Source: Squalus acanthias | Lineage: Eukaryota | Length of the DNA: 64,000 nt | Assembly: GCA_030390025.1 (NCBI GenBank) | Contig: CM059440.1 | Location: 58,714,001-58,778,000 of the forward strand | Direction of reading: 5' to 3' | In this document: positions 1 through 64,000 of the stretch, in pieces | Layout of the letters: every line of letters starts with the position of its first letter | Numbering within the stretch: position 1 is the first letter of the stretch | Made by a program: the position numbers and the translations under genes | The notes under the pieces: model-generated | What the model saw: the letters and a program-made list of their open reading frames with translations, nothing else | Databases searched by the model: none | What the model was told of the DNA's origin: nothing

Positions 1-604
1 CCTGTACTGAACTGGTTGATTTTAACCAGCATTTTTGTACATCTAAAATTGCAAATTATGATTACACTTCCTTCTTTGACCTTGTGCTTCAGCAGTGACA
101 GCAAATCCACCAATAACACAAATAGTTTACATAATAACAAGACACTGCGCACTTGGAACTCAATCCTAGCTGGTACAGCAATCAGGTCTGTGCAAGTTAC
201 TCGGAAATTGTAGCATTCAAAAAGTTTAAAAAGCGTTTCGAAAATTCAGCTGGTTTGGATTTTTTAATTTAAAATTTACTAAATACTCGCATGATAGATT
301 TCTACTGCTAAAAGGGTTTTTGTTCCAAGCACTTTTCAAGAATGGATTAGTTATAATTTTATGTGTACACAGCAGAAATATGCTCCATAACATTTCCCAT
401 GCTTTTCATTATAAATTCTTCAGAAAATGAGGAAAGCTGACCAATTACTTCCCAGAATTCAGCTATGTATCATTGGGACTTGGAAAAAGTTCTACAATTG
501 TCAATAATTAACTTGTTCAAAATGCAGTGAGTTTTCTGTAAACAACCTTTTCCCACCAAATAATAATGCACGCATCTGCTGCACAGAAGTAATCAATAAT
601 ATAC

Positions 605-743
605 CTGGCATTCCAGTGGCCAGTCCCTGGCTAAAAGCTAAGGCTGAGTTCACAGCTGCAGCCGCTACCAGGCTGTCTGCTTGTTGTCCTTGTTGGCTTT
701 GATTCGGGGTCAAAGGCCGCTGATTGGCTCCAGCACGCAGAAC
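605..743 (-). CDS. PUM1: PUM1 exon 11 ([15 protein letters not shown]...QGLATGMP)
   Basis: 139 nt; acceptor ttttataccag, donor CAG|gtatat; phase 0 to 1. Confidence 0.95.
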
Positions 744-1493
744 CTGGTATAAAACAGATGGGACTATTGAAACATCGCCCAACAGTGCTTTACACTTAGA
801 AGATACTGTGATGCAGATCGCCACATTCACGATTCAAAGAAAAGTGTAACAGAGGATTTATTATTCTATCTGGAAAGGAGAATTACCATGGGGGATCATA
901 ACGACTGAACTGTGGGAAATAGGGGTGGTAGACTTTTCTTGCTAATGGTCTCCCTTCCCCTCTTTTCCTGACGGTGCCGACTCATCACGAAAGTATTATT
1001 GCACAGGTGCTGAGCAACCTCAGGGCTTCATCCTTTATTCACATTTTCGCCTGTTTTGTGCAGGAGGGGGGGGGGGTGGAAAGAGACCACAACCAAGCCC
1101 TATTGTGTCCTCACTCTCGCATGTCTGTCAGGGGCTGGTGCATTGTTAGCCAGCATTACCTTTCCTAACCAAGGGCTCGAGAGACCAACAATAGCACCCC
1201 TATCACTACCTCAGCAGAGATCGGTGATGGGACTGGTGATTTTCCTGCTGTGGCTCAGCTATTCACTGGACATACAAGGAGGGTCATCAGGGAATCAACA
1301 TCAGACTTCAAAAAAAACAAACCATTATTCTGGCTGTCAGCATATTCTAAGTGTAGAACATTGTTTTTTTAAAAAAAATAATTTCAAGCAAAATAAGTTA
1401 AAAGACGCAATCCCAGGATAGATCAATAGCTCCAAATTGTACAAACATCTAAGCACCCTATAATTATTAGTTTTAGCTGCAATAACAATATAC

Positions 1494-1588
1494 TCAGTCT
1501 GGCTCAGGTCTTTTGAGTACAGAATTGAAATTCTCATTATCGAACACTGTTCTCAGTGAGGGCAAGTGTGTCATCATTGCCAGACTGA
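1494..1588 (-). ncRNA. SNORD103: C/D box snoRNA, SNORD103/SNORD85 family (guide for 18S rRNA Gm601, human numbering), intron 10
   Basis: Box C ATGATGA (1577-1571), guide ACTTGCCCTC then box D' CTGA (1556-1553), box D CTGA (1507-1504), 10-bp terminal stem TCAGTCTGGC/GCCAGACTGA. The guide is complementary to 18S GAGGGCAAGU. Confidence 0.93.
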
Positions 1589-2001
1589 CTTTTGTAAACC
1601 GACCACCAACACTTAGCTAACACTTTAGCTCCACTTAGAGCTTTTAAAGATGATCAGTATAAATACAACTTTACAATCTACACCTTTTTAAAAACCTGAC
1701 CAACTGCATTCGACAGTGACTGTAATAATGGCGTTCCTTGACATGAATTTATTTACGGCACATTAAATAATCATGTATTTTACAAATGCTTTTACCTCAC
1801 ATTCGATCTATGTAATTTAAAAGCAGAACGCTGAATCTTTAAAGGCAGTAAAGATGAAAGCATTGTGGAAGAATCGCCCAAAAATATTTCAAAGTGGGCA
1901 AAGTCCGTGCCTGTGTTCCAAACCAAAACATATTTGCCCAATTTCCCAGATTCAGTGTTAATGTTGTCATGTACCAAGCTATAAACAGATGGGTGACTTG
2001 C

Positions 2002-2147
2002 CTGTTGCTGCCCTTGCTGTGCCTGTGACGCAGCCTGCTGGTTTGCAGAGTTGTTAGCAGCTGCTGCTGCAGCTTGCTGCTGGAAGAGATTCGCTGGATA
2101 AACACCCCATGGAACACCGTAGTACTGAGGTGGAACCACTGCAGGGC
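2002..2147 (-). CDS. PUM1: PUM1 exon 10 ([25 protein letters not shown]...QQGQQQ)
   Basis: 146 nt; acceptor tgtgttag, non-canonical donor CAG|gcaagt; in frame with exon 11. Confidence 0.93.
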
Positions 2148-3091
2148 CTAACACAGTAAATACAGGGATTTAAAATAAAACCCACATAAATTATGCACTA
2201 TTTACATTATTGCAGTGCATGAAAACAATCCAGGTGAAAAATTATCACAAACGAAGCTTTCATTATATAGGATATTTCAACGGTGCATTTATTGTCTAAT
2301 GGACTTGCCACAAATTTTATGTGGGGGGACACAACACAGTAAATCTCACTATTTGTGTAGCCTAACTTTTTTCCATCGGTTAGTAAAATCGTATACACTG
2401 GCTGCACTTTAATAAATTCTAGACCTTGAGCTTTCTGAAAAGAAAAAAAAGCGCAACAAAATATGCCTGGTTACAGTGGATGCTCCTTAATGAAACCAGG
2501 AATGGGGCGGCGCATCAGTTAAAATTAGCAGCGCTTAAAAACCAGGGGTCAGGATGACTTCAATAAAGTCAATTAAACAAATGAGAGATTACAGAGGCAC
2601 ACTTCAAAAGACAGCTGAACGAGATTCCCTTCAAGGTGAACTGATCTACAACAACATTTGCGTGTCTGTTTCCAGATACATTAACATTGGCAACGTGAAA
2701 CCCAAACCTACACACCCCATTAGGGAAGTCAACCTAACCTATACACTACCCACTGAATACTTTGCAGTTACAATACACACCTTTTAATGCAGGCTTGTTT
2801 GGAGCCTATTGAAAACGGAGTTGAAATGAATCGTGGACTAAAGGAAGCCTAGAATATGCTCAATCTGGTATCAACATAAATCAATCAAATGGATTAAAAA
2901 CAGGAGTTCACGGACTGTGTCCAATAGAAGCACACTTTTCCTTTCTTTCCCACATTTTTAAAAGCCGATCTATATTTATTCTCCAGTTAACTGCAAACTC
3001 GCCCCTCACCCCCAACAGAATAGTTTTGATAAGTAAAATTATCAATGGCAGCAAAAGGTATGGATTTGGGGGTTCATCAGTAACAATATAC

Positions 3092-3186
3092 TCAGTCTGG
3101 CTCAGGTCTTTTGAGTACAGAATTGAAATTCTCATTATCGAACACTGTTCTCAGTGAGGGCAAGTGTGTCATCATTGCCAGACTGA
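3092..3186 (-). ncRNA. SNORD103: C/D box snoRNA, SNORD103 family, second copy, intron 9
   Basis: Identical to the copy at 1494-1588. Confidence 0.93.
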
Positions 3187-3599
3187 CTCCATAACCCTTT
3201 TGCTGTATTTATAGAATTATTTTTTAAATGATCTAGTTCTTAACTGGAGCAAACAATTTTTTTTTACCACTTTGAAGGTGTTCTTGCCCCATTTGAGACT
3301 TACTGGAATTGGACTAGATTAGGTTCAACTGATTCTGCCTTGCAAACTCTCATCAGCAATCCAGTTGAAAAGGACACTAGCTATTGCTCACTGAATAGAT
3401 TTCACAAGGATTTGAGAAGTACAACCAACAACCTGTTACAATGAAAGAAAAAACCTAAAACATATCCTGTCATGATGCTATCTTATAATCTTGTCAAGGT
3501 TACATTTCATCCTTGAGCTAAGAGTTTCATTGGGTTTAGGAACCATCATTCCTGTCTAAAAGGAACTTTGCTGAATTAAAATGATACACACACTGCTTC

Positions 3600-3670
3600 T
3601 GCAGATTAGTTTTGAATTTACCTCGCTTCAAGCACAGGCCATGTGGGCCAAGAGTGCCATCACTTCCACA
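3600..3670 (-). pseudogene. Degenerate snoRNA-like remnant related to 4844-4930
   Basis: 24 nt (3645-3668) are identical to 4904-4927, including the box C-like GTGATGG. No intact box D (CTGC instead) and no terminal stem. Confidence 0.4.
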
Positions 3671-3945
3671 AATTAAACCAACCCATTAAATGCACTAGGT
3701 GACCCGAAATCTAAAATCTTACTACACAACACGCCAATTGAGATAAAGTGAAGTCCAGAATGAGAAAAGGCCATTCCGCTCATCCAGCCTTCTCCATCCA
3801 GAACTATGTATTATTTTAATGTGGAATTTCTCCTTTCCCCTTCATCGCCTACTTCAAGAGGATCATTAAGTTCCTGCCCTTACCTTCGATTGGGGGAATG
3901 GAGGGAAAGAAATAATCAAGCAGTGCGATTAATTCTCTTCATTCA

Positions 3946-4242
<297 letters not shown>

Positions 4243-4843
4243 TTAACTGTAACCGCAATCACAAATCAATAGCCTTTAGCATGCAAGTAATTCGAAGTAA
4301 TTGCTCGCATCTTTTTTACAACACCAAAGAAAACCATTTCTGGAATTATGGTACTCTAAAGCTTACTATTTGTTGCAAGGGAAAATCAGATTACACTCAC
4401 AATAGGAAGTTGATTTGCACGAGCACTAAAAATTCATTGTTACTTAAAAACTCAGGGTCAAATACTTCACAGATACACAAAACATAACAAAGAAAACTTG
4501 TGATAAGTATATATACACACTGCAAAAGAAATTCAAATTTGATTTGTTGAATGCATTACTTGAGGTGTCTATTGCATTGCATTTAATTTGTCTAACAGTA
4601 ACCCGCAGTGGTTTGGGTACACTGGCATTGCTTGCAAGATTCGGAGTAGCTAAGAAATGCACTACAACCAGTAAGAATTGAAATTTAAAAAGGACAATGA
4701 ACTTCCTGCTGCTTCAGTTGATAAATGCACCCAAGTGATGTGTTTCCAAGACAGACAGACCAAAGAGCCACCCTGTGCAGCTAGCCTGCAAACATTGATA
4801 AGGCTTTCTTCAACTACTCCCCACCCCCACCCCAACCAGTTGT

Positions 4844-4930
4844 GTCTGGCTCAGATCACTAGACGACATAAAATGTTCTTGATACTGAATGCTTTTCGAC
4901 TGAGGGCCAAGAGTGCCATCACTTCCAGAC
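4844..4930 (-). ncRNA. Diverged SNORD103-like C/D snoRNA or snoRNA pseudogene, intron 8
   Basis: Terminal stem GTCTGG/CCAGAC, variant box C GTGATGG, altered guide CACTCTTGGCCCTCA, intact box D in CTGAGCCAGAC as in the canonical copies. Confidence 0.65.
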
Positions 4931-6000
4931 GTTTACAATGAATGCAATGTTTCCAATTACAACAAAAAAAGGGACCTTACAATCCTATCAATGCAGGAGC
5001 TTAAGTGGTACCATGCTGGTATATTTTTGTACAAGGCTGTCTAAATCCAATAAAATACATTTTATTCCATCTTGTGAGCAAAAAAAAAGCCACTCCACGT
5101 GTAAAATATATGAGTCAAGCAACGCAAGCATTCTCCTGTTGGCCCTGAATTATTCAGCCATTAAGCTGTATAGAATTGTACTATTTAATCTCGCAGCATA
5201 GCATTACAATGTTATTGGTGCCATTTGACTGCCCAGCAGTGCTGCACTGAGATAAAATGGTAATTTCAGGGACTTTAACACATCTAATAAAGGAAGGCAT
5301 CACAGCTTAACAGCTGAAAACTCCTCAAGGGGAAAACCGCAGCTTTAAATTGAAGCAGTACATTATGTCTCAGAAACCATTTCCCCCCTTCAACCAGTTA
5401 CCAAACTGTAACTAAACATCATTTAGTTTTAGTAATCATGCTCGGACAAACTGAATATAAGTTAGGACACTTAAGTAACAAAACGAAAAGCTAATGTTAC
5501 AAGATTTCAAAATCAACTTCTAACAATTCACTTACCCAGCCAAACAAACATATTTAATTTAAAATGGCTATCTCGAGCCTTTATGCTCACACTTCATACT
5601 ACAGCTCAACAAATTGACACGTCCCCATGGATACCCAATGGCTCCAGAAGGCAATGAAGTACATAAACAGGAAGATTAAGTCTAGGTCCCAATTATATTG
5701 GGTTCTCGTCCAAGTAACACAGATGTCGTTCTAGTCATTAGTAAGTACTTCCTCCAGAGTTTACTGTCAACTCCCCTCCATCCAATACATTAAATAGCCT
5801 ACCAAATTACATACAATTACTACCAAGGTTAAGTTCTCCTTTAAAGCAGGGATTTCACGTCTGTCTGTCGACAAATCTTCAAATCATTTGCTCCCCATTT
5901 AGCACAGCTAAATACCAAGAACTGCGGTAACGGCTGAATGACCAAATAATCTCCCATCAGATATTTAGGTGGGTGCACAATCGGTACACAAACTGGTTTA

Positions 6001-6123
<123 letters not shown>

Positions 6124-6419
6124 CTAAACAAAAAAAAAGAGAAGTTTTTAAAATATACTGAATATTGGTCCACTTATACATTTATGCCATTATCTAGCAC
6201 AGCTGTAGTTTTCTCCTACAATTCCGTACACTATTTCTTCTTATTTCAACAACTACTACTTCTCAATAAGAAATTGAGAGGGAAATTCAGCTAGGTTATT
6301 ACAGCAGACTTTCAGAGGCTGCCTGTCCCCTCAAAATGAAGGAAAGCGTAAAGGTGAGCCACCATTTAAAAAAAAAATAATTTTTTTTTTTTTTTTTTAA
6401 GTACTTCTCGAGCTACATT

Positions 6420-6552
6420 ATCACACGTATAAACATTATTTCCTACATTACAACAGTGACTACACTTCAAAAAGTACTTCATTGGCTGTGAAGCACTTTG
6501 GGACGTCCGGTGGTCATGAAAGGCGCTATATAAATGCAAATCTTTCTTTCTT
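6420..6552 (+). mobile_element. 3' fragment of Deu-type SINE with L2-like tail
   Basis: acaacagtgactacacttcaaaa...aaggcgctatataaatgcaa; reverse complement of the start of the 30415 copy. Confidence 0.7.
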
Positions 6553-6829
6553 TCTATTCCCTATATTGAGAATAGGGATAGACCAGTTTCACAATACATG
6601 GGAAGAATAACTCTGTTTCCCAGTAGCAATGAGGCACATTGGGCGACCAAGAAGGGCACTTAGAGCCACATTGAGAGGGAGAGAAAATTAAACCCCAAAA
6701 AGTGTCAAGCAGTGGTTTTTGGGTGCAATACTGCATGGCTGATTGACTACATGCCGCTGGATACTTGCTCCTCTCAGCCCAGAGAGGCATGGAGCAGACC
6801 TGCAGCAGAGGGACCTCTGTTGGAAATAG

Positions 6830-6975
6830 ACAGATCAGTCAGCATCTGTGAAAATAAATAAGTTAATGTTGAGTGTAACTGATGAAAGGTTACACCCAAA
6901 ATGTTCATTTTACAGATGTTGATTGACCTGCTCAGTATTGCCAATGTTGTTTTGGATTTCTAGTGTTTGCCGTTT
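6830..6975 (+). mobile_element. Old Penelope-derived palindromic element
   Basis: cagcatctgt ... ctgatgaaaggttacaccc ... acagatgttgattgacctgct; degenerate version of 17671-17893. Confidence 0.5.
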
Positions 6976-7636
6976 CTTTCCTTTTTAATTATTTCTCAAT
7001 AAAGCCCACTAATTAACGGAGCTTCTTAAAAAAAGGGAAAACTGTATCACGCAAGTGAACTTCCCCAACAATTTGCAGGAGATTTTTTGTTTTGTCTATA
7101 TAGAATACATGTTCAGATTCCACTGAAACCTACTTTCCTCTGTGGTTAACTTGTATCTGCCCAGATTAATTATTGGCAGATCTACAGTTTCCAAGGTCTA
7201 AAACAACTCGATTGATTTAGTTATAATGAAACACTTAAATAACCACAATTTTAAAAAGCTGTTATGTAATTTCAAATGTTAAAGATACATGTAGCTTTTT
7301 CTGAAGCTTCAGTTTTAAATGCTTCTTTTTTTTTTTAAAAAGAGACTTCGGTACCAAGGATTTTACTTTTGGTTCATTAAGAATGCACACGTCTGTTGGG
7401 TTAATTCCAAGTCTGCTGTTTGGGTGCTGCAGTAATGATGACAAACTGTTTAACTAAGAGATCTGTGCAGTTGTAGCTGCCTGCCTCATTTCAGCACATA
7501 GTCATTACACAGTTAGACAAAAACAAACTACTCCAGGTTTCCAAAACAGAAATGAGGCAGCGGTGTGGAGATGGGGGAAAAGGTGCAGCTTCGGTGGCAT
7601 CAGATCCATGCCCGCCATCCCCACAACAAGCTATGG

Positions 7637-8411
7637 CAGTGGTTCTCAAACTGGGGTCTGGAGAGACTTTCCAGAGGTCCGCAAAATAATGTGAATGTGC
7701 AGCCGGAGGCAGGCTTGGTGTGAGATGGGAGCGGAGGGCAGCCGCCACATGTGCAGCTTAGATGGGGAGATGCCTGGAGGTTATAAACCCATTTACAATC
7801 AATTCCCAAATTGCTGTTTACCAACAAAATAGCTTCCCTAGTTGTCCAGGCTAAAAACAATAGGTTGTAGTTTAGAGACCATCCCTTAAATCTGAGGGGT
7901 ATGGCTAAAAGTTTAATCAGTTCACAAGTCTCTTCCCTGGATAAAATGCTGCATTATTTTACAAGGAAGGAAAACAGACCAACTCAGCGAACCAATAGAA
8001 GAACCCTCTTTACAACAGATCACAGACTGTGCAAAGACACAAAGTAGTGTGTGGCCAAAATCATGCCACCTACCTTCTAAATACAGTTGGTACTGAGTGC
8101 CCTTAGCATTGCTATACCAACATTTTCAGGAAACATGGTGGTAGAGTTTAAGCTGCGGAATTAGGGACACTTTCCCTCCCTCACCTGGGGAAAAACATCA
8201 CACCAAGGATAGACAGACTCTGCAGTGGGAGGCAGGCACACCCACCTCACTGATATCTAAGTAAATACCTGTTTTCTTAAAAGCATTATTAAAACACTCT
8301 TTACTCCTGCAGCACTTTCATATTACGAGTATTATAACTTAGATGGGGGGTCCGGGATCACTAATCCATTTGAAAAGGGGTACATCAATCAAAAAAGTTT
8401 GCGAACCACTG
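7637..8411. mobile_element. Non-autonomous hAT (Charlie-like) DNA transposon
   Basis: TIRs CAGTGGTTCTCAAACT / AGTTTGCGAACCACTG; 8-bp TSD agctatgg (7629-7636) / agctatga (8412-8419). Confidence 0.85.
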
Positions 8412-8447
8412 AGCTATGACGTCAAGGCATTCAATGAGTAATTAAAT

Positions 8448-9390
8448 CATAGGATTACATAGGATATACAGCACAGAAACAGGCCATTCGGCCCAACCAG
8501 TCCATGCCGGCGTTTATGCTCCACTCAAGCCTCCTCCCACATCTAACTATCGGCATAATTCTCTATTCCCTTCTCCCTCATATGCTTATCTAGCCTCCCC
8601 TTAAATAATCTTCTTAGGCAGTCCCTCGGAACCGAGGATGACTTGCTTCCACATTAAAAATGAGTTCTCAGGTGACTGATGAGTCCAATGCGGGACCGAC
8701 AGTCTCTGTCACAGGTGGGGCAGACGGTGGTTGAAGGGGCGGGTGGGTGGGGTGCTTGGGTTGATGTGCGCTCCTTGCGCTTGGCTTCCACTTACACCTG
8801 GCGAAGAGACTCGGGGTGCTCGGCGCCTTCCCGGATGCTTCTCCTCCACTTTGTGCGGTCTTGGACAAAGGTCCTCTACCAACCTGCCCCCGCCACACAG
8901 TACTGCCCCCCGATTATCAAAATCCACAACAAGGCCTTGGACAGCGTGGACCACTTTCCATACCTCGGGAGCCTACTGTCAAATAAGGGCAGACGTCGAT
9001 GACGAAGTCCAACACCGCCTTCAGTGTGCCAGTGCAGCCTTCTGTCGCCTGAGGAAGAGAGTGTTTGAAGACCAGGACCTCAAACCCGGCACTAAGCTCA
9101 TGGTCTACAGAGCAGCAGTGATACCCGCCCTGCTGTATGCCTCAGAGACATGGACCATGTACAGCAGGCACCTCAAAGCACTGGAGAGGTACCACCAACG
9201 CTGCCTCCGCAAGATCCTGCAAATCATTGGCAGGATAGGCGCACCAACGTCAGTATTCTCGCTCAGGCCCCTTAAATGCCGTTCGCTTCAACCACTCCCT
9301 GTGGTAGTGAGTTCCACATTCTCACCACGCTCTGGGTAAAGAAGTTTCTTTCTATCTTTGATTTCTTGGTGACTGTCACATATTGATGGC
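8448..9390 (-). mobile_element. CR1 LINE 3' fragment interrupted by an RTE insertion
   Basis: Typical CR1 3' UTR (acagcacagaaacaggccattcggccc) that resumes after 9277 (gagttccacattctcaccac). Confidence 0.75.
8607..9267. mobile_element. RTE-clade LINE, 5'-truncated with a 5' inversion
   Basis: 8607-8864 on minus is the C-terminus with CPTCDRDCRSRIGLISHLRTH and an AAG tail. 8864-9267 on plus is the RT thumb (FPYLGSLLS, ASAAFCRL, LLYASETW). TSD ccccttaaat at 8597-8606 and 9268-9277. Confidence 0.85.
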
Positions 9391-9639
9391 CATCAAGAGG
9401 GTGAAGTCAACTTCAATTGCTCTTGACCACCTTCTGGCAGTAATTTACAGAATCCCAGCAGCAAGGTCAAGGCAGACTTACTACGCAAGAGGGGGAATCT
9501 GGTGTGGTGGTGGGGACAACTGCACACGAGGGTAGGAAAAGTTAAAGTGTGCGAAGCAGATTATAAAATGTATTCGTGAATTACAATTTCTGAATGAAGA
9601 TGAAGGGATGTTCAGGGCTCCTTATCTGGCCCAATAGGT

Positions 9640-9929
9640 CAATTTTGGATACTGAGGGACTCGAGAGATATGGGGATAGTGCGGGAAGGTGCAGTTGAGG
9701 TAGATCAGCCATGATCCTACTGAATGGCGGAGCAGGCTCGAAGAGCCGAATGGCCGACTCCCAGTGTTCCCTGTAAGGTGTGCGGCCCCACACTGTTCCT
9801 AGGAACCCGTGCAGTCGGCTTGCCAGCATTTCAATGTAAAAACCGCGCATGCGTGGTATTTTGAAGGGGCCGCGCAGGGCCTAAAAAAATTACAGGGAAC
9901 ACAGCCTACTCCTGCTCCTATTTCTTATG
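9640..9929 (+). mobile_element. CR1 3' end fragment containing a hAT MITE
   Basis: gaatggcggagcaggctcga...cctactcctgctcctatttcttatg. Confidence 0.75.
9762..9904. mobile_element. hAT MITE (TIR CARTGTTCCCT)
   Basis: TIRs cagtgttccctgtaa / ttacagggaacacag; 8-bp TSD ccgactcc / cctactcc. Confidence 0.8.
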
Positions 9930-9944
9930 TCAAGTCACTACTCA

Positions 9945-10240
9945 ATATAGTATGAAGCCATACAGACCTAAAAGGTTGTCGATTCGATTCCCAGTCTGAG
10001 CTGAGTTAGCCGATCTAAGCCCAGGCAGCACCTGGGAGACTACAACTGGCTCAGAGGTGGGGCCGAGAAAACCCAGCCAGTGCTCCTGCTCGCTACTGCC
10101 ATCCACAAGGCCTGTGTAACTGCCAACATTGGGAGAGGACAGTTTTGGGCTTGACTACAATGTCAACCACAGCCAAATAACCTGCCAACACTTTCTAACT
10201 ACGTTCACAGAACAACATCCACTTGATTTGGGTACTAAAA
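9945..10240 (+). mobile_element. Abundant SINE-like repeat. Further diverged copies near 15600-15930, 20420-20700, 32090-32580, 47960-48270, 55730-55960, 57060-57390, 58405-58900; opposite orientation near 24520-24870, 49290-49670, 51830-52130, 56630-56940
   Basis: Recurrent block ttcgat(t)cccagtctg..ctgagttagc.gatct..gcc...actacaa.tggc..ca with a B-box-like head. Confidence 0.55.
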
Positions 10241-10349
10241 GGAGCAATATTCCTCAACTAAAACCGCAGTGATATAATGTGTAGTTACTACCATACAAAA
10301 GTAAAGATGGAGGGGTTTGGTTTTTAATGTCATGGGACTAGACATATAA

Positions 10350-10742
10350 TTACATAGAAATTACAACACGGAAACAGGTCGTTCAGCCCAAGAAGTTCAT
10401 ATGGTGTTTATCCTCCACATGAGCAATAGTCTTAATCCACTGCAGCCACCCTGTTCCTATATCCCTTCCCGCCATTCCATCAACCACCCACGTAACATTT
10501 TTTTAAACGTTGGCATGATCTCTGCTTCAGTCACTAACTCTGGTGGTGCTTCCCACTCTCTGCATAAAAAAAAAGTTTCTCCTGTTCTCTGTCCTAAACC
10601 TCTTGCATTTCATCTTATACCCAATGTCTCCTTGTTCTGGACTTCGCAACCACTGGAAAAAGTCAGTTTCTATCTACTTGAGAATCCCTTCAGAATTTTA
10701 AAAACATCCATCAAATCACTCCACAATCTCCTTTGTTCTAAT
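10350..10742 (-). mobile_element. Old CR1 3' fragment
   Basis: Similarity to the reverse complement of the CR1 3' ends at 12020-12740 and 59295-59985. Confidence 0.6.
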
Positions 10743-11050
10743 GTCGCGACCGCCCTCCAGTCAAGTATAATTACTACTTTAAAAAAAACTAAAACGCACT
10801 ACCTCACCTTACTGACATTGAATTCCATCTGCCACAGCTGCCAGGAGCTTTGGAACTGTATCCCTGTAGGGTCTGCATGAGGGGGGAGTCGGGGAGAAAA
10901 CTGAGATGGCGTGGGGGTTAGGTACTTCAGTTTGTACCAACAGTTAATATGTACATCCCTCCCACCGCAGGACCAGCTAGTCAAAAATGGATTGGGGGGT
11001 CCTTCAATTCTCTAACTTAAACTCAGTTGTGCAGATGTGGGCAAACTAAC

Positions 11051-11324
11051 CTGTTGTTGCGAGCTGTAGTCAAACAGACTCACAGCAGCCGTTGCTGAAT
11101 CCATTTGCACCTGGCTACTGGAATAATCAAACTGCAGCGAGTCCAGCCCTACAGGTTCCATCGAATCCAAGGGCACGTTCTGTGACTCCACATTGTTGAA
11201 GTCTTCTGTAGGCTTTACATTGTTGCTGTTGGCCAGCTGACCCAGGCCTTCCGAACTGTTCTGGTTAGGTCCAAGAAGATCCACTACTTCGTTTGGGGAG
11301 GTCTGACAGCTGCCGGGGGTACGG
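11051..11324 (-). CDS. PUM1: PUM1 exon 7 ([22 protein letters not shown]...LFDYSSQQQ)
   Basis: 274 nt; acceptor ctttgtgtag, donor CAG|gttagt; phase 2 to 0. Confidence 0.95.
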
Positions 11325-12019
11325 CTACACAAAGAAAAGTTAGTCGTCATTCTTGTATATGCAACAGAAATACTCACATCTCATTGTTATTAGTAATGCT
11401 TATACCAGAAGACAGGCACATTTAACAGCAACCGTACAACTTTAAATCAGTCACAGAAAACGTAAAAGGGACTATGTTGTACAAATAAATATATGTTGAT
11501 CTGGAGATTTGAATTTACATACAAGATCTTAATTACAAGATTTTGCAGAGGATTGTTTGGTTTACAGCAAGTGTTAAAAGCAGTCTTGGTCAAGCACTGC
11601 CATAGTCAGCATGCAACATTAAATATTTAGATTTTTTAATAAAAATGAATGCCACCCCATGAACCAATAATCGAGTTTCCACAGTTGGCATAGAACTAAA
11701 AATCTACAACATAAAGTCTCATTTAAGCAAAAGATACATCGCTTAAGGAGATAAAATTTGCTCTTATACAGTCGTTGAACCATTTAATACTAATCAAAAA
11801 AAGTTTCACAGTAAGCCACGTGCTGCTGACAAAGGGAAAATAGAACCACAGAATGTTCCTCAAATGTAACATTATGTAAAACATATTAAGGAGGATCACA
11901 TGCTTGAAATGACATAAAAGGGCAAGTGTTCCCTGGTCGGATCCAATATATGTGGAAAATTGACCATTTTTCTGTTCCTTCCAACAGAAGTGGAATAATG
12001 AGGCCACTTATTCCTTGGA

Positions 12020-12740
12020 AGGCAAGAGATTAAATGGGGTAGAAAAGCAAATAAATCACTAAAAGTAGCAATACAGGTTGAGTGATGCCATATAAGAGCT
12101 TAAACAAAGTACTGGGGCTCATTTCTAGAGCAATAGAATACAAAAGCAGGGAGGTAATGTTAAATTTATATAGAACCTTGGTTAGACCACACAAATAGTG
12201 TGTGTAGTTCTGGTCTCCACACTACAAAAAGGATACTGAAGCACTGGAGAAAGTGCAGAAAAGATGTACAAGCATGTTACCAGAATTGAGATGATGCAAC
12301 TATCATGAAAGATTGAGCAGGCTGGGGTGCTTTTCTCTGTACGAGAAGACTAAGGAGACCTGATAGAGGTCTTTAAAATTATGCAGTGGTTCAAAAGGGT
12401 GATGTGGAGAAACTGTTCCCACTTGTGGCGGAGCCCAGTACAAAGGAGCACAAATATAACAGCCACCAACAGATCAAATAAAGAATTTAGGAGGAGTATC
12501 TTTACACAGAGTGGCGAGAATGTGGAACTCACTGCCACATGGAGTGGTTGAAGCAGAGAGCATTGGTGTATTTAAAGGGAGGCTTGATGCATACATGAGG
12601 GATATGGGAATAGAGGGACATGGGAACAGTGTGGAAAGAGGTAATGTGAGTAGGAGGCTCGTGTGGATTATAAACATCGGCCTAAATCTGTTGGGCCAAA
12701 TGGCCTATTTGTGCTGTAGATTCTAAGTAATTCTACGTAA
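12020..12740 (+). mobile_element. CR1 LINE 3' portion, degenerate
   Basis: YKSREVMLNLYRTLVRPH, LEKVQKR and RMWNSLPHGVVEA motifs plus 3' UTR. Confidence 0.85.
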
Positions 12741-13042
12741 CTGCAAATTTCCAGAATTTGAAACATACATTTTTAATGCACAGTTCAAAACCAAAAAGTT
12801 AAATATAACTTATGTTTTCATCGATATTTAACACTGCAGGGGCAGAAGTGCTGTTGACAAAACTGCGAGGGGGGATTGTGGCCTGATGGCCAAGCATGTT
12901 GATATACCAACAGCTTACCCCATGGATTTATGGGACATAGGTTAGCACCCATAAATCTGTACACAGCAAATGTGTGATTTTGACTATGCCACTAGGACAA
13001 GCATCTAGTGAAAGATATGCATCAGAAGAGAATGGAACACAA

Positions 13043-13286
13043 TATAGGAACAAGAGTAGGCCATTCAGCCCCTAGAGCCTTTTCTGCCATTCAGTGAGAT
13101 CATGGCTGATGTGTATCCTAACTCTATCCACCCACCTTGGCTCCATATCTTTATAGCAAAAATTTATCGATCTCAGATTTAAAATTAATTGAGCGAGCAT
13201 CTACAGCTTTTTGTGGGAGAGAGTTCCTCACTTCTACCACCCTTTATGTGAAGAAGTGTTTCCTAACTTCTCTCCCGAATGGCCAA
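13043..13286 (-). mobile_element. CR1 3' end fragment
   Basis: aggaacaagagtaggccattcagcccc...gagatcatggctgat; same family as 24225-24478. Confidence 0.75.
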
Positions 13287-15065
13287 GACAGTGAGTCACC
13301 TTGTGACACTACTGGACACCCCGCAGCAACTGGGTACAGAATCACATTGCTTTCACCTCTCTACTCCTTACTCTGAAAACATTGCTGGGTGTAGGTGTGC
13401 ACGAGGGCTGAAAAGGTCTCAACTGCATAGAAGATATTGCACAGCTTGCGTCTCCTTCCCTCCTGCCAAGACCAATAATTGAGGAGTGAAATAGGTCTTC
13501 CGCGCTGGTTGATTAAACCCAGCATTGTACTAGAGATACACACTTGACTAAAATGTTTGTTTCACAAGTGAGCAAGTGCATGAGTGGAAAAATACTGCCT
13601 TCAACAAGCATCAACGCCACATTCTATTTATGGTGCATTCTAACTTCCCGTTACTCTGTTAAGAACAATGGCTTTCAGCAGTGAGATTTTGGTTTTGTAC
13701 AATGGTACTTATGTCCTGAATGGAGCTCAGTACTATAATAAAAGAAAAAACCTAGAATCCTTACCACTTGTCAAGATTACTACATCCAAGATGCAACAAT
13801 CCTGGAAGTTTGTGCAGCGGAGGAGTGACAGGGCAATGGCTTGTTACTGCATCTTAACACAGAAACAGGCAATTCCACCCAACCAGTCCACGTTGGTGTT
13901 TAACCACCACACGAGCAATAGCTCTAATACCATGTACCTACCCTATTCTCACGTCCCCTAGTTCTGGACCTCAACCAGTGGAAAAAGTCTGTTTCTTTCT
14001 CCTCTCTGAATTTTTAAAATATCTGTCGAATCACTCCACAATCTCCTCTGTTCCAATGAAAACAGCCCCACTATTTCCAGGTACTTTGGTCGCATTTGTA
14101 TTTCCTTGCACCAGGCAGCATGCTAGTGAATCTGCCCTGTACCTGCTCTACTGCCTCGACATCCTTCCTGCAATGTGCAGCCCAAAATTGCACACAATAA
14201 TCAAACTGTGGTCTCAGGCAAGTTTGTATTATTTTATTTATTTTGCGCTAGTAGACTTGGAAATGAATGACGGAAGGAGTTTATTTATTTATTGTTAATG
14301 GAGCCTGAACCAGCACAGCAAAAGTTGTCACGGTTGGACTGGGCAATTGCTGGTGCTGTAAATAATGACACAGCTCTCTTCAAACCACTCCGCCCCCCCC
14401 CCCCCCCCCCCACCGATCCAAAAGCATTGTTCTGGTACAGCCATCAGTCCATGCACACAGGGCAGTCTTCACACCCTATGTATGCGAGATACATTACGCT
14501 TATTTTTTTTTACTGCCTATGCGTATTTAAATCTTATACAATATTGCATGCCCGTTACTGTATGTTACCATATGTTGATTTTCTTTTTATTAGACACTTC
14601 CTCTTCAGTCAATTGTACCTCCAAAGTTAATATTCAATTTCTGGATGCCAGTTTTGTGTTGGGGGGGGGGGGGGGGGGTGGAAGGAGGGGGCCTGACTTG
14701 GTTAATGTATTCATGCCTGCCAGGAAATTTTGCCATTTGCCACTCAAAGGTGGTGTATGTAGTGTAGTGTTCTGGGTAGATTCTCATGGTGTGGCAAGTC
14801 ATGTGATCGGAATGTGCTATTCCGATAACAGCACTGGAGCATGAAGCAAGCTTTTCGACAGAATGCAGTATTTTCATCTGTAATATTTTTTGTTTTCAGT
14901 GTTAATGAATATAAAAATTCTGATATTGGTCCAAAGTGGAAACACTTGTCACAATCATAGTGGACAAATATCCCAATAAATTAATTGCAAGACTTAGCCT
15001 TATTCACCTTTATCAAAAATTTTATTAAGTGAAACAAAAACATTGTAACCTTACACTACACATAC

Positions 15066-15232
15066 CTGAAGTCCTTAACATCAGAATCTATGCCATTTTG
15101 TACCACCAGACCATTTGTTTTATCAATCCCGTCATCCTCCACTTCTTTCAGGTCGCCCATCTTATCCCCATCGAATGAAGATTTTCCTTTCTTGTCTCCC
15201 TTTTCATTATGAGCCTCAGCATCTCCAGAACC
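15066..15232 (-). CDS. PUM1: PUM1 exon 6 ([30 protein letters not shown]...[11 protein letters not shown])
   Basis: 167 nt; acceptor ccgtttag, donor CAG|gtatgt; absent from the ORF track, translated by hand. Confidence 0.95.
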
Positions 15233-16265
15233 CTAAACGGAGTGGGCAGAGAGGAAGGTGTGGGAAGAGACAGGGAAAGCACCTTTAATATACCATAGCT
15301 GAAGTGCTGTACCAACACGGTCACGCTGCCGGTTTAAACACTACCCACACAGCTGAAAAAGTGCATAGGTCAGATAGCACAGAACTGCTAAAATAACGTC
15401 ACTACTATTCCTCTGAAGTCTGGAAAGCCCCATTACACTAGGTTAAATAATGTGATTTTGAAAGTACTGCAATTAACCTCCAGACAGCATCAGCAAAAAA
15501 AAGGTGGTGCACTGGTAAAACAATGCTAAAATTATAAACAATAGCCGAGTTAATGAGTCACAGCTTTGAACAACTTCACCATTGACGTCACCTTGGAGAA
15601 GCGTCCAAATGGTTCAGAGAGTTTGCCCAATCAGTTGCCAAGCCATACAGGCCAAGAAGGTTCGAGATAGTCTTAACTTGGGCAGTGGTTGGGCTATAAT
15701 CGCCCCTGGGATAGTGGAGCAGGGAATCACCTAGGGTTTCTGCTCCTACCCACTATCTGCCAACCTGCGCTGGAAATGATTCTATGCATGTGGTGGTATC
15801 AGGTGAGGGTAAAGCTGCGCATGGATGGGACTCTGTGGTCACAAAGCCTGCTAACGTTCATTAAGGTTCACATATGAACAATGGTCACTCGAGTGAGTTA
15901 CCACAGGGCAGCCAGCGTCTGTGGAACCATAATTTGCCAAGGGGTGGGGGGCCCGAGGATTTTAGTAATGCGGAGTCTGAATTATGTCTACTTGAATTGT
16001 AGGCATAACTTACACTTTACAGTATAACTTCAGAATCTGCCCTTCCAAACTTGGGTTGTACTTGGAGACCATTTTGAACTGTATAACACCAGGGTGAAGT
16101 ACTGATGATTGTGCTGGGATCAATTTGAGATGATGAATTGAGAGAGTGGCACAAAAACCACATTGTACAACATTAAAGTCACTGGCTGATGCGCGTGTGT
16201 GTTTTTCCCCCCCGCCATGGTTGCAGTATCAGTGTTATTGCAAAGCAAATGCTTCCAATACTTAC

Positions 16266-16453
16266 AAATGGCCCTTTTCTGAGGCAGGACTCCAGTTTTT
16301 CCCCAGGAGAAGAGCTCAGCACATACTCCACCATGCTGACACCCAGCCCGCCACTTTCAGACCGTGGAGACAGGACAGAGTTGACCTCATTACTGCCGTG
16401 GAAACCTTGACCAGGGCGTCTCTGCACCATGATTGGCTGCGACACAGAGTGAT
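16266..16453 (-). CDS. PUM1: PUM1 exon 5 ([16 protein letters not shown]...[23 protein letters not shown]...RKGPF)
   Basis: 188 nt; acceptor cctctctcag, donor TTT|gtaagt. Confidence 0.95.
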
Positions 16454-16903
16454 CTGAGAGAGGTGGTGAATTAAAGAGGCATTAGTTCCATTAGTAAAGT
16501 AATGTACAGTAGAACAGATAAGCGGACATGCAACTCGGCATTTTGGAGCTCCACATGGCCCAATTACAATTTACTAGAAGGCAGCTGCGCAGATGGTAAA
16601 ATAACCCATGTGCATCAAAATGCAACTGCTTATCTTTAAATAGTAAATCGCAATAGTGAATGCCAGTAGCCCTCAGACAGCAACACTTTCTGGTACTCCA
16701 CTTCAATTAAATATGCAACACTTGGCTTCAACTATATAGGTTTTTTTTGCATCTAAAGAAAGTGCAGTTCAACACTAATTCTAAAACAGCATTTTTAAAC
16801 CAACTGCAGTCCTAATTTATATTCAATCCTTTCCAAAACCCAACACTTGAAAGTTCTTACAGCAAATAGATTATACAGAAAGTTAGTTGCCTGCGCACAC
16901 TAG

Positions 16904-16970
16904 ATCTGCATGTGCTATTTTCAGGCAAGTCTCACATACTGAGACTCTCCTGAAAATAGCACAGATAGAT
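16904..16970. repeat. Short inverted repeat forming a pre-miRNA-sized hairpin
   Basis: TGTGCTATTTTCAGG ca AGTCTCA catac TGAGACT ct CCTGAAAATAGCACA. Confidence 0.8.
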
Positions 16971-17479
16971 ATAATACTCTAGATGATAGGACACCCTAAA
17001 GCCGAGTCTCCCTGCACATGTAGGCCACAAGACCAATAGCAGAAGTGTCTGGAGCCCAGTCACTGCCAATATAAAAACTGATATTTACATTTAATGAAAA
17101 TGTGAACACTTGTAAATTGCTTGGCTCTTCCCATCCACAACATGTGAATAGAATATTGTACTTGTAGCAGTTAGTTAATGTAACTTCATTGAATTTATGA
17201 GGAAGGGTTAAGGAAGTCGGGCTCATTTTCTTTGGCGAAGAGGCATTTGCAAAGTGACCTGTCTGATTGAAGTTCTCCAAATTATGAAGGAAACTGACAA
17301 ACTGATCCAAATTGTCCATTGTGGTGAAATGTTTAATTATCAGGGGACAAACGTTAAGACCAAGAAGTGAAGTCAAGTCAGTTTTTCCTCTGAAGGGTAA
17401 TAGACGTGTGCAGTAAGTGACTGTGAAAGACACCGACACAGACGGTATAAATGGACTCAAAAGAGAATTATGAACTCGC

Positions 17480-18090
17480 AGTTATATCGTCTATCTCGTC
17501 CCAAGGCACTTCACAGCCAATTAATGACTTCTGAAGTGTGGCCACTGTTGTTATGTGAGCAAAGGTGGCAGCTATTCTTGCAATGAGATGATTGACCCGT
17601 TAATGTGCTCTGGTGGTGTTGGTTGAGAAACATTGGTCAGACTACTCCCATGCTACTCTTCAAAATAGTAAAACAGAAAATGCTGGAGATACTCAGCGGG
17701 TCAGGCAGCATCTGTGAAGAGAGAAACAGAATTAACGTTTCAGGTCGATGAGCTTTCGTCTGACAAAAGGTCATCGACCTGAAACGTTAACTCTGTTTCT
17801 CTCTTCACAGATGCTGCCTGACCTGCTGAGTATCTCCAGCATTTTCTGTTTTTATTTCAGATTTCCAGCATCTGCAGTATTTTCTTTTTGTATTAGTACC
17901 ATGGGATCTTGTACGCCCACCTCAACAGGCAGACTGGGCTTCGGTTTAATATTTCTTCAACAAAGCAGCACTCTCTCAGGTACTGCACCCAAGTGTCAAG
18001 ACGAGATTATATGCTCAAATTCTGGAGCGAGGCTTGAACCTACAAGCTTCAGATTCATGTGAGTGCGCTAATACAGAGCGAAGCCGATAC
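17480..18090 (-). mobile_element. Deu-type tRNA-derived SINE interrupted by a palindromic element
   Basis: Matches the 30415-30820 copy on both sides of the insertion. Confidence 0.7.
17671..17893 (+). mobile_element. Penelope-derived palindromic element with a hammerhead-like core
   Basis: ~90-bp inverted arms centred on 17761; CTGACAA-AAGGTC-ATC-GACCT-GAAACGTT; TSD tagta at 17666-17670 and 17894-17898. Confidence 0.75.
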
Positions 18091-19575
18091 TCAATTGAGT
18101 GCATTTCTGGAGAGAAGAAATTGAGGAAAATGTTGAGCAGAGTCTATTGGCCCTTTCCTCATCCTAAAAATTCTTGGTCTAAATTTAAAAAAAGACAGCT
18201 TCAAGTATCTGAACTATAAAGATCTGGTAACACAGCACCGCGCTGGAGAAAAATTGTTTTCACCAATTAAAACCAACACTGTGCAAAGCCACCCTCAGAA
18301 AAACAACAAAACTGAACAGAATTATCTTAGGCGCACAAGTTGCAGTTCCACTGGAGATAAATTCATGCTTTTTCATCATTTACTCGAATATAAATCACCC
18401 AACTACATCAACTGACATTTCAGTTTTTAAGAGCAGTAGTTCAATCAAGACTTACTTTTAAGATTTCATAAAATTCCCAGTTAAACTAAGTTGCAAACCA
18501 TCCTGGAGGTCAAATACCAAATAAAAAAGCTCTTAACAAACTTGTTTGACCATCTTCAATCAGATCTGAAATACAGGCAATCACTGCCCCACAAGGCCAC
18601 CAGCCTTTTTAAATGACGAACCACATTTTCTCTATGGACTCGGACTGCATGCATAGGTGGTTATTCAAGCAATGGTGGCACAATTTTAAGTAGCTTGGCA
18701 GCCAGGAATCAGTGGACATGAGAACGGAAAAAAAAATCCAACACCACCTCCAAGCAGAGTTCCCGTTATCTTTTCAGAAAAAAGTTAGCAAGAGATCAGT
18801 AACTCAACGACTGAGTGCACCAAAACAAGCAGGGAATAGATATTGAACAGCCAATGGGTTTTTAACAAGTTTGTTCACCAACAAAGATGTTTGGCTGGAG
18901 GTGACCTTCGCGCAGTCTGCCAGACTTATCAAGAAACTATAGCGTCATTTCCCAATAACTGTTACCATCTTGGGGGATGATGGAAGATTAGAGCAGCTTA
19001 GGCTTTAGTCTACAGAGAAGGTGGTTAAGAGGTTGGGACAGGACCTCATCAAGGTATGTCAAGCATTAGATATAAAAAGGTACTTCGGACAAGGAGGCCT
19101 GAAACTTAAATGAGTGAAAACTAAAAGTAAAACAGAACTTAAAACCTACTCGCACAAAGAGATAATAATCTACCAAGAACTTCAAGGGAATTCAAATTGC
19201 TAGGTGAGGCGCGTTGAATACCTGGAGGAATGAACTTGATGGACCTTCCCACTTGTATGAACAAGAAACTGAGGATAGGGAAAGGCCAAGTCTGTCATCA
19301 TCTCTGATGCAAATTTGCCATTTCAGAATAGTTCATATAGTTCTCGCACCAGTTAGAATCTATTTGCGGTTAAGAAACTCCCAACATGATGCAATTGAAC
19401 AGTATCAGGTGGTCCTGTCAGACAACACATTAAAAGGCATCTTGTATCCAGAAGCACGGGTAAGAGTGGTTTGTAAATATTAATTCCATTAACATCGATA
19501 TTGATCCTTGATAATTAAAAAAAAAATACAATTGAACCCAAGTTTGCTCTTTGCTAAAACCATCATACTCCTTAC

Positions 19576-19684
19576 CTGAAGCTCCCCATGCACTGTCCCG
19601 CCACTGATCCCCAAGAAATATCCCTTTAGGTCCATCCTTGCTTGTATCATCAGACTCCCAGAATTTCTTACCAGGCAGAAGCTG
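19576..19684 (-). CDS. PUM1: PUM1 exon 4 ([36 protein letters not shown])
   Basis: 109 nt; acceptor acacgcag|CAG (NAGNAG), donor CAG|gtaagg. Confidence 0.95.
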
Positions 19685-21937
19685 CTGCGTGTGAAAAAGG
19701 AAGATTTTTAGAAGGGGGAAAAAAAAGAACAGAAAGCATATGACAAAGTACAACAGAAAAGGAACATGTTTTTGGTACTATACAACGTTCCAGGACCCAC
19801 TGTCTGTTAACACACAGATCAACAGCAGGACCACTGGAAAATTGCAGAAGATTGTGACGAATGCTGGAGGGGTTTTCCCCACCCTCGTCGTGAATAAATT
19901 GCAGGCGATTGTGGATATTTGATCAAACATTCTTTTGTTAAATCAAGTTGTCTCAAAATTTCCCAATCTCCTCAGTTACAAGGCACTTTCCTCCGCCTCC
20001 TCCCTAATTCTCCCACTGATGCTGATCTCCAGTCCAGCTCCTATCCGACACCCGAGTGCCTCTTCGGCAGCAGACACTCGGCCACACACTGCAGGTGGGA
20101 ATCACTGATCTGGGACAACGATCACAAGGTCAGCAATGCCCAATGCTGTGAAAAGTAGAATCTGATCCCTGGATGAAACAACAGCATTGAGTGGGAGCTA
20201 CAAGCTGGGACCAGCAATGAGCCGGGTAGCAAGAGTAGAGGAGTTTAATTTTGAAAACTGGTATGTTTATGGATTTGCGATTTAAAAAAAAAAGCCACAA
20301 TTTTCCATTGGCCCTGCTCATCAAAAATCTTAAAAGGAAATATTACAGCATTATAGATTAATTACCAACTAAATGGAAGATTATCAACTGGATCGGTGAA
20401 AAGCATGTAACCAAGCCATATAGATGCAAGGCCCCAGGTTGAATTCCCAATCTGTGTTGGGCTGGCTGATCCTAGCCACCATTGACACTGGAATTCCCGA
20501 GGGGGAAAGCAGCCGCTATCCAGAGACACCCCCAGAGTGAAAAATGTATGTGGATGTTTCATGAGGACAAGATCAGGACCCATCACTCTCTCGACTCACT
20601 CGTGGAGAATGGACATTTGGGTGCGATACTGGTGGGGGGCTGCTGCCATGGAATAATACTCTGCAGCTGTCAATGCGTCTTCAGGAGACACGGAGGAGAG
20701 AAAATTGCAACTAAAAAACCACACTTGAGTTTAGCCTACCTCATTCTTGAGAAGCTCAATGTCATCCGAAAAATAGGAATTGCTGTCAACAATGGGGGGG
20801 GGGGGGGAAATATGCATGACCGGCAGACCCTTTAAGAAATTTAGACCTTGCGCAGCAATATTGCTCAGGTGATAATACTACACCAAGGAAAATAAAACAT
20901 GGTAAGCAAACTTTCCTGGGTGCATAGGCAACTGGTACTGGGAACAAGACAAAAGGTTATTTAAATACAGCATATGGGGAAGCAGAAGGTGGACAAAGAG
21001 AGGGAATCCCCGAGGTTTTTGTCAATCTTATGCAATACATGAGAACATAAATTTCTTAAAGGGACAGTGCCGCTAGGCGAATTCCTCCCCTCCCCCAAAC
21101 AGATAACCATTTTTGCTTGTCTATAGACATTGACCAAATATGGAAAAACACAGTCTGTATAGCTTTTTGTTATTTAATATTGAAATCTTTCCAAAACCCT
21201 GCCATAACCACACACTAGTTCACTGGTCTCCTCAAGTAAATACTTTAAAGCGTCTTTCAGCAATACTTTGCCAAGCTGCTGGTGACTGCAGATATTTAAA
21301 AGATAAATAAATGGTCCGAGTCATATTTTAATCTTCAATTTACCAAGCAATACATTTAAATACAAATATTGCTGACCAAAGAATAACTTTGATGCCTCCT
21401 CCAGGTGACTACACAGAGTCTGCAATCAGCCAAAGTTCAAGGAGGATGAGCAAGTCACACACCAATGACCCAAAATAATGTGATTAACAAATTGCTTCAT
21501 ATGGCATGTGGATGATCTGGAACCCTGTGTACATCTCAGAATTGCAGTTTCCAGATCAGAGATAAGATTATTCTGCAGTGGCTTTTTAAAAAAAACACAC
21601 ACTATGCAGGGTTCTGAACCAAATGTGGAAATGCATTTAAGAAAAATTTCCTGTTGCTTAAGGATCTGCGAGCAGAGCATGTAAATAAATGCAGTGTGAA
21701 TTTAAACCTATCGAAGATTTTGTGCATTTTACACTGCTGAAACCTCCTAGGGACCGATTATTGCACCTTGTCAGAGGTATTCTCAAGCATCTTGCATCTG
21801 GTTTCTTTCTGTAACGTGCTTTATTTAAAATTTTTAAAATTCATGACTGAATGCTTAAAAATAAAGACTTCATGTACCTCCACCTGCACTGGTTACCACA
21901 AACAGCTATCAGTCAAAGTTTAAATGCATGCTTTGTT

Positions 21938-23284
21938 CTACATAAGAAATAGGAGCAGGAGTAGGCCATTTGGCCCCTCGAGCCTGCTCCGCCATTTGAT
22001 AAGATCATGGCTGATCTTGTCTTGGCCTCACCTCCACTTTCCTGCTCGCTCCCCATAACCCTCGACTCCCTTATCATTCAAAAATCTGTCTCTCTCCACC
22101 TTAAATATATTCAATGACCCAGCCTCCACAGCCCTCTGGGGTAGAGAATTCCAAAGATTCACGACCCTCAGAGAAGAAATTCCTCCTCATTTCCATTTTA
22201 AATGGGCAACTCCTTATTCTGAAACTATGCCCCCTAGTTCTAGATTCTCCCACGAGGGGAAACATCCTCTCTGCATCTACCCTGTCAAGCCCCTTCAGAA
22301 TCTTATATGTTTGAATAAGATCACCTCTCATTCTTCTAAACTCCAATGAGTATAGGCCCAACCTGCTCAACCTTTCTTCACAAGACAACCGCTTCATCTC
22401 AGGAATTAACCTAGTCAACCTTTTCTGAACTGCCTCAAATGCAAGTATATCCCTCCTTATATAAGGGAAACCTAAACTGTACGCAGTACTCTAGATGTGG
22501 TCTCACCAACGCCCTATACAGTTGTAGCAAGATTTCCCTACTTTTATACTCCATTCCCTTTGCAATAAAGGCCTTTGTAGTCTCCCTCCATTTAAATAAT
22601 TTGCTTTTTTATTTTTCCTACATAACCTCACATTTTCCAACATTATACTCCATCTGCCAAATTTTTGCCCACTCGCTTAACCTATCTATATCCCTTTGCA
22701 GATTCTGTGTCCTCTTCACAATTTGCTTTCCCACCTATCTTTGTATCATCGGCAAATTTGGCTACATTACACTCGGTCCCTTCTTCCAAGTCATTAATAT
22801 AGATTGTAAACAGCTGAGGCCCTAGCACTGATCCTTGTGGCACCCCACTAGTTACAGTTTGCCAAACTGAAAATGACCCATTTATCCCGACTCTCTGTTT
22901 CCTGTTAGTTAGCCAATCCTCTATCCATGCTAATATATTACCCCCAACCCCATGAGCTCTTATCTTGTGCAGTGTCCTTTTATGTGGCACCTTATCGAAT
23001 GCCTTCTGGAAATCCAAATACACTACATCTACTGGTTCCCCTGTATCCACCCTGTTCGTTACATCCTCAAAGAACTCTAGCAAATTTGTCAAACATGATT
23101 TCCCCTTCATAAAACCATGCTGACTCTGCTTGACTGTATTATAATCTTCTATATGTCCTGCTACTATTTCCTAAATAATAGCCTCACATTGGGGAAAATG
23201 CTGGAGTCCAACTGGTCTATAGTTTCCTGCTTTCTGTCTCCCTCCTTTCTTGAATAGGGATGTTACATTTGCGGTTTTCCAGTC
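21938..23284 (-). mobile_element. CR1 LINE, 5'-truncated, with internal deletions
   Basis: RT motifs KGKSCLTNLLEFFE, YLDFQKAFDKVPH, GVPQGSVLGP, KFADDTK; 3' UTR ending cctatttcttatg. Confidence 0.93.
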
Positions 23285-24224
23285 CAATTCTGAAAGGGAC
23301 AGAACCCTTGGTAATTTAGCAAATGTGTAAACTTTCCATTGTTCATCAGCAAGGCCAGGAACAGTCAAACTCAATTGTTAAATGTGATTTTTTGAATAGC
23401 TAACATTCTGCAAAATATTGCAATAATCAGGTGACTGAAGAAAAAGTGCAGGCCTTTTACAATTCCTGTGTTTGCTCAATCATGGCTCTCCCCTCCGAAA
23501 TCCAAGGATTCTAACATATCGCACAGAACAATCACCTTTCTTACCCTCGCAATGACTTCTGAATTTTCCCCAGTAGCGTTTAGATATCTTGCAGCGTGTC
23601 TATGCTACAGAACTGTAAAAACACCCCTCCCCACCTTACCTACATTGCAGGCAGATGTCATAAACTGCCAGACACGCAAACTCAGTTGTTTTAAGTTGTA
23701 TAAACTAACTGAAGTCCCTACAGGCTGGCAATAAAAATAAAATATTCAAACATTTTACTGGCCTGAACACTGGTGGGAGGATAACAGACGGCAGCAAAAG
23801 GACACGCTGCCACCTTCAATGGTCAATCGCCCACAGAATCCACTGCTTTTGATGATGTCAAAGGTGTCGATGGTTTCACCTTGAGCAACTGCAGTAACCC
23901 TGACACTGCACTTCAGCAAAAATAAGTGTCCCAACTACGGGGCAGCAGTACAAAGTTTGGTTTTATAAACGTTGCAAGTTCCTCGCAAAACAAAATAATT
24001 CCTAACAGCATATTTCACTGGCACAAAACTGTCACCAATACATGCAGCAACTGAACAATTACCTGATGTCTGTTTTGAACATTACTGTCTGTGGGAGGTG
24101 GTTTCTTTAACCGTGAAAATCCCTTCCTCACAAGGTCACAAATCAAGAGGTTTCCAATTATATTCTGCACCAGATATGAATAAAAGCCCCTTTTGGTTTT
24201 GGGGAATACATTAATCATACCACA

Positions 24225-24478
24225 ACATAGGAACATGAGGAGGCCATTCAGCCCCTCGAGTCTGTTCCGCCATTCAATGAGATCATGGCTGATCTGCGAC
24301 CTAACTCCATATACCCGCCTTTGCCCCATTTCCTTTAATACCGTTGGTTAACAAAACCTATCAATCTCAGATTTTAGATTAACAAGTGATCTAGCTTCAA
24401 TTGCCGATAGCAGAAGAGAGTTCGAAACTTCTACCACCTTTTGTGTGCAGAAGAGTTCCCAAATTTCACTCCTGAAAG
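24225..24478 (-). mobile_element. CR1 3' end fragment
   Basis: aacataggaacatgaggaggccattcagcccctcgag... Confidence 0.75.
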
Positions 24479-25036
24479 GAAGAACGGAGAGCAACCTTTT
24501 TGGCCAATGTGCTTTCCTCCTGTACTGTCGGTGGTGGCTTTTGCTTCGGTATGGTCCCATGGGTACTGCAAGTAGTGGCATTCTCCTACCTCCCTCAAAT
24601 AACAATATTTCATGTGAACCCACTGAGTGACAACAAACTACTGGACTGTGTTATCCACACACATGCACGTTCCAGCAGGAATCACTACATACCGCTCGGA
24701 AACAAGAACCTCGGATGATTCTCCCTTCCCTAGCCCAGGGTTGCCAAGACAAAGTGTTGCACGCCATACTGACTAAAATCTGGCAACTCAGAACAGACCA
24801 GGAATTGAATCCTGGGCCTTCCAGTCTGTATAGCTCCGTTACACTGTGGCTTTATCAATTCAGCCACCTGCAGAGCCCATACAAGTCTCCAGTTGGGGAC
24901 AGACTATGAGTTGCATTCTAGACGATATACAAAACACACAAATTCATAAATAAGGATCGAAGATTTCTGCATGTACGATCAATCGCAATGAAAACAGAAC
25001 TGTAAATATAGGATTTTATTTTTTTTAAAAAGGTAA

Positions 25037-25416
25037 ATGGGCCTATATTCGCTGGAGTTTAGAAGAATGAGAGGTGATCTCATTGAAACGTATAAAATTC
25101 TTAGCAAGGCATGACAGGGTAGATGCTGAGAGGCTGTTTCCCCTTGTTGGAGAGTCTAGAACTAGGGGGTCATAGCCTCAAGGATGAGGAGAAATTTCTT
25201 CACTCAAAGGGTTGTGAATATTTGAAATTCTCTACCCGAGTGCTGTGGATGCTCAGTTGTTGAGTATATTCAAGACTGAGATCGATAGATTTTAGGGAAT
25301 CAAGGGATGTGCGGATAGGGTGGGAAAGTGGAGTTGAGGTCGAAGATCAGCTATGATCTTATTGAATGGCGGAGCAGGCTCGAAGGGCCGTATGGCCTAC
25401 TCCTATTTCTTATGTT
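25037..25416 (+). mobile_element. CR1 3' end fragment
   Basis: GLYSLEFRRMRGDLIETYKIL and 3' UTR; same family as the 21938 and 35002 copies, opposite strand. Confidence 0.85.
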
Positions 25417-25691
25417 ATTAAAGACAAATCAATTTACTAGAGCTTTAGCGTGCAGTTACACCACAAGGACTGACTTCATTCTGGAGCAATGTAATGAGAC
25501 TCGCTGGAGCAGAGTCCCACACCACTACAGTTTGGCAGTGTAAATCCACTGTGGTGTCAAATCAGGTTCTAACATGTGCCAGGACCTCCTATGTCTATGG
25601 GGAACTGATTTAGAAGCTTAGAGACGGGCAGACACAATCACCCGCACCATCTAAATTTTGAAGCTGCTTTTATATTGTTGCTCTTTCAGTA

Positions 25692-26082
25692 GAACTTGCA
25701 TTTATAGTGTCTTTCATGTCCTTGGACACCCCAAAGCACTTCACAGCTGATGAGCTTATTTTTGAAGTGTAGACACTTACTATGTAGGCCAGCTCCCACA
25801 TTATGGCTGCACAAACAGCAATGAGAAGAGTGACCAGTCAATCTATTTTGGTGGTGTTGGTTGAGGGATGAACATTGGCCAGGACATTGAGCGAACCCCA
25901 CCCCTCCACCTTGTTCTTTCACTTCCACCTGAAAAACCAGACACAGCATCAGTTTAACGACCCAGCTGAAGGACAGCACCTCAGACAATGTAGCACTCCC
26001 CAACTGTAGTCTAGATTGCGTGCTCAACACCTGAAGTGGGGCTGGAACCCACAACCTTCTGACTCAAAGACGAGACCCACTG
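25692..26082 (-). mobile_element. Deu-type tRNA-derived SINE
   Basis: aacttgcatttata...gaacccacaaccttctgactca. Confidence 0.7.
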
Positions 26083-27812
26083 AAACAATGTAAATTTGAA
26101 TTCTGGGAGCCTGGAGTCTGTGAACCAACACCTGGCAATTCGGTTGTTAAAATCGGTCTTCTGCAGGCAGACGCATCGGCCCAGGAAAATCTGGTTATAA
26201 GAGTCTGTTGCCAGGTTATGGAAAATTGATTTAACAGAAGGGCGAACAGGTTCGGAATCAAAAGGAAAACATGAAATCAGCCAGTATGAATCAGCGGTGT
26301 CAGACCAGTAGGCGCAGTGTAAGTAAATGCATGAATGTCTAAGAGAAACAGATACACAATTTGTACTTAAAATGTACAGCGATCTGCTGCAGCTCAGGAC
26401 GAAGCACCTGCTTCTGAACAATCCCTTCAAAACACTTATGTCCTAGATGGTTCCTCTTTTGAAAATGTCTAAAATCCTATGGCACAATTGCATTACTTTG
26501 CTGTGAAGCATCAATTGTCAAAATGCTTGGCCATTTTACTTTGAGGTTTAATTCATTCTTTCAATAAACTAAAACAAGGACATTTCCAAACAAGGCAATT
26601 CAGATTTGAAGAATTATCGAACGGTATTAGAGAAGAAATCAGTCAACTGAGTTGCACCATTGAACAAATGCAGAGTAAAAAAGGGGGATAATTAATCCAT
26701 TTGCCTCCTTGCCTGTTGCATCAGACACTGCAGACGTACTTCTATGAAAAACAACATGACACTCGAGGATATTTTTATGAAAGGCAGGCAAAGAAATGAG
26801 GTGGGTGGAAAGCATGAGACTTCTCCCCTGCCCTCAAGATCACCACCACAACCGCTGCAAACAAGCCATCGATAACTGCACTGGCCTTAAAAACTACTGA
26901 AACAATCCAGTCTACACAGCTTTCTCAAATCACTTCTGCATACTAAAACTATTTCTGAAACACGACAATTGATTTCTACAGTGCAATCATCTAAATACAC
27001 ATTTGAAAATGTTAACTATTTGGCCTCATCAGCTCAAATGTGGAAACAACATTACTTGCAATACTGGAGAAGCGCTGGAATCAGACACAATAACACTTTG
27101 TGAAGGAGCAAAGTGTTCCTTTTATTCAAATGTTCCATTAGATAAAGTACATGCACTGATCCCATCTGGGAGTTAACAGATGCTGTATCTAAGAATTAAA
27201 CTAACTTTAAACCAGGAATGTATTAGGCTACGGAGGATACTTCTGTCCCAATAAGTGCCAAATGACTGGATCAACTGTAAAGCAACAGCAGACTGTTCTG
27301 AAAAGTCTGTTCCCTCATTAGCTAGGTTGTCCTGTACTTTGCTACTTTACTTACATTGCCAATCCCATAATCAGATGAAGAGCTCCCAAAGGTTTCAGTC
27401 ACTATTGAAAACACTGGTCTTAACTTTCAGCCCAATTCTGACTGATCAGCAGATAACAGGCCAGGAATAGGGAAGCCAGTGGCACAAATATACAGTGCAT
27501 GCTAATAAAACCCTACAATTAACTAACTGAACTAAAACAAAACTGAAAAGACTCAACGGGCCTCAAAGACCTGCTTCAGTGCTGTAACATTCCACGATGC
27601 AGATGCTTCTCCACCTGCCCCGCACCCCACGGTGTTATAATCAGCTTTTCGTCCTCCAAAGGGCTAGTTGTAAGGTGACTGGTATGTTAGGAGTCTAAAA
27701 TTCTCTCTACAATAGCCTTTTTTGATCTGCGCGGAAAGAATGAGTATGCGTGCCATTTGACCGAGGGAGACATTGTTGCTGGGTTCAAACTGGATCTCAC
27801 CCAACATCCGCA

Positions 27813-28895
27813 CACAACAACTTGCATTTAAGTAAAAGTCCCAAGAAGCGTTATCAAACAAAATTTGACACCGAGCCACGTGAGATATTAGGACAGATGA
27901 CCAACAAAAGTTTGGTCGAAGAGGTAGGTTTTAAGGAGCGCCTTAAAGGTGGAGAGAGGGGTAGAGAGCAATGTTCCCTTCATATGCAAAGTTCTCCCGT
28001 GCAGCCAGCTCACCAGCTTTTAAAAGGAAAACCGTATTTTGAATGGGCCACACACACACCCAAAAAAATTTTAAAGGGAACATTGGTAGAGTCGGAGAGG
28101 TTGAGGGAGGGAATTCCAGAGCTTTGGGCCTCGGCAGCTGAAGGCACAGCCGCCAATGGTGGAGCAAAGAAAATCGGGGATGCGCAAGAGGCTGGAATTA
28201 GAGGAGCGCAGAGATCCCAGAGGATTGTGGGGCTGGAGGAGATTACAGAGATAGGGAGGGGCGAGGCTACGGGGGGGATTTGAAAACAAGGACGAGAATT
28301 TTTAAATCGAGGTATTGCTGGACCGGGAGCCAATGTAGGTCAGTGAGCACAGGGTGAATGGGAATTGGAGAGGGTTTGGATACTGGCAGCAGAGTTTTGG
28401 ATGTACTCAAGTTTATGGAAGGTGGAAGGCCGGCCAGGAGAGCGTTGGAACAGTTGAGTCTAAAGGTAACAAAGGCACGGATGAGGGTTTCAGCAGATGA
28501 GCTGAGGCAGGGGCTGAGGCGGAGCCAGGTGACGTAACAGAGGTGGAGGTAAATGGCCTTGGTGAGGGTGGGGTCGGAAACTCAGCTCAATGTCAAAAGG
28601 ATGCCAAGGTTGCGAACAGTCTGGTTCAGCCTCAGCCAGTGGCCAGGGAGAGGGATGGAGTTGGTGGCGGGGACCGAAGACAATAACTCTGGTCTTCCCA
28701 ATATGTAGTTGGAGGAAACCTCTGCTCATCCAATACTGGATGTCGGACAAGCAGCGTGACAAATCAGAGGCAGTATAGGGATCAAGAGGGTGGTTGTGCG
28801 GTAAAGGTGGGTGTCGTTTAGCGTACATGTGAAAGTTGACGTTGTCTTTTCCGATGATGCCGCCGAGGGGCAGCATGCAGTTGGGAAATAGGGAC
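27813..28895 (-). mobile_element. L2-clade LINE 3' portion
   Basis: MLPLGGII...FHMYA, CLSDIQYWMS..FLQL.IGKT, GGCAFS..GPKLWNSLP; tail aaatgcaagttgttg. Confidence 0.85.
27969..28085. mobile_element. hAT MITE nested in L2
   Basis: TIRs caatgttccctt / aagggaacattg; TSD gtagagag / gtagagtc. Confidence 0.8.
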
Positions 28896-29564
28896 ACGTG
28901 CAACTTTCCACTCGGAGTTGCAGAATAGCCAATAGGGATGGGGCACCCCAGTTGATTTTTTTTCCTGCTCACCAGTCCAGGGATACTGAGGCTAATTGTA
29001 GTTCCCCATCCACTACAATTAGCCAATTCAGCACACGGATACAGGCCTCCCTTATCTGTATGGTTCGTACCACACCAGGCCGTACATGCATCAAATGAAC
29101 CATGGGGAAAGCTCCAACAAGCTAATTTTTTGAAGTCACTTTTTTTTTTTAATACATTGACGGGACTTCTGAGCTACTGGCAGCAGAGGCATTAAGTTTT
29201 ATTACAAGTTCAAGAACCATGTAAAAAGACAAAAACATGCCAGCTCTTTCAATTAGCCGAGAAAAAAAATTATGATGTTGAAAATGAACTTGTGTGAAAT
29301 CAATTTTGCAGCAAAATAGCCAGTACCACAGCAGCAGAAAACCAAAGAATGCAATAAAGTCACAAATTTCAAGCGGATCCATGTCACTAACTTATCAAAA
29401 CCTGTTGATGAAAGCTAGAAGTTCAAGATCACCAAGGAAAAAAAATCGCTGCTAACGATACTTCTATGGGACATGTTTTTCTGGGCCGAGAAACGGGAGC
29501 AGCGTGCAATGCAAAGCAAAAAAAACTCCAGTAAATATGTAAGCATACAATGTCATTGTTCTCA

Positions 29565-29702
<138 letters not shown>

Positions 29703-30414
29703 TCAGGACAAAACATACAGACTTTATACATGAGATTTTTTATATGGGGTAACTTTTTTCATTGAATGGCACCTTCATTTCAAAGCAATGCAACTGCTAG
29801 AGTAAAGGGGCATTCACAAAATTTGTAATTTCCACTACAATTTTTTTTAAATATAAAAATGCACCTTCCACTGCAGAAAAAAAATTGCTTCAGGATCTTG
29901 GAACCAGTCAGGGAGAGTTCCAGACTGCCCAAAGTCACAACTGGACACTTGGGAAAGCAGTCAGAGCTCGAACCTTACTCCCTGCGGCTGAAGAGACAGG
30001 CCTCTGCCACTCTGAGCTAATGACCGCAGTCACACCACAACCCGTATTTCTGGTTTGTTGCTCACTCCTGGAGATCTCTCTAGCCTCTGCTTGGTGCCTC
30101 TTCAGATCATTTCCAAGACTGGAAAGTCAGCAACACAAGTCAAGCATGTGTTCCCGATTATGGAGCTGCTAGCTAGTGTATTAAGAAATGATAAATGCAT
30201 CAAGGCAGTAATGACTTATTTCTGGTTTCATCTAACATTGAGTGTACAGTTACCTTTTAAAATGAGTTTTCACCACAATAGTGCCACCTTGAAGTCACAC
30301 CTCAAACTAAGAAAATTCAACCTTAGGAATAATGATTGTAGGATTTAGCTGCCCGATGAGAGTAAAACAGACAAGGCCGATACTGATTTACTAATTATGT
30401 GCTTGGATTAAGTA

Positions 30415-30820
30415 AATGAACTTGCATTTATACAGCGCTTTTCACGACCTCGGGACATCCTAAAGCACTTTAGAGCCAATGACGTACTTTTGAAGTGTAG
30501 TCACTGTTGAAAACCTGGCAGCCAAGGTCTCACAAATAGCAATGATTGACCAGATAATGTTTTAAACATTGCCCAGGACACCGGAGAAAACCACCTGCTC
30601 TTCTTCGAATAAATCTTTTATGTCCACCTGAGGGAGCAGACGGGGCCTCGGTTTAATGTCTCATCCAGTCAGACGCGACACCTTCGACAGTGCAGCACTC
30701 TCTCAGTGCTGCGCTAGGAGTGTCAGCCTAGATTTTGTGCTCAAGTCTCTGGAGTGGGACTTGAACCCACAACCTGCTGACTCAGAGAGGTGAGCGCTAC
30801 CACTGAGCCACAGCTGACAG
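30415..30820 (-). mobile_element. Near full-length Deu-type tRNA-derived SINE (SacSINE1-like)
   Basis: Minus-strand head tggctcagtggtagcgc...ggttcaagtccc (A and B boxes), central ggggcctcggtttaa domain, L2-like tail. Confidence 0.8.
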
Positions 30821-32191
30821 CTAAGTACTGTGATAGGTCCCACACTGTCTAGCACAGGAATAGCATAACCAGTACTACTCTACAGCTAAGTTGAGACAGT
30901 TTGGAATGTGACCCCGAAGCAACTTAACACAATGTGTATTTTTCCTGTGATCAGCATTTTGATAGAAACAGCAAATTATATTTATGATGCCTCATCCAGA
31001 GATGAAATATGTCTGTATGTCAGAAATCTAGAGGGATGAGTTTCAACAATGAGCCGAACGTCATCTTTTCATCCCTGGCTATTCCGTTGTTCTTAAATCA
31101 AAGGCAGTTTACACCTATACGTAAAGCAAGCTACTCGAAAAGTATGAAATGAAAGGCCTGTGTAGACGATAATAGAAATCACATATACTGTCAGCAGCCG
31201 GTGTGACATGTCATCAGAATGCAGCAGAAAAGGCTACCTCTTTATACGAGCGCACAATATTTAGAATTCAACAGATGGAAATAAATGCACTCCATCCACA
31301 GGGCACTGCCCTTGGGAGCCAGGCACTCCTTGCAAATCCAGGAAGAGTGCTGTAACGAACATCCATAGCAAAGCATAAACACAAGAGATGGAAAAGCCAG
31401 GTGCTGTAATGGAGCCTTAAAATGGGGGAGGCTTGAGTGATATATTTTTGTTTTGCTTTTTAAAACAAATATTTCCAAACTGAAACCATTTATTTTCTTT
31501 GATCTGGAAAGCTTGTAGTGAAACTACAGATTCAATTGTAGAAAAGGAATGTGAGTAAAATTAGATATTTAATTCCGGAGGGGTTACGAGCTGAAAACAT
31601 GTTGACTTGCTCTTCCTTTTAAATTGAGTATATGAGCTCTCCCACCACAGCTTGCCACCCATTTCTTTTGGGTTTTCACACTTTATAAAGCATTTTGGAA
31701 TGTTTTCTACTTTAAAGGTGTTACATAATTTGTCATTTATCTTACTGCTATTCGTGGAAATTTGCTGTGCGCAAATTGCCTGCCACATTTTTCTACAAGC
31801 AACGACAAAAGTTCTCCATTGGCTGTAATGCGCTTTGGGTTGTTCCGAGGTGGTGAAAGGGGTTTTAGAAATGCAACTTCTTTTTCTAGAGAGGCAAAGT
31901 TGTCCTGTTGCATTCTGGACCACCGGTATCCCAAGTTTTAATATTCTGTCCTTCTCAGTTCTATCCCTGAAAAACTCTTCATTTTTCTCCACTATTCCGA
32001 CTGTTGCCACAGCTTCTTTCCACTTTCTACACATTTTCAATGTCATGATAGTCAGCCCAGGAACAGGAATACCTGCTCGTCGATCAGAGACCCTCAGCGA
32101 GTTTATCCGGTGACTGAGTCGCGTGACCAGGAAGATCCCAGGTTTGATCCCCAGTTTATCGTGGGCTAACTAATCATAGCCAGGTGGTGGT

Positions 32192-32346
32192 CAATGTTCC
32201 CTGTAGGCTGCACTATGTTTATATCAATGTTGCTTTAAATTTCTGCGCATGCGCGGTATTTTCAATGTAAACGTTTGTGAGCGGCCTGCGCGGGACCTGC
32301 AGATTACTGCGCGGCCGCGCATGCGCACAGCTCAGAGGGAGCATCG
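32192..32346. mobile_element. hAT MITE nested in a SINE
   Basis: TIRs caatgttccct / agggagcatcg; perfect 8-bp TSD gtggtggt at 32184-32191 and 32347-32354. Confidence 0.85.
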
Positions 32347-32834
32347 GTGGTGGTTTAATGCGTACAATTTAGCTTCAATAAAAACTTAGGTTAGGGATGG
32401 GAAAATTGATCATGGCTACAAGCATACAAGTGTGGATGTTGGGAGTGAGGAACGATCAAGCTAGCTTGTGATACTCACTGTGACTGAGCAGCTTGCCAAC
32501 TCTCTCAAGAATGGTTTCTTGCACGAGGCACTGGAGAGCAACCGGTGCCGTAGAACTACTCCAGTTTAAGTCAGTACTTTTGGAAGGGAACGAGACGTGG
32601 AGTGTTCGGGAGGGGGGGTGACAGCTTTATTTTCAACTTTCCATCAGTAAAATGTATGCTAGTTACAGAAATGGCCATTTAACTTAACGGCCAGGAGGTG
32701 GCCCGGAGGGTCTACCCGCCTTTCTTCCTCCACATTCGCGGGTGACGGGAGCCTTCTCCTTTTTACCAGATCTTCCAAGCTACCCTCACCCTGCTGTAAC
32801 CGTTTACACCGCCTCTGTACCTATCTTTTGTTCC

Positions 32835-33845
32835 TATATTTGTCTCACTTTCCCCTCCATTTGCCTTTCACCATCACTTTTGTCATTCAATCACGCCTGC
32901 CCTCCAACTTATCAGACCTCTCCCTTTTGTTCTTTTCCTGTCCCTTTTTCCCTGGCTCTGTACTTGCTTAAAAGCTGTCATGATGCGGAGATGCCAGGCG
33001 TTGGACTGGGGTGGACAAAAATGAGAAGTCGCACAACACCAGGTTATAGTCCAACAGATTTATTTAAAATTACAAGCTTTCGGAGCTATCGCCCCTTCCT
33101 CAGGTAAGGTTACAATGAGTGAATCTACAAAAGTTCACAGAATATAAACACAGAAACTGCAGATACAATCTTTCAGGGAAGGTGTCCTTACATCAAAGAC
33201 ACAATACCAAGAGCACAGCCAAGACAATGAGATGTGTCCCAGGGGGTCCAACGTGTCAAATCCTGCTGTCTGCAGTGTTTTTTTTTGTGGGTTTTTTTGT
33301 GTTTGTTTTTTAAAAACTGGAAAGACAGAAAACGATGTCAAGTCAAGTCATGTTCTGTAGCGTGACATGAACCCGATATCCCTATTAGGGATATCGGGTT
33401 CATGTCACGCTACAGAACATGACTTGACTTGACATCGTTTTCTGTCTTTCCAGTTTTTAAAAAACAAACACACACAAAAAAAAACACTGCAGACAGCAGG
33501 ATTTGACACGTTGGACCCCCTGGGACACATCTCATTGTCTTGGCTGTGCTCTTGGTATGTCTTTGATGTAAGGACACCTTCCCTGAAAGATTGTATCTCT
33601 GCAGTTTCTGTGTTTATATTCTGTGAACTTTTGTAGATTCACTCATTGTAACCTTACCTGAGGAAGGGGCGATCGCTCCGAAAGCTTGTAATTTTAAATA
33701 AATCTGTTGGACTATAACCTGGTGTTGTGCGACTTCTCATTTTTGCTTAAAAGCTGTTCCATCTCTGAACATCTTTCAGTTATGATGGAAGGTCATCGAC
33801 CTGAAACGTTAATTCTGTTTCTCTCCACAGATGCTGCCTGACCTT
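32835..33845 (+). mobile_element. Penelope-derived element hosting the large palindromic insertion
   Basis: Pyrimidine-rich body at 32835-32978 resumes at 33758 with ggtcatcgacctgaaacgttaattctgtttctctccacagatgctgcctgacct, as in the 17671 element. Confidence 0.65.
32979..33745. mobile_element. Large fold-back insertion with Penelope-like termini
   Basis: Arms 33016-33384 and 33386-33745 with a 1-nt spacer; TSD ttgcttaaaagctgt at 32964-32978 and 33743-33757; CTGAGGA...GAAAGCTT core in each arm. Confidence 0.88.
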
Positions 33846-34514
33846 TGCAGAATTTTCTAAGTTTAAAAAAAAAATACAAATTAGCTTGGCTGAGCTGGGT
33901 CCCTCTTCCAATTTTGACTAGAGGAACAACGTGACAAGATATGCATGAAAATGCAGGCCAATGATCAATGGTGACTGAAAAAACCATCACACTCAAGTTT
34001 TTTTAAAACCATGTTTTGGAAAGCGAATTCTGTGATACCATCTAAGTTTCCACAAAAACCATAAATCAATCCTCTTGCAAATGGAAATGCATTAAATAAG
34101 TGGCCTCAGAAGAGTTGAAGCCCATTAGATTTAACTTAGGATCTGCAGCCTAGTGACAACGGAGGGACATTAGAAGGACAGGGTTGAATACAAATCTAAT
34201 TTCCCCCCACATTAATAAGAGGTGATATTTAGAAAAAATATTTGCATCAATAGCCCTTTCAAATTATATACCGAGCACGAGAAAAAATTAGAATACCATA
34301 TTTTTGCAAACTACAGCCAGACATAATTTGAATAAGAAAGCCAGCTGGCTGCATAATTCTTTATGGGGGGGTGGGGGAGGGGGGATATATCAGTGAATAT
34401 GGGGAGCAGCATATTGTTCCCAAGAGCTGGTAATGACACCACCAACACAACCCAGGCTGCAAAGAGCACCCTCAACAAACACGGTATTTTTTGATATCTT
34501 GAAAGAATCCAAAC

Positions 34515-34623
34515 CAACGTTTCCTCTAAGCCGCGCGGCCCTCTGCTTTTCTGATGTTAAATTCCGCGCATGAGCGAAACTGTGAATGGGCCGCACACCC
34601 AAAACAAAATTAGGGGGAACAAG
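34515..34623. mobile_element. hAT MITE, degenerate copy
   Basis: caacgtttcctctaa / ttagggggaacaag; internal cgcgcatg..gaatgggccgcac as in the 59666 copy; TSD not evident. Confidence 0.6.
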
Positions 34624-36605
34624 CTCCTCTCATCAGCCACTTTCGATTGCAAACACGCCATTACATGCCACATTCTCTGGTTGTAAATTTATAGTCCAGA
34701 AAAAATACACTGTTTGTAGATGGATTTTTAAAAAAATACTATTTTAAGTCTGTATCCATCAGATATACTCTCCACTTCTCAGATTGTTGCAGCTATGGTG
34801 ATTAGACTATACAGTACATAGAAATAACTGTTTCCATGGTACTTCAGCATGGTCTACTACATGAATTAGAATATTTCATGAGTTTGGACATGTCCATGCA
34901 ACAGCAACTTTCTAGCTCCAGCTAAGCATGAGACTCTCATCAACTTCCCACTCCAAATATACCATAAGATCTTATGCAACTATAGATTTACAACTGATCA
35001 AAGAACATTAGAAATAGGAGCAGGAGTAGGCCATTTGGCCCTTCAAGCCTGCTCCGCCATTCATTAAGATCATGGCTGATCATCTACCTCATCTCCACTT
35101 TCCTGCACTATTCCCCATATCCCTCCATTCCCTTAATATCCAAAAATCTATCGCTCTCCGTCTTGAATATACTGAATGACTGAGCCTCCACAGCCCTCTG
35201 GGGTAGAGAATTCCAAAGATTCACCACCCTCTGAGTGAAGAAATTTCTCATTTCAGTCCTAAATGGCCAACCCCTTATTCAGAGACTGTGACCACGGTTC
35301 TCGACTCCCCAGCCAGGGAAAACATCCTCCCTGTATCTACCCTGTCAAGCCCTGTAAGAATTTTGTATGTTTCAATGAGATCACTTATCATTCTTCTAAA
35401 TTCGAGAGAATATAGGCCTAGTCTCCTCATAGGACAATCCCCCCATCCCAGGAATCAGTCTAGTGAACCTTCGTTGCACTCCCTCTATGGCAAGTATATC
35501 CTTCCTTAGGCAAGGAGACCAAAACTGTACACAATACTCCAGGTGTGGTCTCACCAGGGCCCTATATAATTGCAGTAAGACGTCTTTACTCTTATACTCA
35601 AATCCTCTTGCAATAAAGGCCAACATACCATTTACTTTCCTAATTGCTTGCTGTACCTGCATGTTAACTTTCAGTAATTTGTGTACAAGGACACCCAGGT
35701 CCCTCTGAACACCAACATTTCCCAATCTCTCACCATTTAAAAAATACTCTGCTTTTCTATTTTTCCTACCAAAGTGGATAACTTGACATTTCTCCACATT
35801 ATATTCCATTTGCCATGTTCTTGTCCACTCACTTAGCCTGTCTATATCCCCTTGAAGCCTCCTTGCATCCTCCTCACAACTTACATTCCCACCCAACTTT
35901 GTATCATCAGCAAACTTGGATATATTACATTTGGTCCCCTCATCCAAATCATTGATGCAGATTGTGAATAGCTAAGGCCCAAGCACTAATCCTTATTTTA
36001 CCCCACTAGTTACAGCCTGCCAACCCGAAAATGACCTGCTTATTCCTACTCTGTTTTCTGTCCGTTAACCAATCCTCAATCCATGCTAGTATATTAGCCC
36101 CAATCCCATGAGCCCTAATTTTGTTCAATAACCTCTTTTGTGGCACCTTATCGAATGCCTTCTGAAAATCCAAATACACCACATCCACTGATTCCCCCTT
36201 ATCTATTCTGCTAAGTTACCTCAAAAAACTCCAACAGATTCGTCAAACATGATTTCCCTTTCATAAATCCGTGTTGACTCTGCCCAATCCTATTATTATT
36301 TTCTAAGTGCCCTGTTATCACGTCCTTAATAGTTTCTAGCATTTTCCCTACTACTGATGTCAGGCTAACTGGTATGTAGTTCCCCGTATTCGCTCTCCCT
36401 CCTTTCTTAAATAGTGGGGTTACATTTGCCACCTTCCAATTCGCGGGAACCGTTCTAGAATCTATGGAATTTTGGAAAGTGACAACCAATGCATCTACTA
36501 TCTCTATAGCCACCTCTTTCAAAACCCTAGGATGTAGGCCATCAGGTCCAGGAGATTTATCGGGTTTCAGTCCCATTAATTTCTCCAGTACTTTTTTTTT
36601 TACTA

Positions 36606-37397
36606 CAGGAAACTCTCGTTTAAACGGCACCTAAATATCCGGAATTCTCTATTAACCGGCAAAATTCAGGAGCAGGTTCAGGTAAGTTTTACTGTATATT
36701 AGTGGCTGTGTAACTGGGGTTCCTGCACCTGTGGCCGTGTAACTGGGGTTCCTGCACCTGTGGCCGTGTAACCGGGGCTCCTGCACCTGTGGCCGTGTAA
36801 CCGGGGCTCCTGCACCTGTGGCCGTGTAACCGGGGCTCCTGCACCTGTGGCCGTGTAACCGGGGCTCCTGCACCTGTGGCCGTGTAACCGGGGCTCCTGC
36901 ACCTGTGGCCGTGTAACCGGGGCTCCTGCACCTGTGGCCGTGTAACCGGGGCTCCTGCACCTGTGGCCGTGTAACCGGGGCTCCTGCACCTGTGGCCGTG
37001 TAACCGGGGCTCCTGCACCTGTGGCCGTGTAACCGGGGCTCCTGCACCTGTGGCCGTGTAACCGGGGCTCCTGCACCTGTGGCCGTGTAACCGGGGCTCC
37101 TGCACCTGTGGCCGTGTAACCGGGGCTCCTGCACCTGTGGCCGTGTAACCGGGGCTCCTGGATCTGTGGCCGTGTAACAGGGACTCCTGGATCTGTGGCC
37201 GTGTAACCGGGGTTCCTGCACCTGTGGCCGTGTAACCGGGACTCCTGGATCTGTGGCCGTGTAACCGGGGTTCCTGCACCTGTGGCCGTGTAACGGGGCT
37301 CTCGTACCTTGGTAGGTATACATCTCCGTTATCCGGAATTTTTAATAAACCGGCACCATCCTGGTCCCGTACGTGCCGGATACCAAAGAGTTTCCTG
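36606..37397. mobile_element. Tc1/mariner (pogo/Tigger-like) MITE
   Basis: TIRs CAGGAAACTCT(N8)CGGCAC at both ends, TA duplicated at 36604-36605 and 37398-37399. Removing it rejoins the CR1 ORF (LKEISIS-KKKVLEKL). Confidence 0.88.
36702..37300. repeat. 29-bp minisatellite, about 20.5 copies
   Basis: Unit GTGGCCGTGTAACCGGGGCTCCTGCACCT; central units identical, edge units variant. Confidence 0.97.
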
Positions 37398-38769
37398 TAA
37401 TACTAATTTCTTTCAGTTCCTCGTTCTCGCTAAAGCCTTGGTTCACCACTATTTCCGGGAAGTTTTTGGCGTCTTTTTCCGTGAAGACAGATACAAAGTA
37501 TTTGTTTAATTTCTCTCCCATTTCCTTATTCTCCATTATAATTTCTCCTGTCTCAGCCTGTAAGGGACCTACATTTACTTTCACTAATCTTTTCCTTTTT
37601 ACATACCTATAGAAGCTTTTACAGTCTGTTTTTATGTCTCTCACTAGTTTACTCTCATATTCTATTTTCCCTTTCTTTATCAATTTCTTGGTCCTCCTTT
37701 GCTGAATTCTAAAATCCTCCCAATCCTCAGGCTTACTACTCCTTTTGGCAACATTATAAGCCTCTTCCTTTGATCTAATACTATCTTTAACTTCTCTTGT
37801 TTGCCACGGTTGGACCACTTTTCCTGTGGGGTTTTTATGCCTTAAAGGAATATATACTTGTTGTAAATTATGTATCCATTCTTTAAATGCTAGCCATTGC
37901 TTGTCTACCATCATACCTTTCAATGTAGTTTCCCAATCTACCTTAGCCAACTCGCCCCGCATACCTACGTAGTTTGCTTTGTTTAGATTTAAGACCCTAG
38001 TTTCGGATTTAACTGAATCACTTTCAAACTCAATATAAAATTCTATCATATTATGGTCACTCTTCCCTAAAGGCCCCTTTACTACAAGGTTATTAATTAA
38101 CCCTTTCTCATTGCACAATACCAGATCTAAAATAGCCTGTTCCCTAGTTGGTTCCTCAACATACTGATCTAGAAAACTATCTTGCATACATTCCATGAAT
38201 TCGTCCTCCACACTATTGCTGCAAATTTGGTTTGCCCAGTCTATATGCAGATTAAAGTTCCCAATGATTACTGTATTACCCTGGTTACATGCGCCTCTAA
38301 TTTCCTGATTTATACTCTGCCCTACATTAGAACTACTGTTTGGGGGCCTATAAACAACTCCCACCAATGTTTTCTGCCCCTTGCTGTTTCTTAGCTCCAC
38401 CCAAACGGATTCTACTTCTTGATTTTCAGAGCCAAGATCCTTTCTCTCTATTGTCTTTCTCCTATCCTTTATCAGGGCTACCCCTCCTCCTTTTCCATTT
38501 TTCCTATCTTTTCTAAAGTTAAGTATCCTGGAATCTAGAGCGTGTTCAGTGGGCCTTTGACACTTTGCCAACCAAATGTAGGAAGAGCAAAGTGGCAATG
38601 TTTCACTTCAGCAGCATACCTGAGAATGAAACGCTCTCCACTAAGAAAATCAGCGCACGAGCGTCACTCAATGCACAGACTAATAGATTCTGACCGCAAT
38701 GCCTTTCGGTAGGAGTCTGAAATTATTTGAAGTGCAAGAAAGTATACACCGTGACTGATGTCAGTGGTG

Positions 38770-40030
38770 GCATTTTGGGCACAGAGTATCCACAAGGTCA
38801 CGTGCAATGCATTCAGGTGCAAAGCACCCGACCTGGGAGTGCTTGATGCTGATGTCAACAGAGGGGCTCCTATATTAGATATTAAGCTAGTTGTGGCTGT
38901 TGGAGGCCAGTCATTACAACCCCCAGTACATACTGCCCAAGTTCCTCAGGGAAACGCCTTCACCCCAACTGCTTCATCAATGACCTCAGTCACAAGGTCT
39001 GGAGTGGGGCTGAACGCTGACAATTCCAGTGTTCAGTTCCATTCACAACTCCTTCAATAATGAAGCAGCCAGTGCCAGCCTACAGTAGCACCTCAACAAC
39101 GTGCAGGATGGGCTGACACATGGCAGGTAACATTCGCCACGCAAGTGCTGGATAATTACAATTTTGAACAAGAGACAGCCCATCCCCTTCACTGTCAAGG
39201 ATACCTCCAGCACCATCTTGGCAGTCATCATATACCAGAAGCTGAACTGGACCTGCTGTAGCAACACCATGGCTGTAAAGCAGGACAGAGACTAGGTACA
39301 TGGCGATGACTAGCTCAACACCTGACCCCTCAATGCTTCTCCATCTACAAGGCTCAAGTCAGAGTATGATAAAACACTCATCACTTGCCTGGGTAGGTGC
39401 AGCTGCAACACTCAAGAAGCTCAACAGGATCCAGGACAGAGCAGTTCGCTTAACTAGTGCTTCTGTCTCTGGAATCAATAGTCATCCTCTCCAGCACGAG
39501 TGCACGGTCACTGCAATATATATAATCTACAGGATACACTGCAGCAACTCGCCGTGCTTGCTTTGAGAAGTGGTTGAGGCGAAGAGCATAGATACATTTA
39601 AGGGGACGCTAGATAAGTTCGAGGGAGAAAGGAATTGAAGGATATGTTGATAGGGTTAGGAGAGGTGGGACGAGGCTCGTGTGGAGCATAAACACTGGCA
39701 TAGACCAGTTGAGCCGAATGGCCTGTTCCTGTGCTGTAAATTCTGTGCAACTTTGACAGCACCTCCGCCCCTGCGACCTCTTATGCCAAAGCAACAACGT
39801 CATGCAAACATCATCACATCCAAGTTCCCCTCCAAGTCACACACAATCCTGACTTGGACAGAAATTGCCGTTCCTTCGTCGACGCTGCATCAGTACCCTG
39901 GAATTCCCTATTTAACATCATTGTGGGAGCACCACCACCACAAAGACTGTATTGGTTCATTGAGAAGACCCAACAGCACCTTCCTGGGCAATAAATGCAG
40001 CCTCACCAGTGTTGCCCACATAGAGAATTA
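38770..40030 (+). mobile_element. Old CR1-group LINE RT fragment with a nested younger CR1 3' end at about 39567-39750
   Basis: Degenerate VVAVGGQS..VPQG, FINDL and AWVGAAATLKKLNRIQDRA motifs. Confidence 0.6.
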
Positions 40031-40940
40031 AAAAATTAAAGAAAAATACCATAAAAGGACACAAACCAACCTCAAATGGACAAAAATCTTATTCATTAAA
40101 ACCAAAACACTAAACCAACCAGAAAGCAATTAAAACCCAAATAGGAGCATTATTAGCTACACTCACAGGGAAGACAGCAAGACAAAATGGAAAGGTAAGC
40201 AACATGGGGTGGGGAAGAAGTAATCAAAACTCGTGCTGGTGAGGTGCAAAGCTGAGCAACTGAAGTTACCCGGTCAGAACTCTAAATCAAACCAGTACGA
40301 TTGGGAAGGAGGCAAAATTGATCCTGAGGACATGCTGAAGTAGTAGAGTAGAGACAACCAGGTCTGGCTGAATAAAAGCCTCTCCATAAACCACTGTTCC
40401 AGCAGTCATGCTGCATTAAATCACTGGCATTGTGAACAGGTACAACATTAAGACCTGACCCAGCAAGAATAGGGAGATGGAAAAACAGCTCTGCCCAAGA
40501 ACAGCCCTACAGTTCCAAGATATGTGGAACAAAGTGGTTATATATCTCCTGCATATAACAGATTCCCAAATCCTCACTTTATGAAGCATAATAGATGTAA
40601 AATATACTCCACTCAGAGGCTTAAACTGGTTTAAACATAGCTAAGCAGACAGAATTGGTGGAAATAGCTTTCACCTTCTGAAGTTGAGAACACCAATGCC
40701 AAGAGCAAAATCCCAGAGAATTGAGGGTACCACCTCTCGATTCACTCCAACCCGATATTAAACAAGGCTTTGAAAAGTTTGTCTCTAATAATAGCTCGAG
40801 TGGTAGATTCAAAATACACGTTTTATTTCATTGCATGTTACCAGTGAACAGTATATATATTGGACCAAAACCCAACCATGTCAATGTTTCAGCTAGCACA
40901 CATGTACAGGTTCTTCACCTCTACTCAATATCTGCCTCCA

Positions 40941-41250
40941 GAATCATAGAAAAATTACGACACAAAAGGAAGCCATATCCAGCCTAATCCCACCTTCCAG
41001 CACTAGGTCCGTAGCCCTGTAGGTTACGGCTCTTCACGTGCACATCCAAGTACTTTTTAAATGTGATGAGGGTTTCTGCCTCTACCACCCTTTCGGGCAT
41101 TGAGTTCCAGACCCCCACCACCCCCTGGATGACAATTTTTCCTCATCTCCCCTCTAATCCTTCTACCAACTACTTTAAATCTATGCCCCTGGTTCTTGAC
41201 TCCTCTGTTAAGGTAAATAGGTCCTTCCTATCCATTCTATCTAGGCCCTG
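40941..41250 (-). mobile_element. CR1 3' end fragment (distinct subfamily)
   Basis: agaatcatagaaaa tail; gagttccagacccccaccacc; ctatctaggccc. Confidence 0.7.
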
Positions 41251-44200
41251 CTAGAAACTGCTAGCAAGATAAATGCCTTAAGCAAGCACAGGTATAGTCA
41301 ACTCTGCAAGGAAACAAACCATTACTTTAGGACTAGTTAAGTGGAAGCCATTCCTTCAGCTCTAACATCACCATCTTCATTACCTTCTCACTTACATCAC
41401 TGTGATCACACTCAGTATGCCTACTGAATAACAGTAATTAAAGGGGTTTAAGGCTTATGTATAAATATCTGCCAGGAAGCTAACGGCAGTGAATCAATCC
41501 CAGTATTCTCTCTCTTTGTTCATGCAGTTTATCTCATCATCATCATTTCACTGTCTTGTACCTCATTGTCAGCCAGCAGTTGTCATACTGCATCAGTCAA
41601 GAACTGCACCAGTCAAGATTTCAACTGAAAAAGTAGCTCTCAAATGAGCACAAGTCCGAGCAAACTGTGCTCAGCCGTGGTGAAGTATCCTGTATCAACT
41701 GTCCCGAGACAAAAGTTCGCATTCAACATGAGCTAACTTATGATTCTGTCGCAAGATATCAACTTGGAACAGGACAGATAGCCTTTGTGTTTTACTTAGG
41801 ATTTTCCAATCAGCATTTGCTGTACAGTACACACATTACATCATAAATTTAATGCTATTTCAGTGTCAGTAGAGAAAGTGATACCAGAAACGTGGTCACA
41901 ACAGCTCCTGGGCACAGATGCTATTGAAGTTATTTTCACTTCCTGCGCTTTCCCATAGTAACCTACGAACTGCCACATGGGCAAGCTCTTGGGTTACCTC
42001 CTAACCTCCCTCCTGATTGAACACATTACACACCAACAGCAATGCCACTCACTAGTTGTAGTTCCCAGGATCGCCCACAACCTAGCCACTTGGGAAAGTT
42101 CACTTCCTACCATAACATGCACAAGACCACCGAACTCGTGTCTTTGTGGCACACATAGGTGTGTACTGTTGCGCGCTCAACAGTTATTTATAAAGTTTAA
42201 ATCCACGTTCACATCAATTTACATGTCTCACGTTACTGATAACACACTTTGGTGTTCTGAATTAGGATTTAACCATGAATGAGAACACAGCAACAAAACA
42301 ATCCTCCAGATCCACAAATCAAAGTCAAACCACCAAATAACTGAAGTGCGAACAGGGCTTCTGGGCTTTGCAGGCTGAACTTCCAGGACTCGGGCAGCAT
42401 GCGGCCCCATGACCGGAAGCTGGACATCCCTTTACTACACCATGCGCATTGTATACTATGAGTGTAACCTGGATCAATGTGTTGTAACCACATAAAGAAT
42501 TACAATACAAAAACATTACCTTCATCTATCAGTATTGGTTGTTCACAACGATGTACTGATTCAACAATGTATTGTGTCCACTATGGCAAAGGCAGCAAAT
42601 ACCAGGGAACACAAGTTGAACATTAGGAACATAGGAGCAAGAAGTGAATTTGGGCAACAGAGCTTAGAACAAGTTATCAGCGAAGGCTGTTGGAAGTAGA
42701 TGAATTCCAGAGATAACTGGAGAGAAGGGATTGACTGATGCAGACATGCAGGGCTGACCTCTGCAAAAGGGACATGTTTGTCTAGGAGGTAGCCCTTTTC
42801 CTATTCCTAAAAATCCTTTATGTACTTAAATAATGACAGGGAGCAAATTCTGGTGAAAGGACTGAGAAAACCTGATCACATTGATGGAAATGGAAAACTG
42901 GTTCACTAAACACAAACAATCATGCAGACGAGTTTCACAATTTCCAAAGGGAAATAAGATTTATTTTTAGTATTTCAAGTTTCGTACTTTTCAAAATCCA
43001 CCGACAGCTCAACAGTTCCCATTTTCTTACCTAGTTTGCTTTTAACTGCAGCGTCTGTGAATTCACCCAGGCACTAATATTATTCCGTCGCCTGCATGTG
43101 GACTGAACCCACTCGGTCCACCAACTCAAAGGAGTGCTTATGTTACATGTATACAGGTATTGTTTAACTTACTCCCATCCTTCAGTTTTCAGGTGTGAAC
43201 GTGCAACTCAAAAACTTCCACATGGATTTAATAACTTACATAATTCTTATTCTAGAGTGAAAATACCCAATTGTTTATGATGTCACAGTACTCACTGAAA
43301 TGTCACAGTAGCTTCCTCATGATATCATAAAGCACCTTAACTGCTTTCACAGTGCCTTAAAGGTACAACCATGCCTGGGCTTAAGTGCTGGTTGATGATT
43401 ATGCCACTAATAATCTTTAAACATAATCACATAAAAAATAACTCTCTCCATATTCCAGCACAATGACACTCCAGGTATTGGAGCACAAATATCAGCCAGA
43501 TTCACTCCCCACACCACTCAGTTTCTGAAATGAGATGTGCCAAGTGGAGTCTGCAGCATCACGAATGGGGAGGGGAAAGAGCAGAGAAATCAGATACCCT
43601 GTCTTATTGGTACCTCACAGGCCTCACACACAAGAATGTCCTGGCGTTTTGTCTTCATCGACTTAGCTGCGAGCCATGGCGTCTTGGAGTCCACATATAA
43701 AGTTTAACTCAGTGTTCCCATTAATCTGTCTCAAGTTCCAGATGCTATTGGTATTCTGATTTCGCTTACTTTACCATTGCGACACCAGTTAAGAACAGGC
43801 CCTTTCCAAACTTACAGGTTCATCAGATTGAATCAAGGAAACCAGCAATTATGAAACAGAAGCACAAACAGTAATGAACTGCCTGGTCTTTGTGAGTTGG
43901 ATTGGCAGGGCTCACATAGTAGCAATTGGCTCACAGGCCGTAGTCTACTTACTCCTGTCCAAGCAGCTGGTCATAACAGATATTGAAGTAGTCCTGGAGC
44001 AGGCCACCTGCCACTTACCAGAAGACTTAAGGGCACACCAAGCTCTAATTGAACAGAAGGAAGCTTCAGCACCACGTAATCGGTATCACGCTGCTTTCCA
44101 AGTCATGCTCCGCAACACCACTTTGCATGAGATGGGTATAATGGGATTACTGACACCTCTGTCTATCTGGATTACTCTCAATGCACCACGCAAAACTGTT

Positions 44201-45684
44201 TTCTCAAGTTATAATGGAGCAGATATTCTCCCACTAAAGTCTTTGTGATTGTACTTTGTGGTGGGTGTTTTCCCCCCCATGAATTTGAACATTGTCCAAT
44301 CTGATGTGCGCATTCAGGGATGAGCAGCACGAAAACTCAGCTTCAAGTGGGCCGATCAACTCTGCCTATCCCAGGCCAACAGAGGATTCTTTTGACTCCC
44401 ATTTAATAAACCAGGGCTGAATGGGAATTAAAAACTACAGCATATATTCACAATAATAGGCTAAGTTCATTGAAAACTGCAGTAGAGCCTGGTTATCTTC
44501 AACCACTAGGGTCGATAAAACATTATTTGCAATCAAATTTGATTAGACTGTGTAGAATGTAAAGTATCAAACTTGGATTTATATGCAGCAAGCCATCCAG
44601 GACAATACAAAGATACAAATTAGGATTAAAAACTCTTCTCTCAAGGTACTAGAATTAAGGTTCCCGCCCAAAAAAAGAAACATTCACAAATTCAGATTTA
44701 ATGTAAATTATATACGTTCATGCACATTTTTATAGGCTTGCGCACATTTATAATCAGCAATCCTTTTCAAATGTGCAATATTTATACTGATGTCATTCAG
44801 TATCACATCAGAAATACTGAATATAGACACCATCTGGCGTCACCCTGGGGCCAGGAGTAGAGGTTCCACAAAATGGCATCTGAAGCAATGCAGGAGTTAA
44901 TGGAGGCCTGCTGGGTGGAGGTGCTGTATGGTTGTAATGAGAACTTGTGGTTTTACATCATTTTTGCAGGGCTTAGTGTTATGTGCAAATAAATACAGTC
45001 TGTTGCATAAAACACATTTTTGCTGGATTTGGTTTTTTTTTAAAAAACCATCTTTTATCACAGGTTTGATTTGCAAAGTAAGCTTTAATCCTTGCTTTAG
45101 TCCCCATTATTGGATTTAAGTTAACGGAAAACAAATGTCTTCTAAGCTCATTTTCTAGATTACTGGCATCTTTTAATAAATCACCTATTTTATCCTGAAG
45201 TTTGGCAGCTAAAGGTCAATTCTTCATGACCAACAATTAATTGAGGTTTGCTGTCAGGAACAGTCATTACTTACAGTAAGTATCCTCCTAATTACACTGT
45301 TCAACACTCAACAAAAGTCTCCATCTTCATCTTGTTGATTTTTCCAATCAAACCCCAACAGTTAAAACTCGTTTTAAGATTTCTCAACCACATCCCAAAA
45401 TCTTTTTATACTCAGCAAACAACATGAGAAACCCCTTCAGAGTTTTCAGATCCTGTGATAACTAACGGCATTGTCGAAGCTGTATTTGTAACAAAAAAAA
45501 GCTTGTTTCAACACATTCTGGTTTATATTATAAGACTGTTGGAAACCCTCAAAAGCTTCAGTGCCAACAGTTCTGTGCCATTTTACTTTTGTTTATACTG
45601 GCTGTGATCTTGTTCCCCTACAGTCAGCACTAAAGCAACCAGAATAAAGTTCAAAAGCTTTGAAATGTAAACAAGAGAAGGGAG

Positions 45685-45855
45685 CAGGCTGATCAGTAAT
45701 GAAAGAGAGAAAACATAGGTTTGTGCTTCAGGTGTAACGTTGCATGGCAATAGGTAACACGCAAACCGTTAACCCACCTTTTGCTCTCCAAGGTGCGAAT
45801 TGATCTGCTGTGCACTGCTCGCATTTTCTGGTTCGATATCAGATTTCCAGCATTC
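45685..45855 (+). mobile_element. Very degenerate Penelope-derived palindromic element
   Basis: cgttaacc...gatctgctg...gcattttctg...tcagatttccagcat resembles the right half of the 17671 element. Confidence 0.4.
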
Positions 45856-48800
45856 AATGGCTCTGAAGCTGAATTGCTATGCATCGACTGTGGCATTGCT
45901 GTCGCGTATAAAACTGAGGCCAGGCCACACGCCCATGCTCCTCTGTCTGCCCGAGCCTGTTGCTATGTCTATTCTCACTCTATTGTCCCTACTGCCGCTA
46001 CTTTTGTCTAGTTCATTTTCCCGGCGTAACAGAAGTGTAAAAATCACTGGCAAATGCTCTACCAAAACAGCACGACTAGAGGGTCAGTATTGCCACAGTA
46101 AGACCAGTAATGATGCAGGATTGCATTAATTCCAATGTACCGTTCAGTGCTACACAACTCCCAATTGCACCTGGAAAAAAGCGAGTTGCATTAACTAATT
46201 TCGGGGCGGATTATAAGCCAGTGTAAGAGCTGAATGCACAGCACACGAATGCTCCAAACTCAAAGCACCACCTGTCTGTGAAACGTCCCCATTTACACTA
46301 GGCACGATGCAAGGGTGGGTTTGCCAACAGAATGGAGAAGGAAAACAAGTATGGTCGTGAGCAAAATACAACCACTACCTGCCCACAACAGGCCCTGGAG
46401 CGCAGTGTTAGTGGTACTTGCCTTTAATTGGGCTGCTCTTCGCACCATTGTAAAATGAAACTGGAAAAAAAGTAAAAAAATGCATTTTGAAAAACTGCCT
46501 AAGCTCAGGGCATGTTAGATGCGTGCACAAGCATGCTGGTAAATGCATAGTGTAAAAGATGTTCTTCAGCTCGATTCCACTATGCTGCGAATAGGGCCAG
46601 AGTAAAGGTATGTGCAACTGGGGAGGGCTCGAAAACAACAGCTACGTGCTGGCCAGTTTTTTTTTCTGCCGTGTATACTGCCCGTTAAGAAATGGTGGGT
46701 TCATCAGCAGGTGGCGCCTCCAATCAGAGCAGGAAGCGGAGAGGCAGGCAGCAGTGTTCGACCAACACAAACGCAGGATCACTGCTAACCAGCACCCTGC
46801 GTGCCACATGTTTTGCATTTAATATAAAATCGGAAAGAGGAGTTTATTTATCCTGAACTCAACTAATAATGTTTACCATTCCAAATTATACTTCTCTTTT
46901 ATCACTATTTTCCTTCTCGCAACATCCTCAAAAATCAACATCAATCACACTGGAACTCAATCCTAGAACCGTAAAACTTTTAGCATCTAAACTTCTGCCT
47001 GCAATCTACAAGATTTTAAACGCCAAGCTTGAAGTCATCCAACGGCCACTTGCTGATTTACTTCATTTCCTCCTTTACGCTTTTCAATCTTGGCATTACC
47101 CTGCAAAAGGGACTTTGGCCCTACACCTTGATTTGTCAATTTAAAAGAAACAGACTATGAATGAAGTGCTTCATGCAAAGCTGAAGCTAAAAGACCAAGA
47201 AGCCCGTTATTCTATTATGGTCATTTTTACTCCCTTCCACAGCTTGGTTCCTAAGTCGCCAAAGTAGTTCCAGCAATTAGGTCACCAGCACAACGGCAAA
47301 ATGGTCTAGAATGTTCTCAAGGTTCAGTTACAGAGCGGGAAACAATTACATCACAATTTATTAAGACTGCACTATCTTTTTTCATCTGAGCGCCAAACTA
47401 TCTAAGATAAAGCATACATGCAAACTTTTTTTGTTTATAGTTAGGTGATGACCTTCCCTTAAGTTCCCCCCACCACATATCCATGCTCCTCAATCTCCCC
47501 CAACTTTGTATGTGTGCAGATTTGTCACAGGCATAGTTAAGTCAAGATGCCTCTTATGAATTATTCTCAGCACATCTGGTCCCACCATTACTTAACTAAC
47601 CTGAAATGTCCAGCACTTATACAACCCAAGTTTTGGAGAACAAAATCTACAATGGTACAGTACAGTTACCACAACAGATGTAGATACAAGGCAAACATTT
47701 TGCATGGCCACCAATACAATTTTCTGAAATCCTTGAGACAGCATTGGATGCACAGAATGAGTGACGATTTCCTCTCTACTCACATAAGATTGGGAACTCC
47801 CTATGTAGCAGTCAACAGTGCAGTTTATTGGACTTCCACTGGGGCAGTGTTTACCACACAGCCTCAATCTTTTCTGGTATGTGGGCAGACAAAGCTGAAA
47901 CTGCCCAATAAGACAGACACCCAACAGGATGTGTGTTTCCAGCATTAACAATCCCTCAATAGCTTGTTTGGTAAAGGAACTGCCTGGGCCACACAGATCG
48001 AGAAGGTGCCAAGGTCAAGCCCTGGTCTCTGCTGATATCACTACAATTAGCCTAAACAGTCAAGGGCCAGCGAGATAAACAAGAATCAGATCAGGGATCC
48101 CACTTTTAATCCATATTTACCAGATCCTGCTGGAAAGGGTTGAACTGAAGTAGGGACAAGTTCGAGCTTGGCAGTGATGCCTCCACATTGGTATAGTCTA
48201 TCCATACTTACTAGCTAGCCTCACACGTGAAGAATGACCACTTAGACATCCTGAAAGGTGGCCAGCAAAAACACACGAGCCTGAAAAAGGGTATTGTAGG
48301 CCATTTTCATTGTTAACAAGCTACAGTATTTTATTCACTAAAGTCTAACTTGGAACAGACTGGGCATTCACATGTAGTGGGTGCCCATAAAACGGTCATA
48401 AATAACGAGGACAATGAATTACTCTGATTGCTCAGAATAAAATCTACCACCTCAACCTCAGAACGTGGGCCGCTGACGCTGGCTATTTGGATCAAGTTAG
48501 TATAAACTTCAGCTCATGAAAATCTCTAGTCCTGTTATTTTCTGCTGGAGAGGAAAACTAACATTCTGATTCAAATTGAATGCAGTCTCTGCTAGGGTGC
48601 CAAGTGTACTCAAGTCATCTATGGCAAGGTATCTGTACCAACACTTATCTGATTTCCACTGGGATCCAGCTTGACATTCAGGTCAATATCTCTGCTGAAG
48701 CAAACATTAGCAAAGAAACAGCAAATGTTTTGGTATATATTGATGTATAAAAGACCCAATTTATGGCCAGGAAAACATTATGATTTGCCTGCATATTTTT

Positions 48801-50616
48801 TCTATAATTCTGGAAAGAGGAAATTATTTGATCCGAAGAGCAACCCAATTTCATCAAATGGATTACAACCACAATACTTCAGTGAACAGAAATGATCTGA
48901 ACATAAAAATGTCTGATTGCAATTGATAAACAAGAACATTTTATCTGCCAATTACTGTTAAAGGAGAAATAGTCATCTTATGACTTCTTAAGCATAGGGT
49001 AAACAGGGAGGGGACCTGCATAGCAAATCTTGCCAGCAACAAATCTTGTGATTTTTTTTTAAAATAAGATTTAATAGCAGTCACATACAGCTTCTTTTCA
49101 AGCATTATCTCTCTCATACTTCACTTATACCACAGGTATTGGTTTTGACACCAGTACATCCACAAAGGGCAGTGAGAGTGGGTAGCAAGGACCTAAGCAA
49201 AGTGAAGCTCTAAGCATGTAAACACTTGTACAAACAGCTGCTCACTGGCGATGCAATGTCAGTGATTTCTTCCACTTTTTCCAGTGCCCCTCCATGCTGC
49301 CCCAAGGAGCTAATGCCTTTAGGGGGGCTGTTCTATGGGAGCTGAATGCCCTCTGGCACCTCACACGGAAATCTATACGGTGTCGGCAGGCTGTTCAACG
49401 ACAGGGGCATCACACATCACAGCCGACTCAGAGTTGGACTTCATCCAATGCCTACACCCACACACGCGCACTTCCAACAGTGGTTGCTGGACAGTGAACA
49501 GCAGCAGCAGGACCCTGGCCAATTTTCCATTTTCTTCTTCCTACCCCACAAGTGCGGAGGCCAATTGTGGTGACCCTACTACCAGACTCGGCCAACTCAG
49601 CACAGATCAGGGATTGAATTCAGGACCTTCCTGGTGTGCACTCAGTTGCTCAGTGCTTTCACCAACTAAGACTTCAGGAAAAGCCAGGCTGGTGATTTTG
49701 TGTCAGTAAACAGCAGGTTGCCCTCTCAACTCTTCTTCAACCCTAGATGGGGCGTACCTATGGGGCTAACTGCCAGCTGAGGAACACTTCCAGCTTCTCT
49801 GTGAATAAAGACAGCTCTTTGTCCAGTCGTGTCTATGCATGCATTCAATCCCAATGCTGATGAAGAAAACCTGACTCATTCTGTAGGCAATTGACACCAT
49901 TAGTGACAGTCCGACTGGAGTAAATCTACTCATCAGATAATGGGCATTTTTATAGTGTTCTTCAGCCGCTGGCTCCCTCAACTGACTAATACAATATGAT
50001 CTGCTAAATTTCTCTTTGTAGCGGTGGCATTGGTGACACGTTTACCACAGCATCTCATGGAACAATGTACCCAGGGCCACTCAAGAGTTGTTTCCTTTGA
50101 AGGCCATCAACAGCAGTGCACACAGAAAAAAAGCTAGGTGACTTAATCATCAGAATGCACCTGGCATCTTTCATAAGTTCTTAACTATGTGCAGCATGTT
50201 ATCAGAGAGAAGCAGCCCAAATTCCTCATCAGTAATTTCAATGATCAATGGAGTACTTGACTGAAACAGCTAGTTAAGGCAGCTCTGATCAGGATTACTT
50301 GCCAGTGACCTAGATGGAATTAAAGCAACAAATATTTCAAATGCAACAGATTACAAGGTAATTGGTAAATGCTTGCTCGCAGTTTTCACTGATCTTACAC
50401 TGGACTGGGACGTACTCCAATCCATTGGTGCAACCGCCAGATAGTTATTCAGTCATTCCCTTTGGCATAAAAATGTTAGTTATTAATATGCAGCTGAAGA
50501 ATTTTTGTCAGGTCTTCCCCGATGGCTCAGTTGGTAAAGCTAATGTGTAATGAAGGCGTACTGACCAGGTAAATTCAATTGTAAGTTTTCGATCCGGGGT
50601 TTTTGCCATCAGCTGA

Positions 50617-50654
<38 letters not shown>

Positions 50655-50668
50655 CACACACACACACA
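50617..50668. repeat. (CA)n microsatellite, interrupted once
   Basis: Direct reading. Confidence 0.95.
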
Positions 50669-52459
50669 CGGCTGAAATAAAACACACATTTCCAAAGGAA
50701 TATTAAATGCTGTCCAAACATAAATGAGTGGCTTCCTTCATCAACATTAGATCTGTTTTATCTGGCTCAGATCCTGCTGCTGCTGCAAGACCTCACAGCA
50801 CACAAGATATTATTATACTGAATGTGAAGTTTTACGCCCGCTCGGAGTCTGCAAGCAGCACCTGGGTTCTCAGCATTTACAGCTTCATTTCAATGTAAAA
50901 CAATGTATTTGTATCTTGAAATTAGTTGCCATAATGTGCGTGTGGAGGAGGATTTGACCATTATTCATTCATTTGTACCAATACCCAAACAAACAGCAAC
51001 ATTTTAAGCCCGGAGGTCTGTTGCAGACACAATCTACCTGCGGCCTGCACCGAATGAAAAAAATCCACACTAGCCTTTCTTTTGCAAAAATCGGTGGAAC
51101 TGTTATTGCCACATCTCGGTTATTCACTGCAACCAGCGCTCATCTGGTGCAGCCACAGGCGGAAGCAAATTAAAATCTGAGGCTGTTCGATGATATAAAG
51201 CAAATGGGAAATCAGAGCAATCTTCTTCACCTGCTTTTCTCAATCAGGTGGAAAAACATTAAGCGAACTTTTCATGATACATCTATTCTGGAAAAAACAA
51301 CCATCGCCAGCATTTACACAATTTAGACAAGTCTATCGAAGTAAAAGTCTTGTGTATTGCATGCCATATATTAAATCTATCGAAAAAAATCAAAAATCAA
51401 GTTTTTCTCATTGGCTCAAATAACCAACTTAAGCATACTGATTTGCTAAAGTTTATTTAAAGGCAGCAATTTCAAACAATCACTACATCTACTTTTTTTG
51501 TGCTTCCTGCCACCACTTACTTCTGACCCAGTTGAGTATATAGCTGTATAAACATTTACTAGATAAGCACATAAAAACATTATAATCCCTCTTAAAAATC
51601 ACAAAGTCGCCCATATTTTTTGGTGGGAGAATGAAAAAGTATCAGCTCTTTTCATACATATACTCCCCCAGAATGGCAGAATAATACATCAAGTTATCGT
51701 ATTCTACAAGCTTACTTTCAAGTAAGTTTGAATATCTTGATAACCAATTTGATGGTTTCTGTTGAAATGTGTGAAATTAATGTATCTATTTAATAAACCT
51801 AATTTCTCCTCTCTATTCTGAAGGTGATTTCCCACGAGGCACTACATGGGCTGGGTGTCCTCCAGCATCTGTCAAGTGGCCATTTTTAATGAGTGTAGCA
51901 TCACAACTGAACCTCGTCCTGTCCTCATCCAACAGCCACAAGTGGAGTCCCCAACAATCAGCAGCTAACAATCGAGTGCAGCAACCCGAGCTGATTTTCT
52001 CCGAGATTGGGGTTGCCAAGACCAATCAACAAACATCAATTCTAGCTCAGATTAGATAATTCAGCACGACAGGAATTGTAGCTGGCACCCCCTCGCTTTA
52101 TACTGACTAAAGCAAGTGAGCTGGCAGAGAGCTAAGTGCACAATGGTATATTCATGTACATCACGAGTTTGACAGGGCAAAGGATCCTGGCTGCAATTCC
52201 CCAACCTCTCCCCAGGACATCGGGGGAGAAACACGGACCAGAAGCCAGGCATTTCTGCCTAATGAAGAGAGGTTGCCTCCTCTCAACTTGTGTGTAAAGA
52301 CACAATTTTCTCTTTCTTTTCTATGCAGTTTAAGACCACCATCGTTATTGAGATTACAAGTGATTGGCATAATTTAATACAACCAAACAGATCACCAAGA
52401 CCAGAAGTCCAAAACAATAAATCACCAAAGGGGGAGACCTAGGCTTCCTGGTACATACA

Positions 52460-52640
52460 AGTGTCCGATTATTTGGTCATTGGCACAATGCTGTTTTGTG
52501 GGAGCTTGCCGTGCGCAAATTGGCTGCAGTGTTCCCTACATTACAACAGTGACTACACTTCAAAGAGTACTTCATTGGCTGTAAAACGCTTTGGGATGTC
52601 CCGAGGTCATGAAAGGCGCTATGTAATAGCAAGTCTGTCT
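52460..52640 (+). mobile_element. Deu-type SINE 3' half
   Basis: tgtgggagcttgc...gtgactacacttcaaa...gaaaggcgctat. Confidence 0.7.
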
Positions 52641-53876
52641 TCCAAATGGCACACTGACTGGCCTATCCAGACACAAATGAGCAGGGTTCATGCATGACTA
52701 ATTTTGTAGGGGTGACTAAAAACTCGGTCAAAGAGGCAGGTCTTAAATGAGGAGAGCGAGGTGTAGAGGTTTAGGGAAGGAATTCCTCCTTCAACCTCGG
52801 CAGTGAGAATCAGCAGCATATTCGACGATGCAAGGTATCACAGGTGAGTCCAATCTTGTCCTCAACTGACACCCAACTACAAGCATTTTCTGCAAAAGTC
52901 ACTAGGTATCAATTAGCAACAAGAATCCCAGCAATTCTCTCCTCCTTCACCCAGGGATACCCGAGTCAGTTAAATCGACTACATAACAAGGGATTTAACC
53001 TGGAACCTAAAAAGAGATCCATACACAAATCAGACAGATAGCCATGGAGAAAATGTGTGCAGTAATTCAGAGATGGCGAGGCCAAAGCGAAGGCTAGGGC
53101 TGAATTAAGAAGATTTTTCTCAGAGTGAGGGAAGGGGGCAACCTAGATTCCGGGGAAAAGATTAAAAGGAAAACTTAGGCATTACTTGAGCTGAAAATTG
53201 CTAATGTGGAGTAACCCACTTTTGAGAAACAAATAGGCCATACTGAGTGCAATATACCACAAGAACGTTATCCAAAAGAACCGCCACTTCAGGTCAAAGG
53301 GAACCCGGGGATAAACAACCACAAGTCTGTTGATTTCACATTGCGCTGAACCAAATAAGCCAAGACTTTAACAGCCTGAAAGCTGCTTTGGTAACCGTCG
53401 TTTCACTTCAGCTCTTTTCCCCAGCATCAGCCCTCTCCGGTCTTGCACATCAACTGGTCATCCAGTTCTGTGAAATGACTCCCGATTCAATACTAGCTTT
53501 TCCCTTGAGTTAGAGAATTTTCGGCGACTTTGTCGAGTTTGCTCCTTTGTTATTCTGCTTGTAGAGCTCTCAGGAACAGAGACGGGATGAGATCGTAAAG
53601 CACCGCTGCATTAAAGGAATTACTCTCCATCCTTTTTTTCCCATTCCTCTTTCTCCTTAAAAAAAATAATCACTGAGTAAGGAGATGGGGTGGGAGAAAT
53701 TTATTTACACGGAGGGCTGTTGGAGCATGGAATATTTTGCCACAGGAAGTGGTTACGGCAGAGGTTATTGCATCTTTTACAGGAAGACTGGTTAAATATT
53801 AAAAGCAGAGGAAAATACAGGATTATGGACAGAGAGTGAGGCAGTGGGATTAGTTCTTGCATTGCTCCAGTAGAAA

Positions 53877-54190
53877 TAAAGACTTGCCTTTATATAGCGC
53901 CTTTCACGACCTCAGGACATCCCAAAGCACTTTACAGCAAATGAAGTACTCTTGAAGTGTAGTCACTGTTGTAATGCAGGAAACACAGCAGCCAATTTGC
54001 ACACAGCAAGCTCCCACAAACAGCAACGTGTTAATGACCAGGTAATCTGTTTTTGTAATGTTGATTGAGGGATAAATATTGGGCAGGACCCCAAGAATAA
54101 CACCCCTGCTATTCTTCGAAATAGTGCCATAGGATCTTTTACGTCCACCCAAGAGAGCAGATGGGACCTCGGTTTAGCATCTCATCCGAA
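53877..54190 (-). mobile_element. Deu-type SINE inserted in a CR1 3' fragment (about 53680-54235)
   Basis: gacttgcctttatatagcgcctttcacgacctc...cctcggtttagcatctcatccgaa; CR1 tail resumes atgggtcaaatggcctcc. Confidence 0.75.
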
Positions 54191-55057
54191 AAAGCTGATG
54201 CAAACAATGGGTCAAATGGCCTCCTTCTGAGCTGCGCTGGAACACACACGATCCGTGAAAAAAAACTTAATGGCTCCCAATGGTTGAGCAAGCTTATCCA
54301 GTGAGCAGCACGGTTTTAATCTTCGAAATAATTTTACTTTTCTATGGCGTTTAGGCTTACTTTATTTATAGCCTTCAGGAAAAAAAGGACCGATTTAGTT
54401 TGATCTTTTGTTTCTTAATTCTAGTCAAAGGGCAAGACTACATTTCCAACATCTGTCCCAAGGTTTTTTCAATCTGTTCTCACGATATTGGACACTGATT
54501 TTGCCCATCCCTAGTTGTCCTGAGGTGGCGGCAATGGGCACTCCCAAACAAACCACTGCAGTCCCTGTGGTGATGGGTGTTCCTCCCAGAATGACGTTAG
54601 CCAGGGAATTCCAACACAGCAGCTGCTTTACGACCAAGTGGCTTGCAAGGACAAGTCAGAAGGCATTAAAGGACAACTGGTAGGCCAGACCAAATGGGGT
54701 AGCAAATTCCCTTCCCTGAAGGACAACAGTGAACCGGTGGGTTCTTACAACCCTGCTGCTTTCCTGGTCATTTCTTCTCCTGGTGCCAGCCCACAAATTA
54801 CCAGCTTTATTGAACTGTATTTCACTACTTGCCATGATGGGATTTGAACTCTCAACCTGAGTTGCTAGTCCAGTATCATAACCAATAAGCTTTGTGGTCA
54901 TCAAACTGGATCAGCAATCCAGTTGTGGACAACTGATCAGTATTGCTTTGAGCATGGAAAAAATAATTAATTTCAGTCTCAGTATCTCAAATTTTAGTTT
55001 TCATAGATTTGTAGAATTTCACAGGAGACCATCCCGCCCATCTGAAACAGCTATAGC

Positions 55058-55572
55058 AAACTTGTATTTATAGAGCATCGTTAACTTAAGAAAAACCAAC
55101 CCAAAATTATGGCATAATTTGACAAGAATGGGCACCTAGCCAAAAGAGATATTAGATGGGGTGACCAAAAGGTTGGTCAGAGGTGGGTTTTAAGGAGGGT
55201 GTTAAAGAGGGAGGTGAAAAGTCACAGGAGTTTAGAAAGGGAATTCCAAAGAAGGCATGGCCGTTAATGATAGGGATGCAAAAGAGGCCAAAAGAGGAGG
55301 AATGAAGAGGTCTGTAGGAAGGGGCTTTTAAGGCTGGAGTGGGTTACAGAGATGGAGAGGGGCAAGGCCATGAAGGGAATTGAGCACAAGGATGAGAACT
55401 GGAGCGAATGGAGGTCAGCAAGGAAAGCACTGATGGGTGAAAGGAACTATGTGCGGGATTGGAGACAGGCAACACAGTGCTGAAGCTTACAGGGTGTGTG
55501 TGGGGAGGGGGGGGGGCGAGAGGCCGGCTAGGACAGCATTGGAATCGTCAAGTCTGGAGGTGACAAAGGCCA
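55058..55572 (-). mobile_element. Old L2 fragment
   Basis: Colinear similarity with 27813-28500. Confidence 0.6.
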
Positions 55573-58500
55573 TCAACTTAGTTCTCCTGCCCTTTCCCTA
55601 TGCCCTTTTAATTTTTTTTCCCCAAACATTTGAATTTTACTGTTCATTTGATTGTAGTCAACAAAAAGACCATTAATTTTAGTCAAGGACTATTTCCTTC
55701 ATTTTAAATGATGAAAACAACGCTGGTGAGTAGCCAGACCAGAAAAGTCCCGGGTTTGATCCCGGGTCCGGGAACACTCAGCTGATCTCAACTAGGGATG
55801 CAGCAAGAACACAACTGGTTCAGCGTCTCTGGGTGAGGATGGGGAGGGGGGAAATTGGTGAGGGTTCTTAAGCACGAAACCCTCGGAGGAAATGCGCATG
55901 CATGAATGTCAAGTGAGGGCCAAACTCAGATGCGTGCCCCCTATAGTTGAATAGCATCCTAATCTACAACCAAGGCCTTCAGGAAAGAATGGGAAGGGAA
56001 AGAAAACAGTTTTAGAAAAATTGGAACAAGAGAAAACAAAAATTTACTTTGAGGAATTGTCTGCATACCCTCAAACTGAAAGGACACACACTGTGCAAAT
56101 AAAGAAATTGTATTTTTAGGCAAGTTGGGAAAAATAGGCAAGTGCAAGTTTCAAGCGGCCCAAAACTGAAGCAACAGATAACCGGTTTAAAAAAAAAACG
56201 ACTTGTTTCCTCAGTATTTCAAGGTACTCCATGCATATGCATTTTAATTCTCAGCCGCCTCCTACCGCCATGCTACAGCATGAAAACACTAACACAATGA
56301 ACCTTCGACAATGCTGATAAACATATCTTCCAAAATATTCAACGATATCCTTTCCATCTGGCGCTTTCCATGGATAATAGGTTTTAAGTACAAAATGACA
56401 AAAATGCACACTTGCGGTTTAGCCAATCACATGTTCTGCAACACTATTTAAAGGGTACAGGAGGGTATTAAAGTGAACAAGTGCACATCTTAGCTGCATC
56501 AACCCTGTAAATTATGAACCACATTTCTATTTTCCCACTAAAAAAGTGGACTACAAATTAAATTTTAAGCGTTCTTACCAAAATGACTCATGCCAGATTT
56601 GACAGAAAGTGAAATATAAATCAACAATGTCATTGTTTGGACTCTCTCTCTCCCCCTCCTTCTAGAGGCAGCAACGTGTGCGAGTTACCATCCCAAGGGG
56701 ACCAGCAGCCTCACGATACCATTCCCAACGGCCCAGTCTGCATGTGTAAATTTAGGAGGCGTCGTCAAATAGAAGCTCATAGGAGACACTGCAGCCCTGT
56801 CCTGTCCCACGGAATCCTGGCTGATTGGCCTCCTTCCCCAACACTGGGCTCCCACCCCAGATCAGAATTCAAACTTGGGATCTTCCAGGTCTTTATGATT
56901 CAGTACTGCTGCAAATAGTGCATTGATCCACTGAGCCAAGACGAAGCCCAACTTTTAGACATTGTGGCCAGGGATTTCCACTCCAGTGCTCCCCAGGCTG
57001 CGATTTTGGGCTGGGGAACTCAGAAGTGAAAAAATTATTTTTTTAAACTCCTCCCCAAATGTCTAGTGGGTAAAGGCAACACCTTACAGAGTACTACGCC
57101 ACACAGAACATAGGGTCCCAGGTTTAGTTTGGTCACAGCTGAGCACTACAACTGCCCTCAGAAGAGGAAAAGTTACTCAGGATTCTCACATTTGACCACT
57201 GTCCAATGATCAGCACTGAAGAGAGCATACCTGCAGATGTCGGGTGAGATGATGATCAGGCCTGGATGTGATGCCCTCTACTGTCCCAACAGCCCATCAA
57301 CAGTCACTATCTGAGGCCCACATCTGAAGAATAGCCACCCGAATAAGGATCCCATGGGTTGCAGGACTGCACGCCAGCAAAGCTCAGTGTGCAAGGGAGG
57401 AGAGAAACTAATTTATTGTAAAAAATAGTAAATTATGCACTCAGTCAACTTGGCACTTTTCGAATTATGTATTAAATATAGACTTGCCTGTTGTCCAATC
57501 CCATTATTCATTATACTTTAGGATTGCTGTTAACAGACCAAGCAAGTTTTAAGACTTCAGAATTCTCTCCCAGCATCCCTTCAGGAGGCATAGATCAAAG
57601 ACAGACAAGGAACTTGCAACGCAAGAAACTGAGTGTGAACCTGTTGCATTCTATTATCTGTGCAGGGTTGGAAACCATGCACCGTGCAACAGAATGTTTC
57701 AAACAATTATTTCACCCCAGATATTAATTGGGGGAGCTTAAAAAATGAACTCAGGTTTCTTAGCAGACTGCAGAACATCACTATTTATTTTTTTCTTTAC
57801 CTGATATCAGTTAACATGCAATGTCACAACAGCCGTCAAGTTTGATTTTCTCTCAATCTATGCTGCTAGCAATGGTTACGTTCATAGTTAAAATTATTTT
57901 TGCGCTTTTCACAGGCTGAGCGGACCAATGAGAATGGTCCTGTACACAGCGCGTGGGGCTGCACAACTTTTGCTTCCCACAATTATGCACGTGCGCTACC
58001 CCATGTGAACGTTTCCTTGCACAAATATAAACAGTTCTACAGTAGACACAAACTAAAAACCTGTCTCCCTCATGACACCTATCAGAGATGTTCATGTTCT
58101 TAAGTGGTCTGTCCTCTACTCAATACTTCTGGACACTCAAGCCTGTGATCAACAGGAACCCACGTAGCAAAGACATATAGAGCAAAACAGCACATTGCCA
58201 AATTGAAAAATATATGCAAAAGCTAGAGAGATCAATAGAGAGGTGACACTGAAAAAGAGAAAATGTTCCCTTATGCATTCCTAACGGTAAGGTTCACAGC
58301 ACCAGCAGTCCTTGTACCTCCCCCAAGTTGAAAAGTAATTTTTGCACAAACATATATTTATTGAGCCAAGAAAAAAATACATTTGTATGCAAAACAAGTG
58401 CCCTCTCCCAATGGTTCAGCTAGTGCTAAGTCAAAATGCCACCAGACATGAGTGACCACTGATCTATGTTCAGTTAGCTGATCTCAACCAGGGTGGCGCT

Positions 58501-59294
58501 GTAGGGACAACCCAATTAGCCGTAGCTTCCCTGTGTGTGTGTTTTTAATTTGTTCTTGGCATGTGGGCAATGCCGAGCATTTGTTGCCAATCCCCAATTG
58601 CTGAAAAGGTGATGGCTGGCCTTCTCTTTGAGCCACTGCAGTCTTTGTGCTGATGGTGTATTGATGATGGTGTTAGGCGAGACATTTCAGGATTCTGACC
58701 CAGTGACAATGGGGAGGGGGAGAATTTTTACTCCTGATCGTTATCTAGTGAATCTTGCTGGAATGAGCTCATGTTGGGTGAAGACGGGATGGACCTGGGC
58801 TGAAACATCCCACCGTTAACCAGCACTGTACAGTGTCGCACATTAAGAATTGCTGCTTTGGCAAAGTACTAGACGGAGCCTGTGAAACCATTCCCGAGCA
58901 CGATTCAAGATTTAGTGCCCTCGGGAATGCTTTACATCCAATGAATTACTTTTGAAGTGTCGGCACTGTTGGCAAATGCAACAGCCAATTTGCACACAGC
59001 GAGGTCTTACTAAAAAAGCGATAAATGACCAGATAATCTGTTTTTGATAGTGTTGCTTGAAGGATAAATGTTGGCCTGGATACCAGGAGAACTCCCCTGC
59101 TCTTCTTTGAACAGTGCCACAAGATCTTTTACGTCCACCAGAACAGGCAGAGAGGGCCTCGGTTTAACGTCTCATCTGAAAAATGGCATGTGCAAAGGAG
59201 CTCCACTCCCTCAGTACTGCACTGAAGCGCCTTGGGACATTTCACTATGTTAAAGGTGCCATATAAATGCAAGTTTTGAAGTGGCAGCCCAGGT

Positions 59295-59985
59295 TCTGGG
59301 CTCAAGAACTCCAAGTGTGGTCAACCTTGGTTTGATGACACTTGGGAGCACTGTGCGCAGTTCTGGACTCCATATTATATTTAAAAAAGAGGCACCGGAG
59401 AAGGTGCAAAAAAGATTCACAAGGATGATACCAGAACCAAGAGGATATACTTATCAGAAAAGGCTGAACAGACTGGGCTCTTTACTCTAGAAAAGAGAAG
59501 GCGGAGGGGCGACCTGATAGAGGTCTTTAAGATTATGAAAGGTAGACGTAGAGAAAATGTTTCCATTTGTAGGGGACACAAATATAAAAATCACCAATAA
59601 ATCCAATAAGGAATTCAGGAGAAACTTCTTTACTCAAAGAGTGGTAAGAATGTGGAACTCATTACCAATGTTCCCTTTAAGCTGCTCTGGAGGTTCCGCG
59701 CAGCCGGCTCACCGGCTTTTAAATGGAAAAACCGTGCATGCGCAGAATTTTGAATGGGCCGCACAGCCCAAAATAAATTAGAGGGAACATTGCTCACTAC
59801 CACAAGCAGTAGTTGAGACGAACAGTATAAATACATTCAAGAGGAAGCTAGATAAGCACTTGAGGGAGAAAGGAGAAGGGTAGGGTTAGATAAGGAGGGC
59901 TGGGAGGAGGCTTGTGTGGAGAATAAACACAGGCACAGACCAGTTGGGCTGAATGGCCTGTTTCTGTGCTGTGGACTCGATGTAA
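59295..59985 (+). mobile_element. CR1 3' portion
   Basis: EKVQKRFTRMIPE, RRNFFTQRVVRMWNSLP, 3' UTR gaatggcctgtttctgtgctg. Confidence 0.85.
59666..59792. mobile_element. hAT MITE nested in CR1
   Basis: TIRs caatgttccctttaa / ttagagggaacattg; TSD ctcattac / ctcactac. Confidence 0.85.
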
Positions 59986-60226
59986 CTCTCGCCAAGTCCT
60001 GGAGTGGGGCTTGAACCCACCACGCACGACCTTCTGACTCAAGAGATTAAATAATATCCTTAATTTCAGGCCCATTGATGGAATATAGGTTTATATTTGG
60101 GATTGTTAGGGCAGCAAATACAAACCGAGGTCTTTATGGTCTGCAGTGTGTTTTTGGCTGTATGCTATGAAGGGTGAGCGACTGGGAAATGTCTGAGCGC
60201 TTGGTACACAAAGGAAAGGCACTGAC

Positions 60227-60679
60227 CTGGTGATGTTCAACATGGATGCTGTCTCCTGTCGGCCAGCGGTGCTTCCCATTGTAACCGCCGCCTCCGCCTC
60301 CTCCTCCCCCGCCACCCCCGCTGCCGCCACCCCCGGCGACTCCACTGCCTCCGCCTCCTCCCAGATGCTCCCCGGGCTGCCGCTGGAAGAAATAATCCAC
60401 CATGGCATCGTCCTGCGAGCGGCCCGCGGCCAGCGCAAGCGCCGGCACCACCACCGGCACGGGAGGCCCCATCGAGCCGGGGCCTTGCGTGGAGACCGAG
60501 GCGGCGGCCAGCGCCTGGGAGGCGGCGTGCTGTTGCTGCTGCTGGGGGCCGGCGGCGGAGGGTCCTGTTAACACCACGGGCATGTTGTGAGCGACGCTGT
60601 TACCGAGACTGTCCTGAGGCGGCGGCTGCTGCTGATACTGCTGCTGGGGGAGGGAGTCCTGCCAGAGCACCTCATTCAT
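60227..60679 (-). CDS. PUM1: PUM1 exon 2, coding part (MNEVLWQDS...[17 protein letters not shown]...polyG...[16 protein letters not shown]); the exon itself begins at 60716
   Basis: 453 nt, donor CAG|gtcagt, phase 0 into exon 3; acceptor ttttgtcttgcag at 60717. Start codon uncertain (see findings). Confidence 0.9.
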
Positions 60680-60705
60680 ACCTTAAAAACACAGGGAACA
60701 ACCAT
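60676..60705 (-). other. Upstream [12 protein letters not shown] overlapping the main ATG
   Basis: ATG GTT GTT CCC TGT GTT TTT AAG GTA TGA; the TGA (60678-60676) overlaps the ATG at 60679-60677. Confidence 0.7.
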
Positions 60706-62954
60706 TCCACCTACACCTGCAAGACAAAACATACAAAAATAATAAAGCACAGCTTAAAATATTCATCGTATGCAAACATTAAAAAGTGCATTAAATTTTT
60801 TAAAAAAGCAAAATTTTTGCTTTTAATAAAATGTATTTAAAATCCAAGTTTTTTTTTTAAAAAACATGCAAAAATTGCTTTCAACATGTTCTTACTGAAA
60901 ATGGGCTTTGATGGCACGTCAACATGCAAATCCCACCCCATTTGCTGGAATATATTTTACTGTAAATTTAAAAATGATCACATGAAAATGTGACTTGTGA
61001 ATAGAAAGGAACTTCCCCTCCCTCCCCCCCACCCCTTTTTGAAAATAGGCTTTCAGAACTAAGTACATGAACATGCAAGTCCATCCCCAATATTTTCCAG
61101 GTATTAAAATCAAGATACGTTTAACAAATGGAAACTAGAATTGAACAGGAAGGGTTTTGTTCAAAATGGCTTTGAACAGCACGTGAATTCCCCCTCAATA
61201 TACCCCATGTGTTGCAATCTATTTTACAACATTAAAAAAAATCATCAAACGCATACATTCAGGGGCACATGCCAGAAGAACATGTATTTTTTAAATTAAT
61301 TACATCTTTGAATAGCACATGTCCATGTAATCCCTACCCTCTATTTTCCATGTGCCAAAATACAAGTTCACCATTATATAAAAAATTAATATGGAAATTC
61401 AAAATACAGTAATGATATTTGACATGCACTGAGCATGCAGTCCCCCATGTGTCTTGGCACTGCAGAATATACAAATTCAACAAAGAGAAACAGGCCTAGA
61501 TTTGAAACTGAAATGCACATTGTGTAAAATATTAAGTGCTTGGTGGGGGATATTCTGCTCTTACTGCAAATCTCCAGCCTTCCCAGCATTTTTTCATAAT
61601 CTCTACTGAATGGAAAGTGTATATTTTAAATAATGGTTTTGAATAGCAGAGGAACCTGCAATCTCACCTTAATATCCATGTGTTTGAACGTGTAGTTATT
61701 AAAAATATACAAATTCTAAACAGGATTGACTGGAAGGTTTTAAATTGCAGTTTGATTAAAACAAGCTTTCTTCACTCTTAATTCCATGTAATTCACACCC
61801 CTCATCAACTGTGCTTTTTATACACGCAGCCTCATAAGAAAAGGAACATTAAGCCCAACATATATTGTATTAAAAACATTAAAACAAGGGTGAGGGGAAT
61901 TATATTACCCAACTAATCAAATTCATGCAGTTCATACATCTTTCAACAAAACACTGTTCCAGTTAAAATATTTGCTTTGCACAATTACACCGAAGAGAAA
62001 TGATTCAATTCACTGGGATTTTTGTTTAATCGAAATGGATTTGTGTACAACTATCTTTTATCGTCAGTTGAATCTACTACATCCACTTGGAGCAAAAAAA
62101 GTGAGGTTCAACATATACTTCAAAACAAAAGTTGTTTTATCAATTAATGCAAAAATATACATCCTATAAACATATACAAGGTAGAAAAATAAAAATAAAA
62201 ATTGTCTTTTAAACCCAAAGTAAGCTTCAGGAACAGCTACAGTTGGGACATATGCAGAAAGCATACAACTTTCCTAATTACAGGCCTGGCACCAACACCT
62301 ACAAAGAAAAAAAAATCCCCAACATCTGAATTTTAGACAATACCAGAGCTCAGTTTCTGGTCTAAATATTGAACCCCTATATTCGCCCTATCAGCATTAA
62401 AAAACATGGGAATTATAACTTACTAAAATGTTTATTATGTTTCCTCTTAGGCAACTGTTTATACCTTATATCTTAACCAAATAACTCATTCCACCAAGAA
62501 AACTAAAATTAGATCAAAAATGTAATAAGTAGCAACATATATCATATAAAAATCTTTTACACAACAAATCTTAATCTTACACAAGTGCAATGCCCTCCAC
62601 ATCGAATACACACACCACACACATTTCACAACCCACTTTTATTCAAATTTACATTTCAAGCTTTTAAAAAGTAAACAAATATTTCAATTGATGTTGCAAT
62701 TATGAAAACAGCCCCAGTATTTCATGCACTGAAACTAGCCTTCCTTCCCCATTGTAAAAGCCTCGTTTCCTGAAATAATTGAACCAGCACATTTTCACAA
62801 ACTTTAACCATCTGGCTTTGTGCAGAGGTGGACGAGCCCTTAAAATTTACCCCCTTTTCCCCCCCTTAAAATGCACCCCCCGAGTTACAATGCTGCTTGT
62901 CCTTTCCCCTCCCCCCCTACTCCCCTATACACACACACACACACATTACAACAA

Positions 62955-63215
62955 TGGCCCCCGAGCCCAAAATACTGGGCAGAAAGGGGCACTGGAGGAA
63001 AACGAGCCGTACAAATCCTGCCCCTACGGCGCCCCGCCGCCCCCCAATATCGGGCTCTCCGGGTCGCTGGGTGTTCCAGCTGTCGATCGGTGGGCTCGGG
63101 ATGGGATACTCACAGGCAGAGCGGGCGGATTGCAGCGGATTGCGGCCCCTCTCAATCCTTCTTCTTCACAACATGGCGCTACACTGGGACACTCGGGCGC
63201 AAAGCATCCTGGGTG
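62955..63215 (-). promoter_or_regulatory. CpG-rich promoter-proximal region with an Inr-like CCAGT and a YY1-type motif
   Basis: Local CpG enrichment against an AT-rich background; CAACATGGCG at 63169-63178 on plus. Confidence 0.6.
63114..63185 (-). other. PUM1: Putative non-coding exon 1 of PUM1
   Basis: Starts AGTGTAGCGCCATGTTGT, resembling the human PUM1 mRNA 5' end as I recall it. Ends CGCTCTGCCT|gtgagt (consensus donor). Lies in a CpG-rich patch. Confidence 0.75.
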
Positions 63216-64000
63216 AGGGCAGCCTCCCTCCCCCACTCTGCCTTTGTTTTACTTGAAGCTTTACTTACAGTCTCTTGGAAACAGGTGACAGCCTCAGCCC
63301 CAAACCCTTCCCTCCAATCATTTAATAATTAGATATTCATATTCTTCATTTCTACAAATGTGTTAAAAGTCAATTTAAAAAGGGAGAGAGGAGGGGGGGA
63401 AATCACCAGCCCAATACCTCCCTTTAAAGGCACTGACAATATAATCCTTGCAACCACAAATTAGGCCTAATTTTTCTTCTTGTAGATTTACACTATGACC
63501 TCCAGTAATTTAACACTCATTAAAAAGAAAGCAGAAAAACAAATGGAGTGTAACAGCTACCTGAGTCACAAGACTTTGTCAGCAAAAGGTTGGAAACTAC
63601 TAAAAGTGCTGCTGATTTTAACAGCATAAATTTGCCTTTCCATACACAGCTTTGATAAACTATCACGCAATTAAATATGGATTTTCGTTGTTGACCAACG
63701 TCGCAATTGCACTCATGCTAGTAAGAGCAAATCATGCTGGGGCGAGAAGAATCGAATGTAGTGCACTGGCACAAAGAGCTGCACAGTGCAATTTGCAGCC
63801 GGCAGCACCCAAATTATACCAAAGGCTGCAAACTGCACACAAACCAGAGGTGCAAATGTGTATACAAGAGTGGGGGGAAAAGGGTGTAAGGGGCAATTTC
63901 AGAATTTGGAACAGCGGCAGAGGGGAACGGAAGCATGTCAAAAAAAGGGGGCGGCTGGACACATCCCCAACAGTTGTACTTCTGCACTCTTAGTCAGGTG

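Follow-up and report, generated by a model that had tools for sequence, protein, structure and literature searches.

A near-perfect palindrome in an intron of a PUM1-like gene of Squalus acanthias is probably an inverted Penelope-like insertion

The locus and its gene context

The analyzed window is a stretch of 64,000 nucleotides of the Squalus acanthias genome (assembly GCA_030390025.1, contig CM059440.1, positions 58,714,001 to 58,778,000 of the forward strand), and all coordinates below are counted from its first letter. It contains a PUM1-like gene on the minus strand, and the palindromic unit considered here lies inside the 30.6-kb intron of this gene (Table 1). The preliminary description of the locus, made from the sequence alone, assigned the unit to intron 2; the PUM1-like intron is found, extending from 60227 to 29669, while the number 2 presupposes one non-coding upstream exon. 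The first PUM1 coding frame is rich in homopolymeric stretches, namely poly-Gln, poly-Ala and a poly-Gly tract of considerable length. Two SNORD103/85 copies were identified by Rfam on the gene strand (minus) downstream of the unit, at 1498-1584 and 3096-3182, and their presence fits PUM1, the host gene of these snoRNAs. Both copies score alike and lie within a 111-bp, 99% identical duplication.

Table 1. Features of the palindromic unit and its surroundings. PLE, Penelope-like element.
Feature	Position	Strand	Description	Basis
Left (primary) arm	33016-33384 (369 bp)	minus = sense	5'-truncated element: putative ORF end, 3' UTR, pLTR	arm alignment
Right (inverted) arm without tail	33386-33745 (360 bp)	plus		arm alignment
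Palindrome centre	33385	strandless	head-to-head junction, single T	
TSD, left copy	32964-32978 (15 bp)			exact direct repeat of 33743-33757
TSD, right copy	33743-33757 (15 bp)			exact match to 32964-32978
One-sided PLE tail	32979-33015 (37 bp)	minus	minus-strand end is ATG	no partner in arm alignment
Putative ORF end	33348-33386	minus	12 codons followed by a stop, NRDIGFMSRYRT, putatively closing a GIY-YIG PLE ORF; begins one base across the centre	
Minimal type I hammerhead, PUM1 sense	33070-33107	minus	predicted cut after 33074	
Second minimal hammerhead, antisense to PUM1	33654-33691	plus		pattern match
Interrupted host repeat, right part	33758-33850	plus	PLE-derived pLTR of another family, degenerate hammerhead core	
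Second, independent fold-back PLE	17670-17890	plus	arms 17670-17760 and 17762-17852	
PUM1 open frame with upstream coding exon	60137-60682	minus	first coding exon found; donor after 60227	
PUM1 exon downstream of the unit	29669-29601	minus	3.3 kb away from the unit	

To the right of the unit, the segment 33789-33844 is 95% identical to 17767-17824. Since this match is accompanied by a damaged hammerhead core, we conclude that the unit was inserted into an older repeat, derived from a PLE of a different family, whose left part is probably located at about 32860-32978. Two more features of the neighborhood were noted. At 31564-32169 of the minus strand, 800 bp off the unit, there is an open frame of 202 codons with no Pfam family and with all Atlas scores below 0.8, which is probably not a gene. 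The region 36702-37309, inside a CR1-like element, is a tandem array of about 10 copies of a 58-bp unit that is open in three minus-strand frames.

Anatomy of the palindrome

The near-perfect palindrome claimed in the preliminary description, with arms of 369 and 360 bp, a 1-nt centre and few differences, agrees with our alignment of the arms. The alignment contains 357 identical columns in perfect runs of 71, 73, 40, 86 and 87 bp, and the arms differ by a single substitution, situated in hammerhead loop II, and by three indels (2, 3 and 8 nt), each of which falls in low-complexity or short-repeat context. The two hammerhead motifs face outward, and the 5' ends of the arms meet at the centre.

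The claimed 15-bp TSD was likewise exact (15/15), and of 20000 pairs of loci drawn at random with equal spacing, 4 had an exact 15-mer in common. Two features are additions to the earlier account: the 37-bp tail on one side, and 3 nt of microhomology (33743-33745) that belong both to the right arm and to the adjoining TSD copy. The tail is predicted to pair back onto the arm end as a short stem-loop, the fold of 32979-33075 being not significant (z -0.64). The left TSD holds TTAAAA in the middle and not at the edge; being central, this motif makes the TSD unlike an L1-type cut site. With one substitution in about 357 columns and identical TSDs, the insertion looks young.

A second fold-back in the same window

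The preliminary description implied that such a structure is unusual, which is not supported: it has been published as typical for PLEs and recurs at 17.7 kb in another family (Table 1). In the second fold-back, 91-bp arms with four mismatches flank a centre of 1 nt, and one side alone is extended, by roughly 35-40 bp with an approximate end; no clear TSD was found at 17670-17890. It belongs to the family of the host repeat, not to that of the main unit, and is older. Its centre coincides with the U in the core of the hammerhead; judging by the host copy of the repeat, the two bases on each side of this centre were complementary in the natural sequence. Two of the four arm mismatches lie within 10 nt of the centre.

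Among the 25 longest of the 43 inverted repeats of the window, exactly two have a 1-nt spacer, and both are PLE fold-backs. Two fold-backs in one window, the main one and that at 17.7 kb, show that insertions of this kind are no rarity in the genome. Another inverted repeat, 16901-16934/16940-16973, has 34-bp arms that are 82% complementary and a 5-nt spacer.

Hammerhead motifs

The hammerhead-like cores had been claimed at 33658-33687 of the plus strand and 33103-33074 of the minus strand. We find them at 33658-33683 (plus) and 33103-33078 (minus), about 555 bp apart, and the claim holds, the min-HHR pattern having only these two matches in 64 kb against 0.05 expected. Each motif comprises a 4-bp helix I, the CUGAGGA core, an extra A, a 5-bp helix II with G10.1-C11.1, GAAA, a GC that is palindromic, and a cut site with UU. 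Both fit the min-HHR consensus in the available supplement of PMC4209133, in particular its core nucleotides, helix II, NUH site and helix I.

The check with Infernal and the Rfam hammerhead models, which had been proposed together with the claim, had a different outcome, as no hammerhead was obtained among the two matches above the gathering cut-off or among all 19 matches at E up to 10. Rfam hammerhead models contain helix III, and the minimal motifs are devoid of it. The Rfam matches to miRNAs and small RNAs (e.g. MIR5998, 69 bits vs the cut-off of 180) reflect only the perfect hairpin, and they, as well as the reading of the unit as a miRNA precursor, were rejected.

As there is one core per strand, any transcript of the unit carries one sense hammerhead and its complement. 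Helix I is missing from the minimum-energy fold of the isolated hammerhead, and forcing helices I and II within the full unit costs about 69 kcal/mol in the folding model. Given this burial, the lack of in vitro cleavage reported for single minimal hammerheads (available text of PMC4209133) and the protein required by the Anolis hammerhead (available text of PMC11167929), cleavage within the PUM1 pre-mRNA seems unlikely here.

The inner part of the arms: element body or cargo

The inner part of the primary arm, 33106-33384, had been described as about 280 bp unlike any other repeat of the window and interpreted as cargo. The former observation is correct, as this part is single-copy within the 64-kb window, and the outer part of the arm has no other copy there either. 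The interpretation is not supported: the inner part reads as an ORF end and a 3' UTR with no obvious junction at the border, which makes element body probable, short of proof.

In particular, the minus-strand frame that crosses the centre reads PNRDIGFMSRYRT and then a stop codon; the mirror frame on the plus strand has Ile where the minus strand has Asn. The stop codon is located 245 nt ahead of the hammerhead core and 369 nt ahead of the tail end, the latter distance being a plausible length for a 3' UTR together with the pLTR. In the alignments examined, GIY-YIG domains of PLEs have a conserved Asn at the end, and the Neptune rows continue with R/E/G and, where shown, with another residue and a hydrophobic one. 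The match of the 12-codon remnant to these alignments is limited to the Asn and, in a loose sense, to the 2-3 residues after it, and full Neptune C-termini were not found in the supplements searched. At the border between the outer and inner parts, about 33105, inspection by eye reveals neither poly(A) nor a repeat nor a clear shift in composition. A closely similar dozen residues presumably closes the PLE ORFs of shark assemblies.

Protein searches with the centre peptide, including versions read through the stop and versions of longer and near lengths, yielded two candidates at most and no match at E up to 10, the peptide being too short for the tools, and the search with the antisense pLTR frame yielded none as well. 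The two HMMER matches of a 31-residue pLTR frame are unrelated tandem-repeat proteins and were rejected. Among 11 window frames analyzed with Pfam, the five overlapping the unit or its left flank had no family; strong matches were obtained only elsewhere in the window, to the CR1-type endonuclease and RT. Scans for contaminating eukaryotic copies in contig collections, which are not eukaryotic genome sets, gave no matches.

Overall, we consider it probable from the codons and the spacing that the inner sequence consists of the last codons of the PLE ORF and the 3' UTR. The alternative is a fold-back PLE that has captured host or foreign DNA in its inner 280 bp. It would account for an inner sequence that has no other copy in the window and no retrieved homologue, and it has a precedent in Adineta, where host DNA is captured between pLTRs (available text of PMC3846280). 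Still, the outer part is equally single-copy, so uniqueness is uninformative here, and both the featureless border and the resemblance of the centre-proximal codons to a GIY-YIG ORF end with a stop, followed by a 3' UTR and pLTR of plausible length, argue against cargo, leaving it improbable.

Double-stranded RNA and possible function

The predicted fold of the whole unit has the energy of -673 kcal/mol (z -65), and none of 20 shuffles is as good. In the PUM1 pre-mRNA the antisense arm would be transcribed first, and the resulting 360-pair hairpin would bury the lone sense-strand hammerhead, which in any case would need a second copy of the same sense or the help of a protein. The long dsRNA sequestering the ribozyme, anticipated in the preliminary description, is thus consistent with the modeled energies, both of the hairpin and of opening the hammerhead within it.

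The likely consequence is ADAR hyper-editing of the spliced-out intron, with little or no effect on PUM1. According to the available text of PMC5625713, lizard Penelope repeats are heavily hyper-edited, self-folding and palindromic repeats are strong ADAR targets, and about 200,000 unique hyper-editing sites are present in the elephant shark.

Nothing suggests a selected function of the unit. A co-opted hairpin could in principle regulate PUM1 via editing-dependent splicing or intronic polyadenylation, or provide siRNAs against the family, since a 360-pair duplex is expected in every transcript through the intron, and two potential signals, AATAAA at 33064 and, near 33655, a 5' splice site of consensus type, lie within the duplex on the pre-mRNA strand. 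We regard this as very unlikely, given that the insertion looks young and that the unit lies within older repeat DNA at some distance from the nearest exon (Table 1). The splice-site sequence near 33655 (minus) is the reverse of the 5' edge of the hammerhead, and AATAAA at 33064 has a GU-rich stretch downstream.

Mechanism of insertion

The arms, the tail, the TSD and the outward-facing hammerheads uphold the central proposal of the preliminary description, namely a Penelope-type fold-back inserted as one unit, bounded by a TSD, into another PLE-derived repeat. Our main reading, to which we assign a probability of about 85%, is that of a young, heavily 5'-truncated insertion of an EN+ Penelope-like element, formed as a head-to-head inverted duplication in a single event. 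The insertion encodes nothing. Its RT and EN domains are absent; by resemblance, the clade is probably Neptune-type.

The proposed sequence of events is as follows. The GIY-YIG endonuclease would nick both target strands 15 bp apart, and one 3' end, at the plus-strand nick, would prime cDNA synthesis at a distal start site, corresponding to the end of the tail. This first cDNA would run back for about 405 nt via the pLTR and the 3' UTR into the last codons of the ORF. The mirror arm could then arise in two ways: either a second cDNA is primed at the other nick, at a proximal start site and with the 3-nt microhomology, and is joined to the first one at the centre, or the first cDNA folds back. 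The two-cDNA route is slightly favored, as it would explain both the mirror arm ending exactly one tail short and the microhomology with the target. The available text of PMC11167929 describes a PLE protein that acts on both target strands, cutting as well as extending them, and two internal RT start sites that bound the tail.

Several observations do not sit easily with the single-event insertion. The TSD, at 15 bp, exceeds the 8-10 bp seen in rotifer examples. Three of the four arm differences are indels, which may stem from slippage, RT errors, two templates or assembly errors. Finally, the searched collections, which contain no eukaryotic genome sets, yielded neither a full-length relative nor another genomic copy.

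A more specific proposal, which we put forward tentatively and consider rather doubtful, is that the junctions record twin priming: two RTs at two nicks would begin at the two known start sites, stop at the same point of a truncated RNA, and have their cDNA ends joined. It is based on the fact that in both fold-backs, from two families, just one of the arms is extended and the 1-nt centre is apparently placed on a natural 2+1+2 micro-palindrome; in the main unit, the 3-nt microhomology between the tail-less arm and the target is added to this. In the main unit one base of the micro-palindrome holds if the Asn codon is natural, and the second would follow indirectly. 2+1+2 sites occupy 4205 of 63996 window positions, and with the pattern read post hoc from two cases it amounts to a lead. 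With twin priming, the self-priming on an antisense template that PMC3846280 (available text) proposes for inverted PLE copies would not be needed. The step that generates inverted PLE insertions is described as unresolved in the available parts of PMC8557442 and PMC3846280, and the literature search for Penelope, inverted insertions and twin priming returned, judging by titles, no paper on the PLE mechanism.

Two other origins of the palindrome were weighed against the single-event insertion. Spacer-less palindromes can arise by fold-back repair, and the near identity of the arms would also be expected if an ordinary truncated PLE copy had been inverted after its insertion, by template switching at a replication fork or by hairpin-mediated repair. 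Such a later event, however, would have no reason to respect the TSD, which encloses both arms, or to end the mirror arm 37 bp short, a typical tail length, and the second family shows the same pattern; hence the chance of a later inversion is very small. A sequencing or assembly fold-back artefact is the least credible origin: inverted PLE structures do trouble assemblers (PMC8557442, available text) and errors of the consensus might account for the many indels among the arm differences, but the exact 15-bp TSD on both sides, the one-sided tail, the substitution between the arms and the non-repeated flanks speak against it.

Comparison with known systems

The comparison set for the main reading is the inverted insertions of EN+ PLEs (Penelope/Poseidon, Neptune, Nematis; Adineta Pen2/Pen2a; Craig et al. 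2021 Fig. 2), taken from the available text and figures. With these the unit shares head-to-head copies, a palindromic junction, a one-sided 30-40-bp tail, a TSD, insertion into another element, and a hammerhead in the pLTR. Unlike the published examples, it is truncated to little more than the 3' UTR and pLTR, and hence the whole insertion is palindromic; its TSD, as was already mentioned, is also longer than in the rotifer PLEs.

Each of these features has been described in the accessible parts of the literature. An adjacent inverted 5'-truncated copy with a one-sided 30-40-bp tail is typical for PLEs (PMC8557442); inverted pLTRs, a TSD of 9-10 bp, a 31-bp tail and insertion into other elements have been reported, and palindromic head-to-head PLE junctions have been called abundant (PMC3846280). 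The 30-40-bp tail appears in PMC3846280, PMC8557442 and PMC11167929, and dual min-HHRs on opposite strands, 100-700 bp apart, in metazoan PLEs (PMC4209133).

The hammerhead motifs resemble the min-HHRs of Cervera and De la Pena (2014), as given in the available text, in the CUGANGAH core, the unpaired base before helix II, G10.1-C11.1, the lack of helix III, the palindromic 15.2-16.2, the short helix I and the AU-rich 3' side, and differ from the published ones in being trapped within a perfect duplex. The searched min-HHR supplement file of PMC4209133 contains no shark example.

Anolis Poseidon PAc (Frangieh et al. 2024, available text) is similar to the unit in the tail bounded by two RT start sites and in the AT-rich target. 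One of the RT start sites of PAc lies 85-92 nt past the hammerhead cut, vs 96 nt from the cut to the tail end in our unit; the PAc ORF begins inside the hammerhead, and the candidate ATG of the unit is at the tail end. The available account of PAc (PMC11167929) does not model inverted insertions. As to editing, palindromic Harbinger repeats of Xenopus (Porath et al. 2017, available text) are also self-folding intragenic repeats for which, as for the unit, hyper-editing is expected; Harbinger, however, belongs to the DNA transposons, and the consensus of this family, about 200 bp long, is itself palindromic, whereas here the palindrome is that of an individual retroelement insertion.

Two superficially similar classes were rejected. 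The unit is short and non-coding with inverted ends, as MITEs are, and assignment to MITEs or TIR DNA transposons is ruled out by the absence of a spacer, the 37-bp unpaired tail, the 15-bp TSD and the hammerheads. Like retrozymes, it has hammerheads in terminal repeats, and with one core per strand double cleavage and circularization of one RNA are impossible.

In the literature covered, including the available text of PMC6155905 and PMC5625713, no description of the family of the main unit or of shark PLE or hammerhead examples was found. Five short motifs from the window had no match in full-text literature.

Implications

Every main feature of the unit has already been published, and it is an ordinary insertion of a known type. 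As a single locus it is of little importance, being a short retrotransposon copy, no longer alive, within an intron of 30 kb. It is, at the same time, a clean example of the published type of PLE insertion and a predictable ADAR substrate, and the two fold-backs of the window show that vertebrate introns can retain near-perfect palindromes of 180-730 bp.

The remaining interest lies in the anatomy of the junctions, which is a clue to the route of PLE insertion. In a genome-wide set of young copies, the spacer length, the microhomology and the differences between the arms could separate twin priming from fold-back priming. If fold-backs are as dense throughout the genome as in this window, with two per 64 kb, they would constitute a large natural dataset for the analysis of the mechanism.

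Follow-up and report, generated by a model that had tools for sequence, protein, structure and literature searches.

Several well-described systems share parts with the arrangement reported here, whose components are each of known kinds: an overlapping upstream ORF (uORF), an alternative donor and possibly a dual-specificity splice site. According to one review, uORFs that overlap the main start codon out of frame repress the downstream protein and are bypassed through leaky scanning (PMC10275272). The same review places reinitiation after short uORFs at starts that always lie downstream of the uORF stop, with a distance of 79-140 nt for preproinsulin. Overlap of stop and start as AUGA is a known layout for coupled termination-reinitiation, as in caliciviruses and influenza B, where the ORF ahead of the restart is long in the cases reviewed and, in most of them, an RNA element located upstream, the TURBS, is required (PMC10275272, PMC5972666). 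Dual-specificity sites, used as both donor and acceptor, go back to Zhang et al. 2007 (via PMC4232841) and are rare, with 112 events in one database table. PUM1 itself is described as dose-sensitive (PMC10233381). Human PUM1 carries a moderately repressive region, RD1, at amino acids 1-149, and human PUM2 is without it (PMC7962487). In rat, splice variants of Pum1 exon 2 bring in premature stops and are predicted to undergo decay (PMC8728526).

The window studied here is a stretch of 64,000 nucleotides from the spiny dogfish, Squalus acanthias, in which PUM1 lies on the minus strand. The gene was assigned to PUM1 by its exon 2 peptide, which is 96% identical to Mustelus PUM1, and by a PUM1-type motif; the paralog on contig C9 instead carries RSQDDATVGYFF, like bichir PUM2. 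The exon 2 stretch has a single match in the genome. Exon 2 contains two start codons, here termed ATG1 and ATG2, and our preferred reading, to which we assign a probability of roughly 0.6, is that a donor 24 nt past ATG1 sets the role of that codon, which would be the start of a short PUM1 where the donor is joined to exon 3 and would open a uORF otherwise. The features concerned are as follows, all on the minus strand.

63108..63116, minus: predicted donor of PUM1 exon 1, CCT/GTGAGT, last exonic base 63114, 8/11 U1 matches
60227..60716, minus: 490-nt long form of PUM1 exon 2, with a phase-0 donor at its end; the PUM2 exon likewise begins 11 nt ahead of its first ATG
60682..60716, minus: putative exon 2a, short form, 35 nt, with ATG1 and the eight codons MVVPCVFK, the same N-terminus as Mustelus model P0159
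60676..60705, minus: uORF of the long mRNA, ATG1 context GGA ATG G
60685..60701, minus: pyrimidine-rich tract within the uORF, before the candidate acceptor, 0.82 pyrimidine
60676..60684, minus: AAG/GTATGA, likely alternative phase-0 donor and candidate acceptor, 8/11 U1 matches; junction present in P0159
60677..60679, minus: ATG2 (context GGT ATG A), from which the long protein begins as MNEVLWQDS
60673..60675, minus: ATG that abuts the stop of the uORF and shares its frame, 35 codons, weak context
60581..60583, minus: next in-frame ATG (MPVVLTG), candidate reinitiation start, 92 nt past the uORF stop
29601..29669, minus: PUM1 exon 3, phase-0 acceptor, in frame with ATG2 (long) and ATG1 (short)

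The first intron ends in TTGCAG/ and exon 2 begins at 60716. ATG1 (60705) lies 11 nt inside the exon, and ATG2 follows 26 nt further on in a different frame, which agrees with the positions given in the initial annotation. That annotation had also described an out-of-frame peptide from ATG1 ending on ATG2; this held, with the length corrected to nine codons, MVVPCVFKV, the stop TGA at 60678-60676 having two bases in common with ATG2. From ATG2 the frame stays open for 151 codons up to the phase-0 donor at 60227. ATG1 is in the stronger context of the two. Its frame has the layout of a uORF, with an upstream AUG that is out of frame, ahead of the main AUG and not closed before it. The resemblance to overlapping repressive uORFs thus lies in a short, out-of-frame reading frame with a strong AUG that ends on the main AUG. 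It differs from them in that the overlap is minimal, and in that the upstream AUG is an ancestral start that likely also begins a coding isoform.

For the 5' side of this exon, the matching PUM2 exon ends in a similar context (CCC/GTGAGTATC), and from sequence and paralog conservation we infer PUM1 exon 1 and its joining to the acceptor at 60716. The first intron so defined is ~2.4 kb, compared with ~264 nt for the predicted first intron of PUM2 (L002 1013-1276), and the second intron is ~30.5 kb. The predicted exon 1 of both paralogs also contains GCGCCATGTTG (window 63166-63174, minus strand; L002 916-933, plus strand), which opens tiny uORFs, ML-stop in PUM1 and MLLLL-stop in PUM2, and could represent either another conserved uORF or a motif of the promoter; we take it to resemble a YY1 site. 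No tandem repeat was found in 59000-64000.

The relationship between the two start codons was compared with that in other Pumilio genes. In the S. acanthias PUM2 paralog the first ATG is likewise 11 nt into the exon, the two ATGs are 27 nt apart and the protein reads in frame as MNIPCVLLG-MNEVAWQQ. Both methionines are also in frame in hagfish (MSIPCVLG-MNEATWQ), in Nematostella (MSFPCVLG-MHEVGW), in bichir PUM2, and in a blenny and a frog entry. The likeness of MVVPCVFK to the human-type start MSVACVLK, noted in the initial annotation, extends to PUM2, hagfish and Nematostella and is not a matter of chance. Since the outgroups and PUM2 are in frame, the frameshift in shark PUM1 is derived, and the proposal that a former in-frame N-terminus became a uORF is borne out. 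By these sequence comparisons, the tandem-methionine N-terminus predates bilaterians. Separately, Crassostrea Pumilio (P0457, P0458) is annotated from MNEVSWQ without an upstream MxxPC peptide, like shark PUM1.

Next, named PUM1 models of cartilaginous fishes were tallied, 60 in all and drawn from 16 species. A start at MNEVLWQD was found in 44 of these, covering 13 species; the remaining starts were MPVVL (six, Cetorhinus), MDEL (three) and others (four), and three models contained MVVPCVF. Annotation pipelines normally extend a protein to an upstream in-frame ATG, and such an extension is present in the PUM2 and bony-vertebrate PUM1 entries. Among the 60 models there was no in-frame fusion of ATG1 to ATG2, save in one flagged LOW QUALITY. 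The three models with MVVPCVF, from Mustelus, Scyliorhinus canicula and Callorhinchus, all exit the frame at one position. In the Callorhinchus model P0168 the frame is left straight after MVVPCVFK and 17 long-form residues are skipped; the implied intron of ~53 nt, deduced from two protein sequences, is probably a modelling artefact. The S. canicula model is the flagged one, reads MVVPCVFGMNEV without the Lys, and from MNEV on shares 99% identity with its S. torazame counterpart; its flag presumably refers to the ATG1-ATG2 site. Because the three MVVPCVF models exit at the same place and the MNEV starts lack an extension, the PUM1 frameshift is very probably real and common to sharks and chimaera. 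Models from rays and skates show no in-frame extension, the evidence for the frameshift itself coming from sharks and chimaera, and together the models suggest that the out-of-frame layout is common to cartilaginous fishes.

These comparisons bear on whether an originally in-frame start was lost through a single wrong base in the assembly, the main alternative raised in the initial annotation. The spacing of 27 nt in the PUM2 of this genome speaks for an error, as one added A or G would restore the PUM1 frame, while lengthening the T run by one T would produce a stop and no fusion. However, the annotated protein begins at MNEV in 13 other species and has no in-frame extension, Mustelus and Callorhinchus each have MVVPCVFK and MNEV starts in separate models, and the sole fused model is the low-quality one that lacks the Lys. 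With the layout repeated across cartilaginous-fish models, an assembly error is scarcely credible. Among the other models, all six from Cetorhinus lack the MNEV start and begin at MPVVL, and three of them (P0151, P0152, P0156) have an extra segment between exon 2 and exon 3, ending ...RPGIL before VRSMDE.

The GTATGA that spans ATG2 was then considered as a splice site. Exon 2 cut at this donor is 35 nt long, the part that begins with ATG1 measuring exactly 24 nt, and, exon 3 being phase 0, the join from 60682 to 29669 is in frame. The same join is made in a Mustelus RefSeq model, XP_078094380.1 (X9, P0159), in which the ATG1 peptide runs directly into exon 3 and the rest of the protein is identical to the long isoform P0131. 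Donors were scored against the U1 snRNA of this genome, at least 42 genes for which stand in tandem, many ~3.39 kb apart, on the PUM1 contig (G000:C16:12.10-12.36 Mb). The GTATGA site had the highest U1 match count of any GT in exon 2 and, among 4003 GTs, placed within the top 6-8%. At -5.7 kcal/mol its duplex was weaker than that of every one of the eight other PUM1 donors scored, which ranged from -7.3 to -11.5; a minor donor would be expected to show this. The site thus offers a GT with U1 complementarity that is in frame with exon 3, as an alternative 5' splice site should. Because the Mustelus model makes the join and S. acanthias PUM1 would be in frame across it too, ATG1 likely starts a short PUM1 and would act as a uORF solely in the long mRNA. 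The initial annotation had read GTATGA as both a plausible acceptor and a plausible donor, with acceptor use deleting ATG1; the one transcript model that bears on it, a predicted one from Mustelus, speaks for donor use, which keeps ATG1 instead. A fusion of the ATG1 and ATG2 frames by removal of a tiny intron (11 nt, from 60681 up to the AG that precedes 60670) was also considered and rejected, as so short an intron would not be spliced.

The short-join junction was present in 1 of the 60 models, this being the one predicted RefSeq isoform of Mustelus. Searches with the first 40 residues against cluster representatives gave no second short-form protein among the best 120 of 883 and all 30 of 30 matches listed. 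A profile search of 50%-identity representatives, which recovered the outgroups, gave no further shark short form among the 150 of 204 matches listed. In a cluster look-up, 40 of the 67 members of the largest cluster were covered, 15 of these 40 being listed. It could be that ATG1 is solely a repressive uORF left by the conserved frameshift, the weak donor yielding the short isoform only rarely and as splicing noise. The weak U1 pairing and the single model would fit this, as would the strong context of ATG1, given that overlapping out-of-frame uORFs typically repress (PMC10275272). However, the donor is precisely in phase 0 with respect to exon 3, which has a one-in-three chance of arising at random, and MVVPCVFK is identical in the chimaera and two sharks, an identity that fits protein constraint but would fit slow evolution too. 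On balance, a purely repressive role for ATG1 appears unlikely.

The same AAG/GT could also serve as an acceptor, as in the switch proposed in the initial annotation, so that ATG1 is removed and a uORF-free mRNA becomes the main source of long PUM1. From the sequence such use is plausible: just 1.5% of the 4193 AGs on the minus strand have a tract that scores as high, and the 27 nt ahead of this AG contain no other. Acceptor use would also account for the escape of the long protein from a strong upstream ATG. However, the site ends in AAG, unlike the CAG or TAG of the window acceptors that fit protein exons, it is preceded by two AGs at distances of 29 and 35 nt, and the -3 base of ATG2 would become T rather than G, weakening its context. 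No branch-point consensus match was found within 60 nt of the candidate acceptor, and several real acceptors are likewise without one. Protein models cannot reveal acceptor use because it alters the UTR only. The site resembles described dual-specificity sites in its tract, AG, donor-like GT and position near the 5' UTR, and differs in being supported as a donor only, with acceptor use putative (PMC4232841). Considering also how rare such sites are, acceptor use as the main source of the long protein is distinctly improbable.

Other splice features were seen in the window, all on the minus strand. At the end of one PUM1 exon the donor is of the non-canonical GC type, CAG/GCAAGT (window 2000-2004). 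Exon 4 has a tandem CAGCAG acceptor (window 19681-19684), and Mustelus models show both MGEQLLP and MGELLP. Two further acceptors lie 12 nt apart (window 4082-4094), the first a donor-like CAG/GTATGT, and models exist with and without the residues between them.

For the long mRNA, the AUGA overlap had been taken in the initial annotation as support for termination-reinitiation. Under that scheme, ribosomes would step back one base at the AUGA and restart at ATG2, so that the uORF would feed the long protein. The locus shares with the viral TURBS systems the AUGA overlap and a stop-to-start distance within the described range (~20 nt or overlapping). It differs from them in its upstream ORF, which has nine codons and is not long, and in having no UGGGA motif within the 120 nt before the stop in the predicted exon 1 plus exon 2 leader. 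Coupled reinitiation at ATG2 is therefore very unlikely. Because restarts after short uORFs are downstream and no UGGGA is present, ATG2 is likely reached via leaky scanning.

In the preferred reading, donor choice would work as follows. When the full exon 2 is retained, ATG1 would open the nine-codon uORF, which is predicted to damp the long protein; ribosomes would get to ATG2 chiefly by leaky scanning beyond ATG1 with its strong context, whereas ribosomes that have translated the uORF would leave or restart at the MPVVL Met. The 92-nt gap to this Met is inside the preproinsulin range (PMC10275272), and the Met is also found in bony-vertebrate and chimaera PUM1. When exon 2a is joined to exon 3, ATG1 would be the true start of a short PUM1. 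As in known alternative 5' splice site isoforms, one exon has two phase-0 donors and the same next exon; here, however, the predicted isoforms use different AUGs in different frames within one exon, and donor choice would for that reason change the productive AUG. The rat Pum1 exon 2 variants differ in their premature stops, the shark join being in frame, and the text of that report does not give the position of the rat site (PMC8728526). An ancestral start out of frame and re-used via a donor that holds both its stop and a second start was not found in the literature searched, which included few subscription journals, and no report joining PUM1, uORF and shark was found there.

The consequences for the protein can be predicted from the sequence. 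In the short form, 8 residues would replace ~152 N-terminal ones (~144 fewer). In gibbon PUM1, exon 3 starts at residue 122 and, as RD1 spans amino acids 1-149, the short form would miss most of the human-RD1-like region, giving a PUM2-like architecture; human PUM2 is without RD1 (PMC7962487), as the predicted shark short form mostly is. The predicted short product would retain the ancient MxxPCV motif, which the long form has lost.

The bony-vertebrate N-terminus may bear on the history of this site. There, PUM1 (MSVACVLK) is in frame and has no second Met. The pattern CVLK-x-K-x-V was found in 243 of 484 proteins, teleosts among them, 218 of the 243 reading MSVACVLKRKAVL. Residue 8 is Lys in sharks and bony vertebrates and Gly or Leu in the outgroups. 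Removal of the leading GT from the 11-nt shark spacer leaves ATG AAT GAG, from which RKA is three single changes away; this GT loss is the best fit among 44 distinct 2-nt deletions, with 252 of 6859 tripeptides equally close. The 8-codon spacer of hagfish and Nematostella already lines up MNE with RKA, so that the RKA-MNE comparison cannot separate the histories. The lengths are explained just as well by direct descent from an in-frame ancestor with 8 codons, so only the shared Lys8 favours re-fusion, as a hint that bony-vertebrate PUM1 begins with a uORF fused back onto the protein. In such a history, GT loss in bony vertebrates would abolish the donor and join the uORF to the protein, with MNE later decaying to RKA. 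We suggest only tentatively that the frameshift arose before the jawed-vertebrate split, that the 35-nt uORF/donor/acceptor switch was kept in cartilaginous fishes, and that loss of GT re-fused the uORF in the bony lineage.

For annotation, at least two public models (P0144, P0168) appear forced across the frameshift, and the S. canicula gene is flagged as low quality though its frameshift is probably real. Constant 26-nt spacing across cartilaginous fishes, together with a AAGGTATGA that never varies and substitutions that are silent in the frame of the uORF, would mean constraint on the site. If the preferred reading is true, splicing would determine which form of dose-sensitive PUM1 is made and how much of it, with one start codon capping the long form and starting a form without RD1, a testable coupling of splicing and translation. 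The locus would then be a natural experiment on the roles of RD1 and of the ancient MxxPCV N-terminal motif and, should the re-fusion history also be true, the human-type PUM1 N-terminus would derive from a re-fused uORF.
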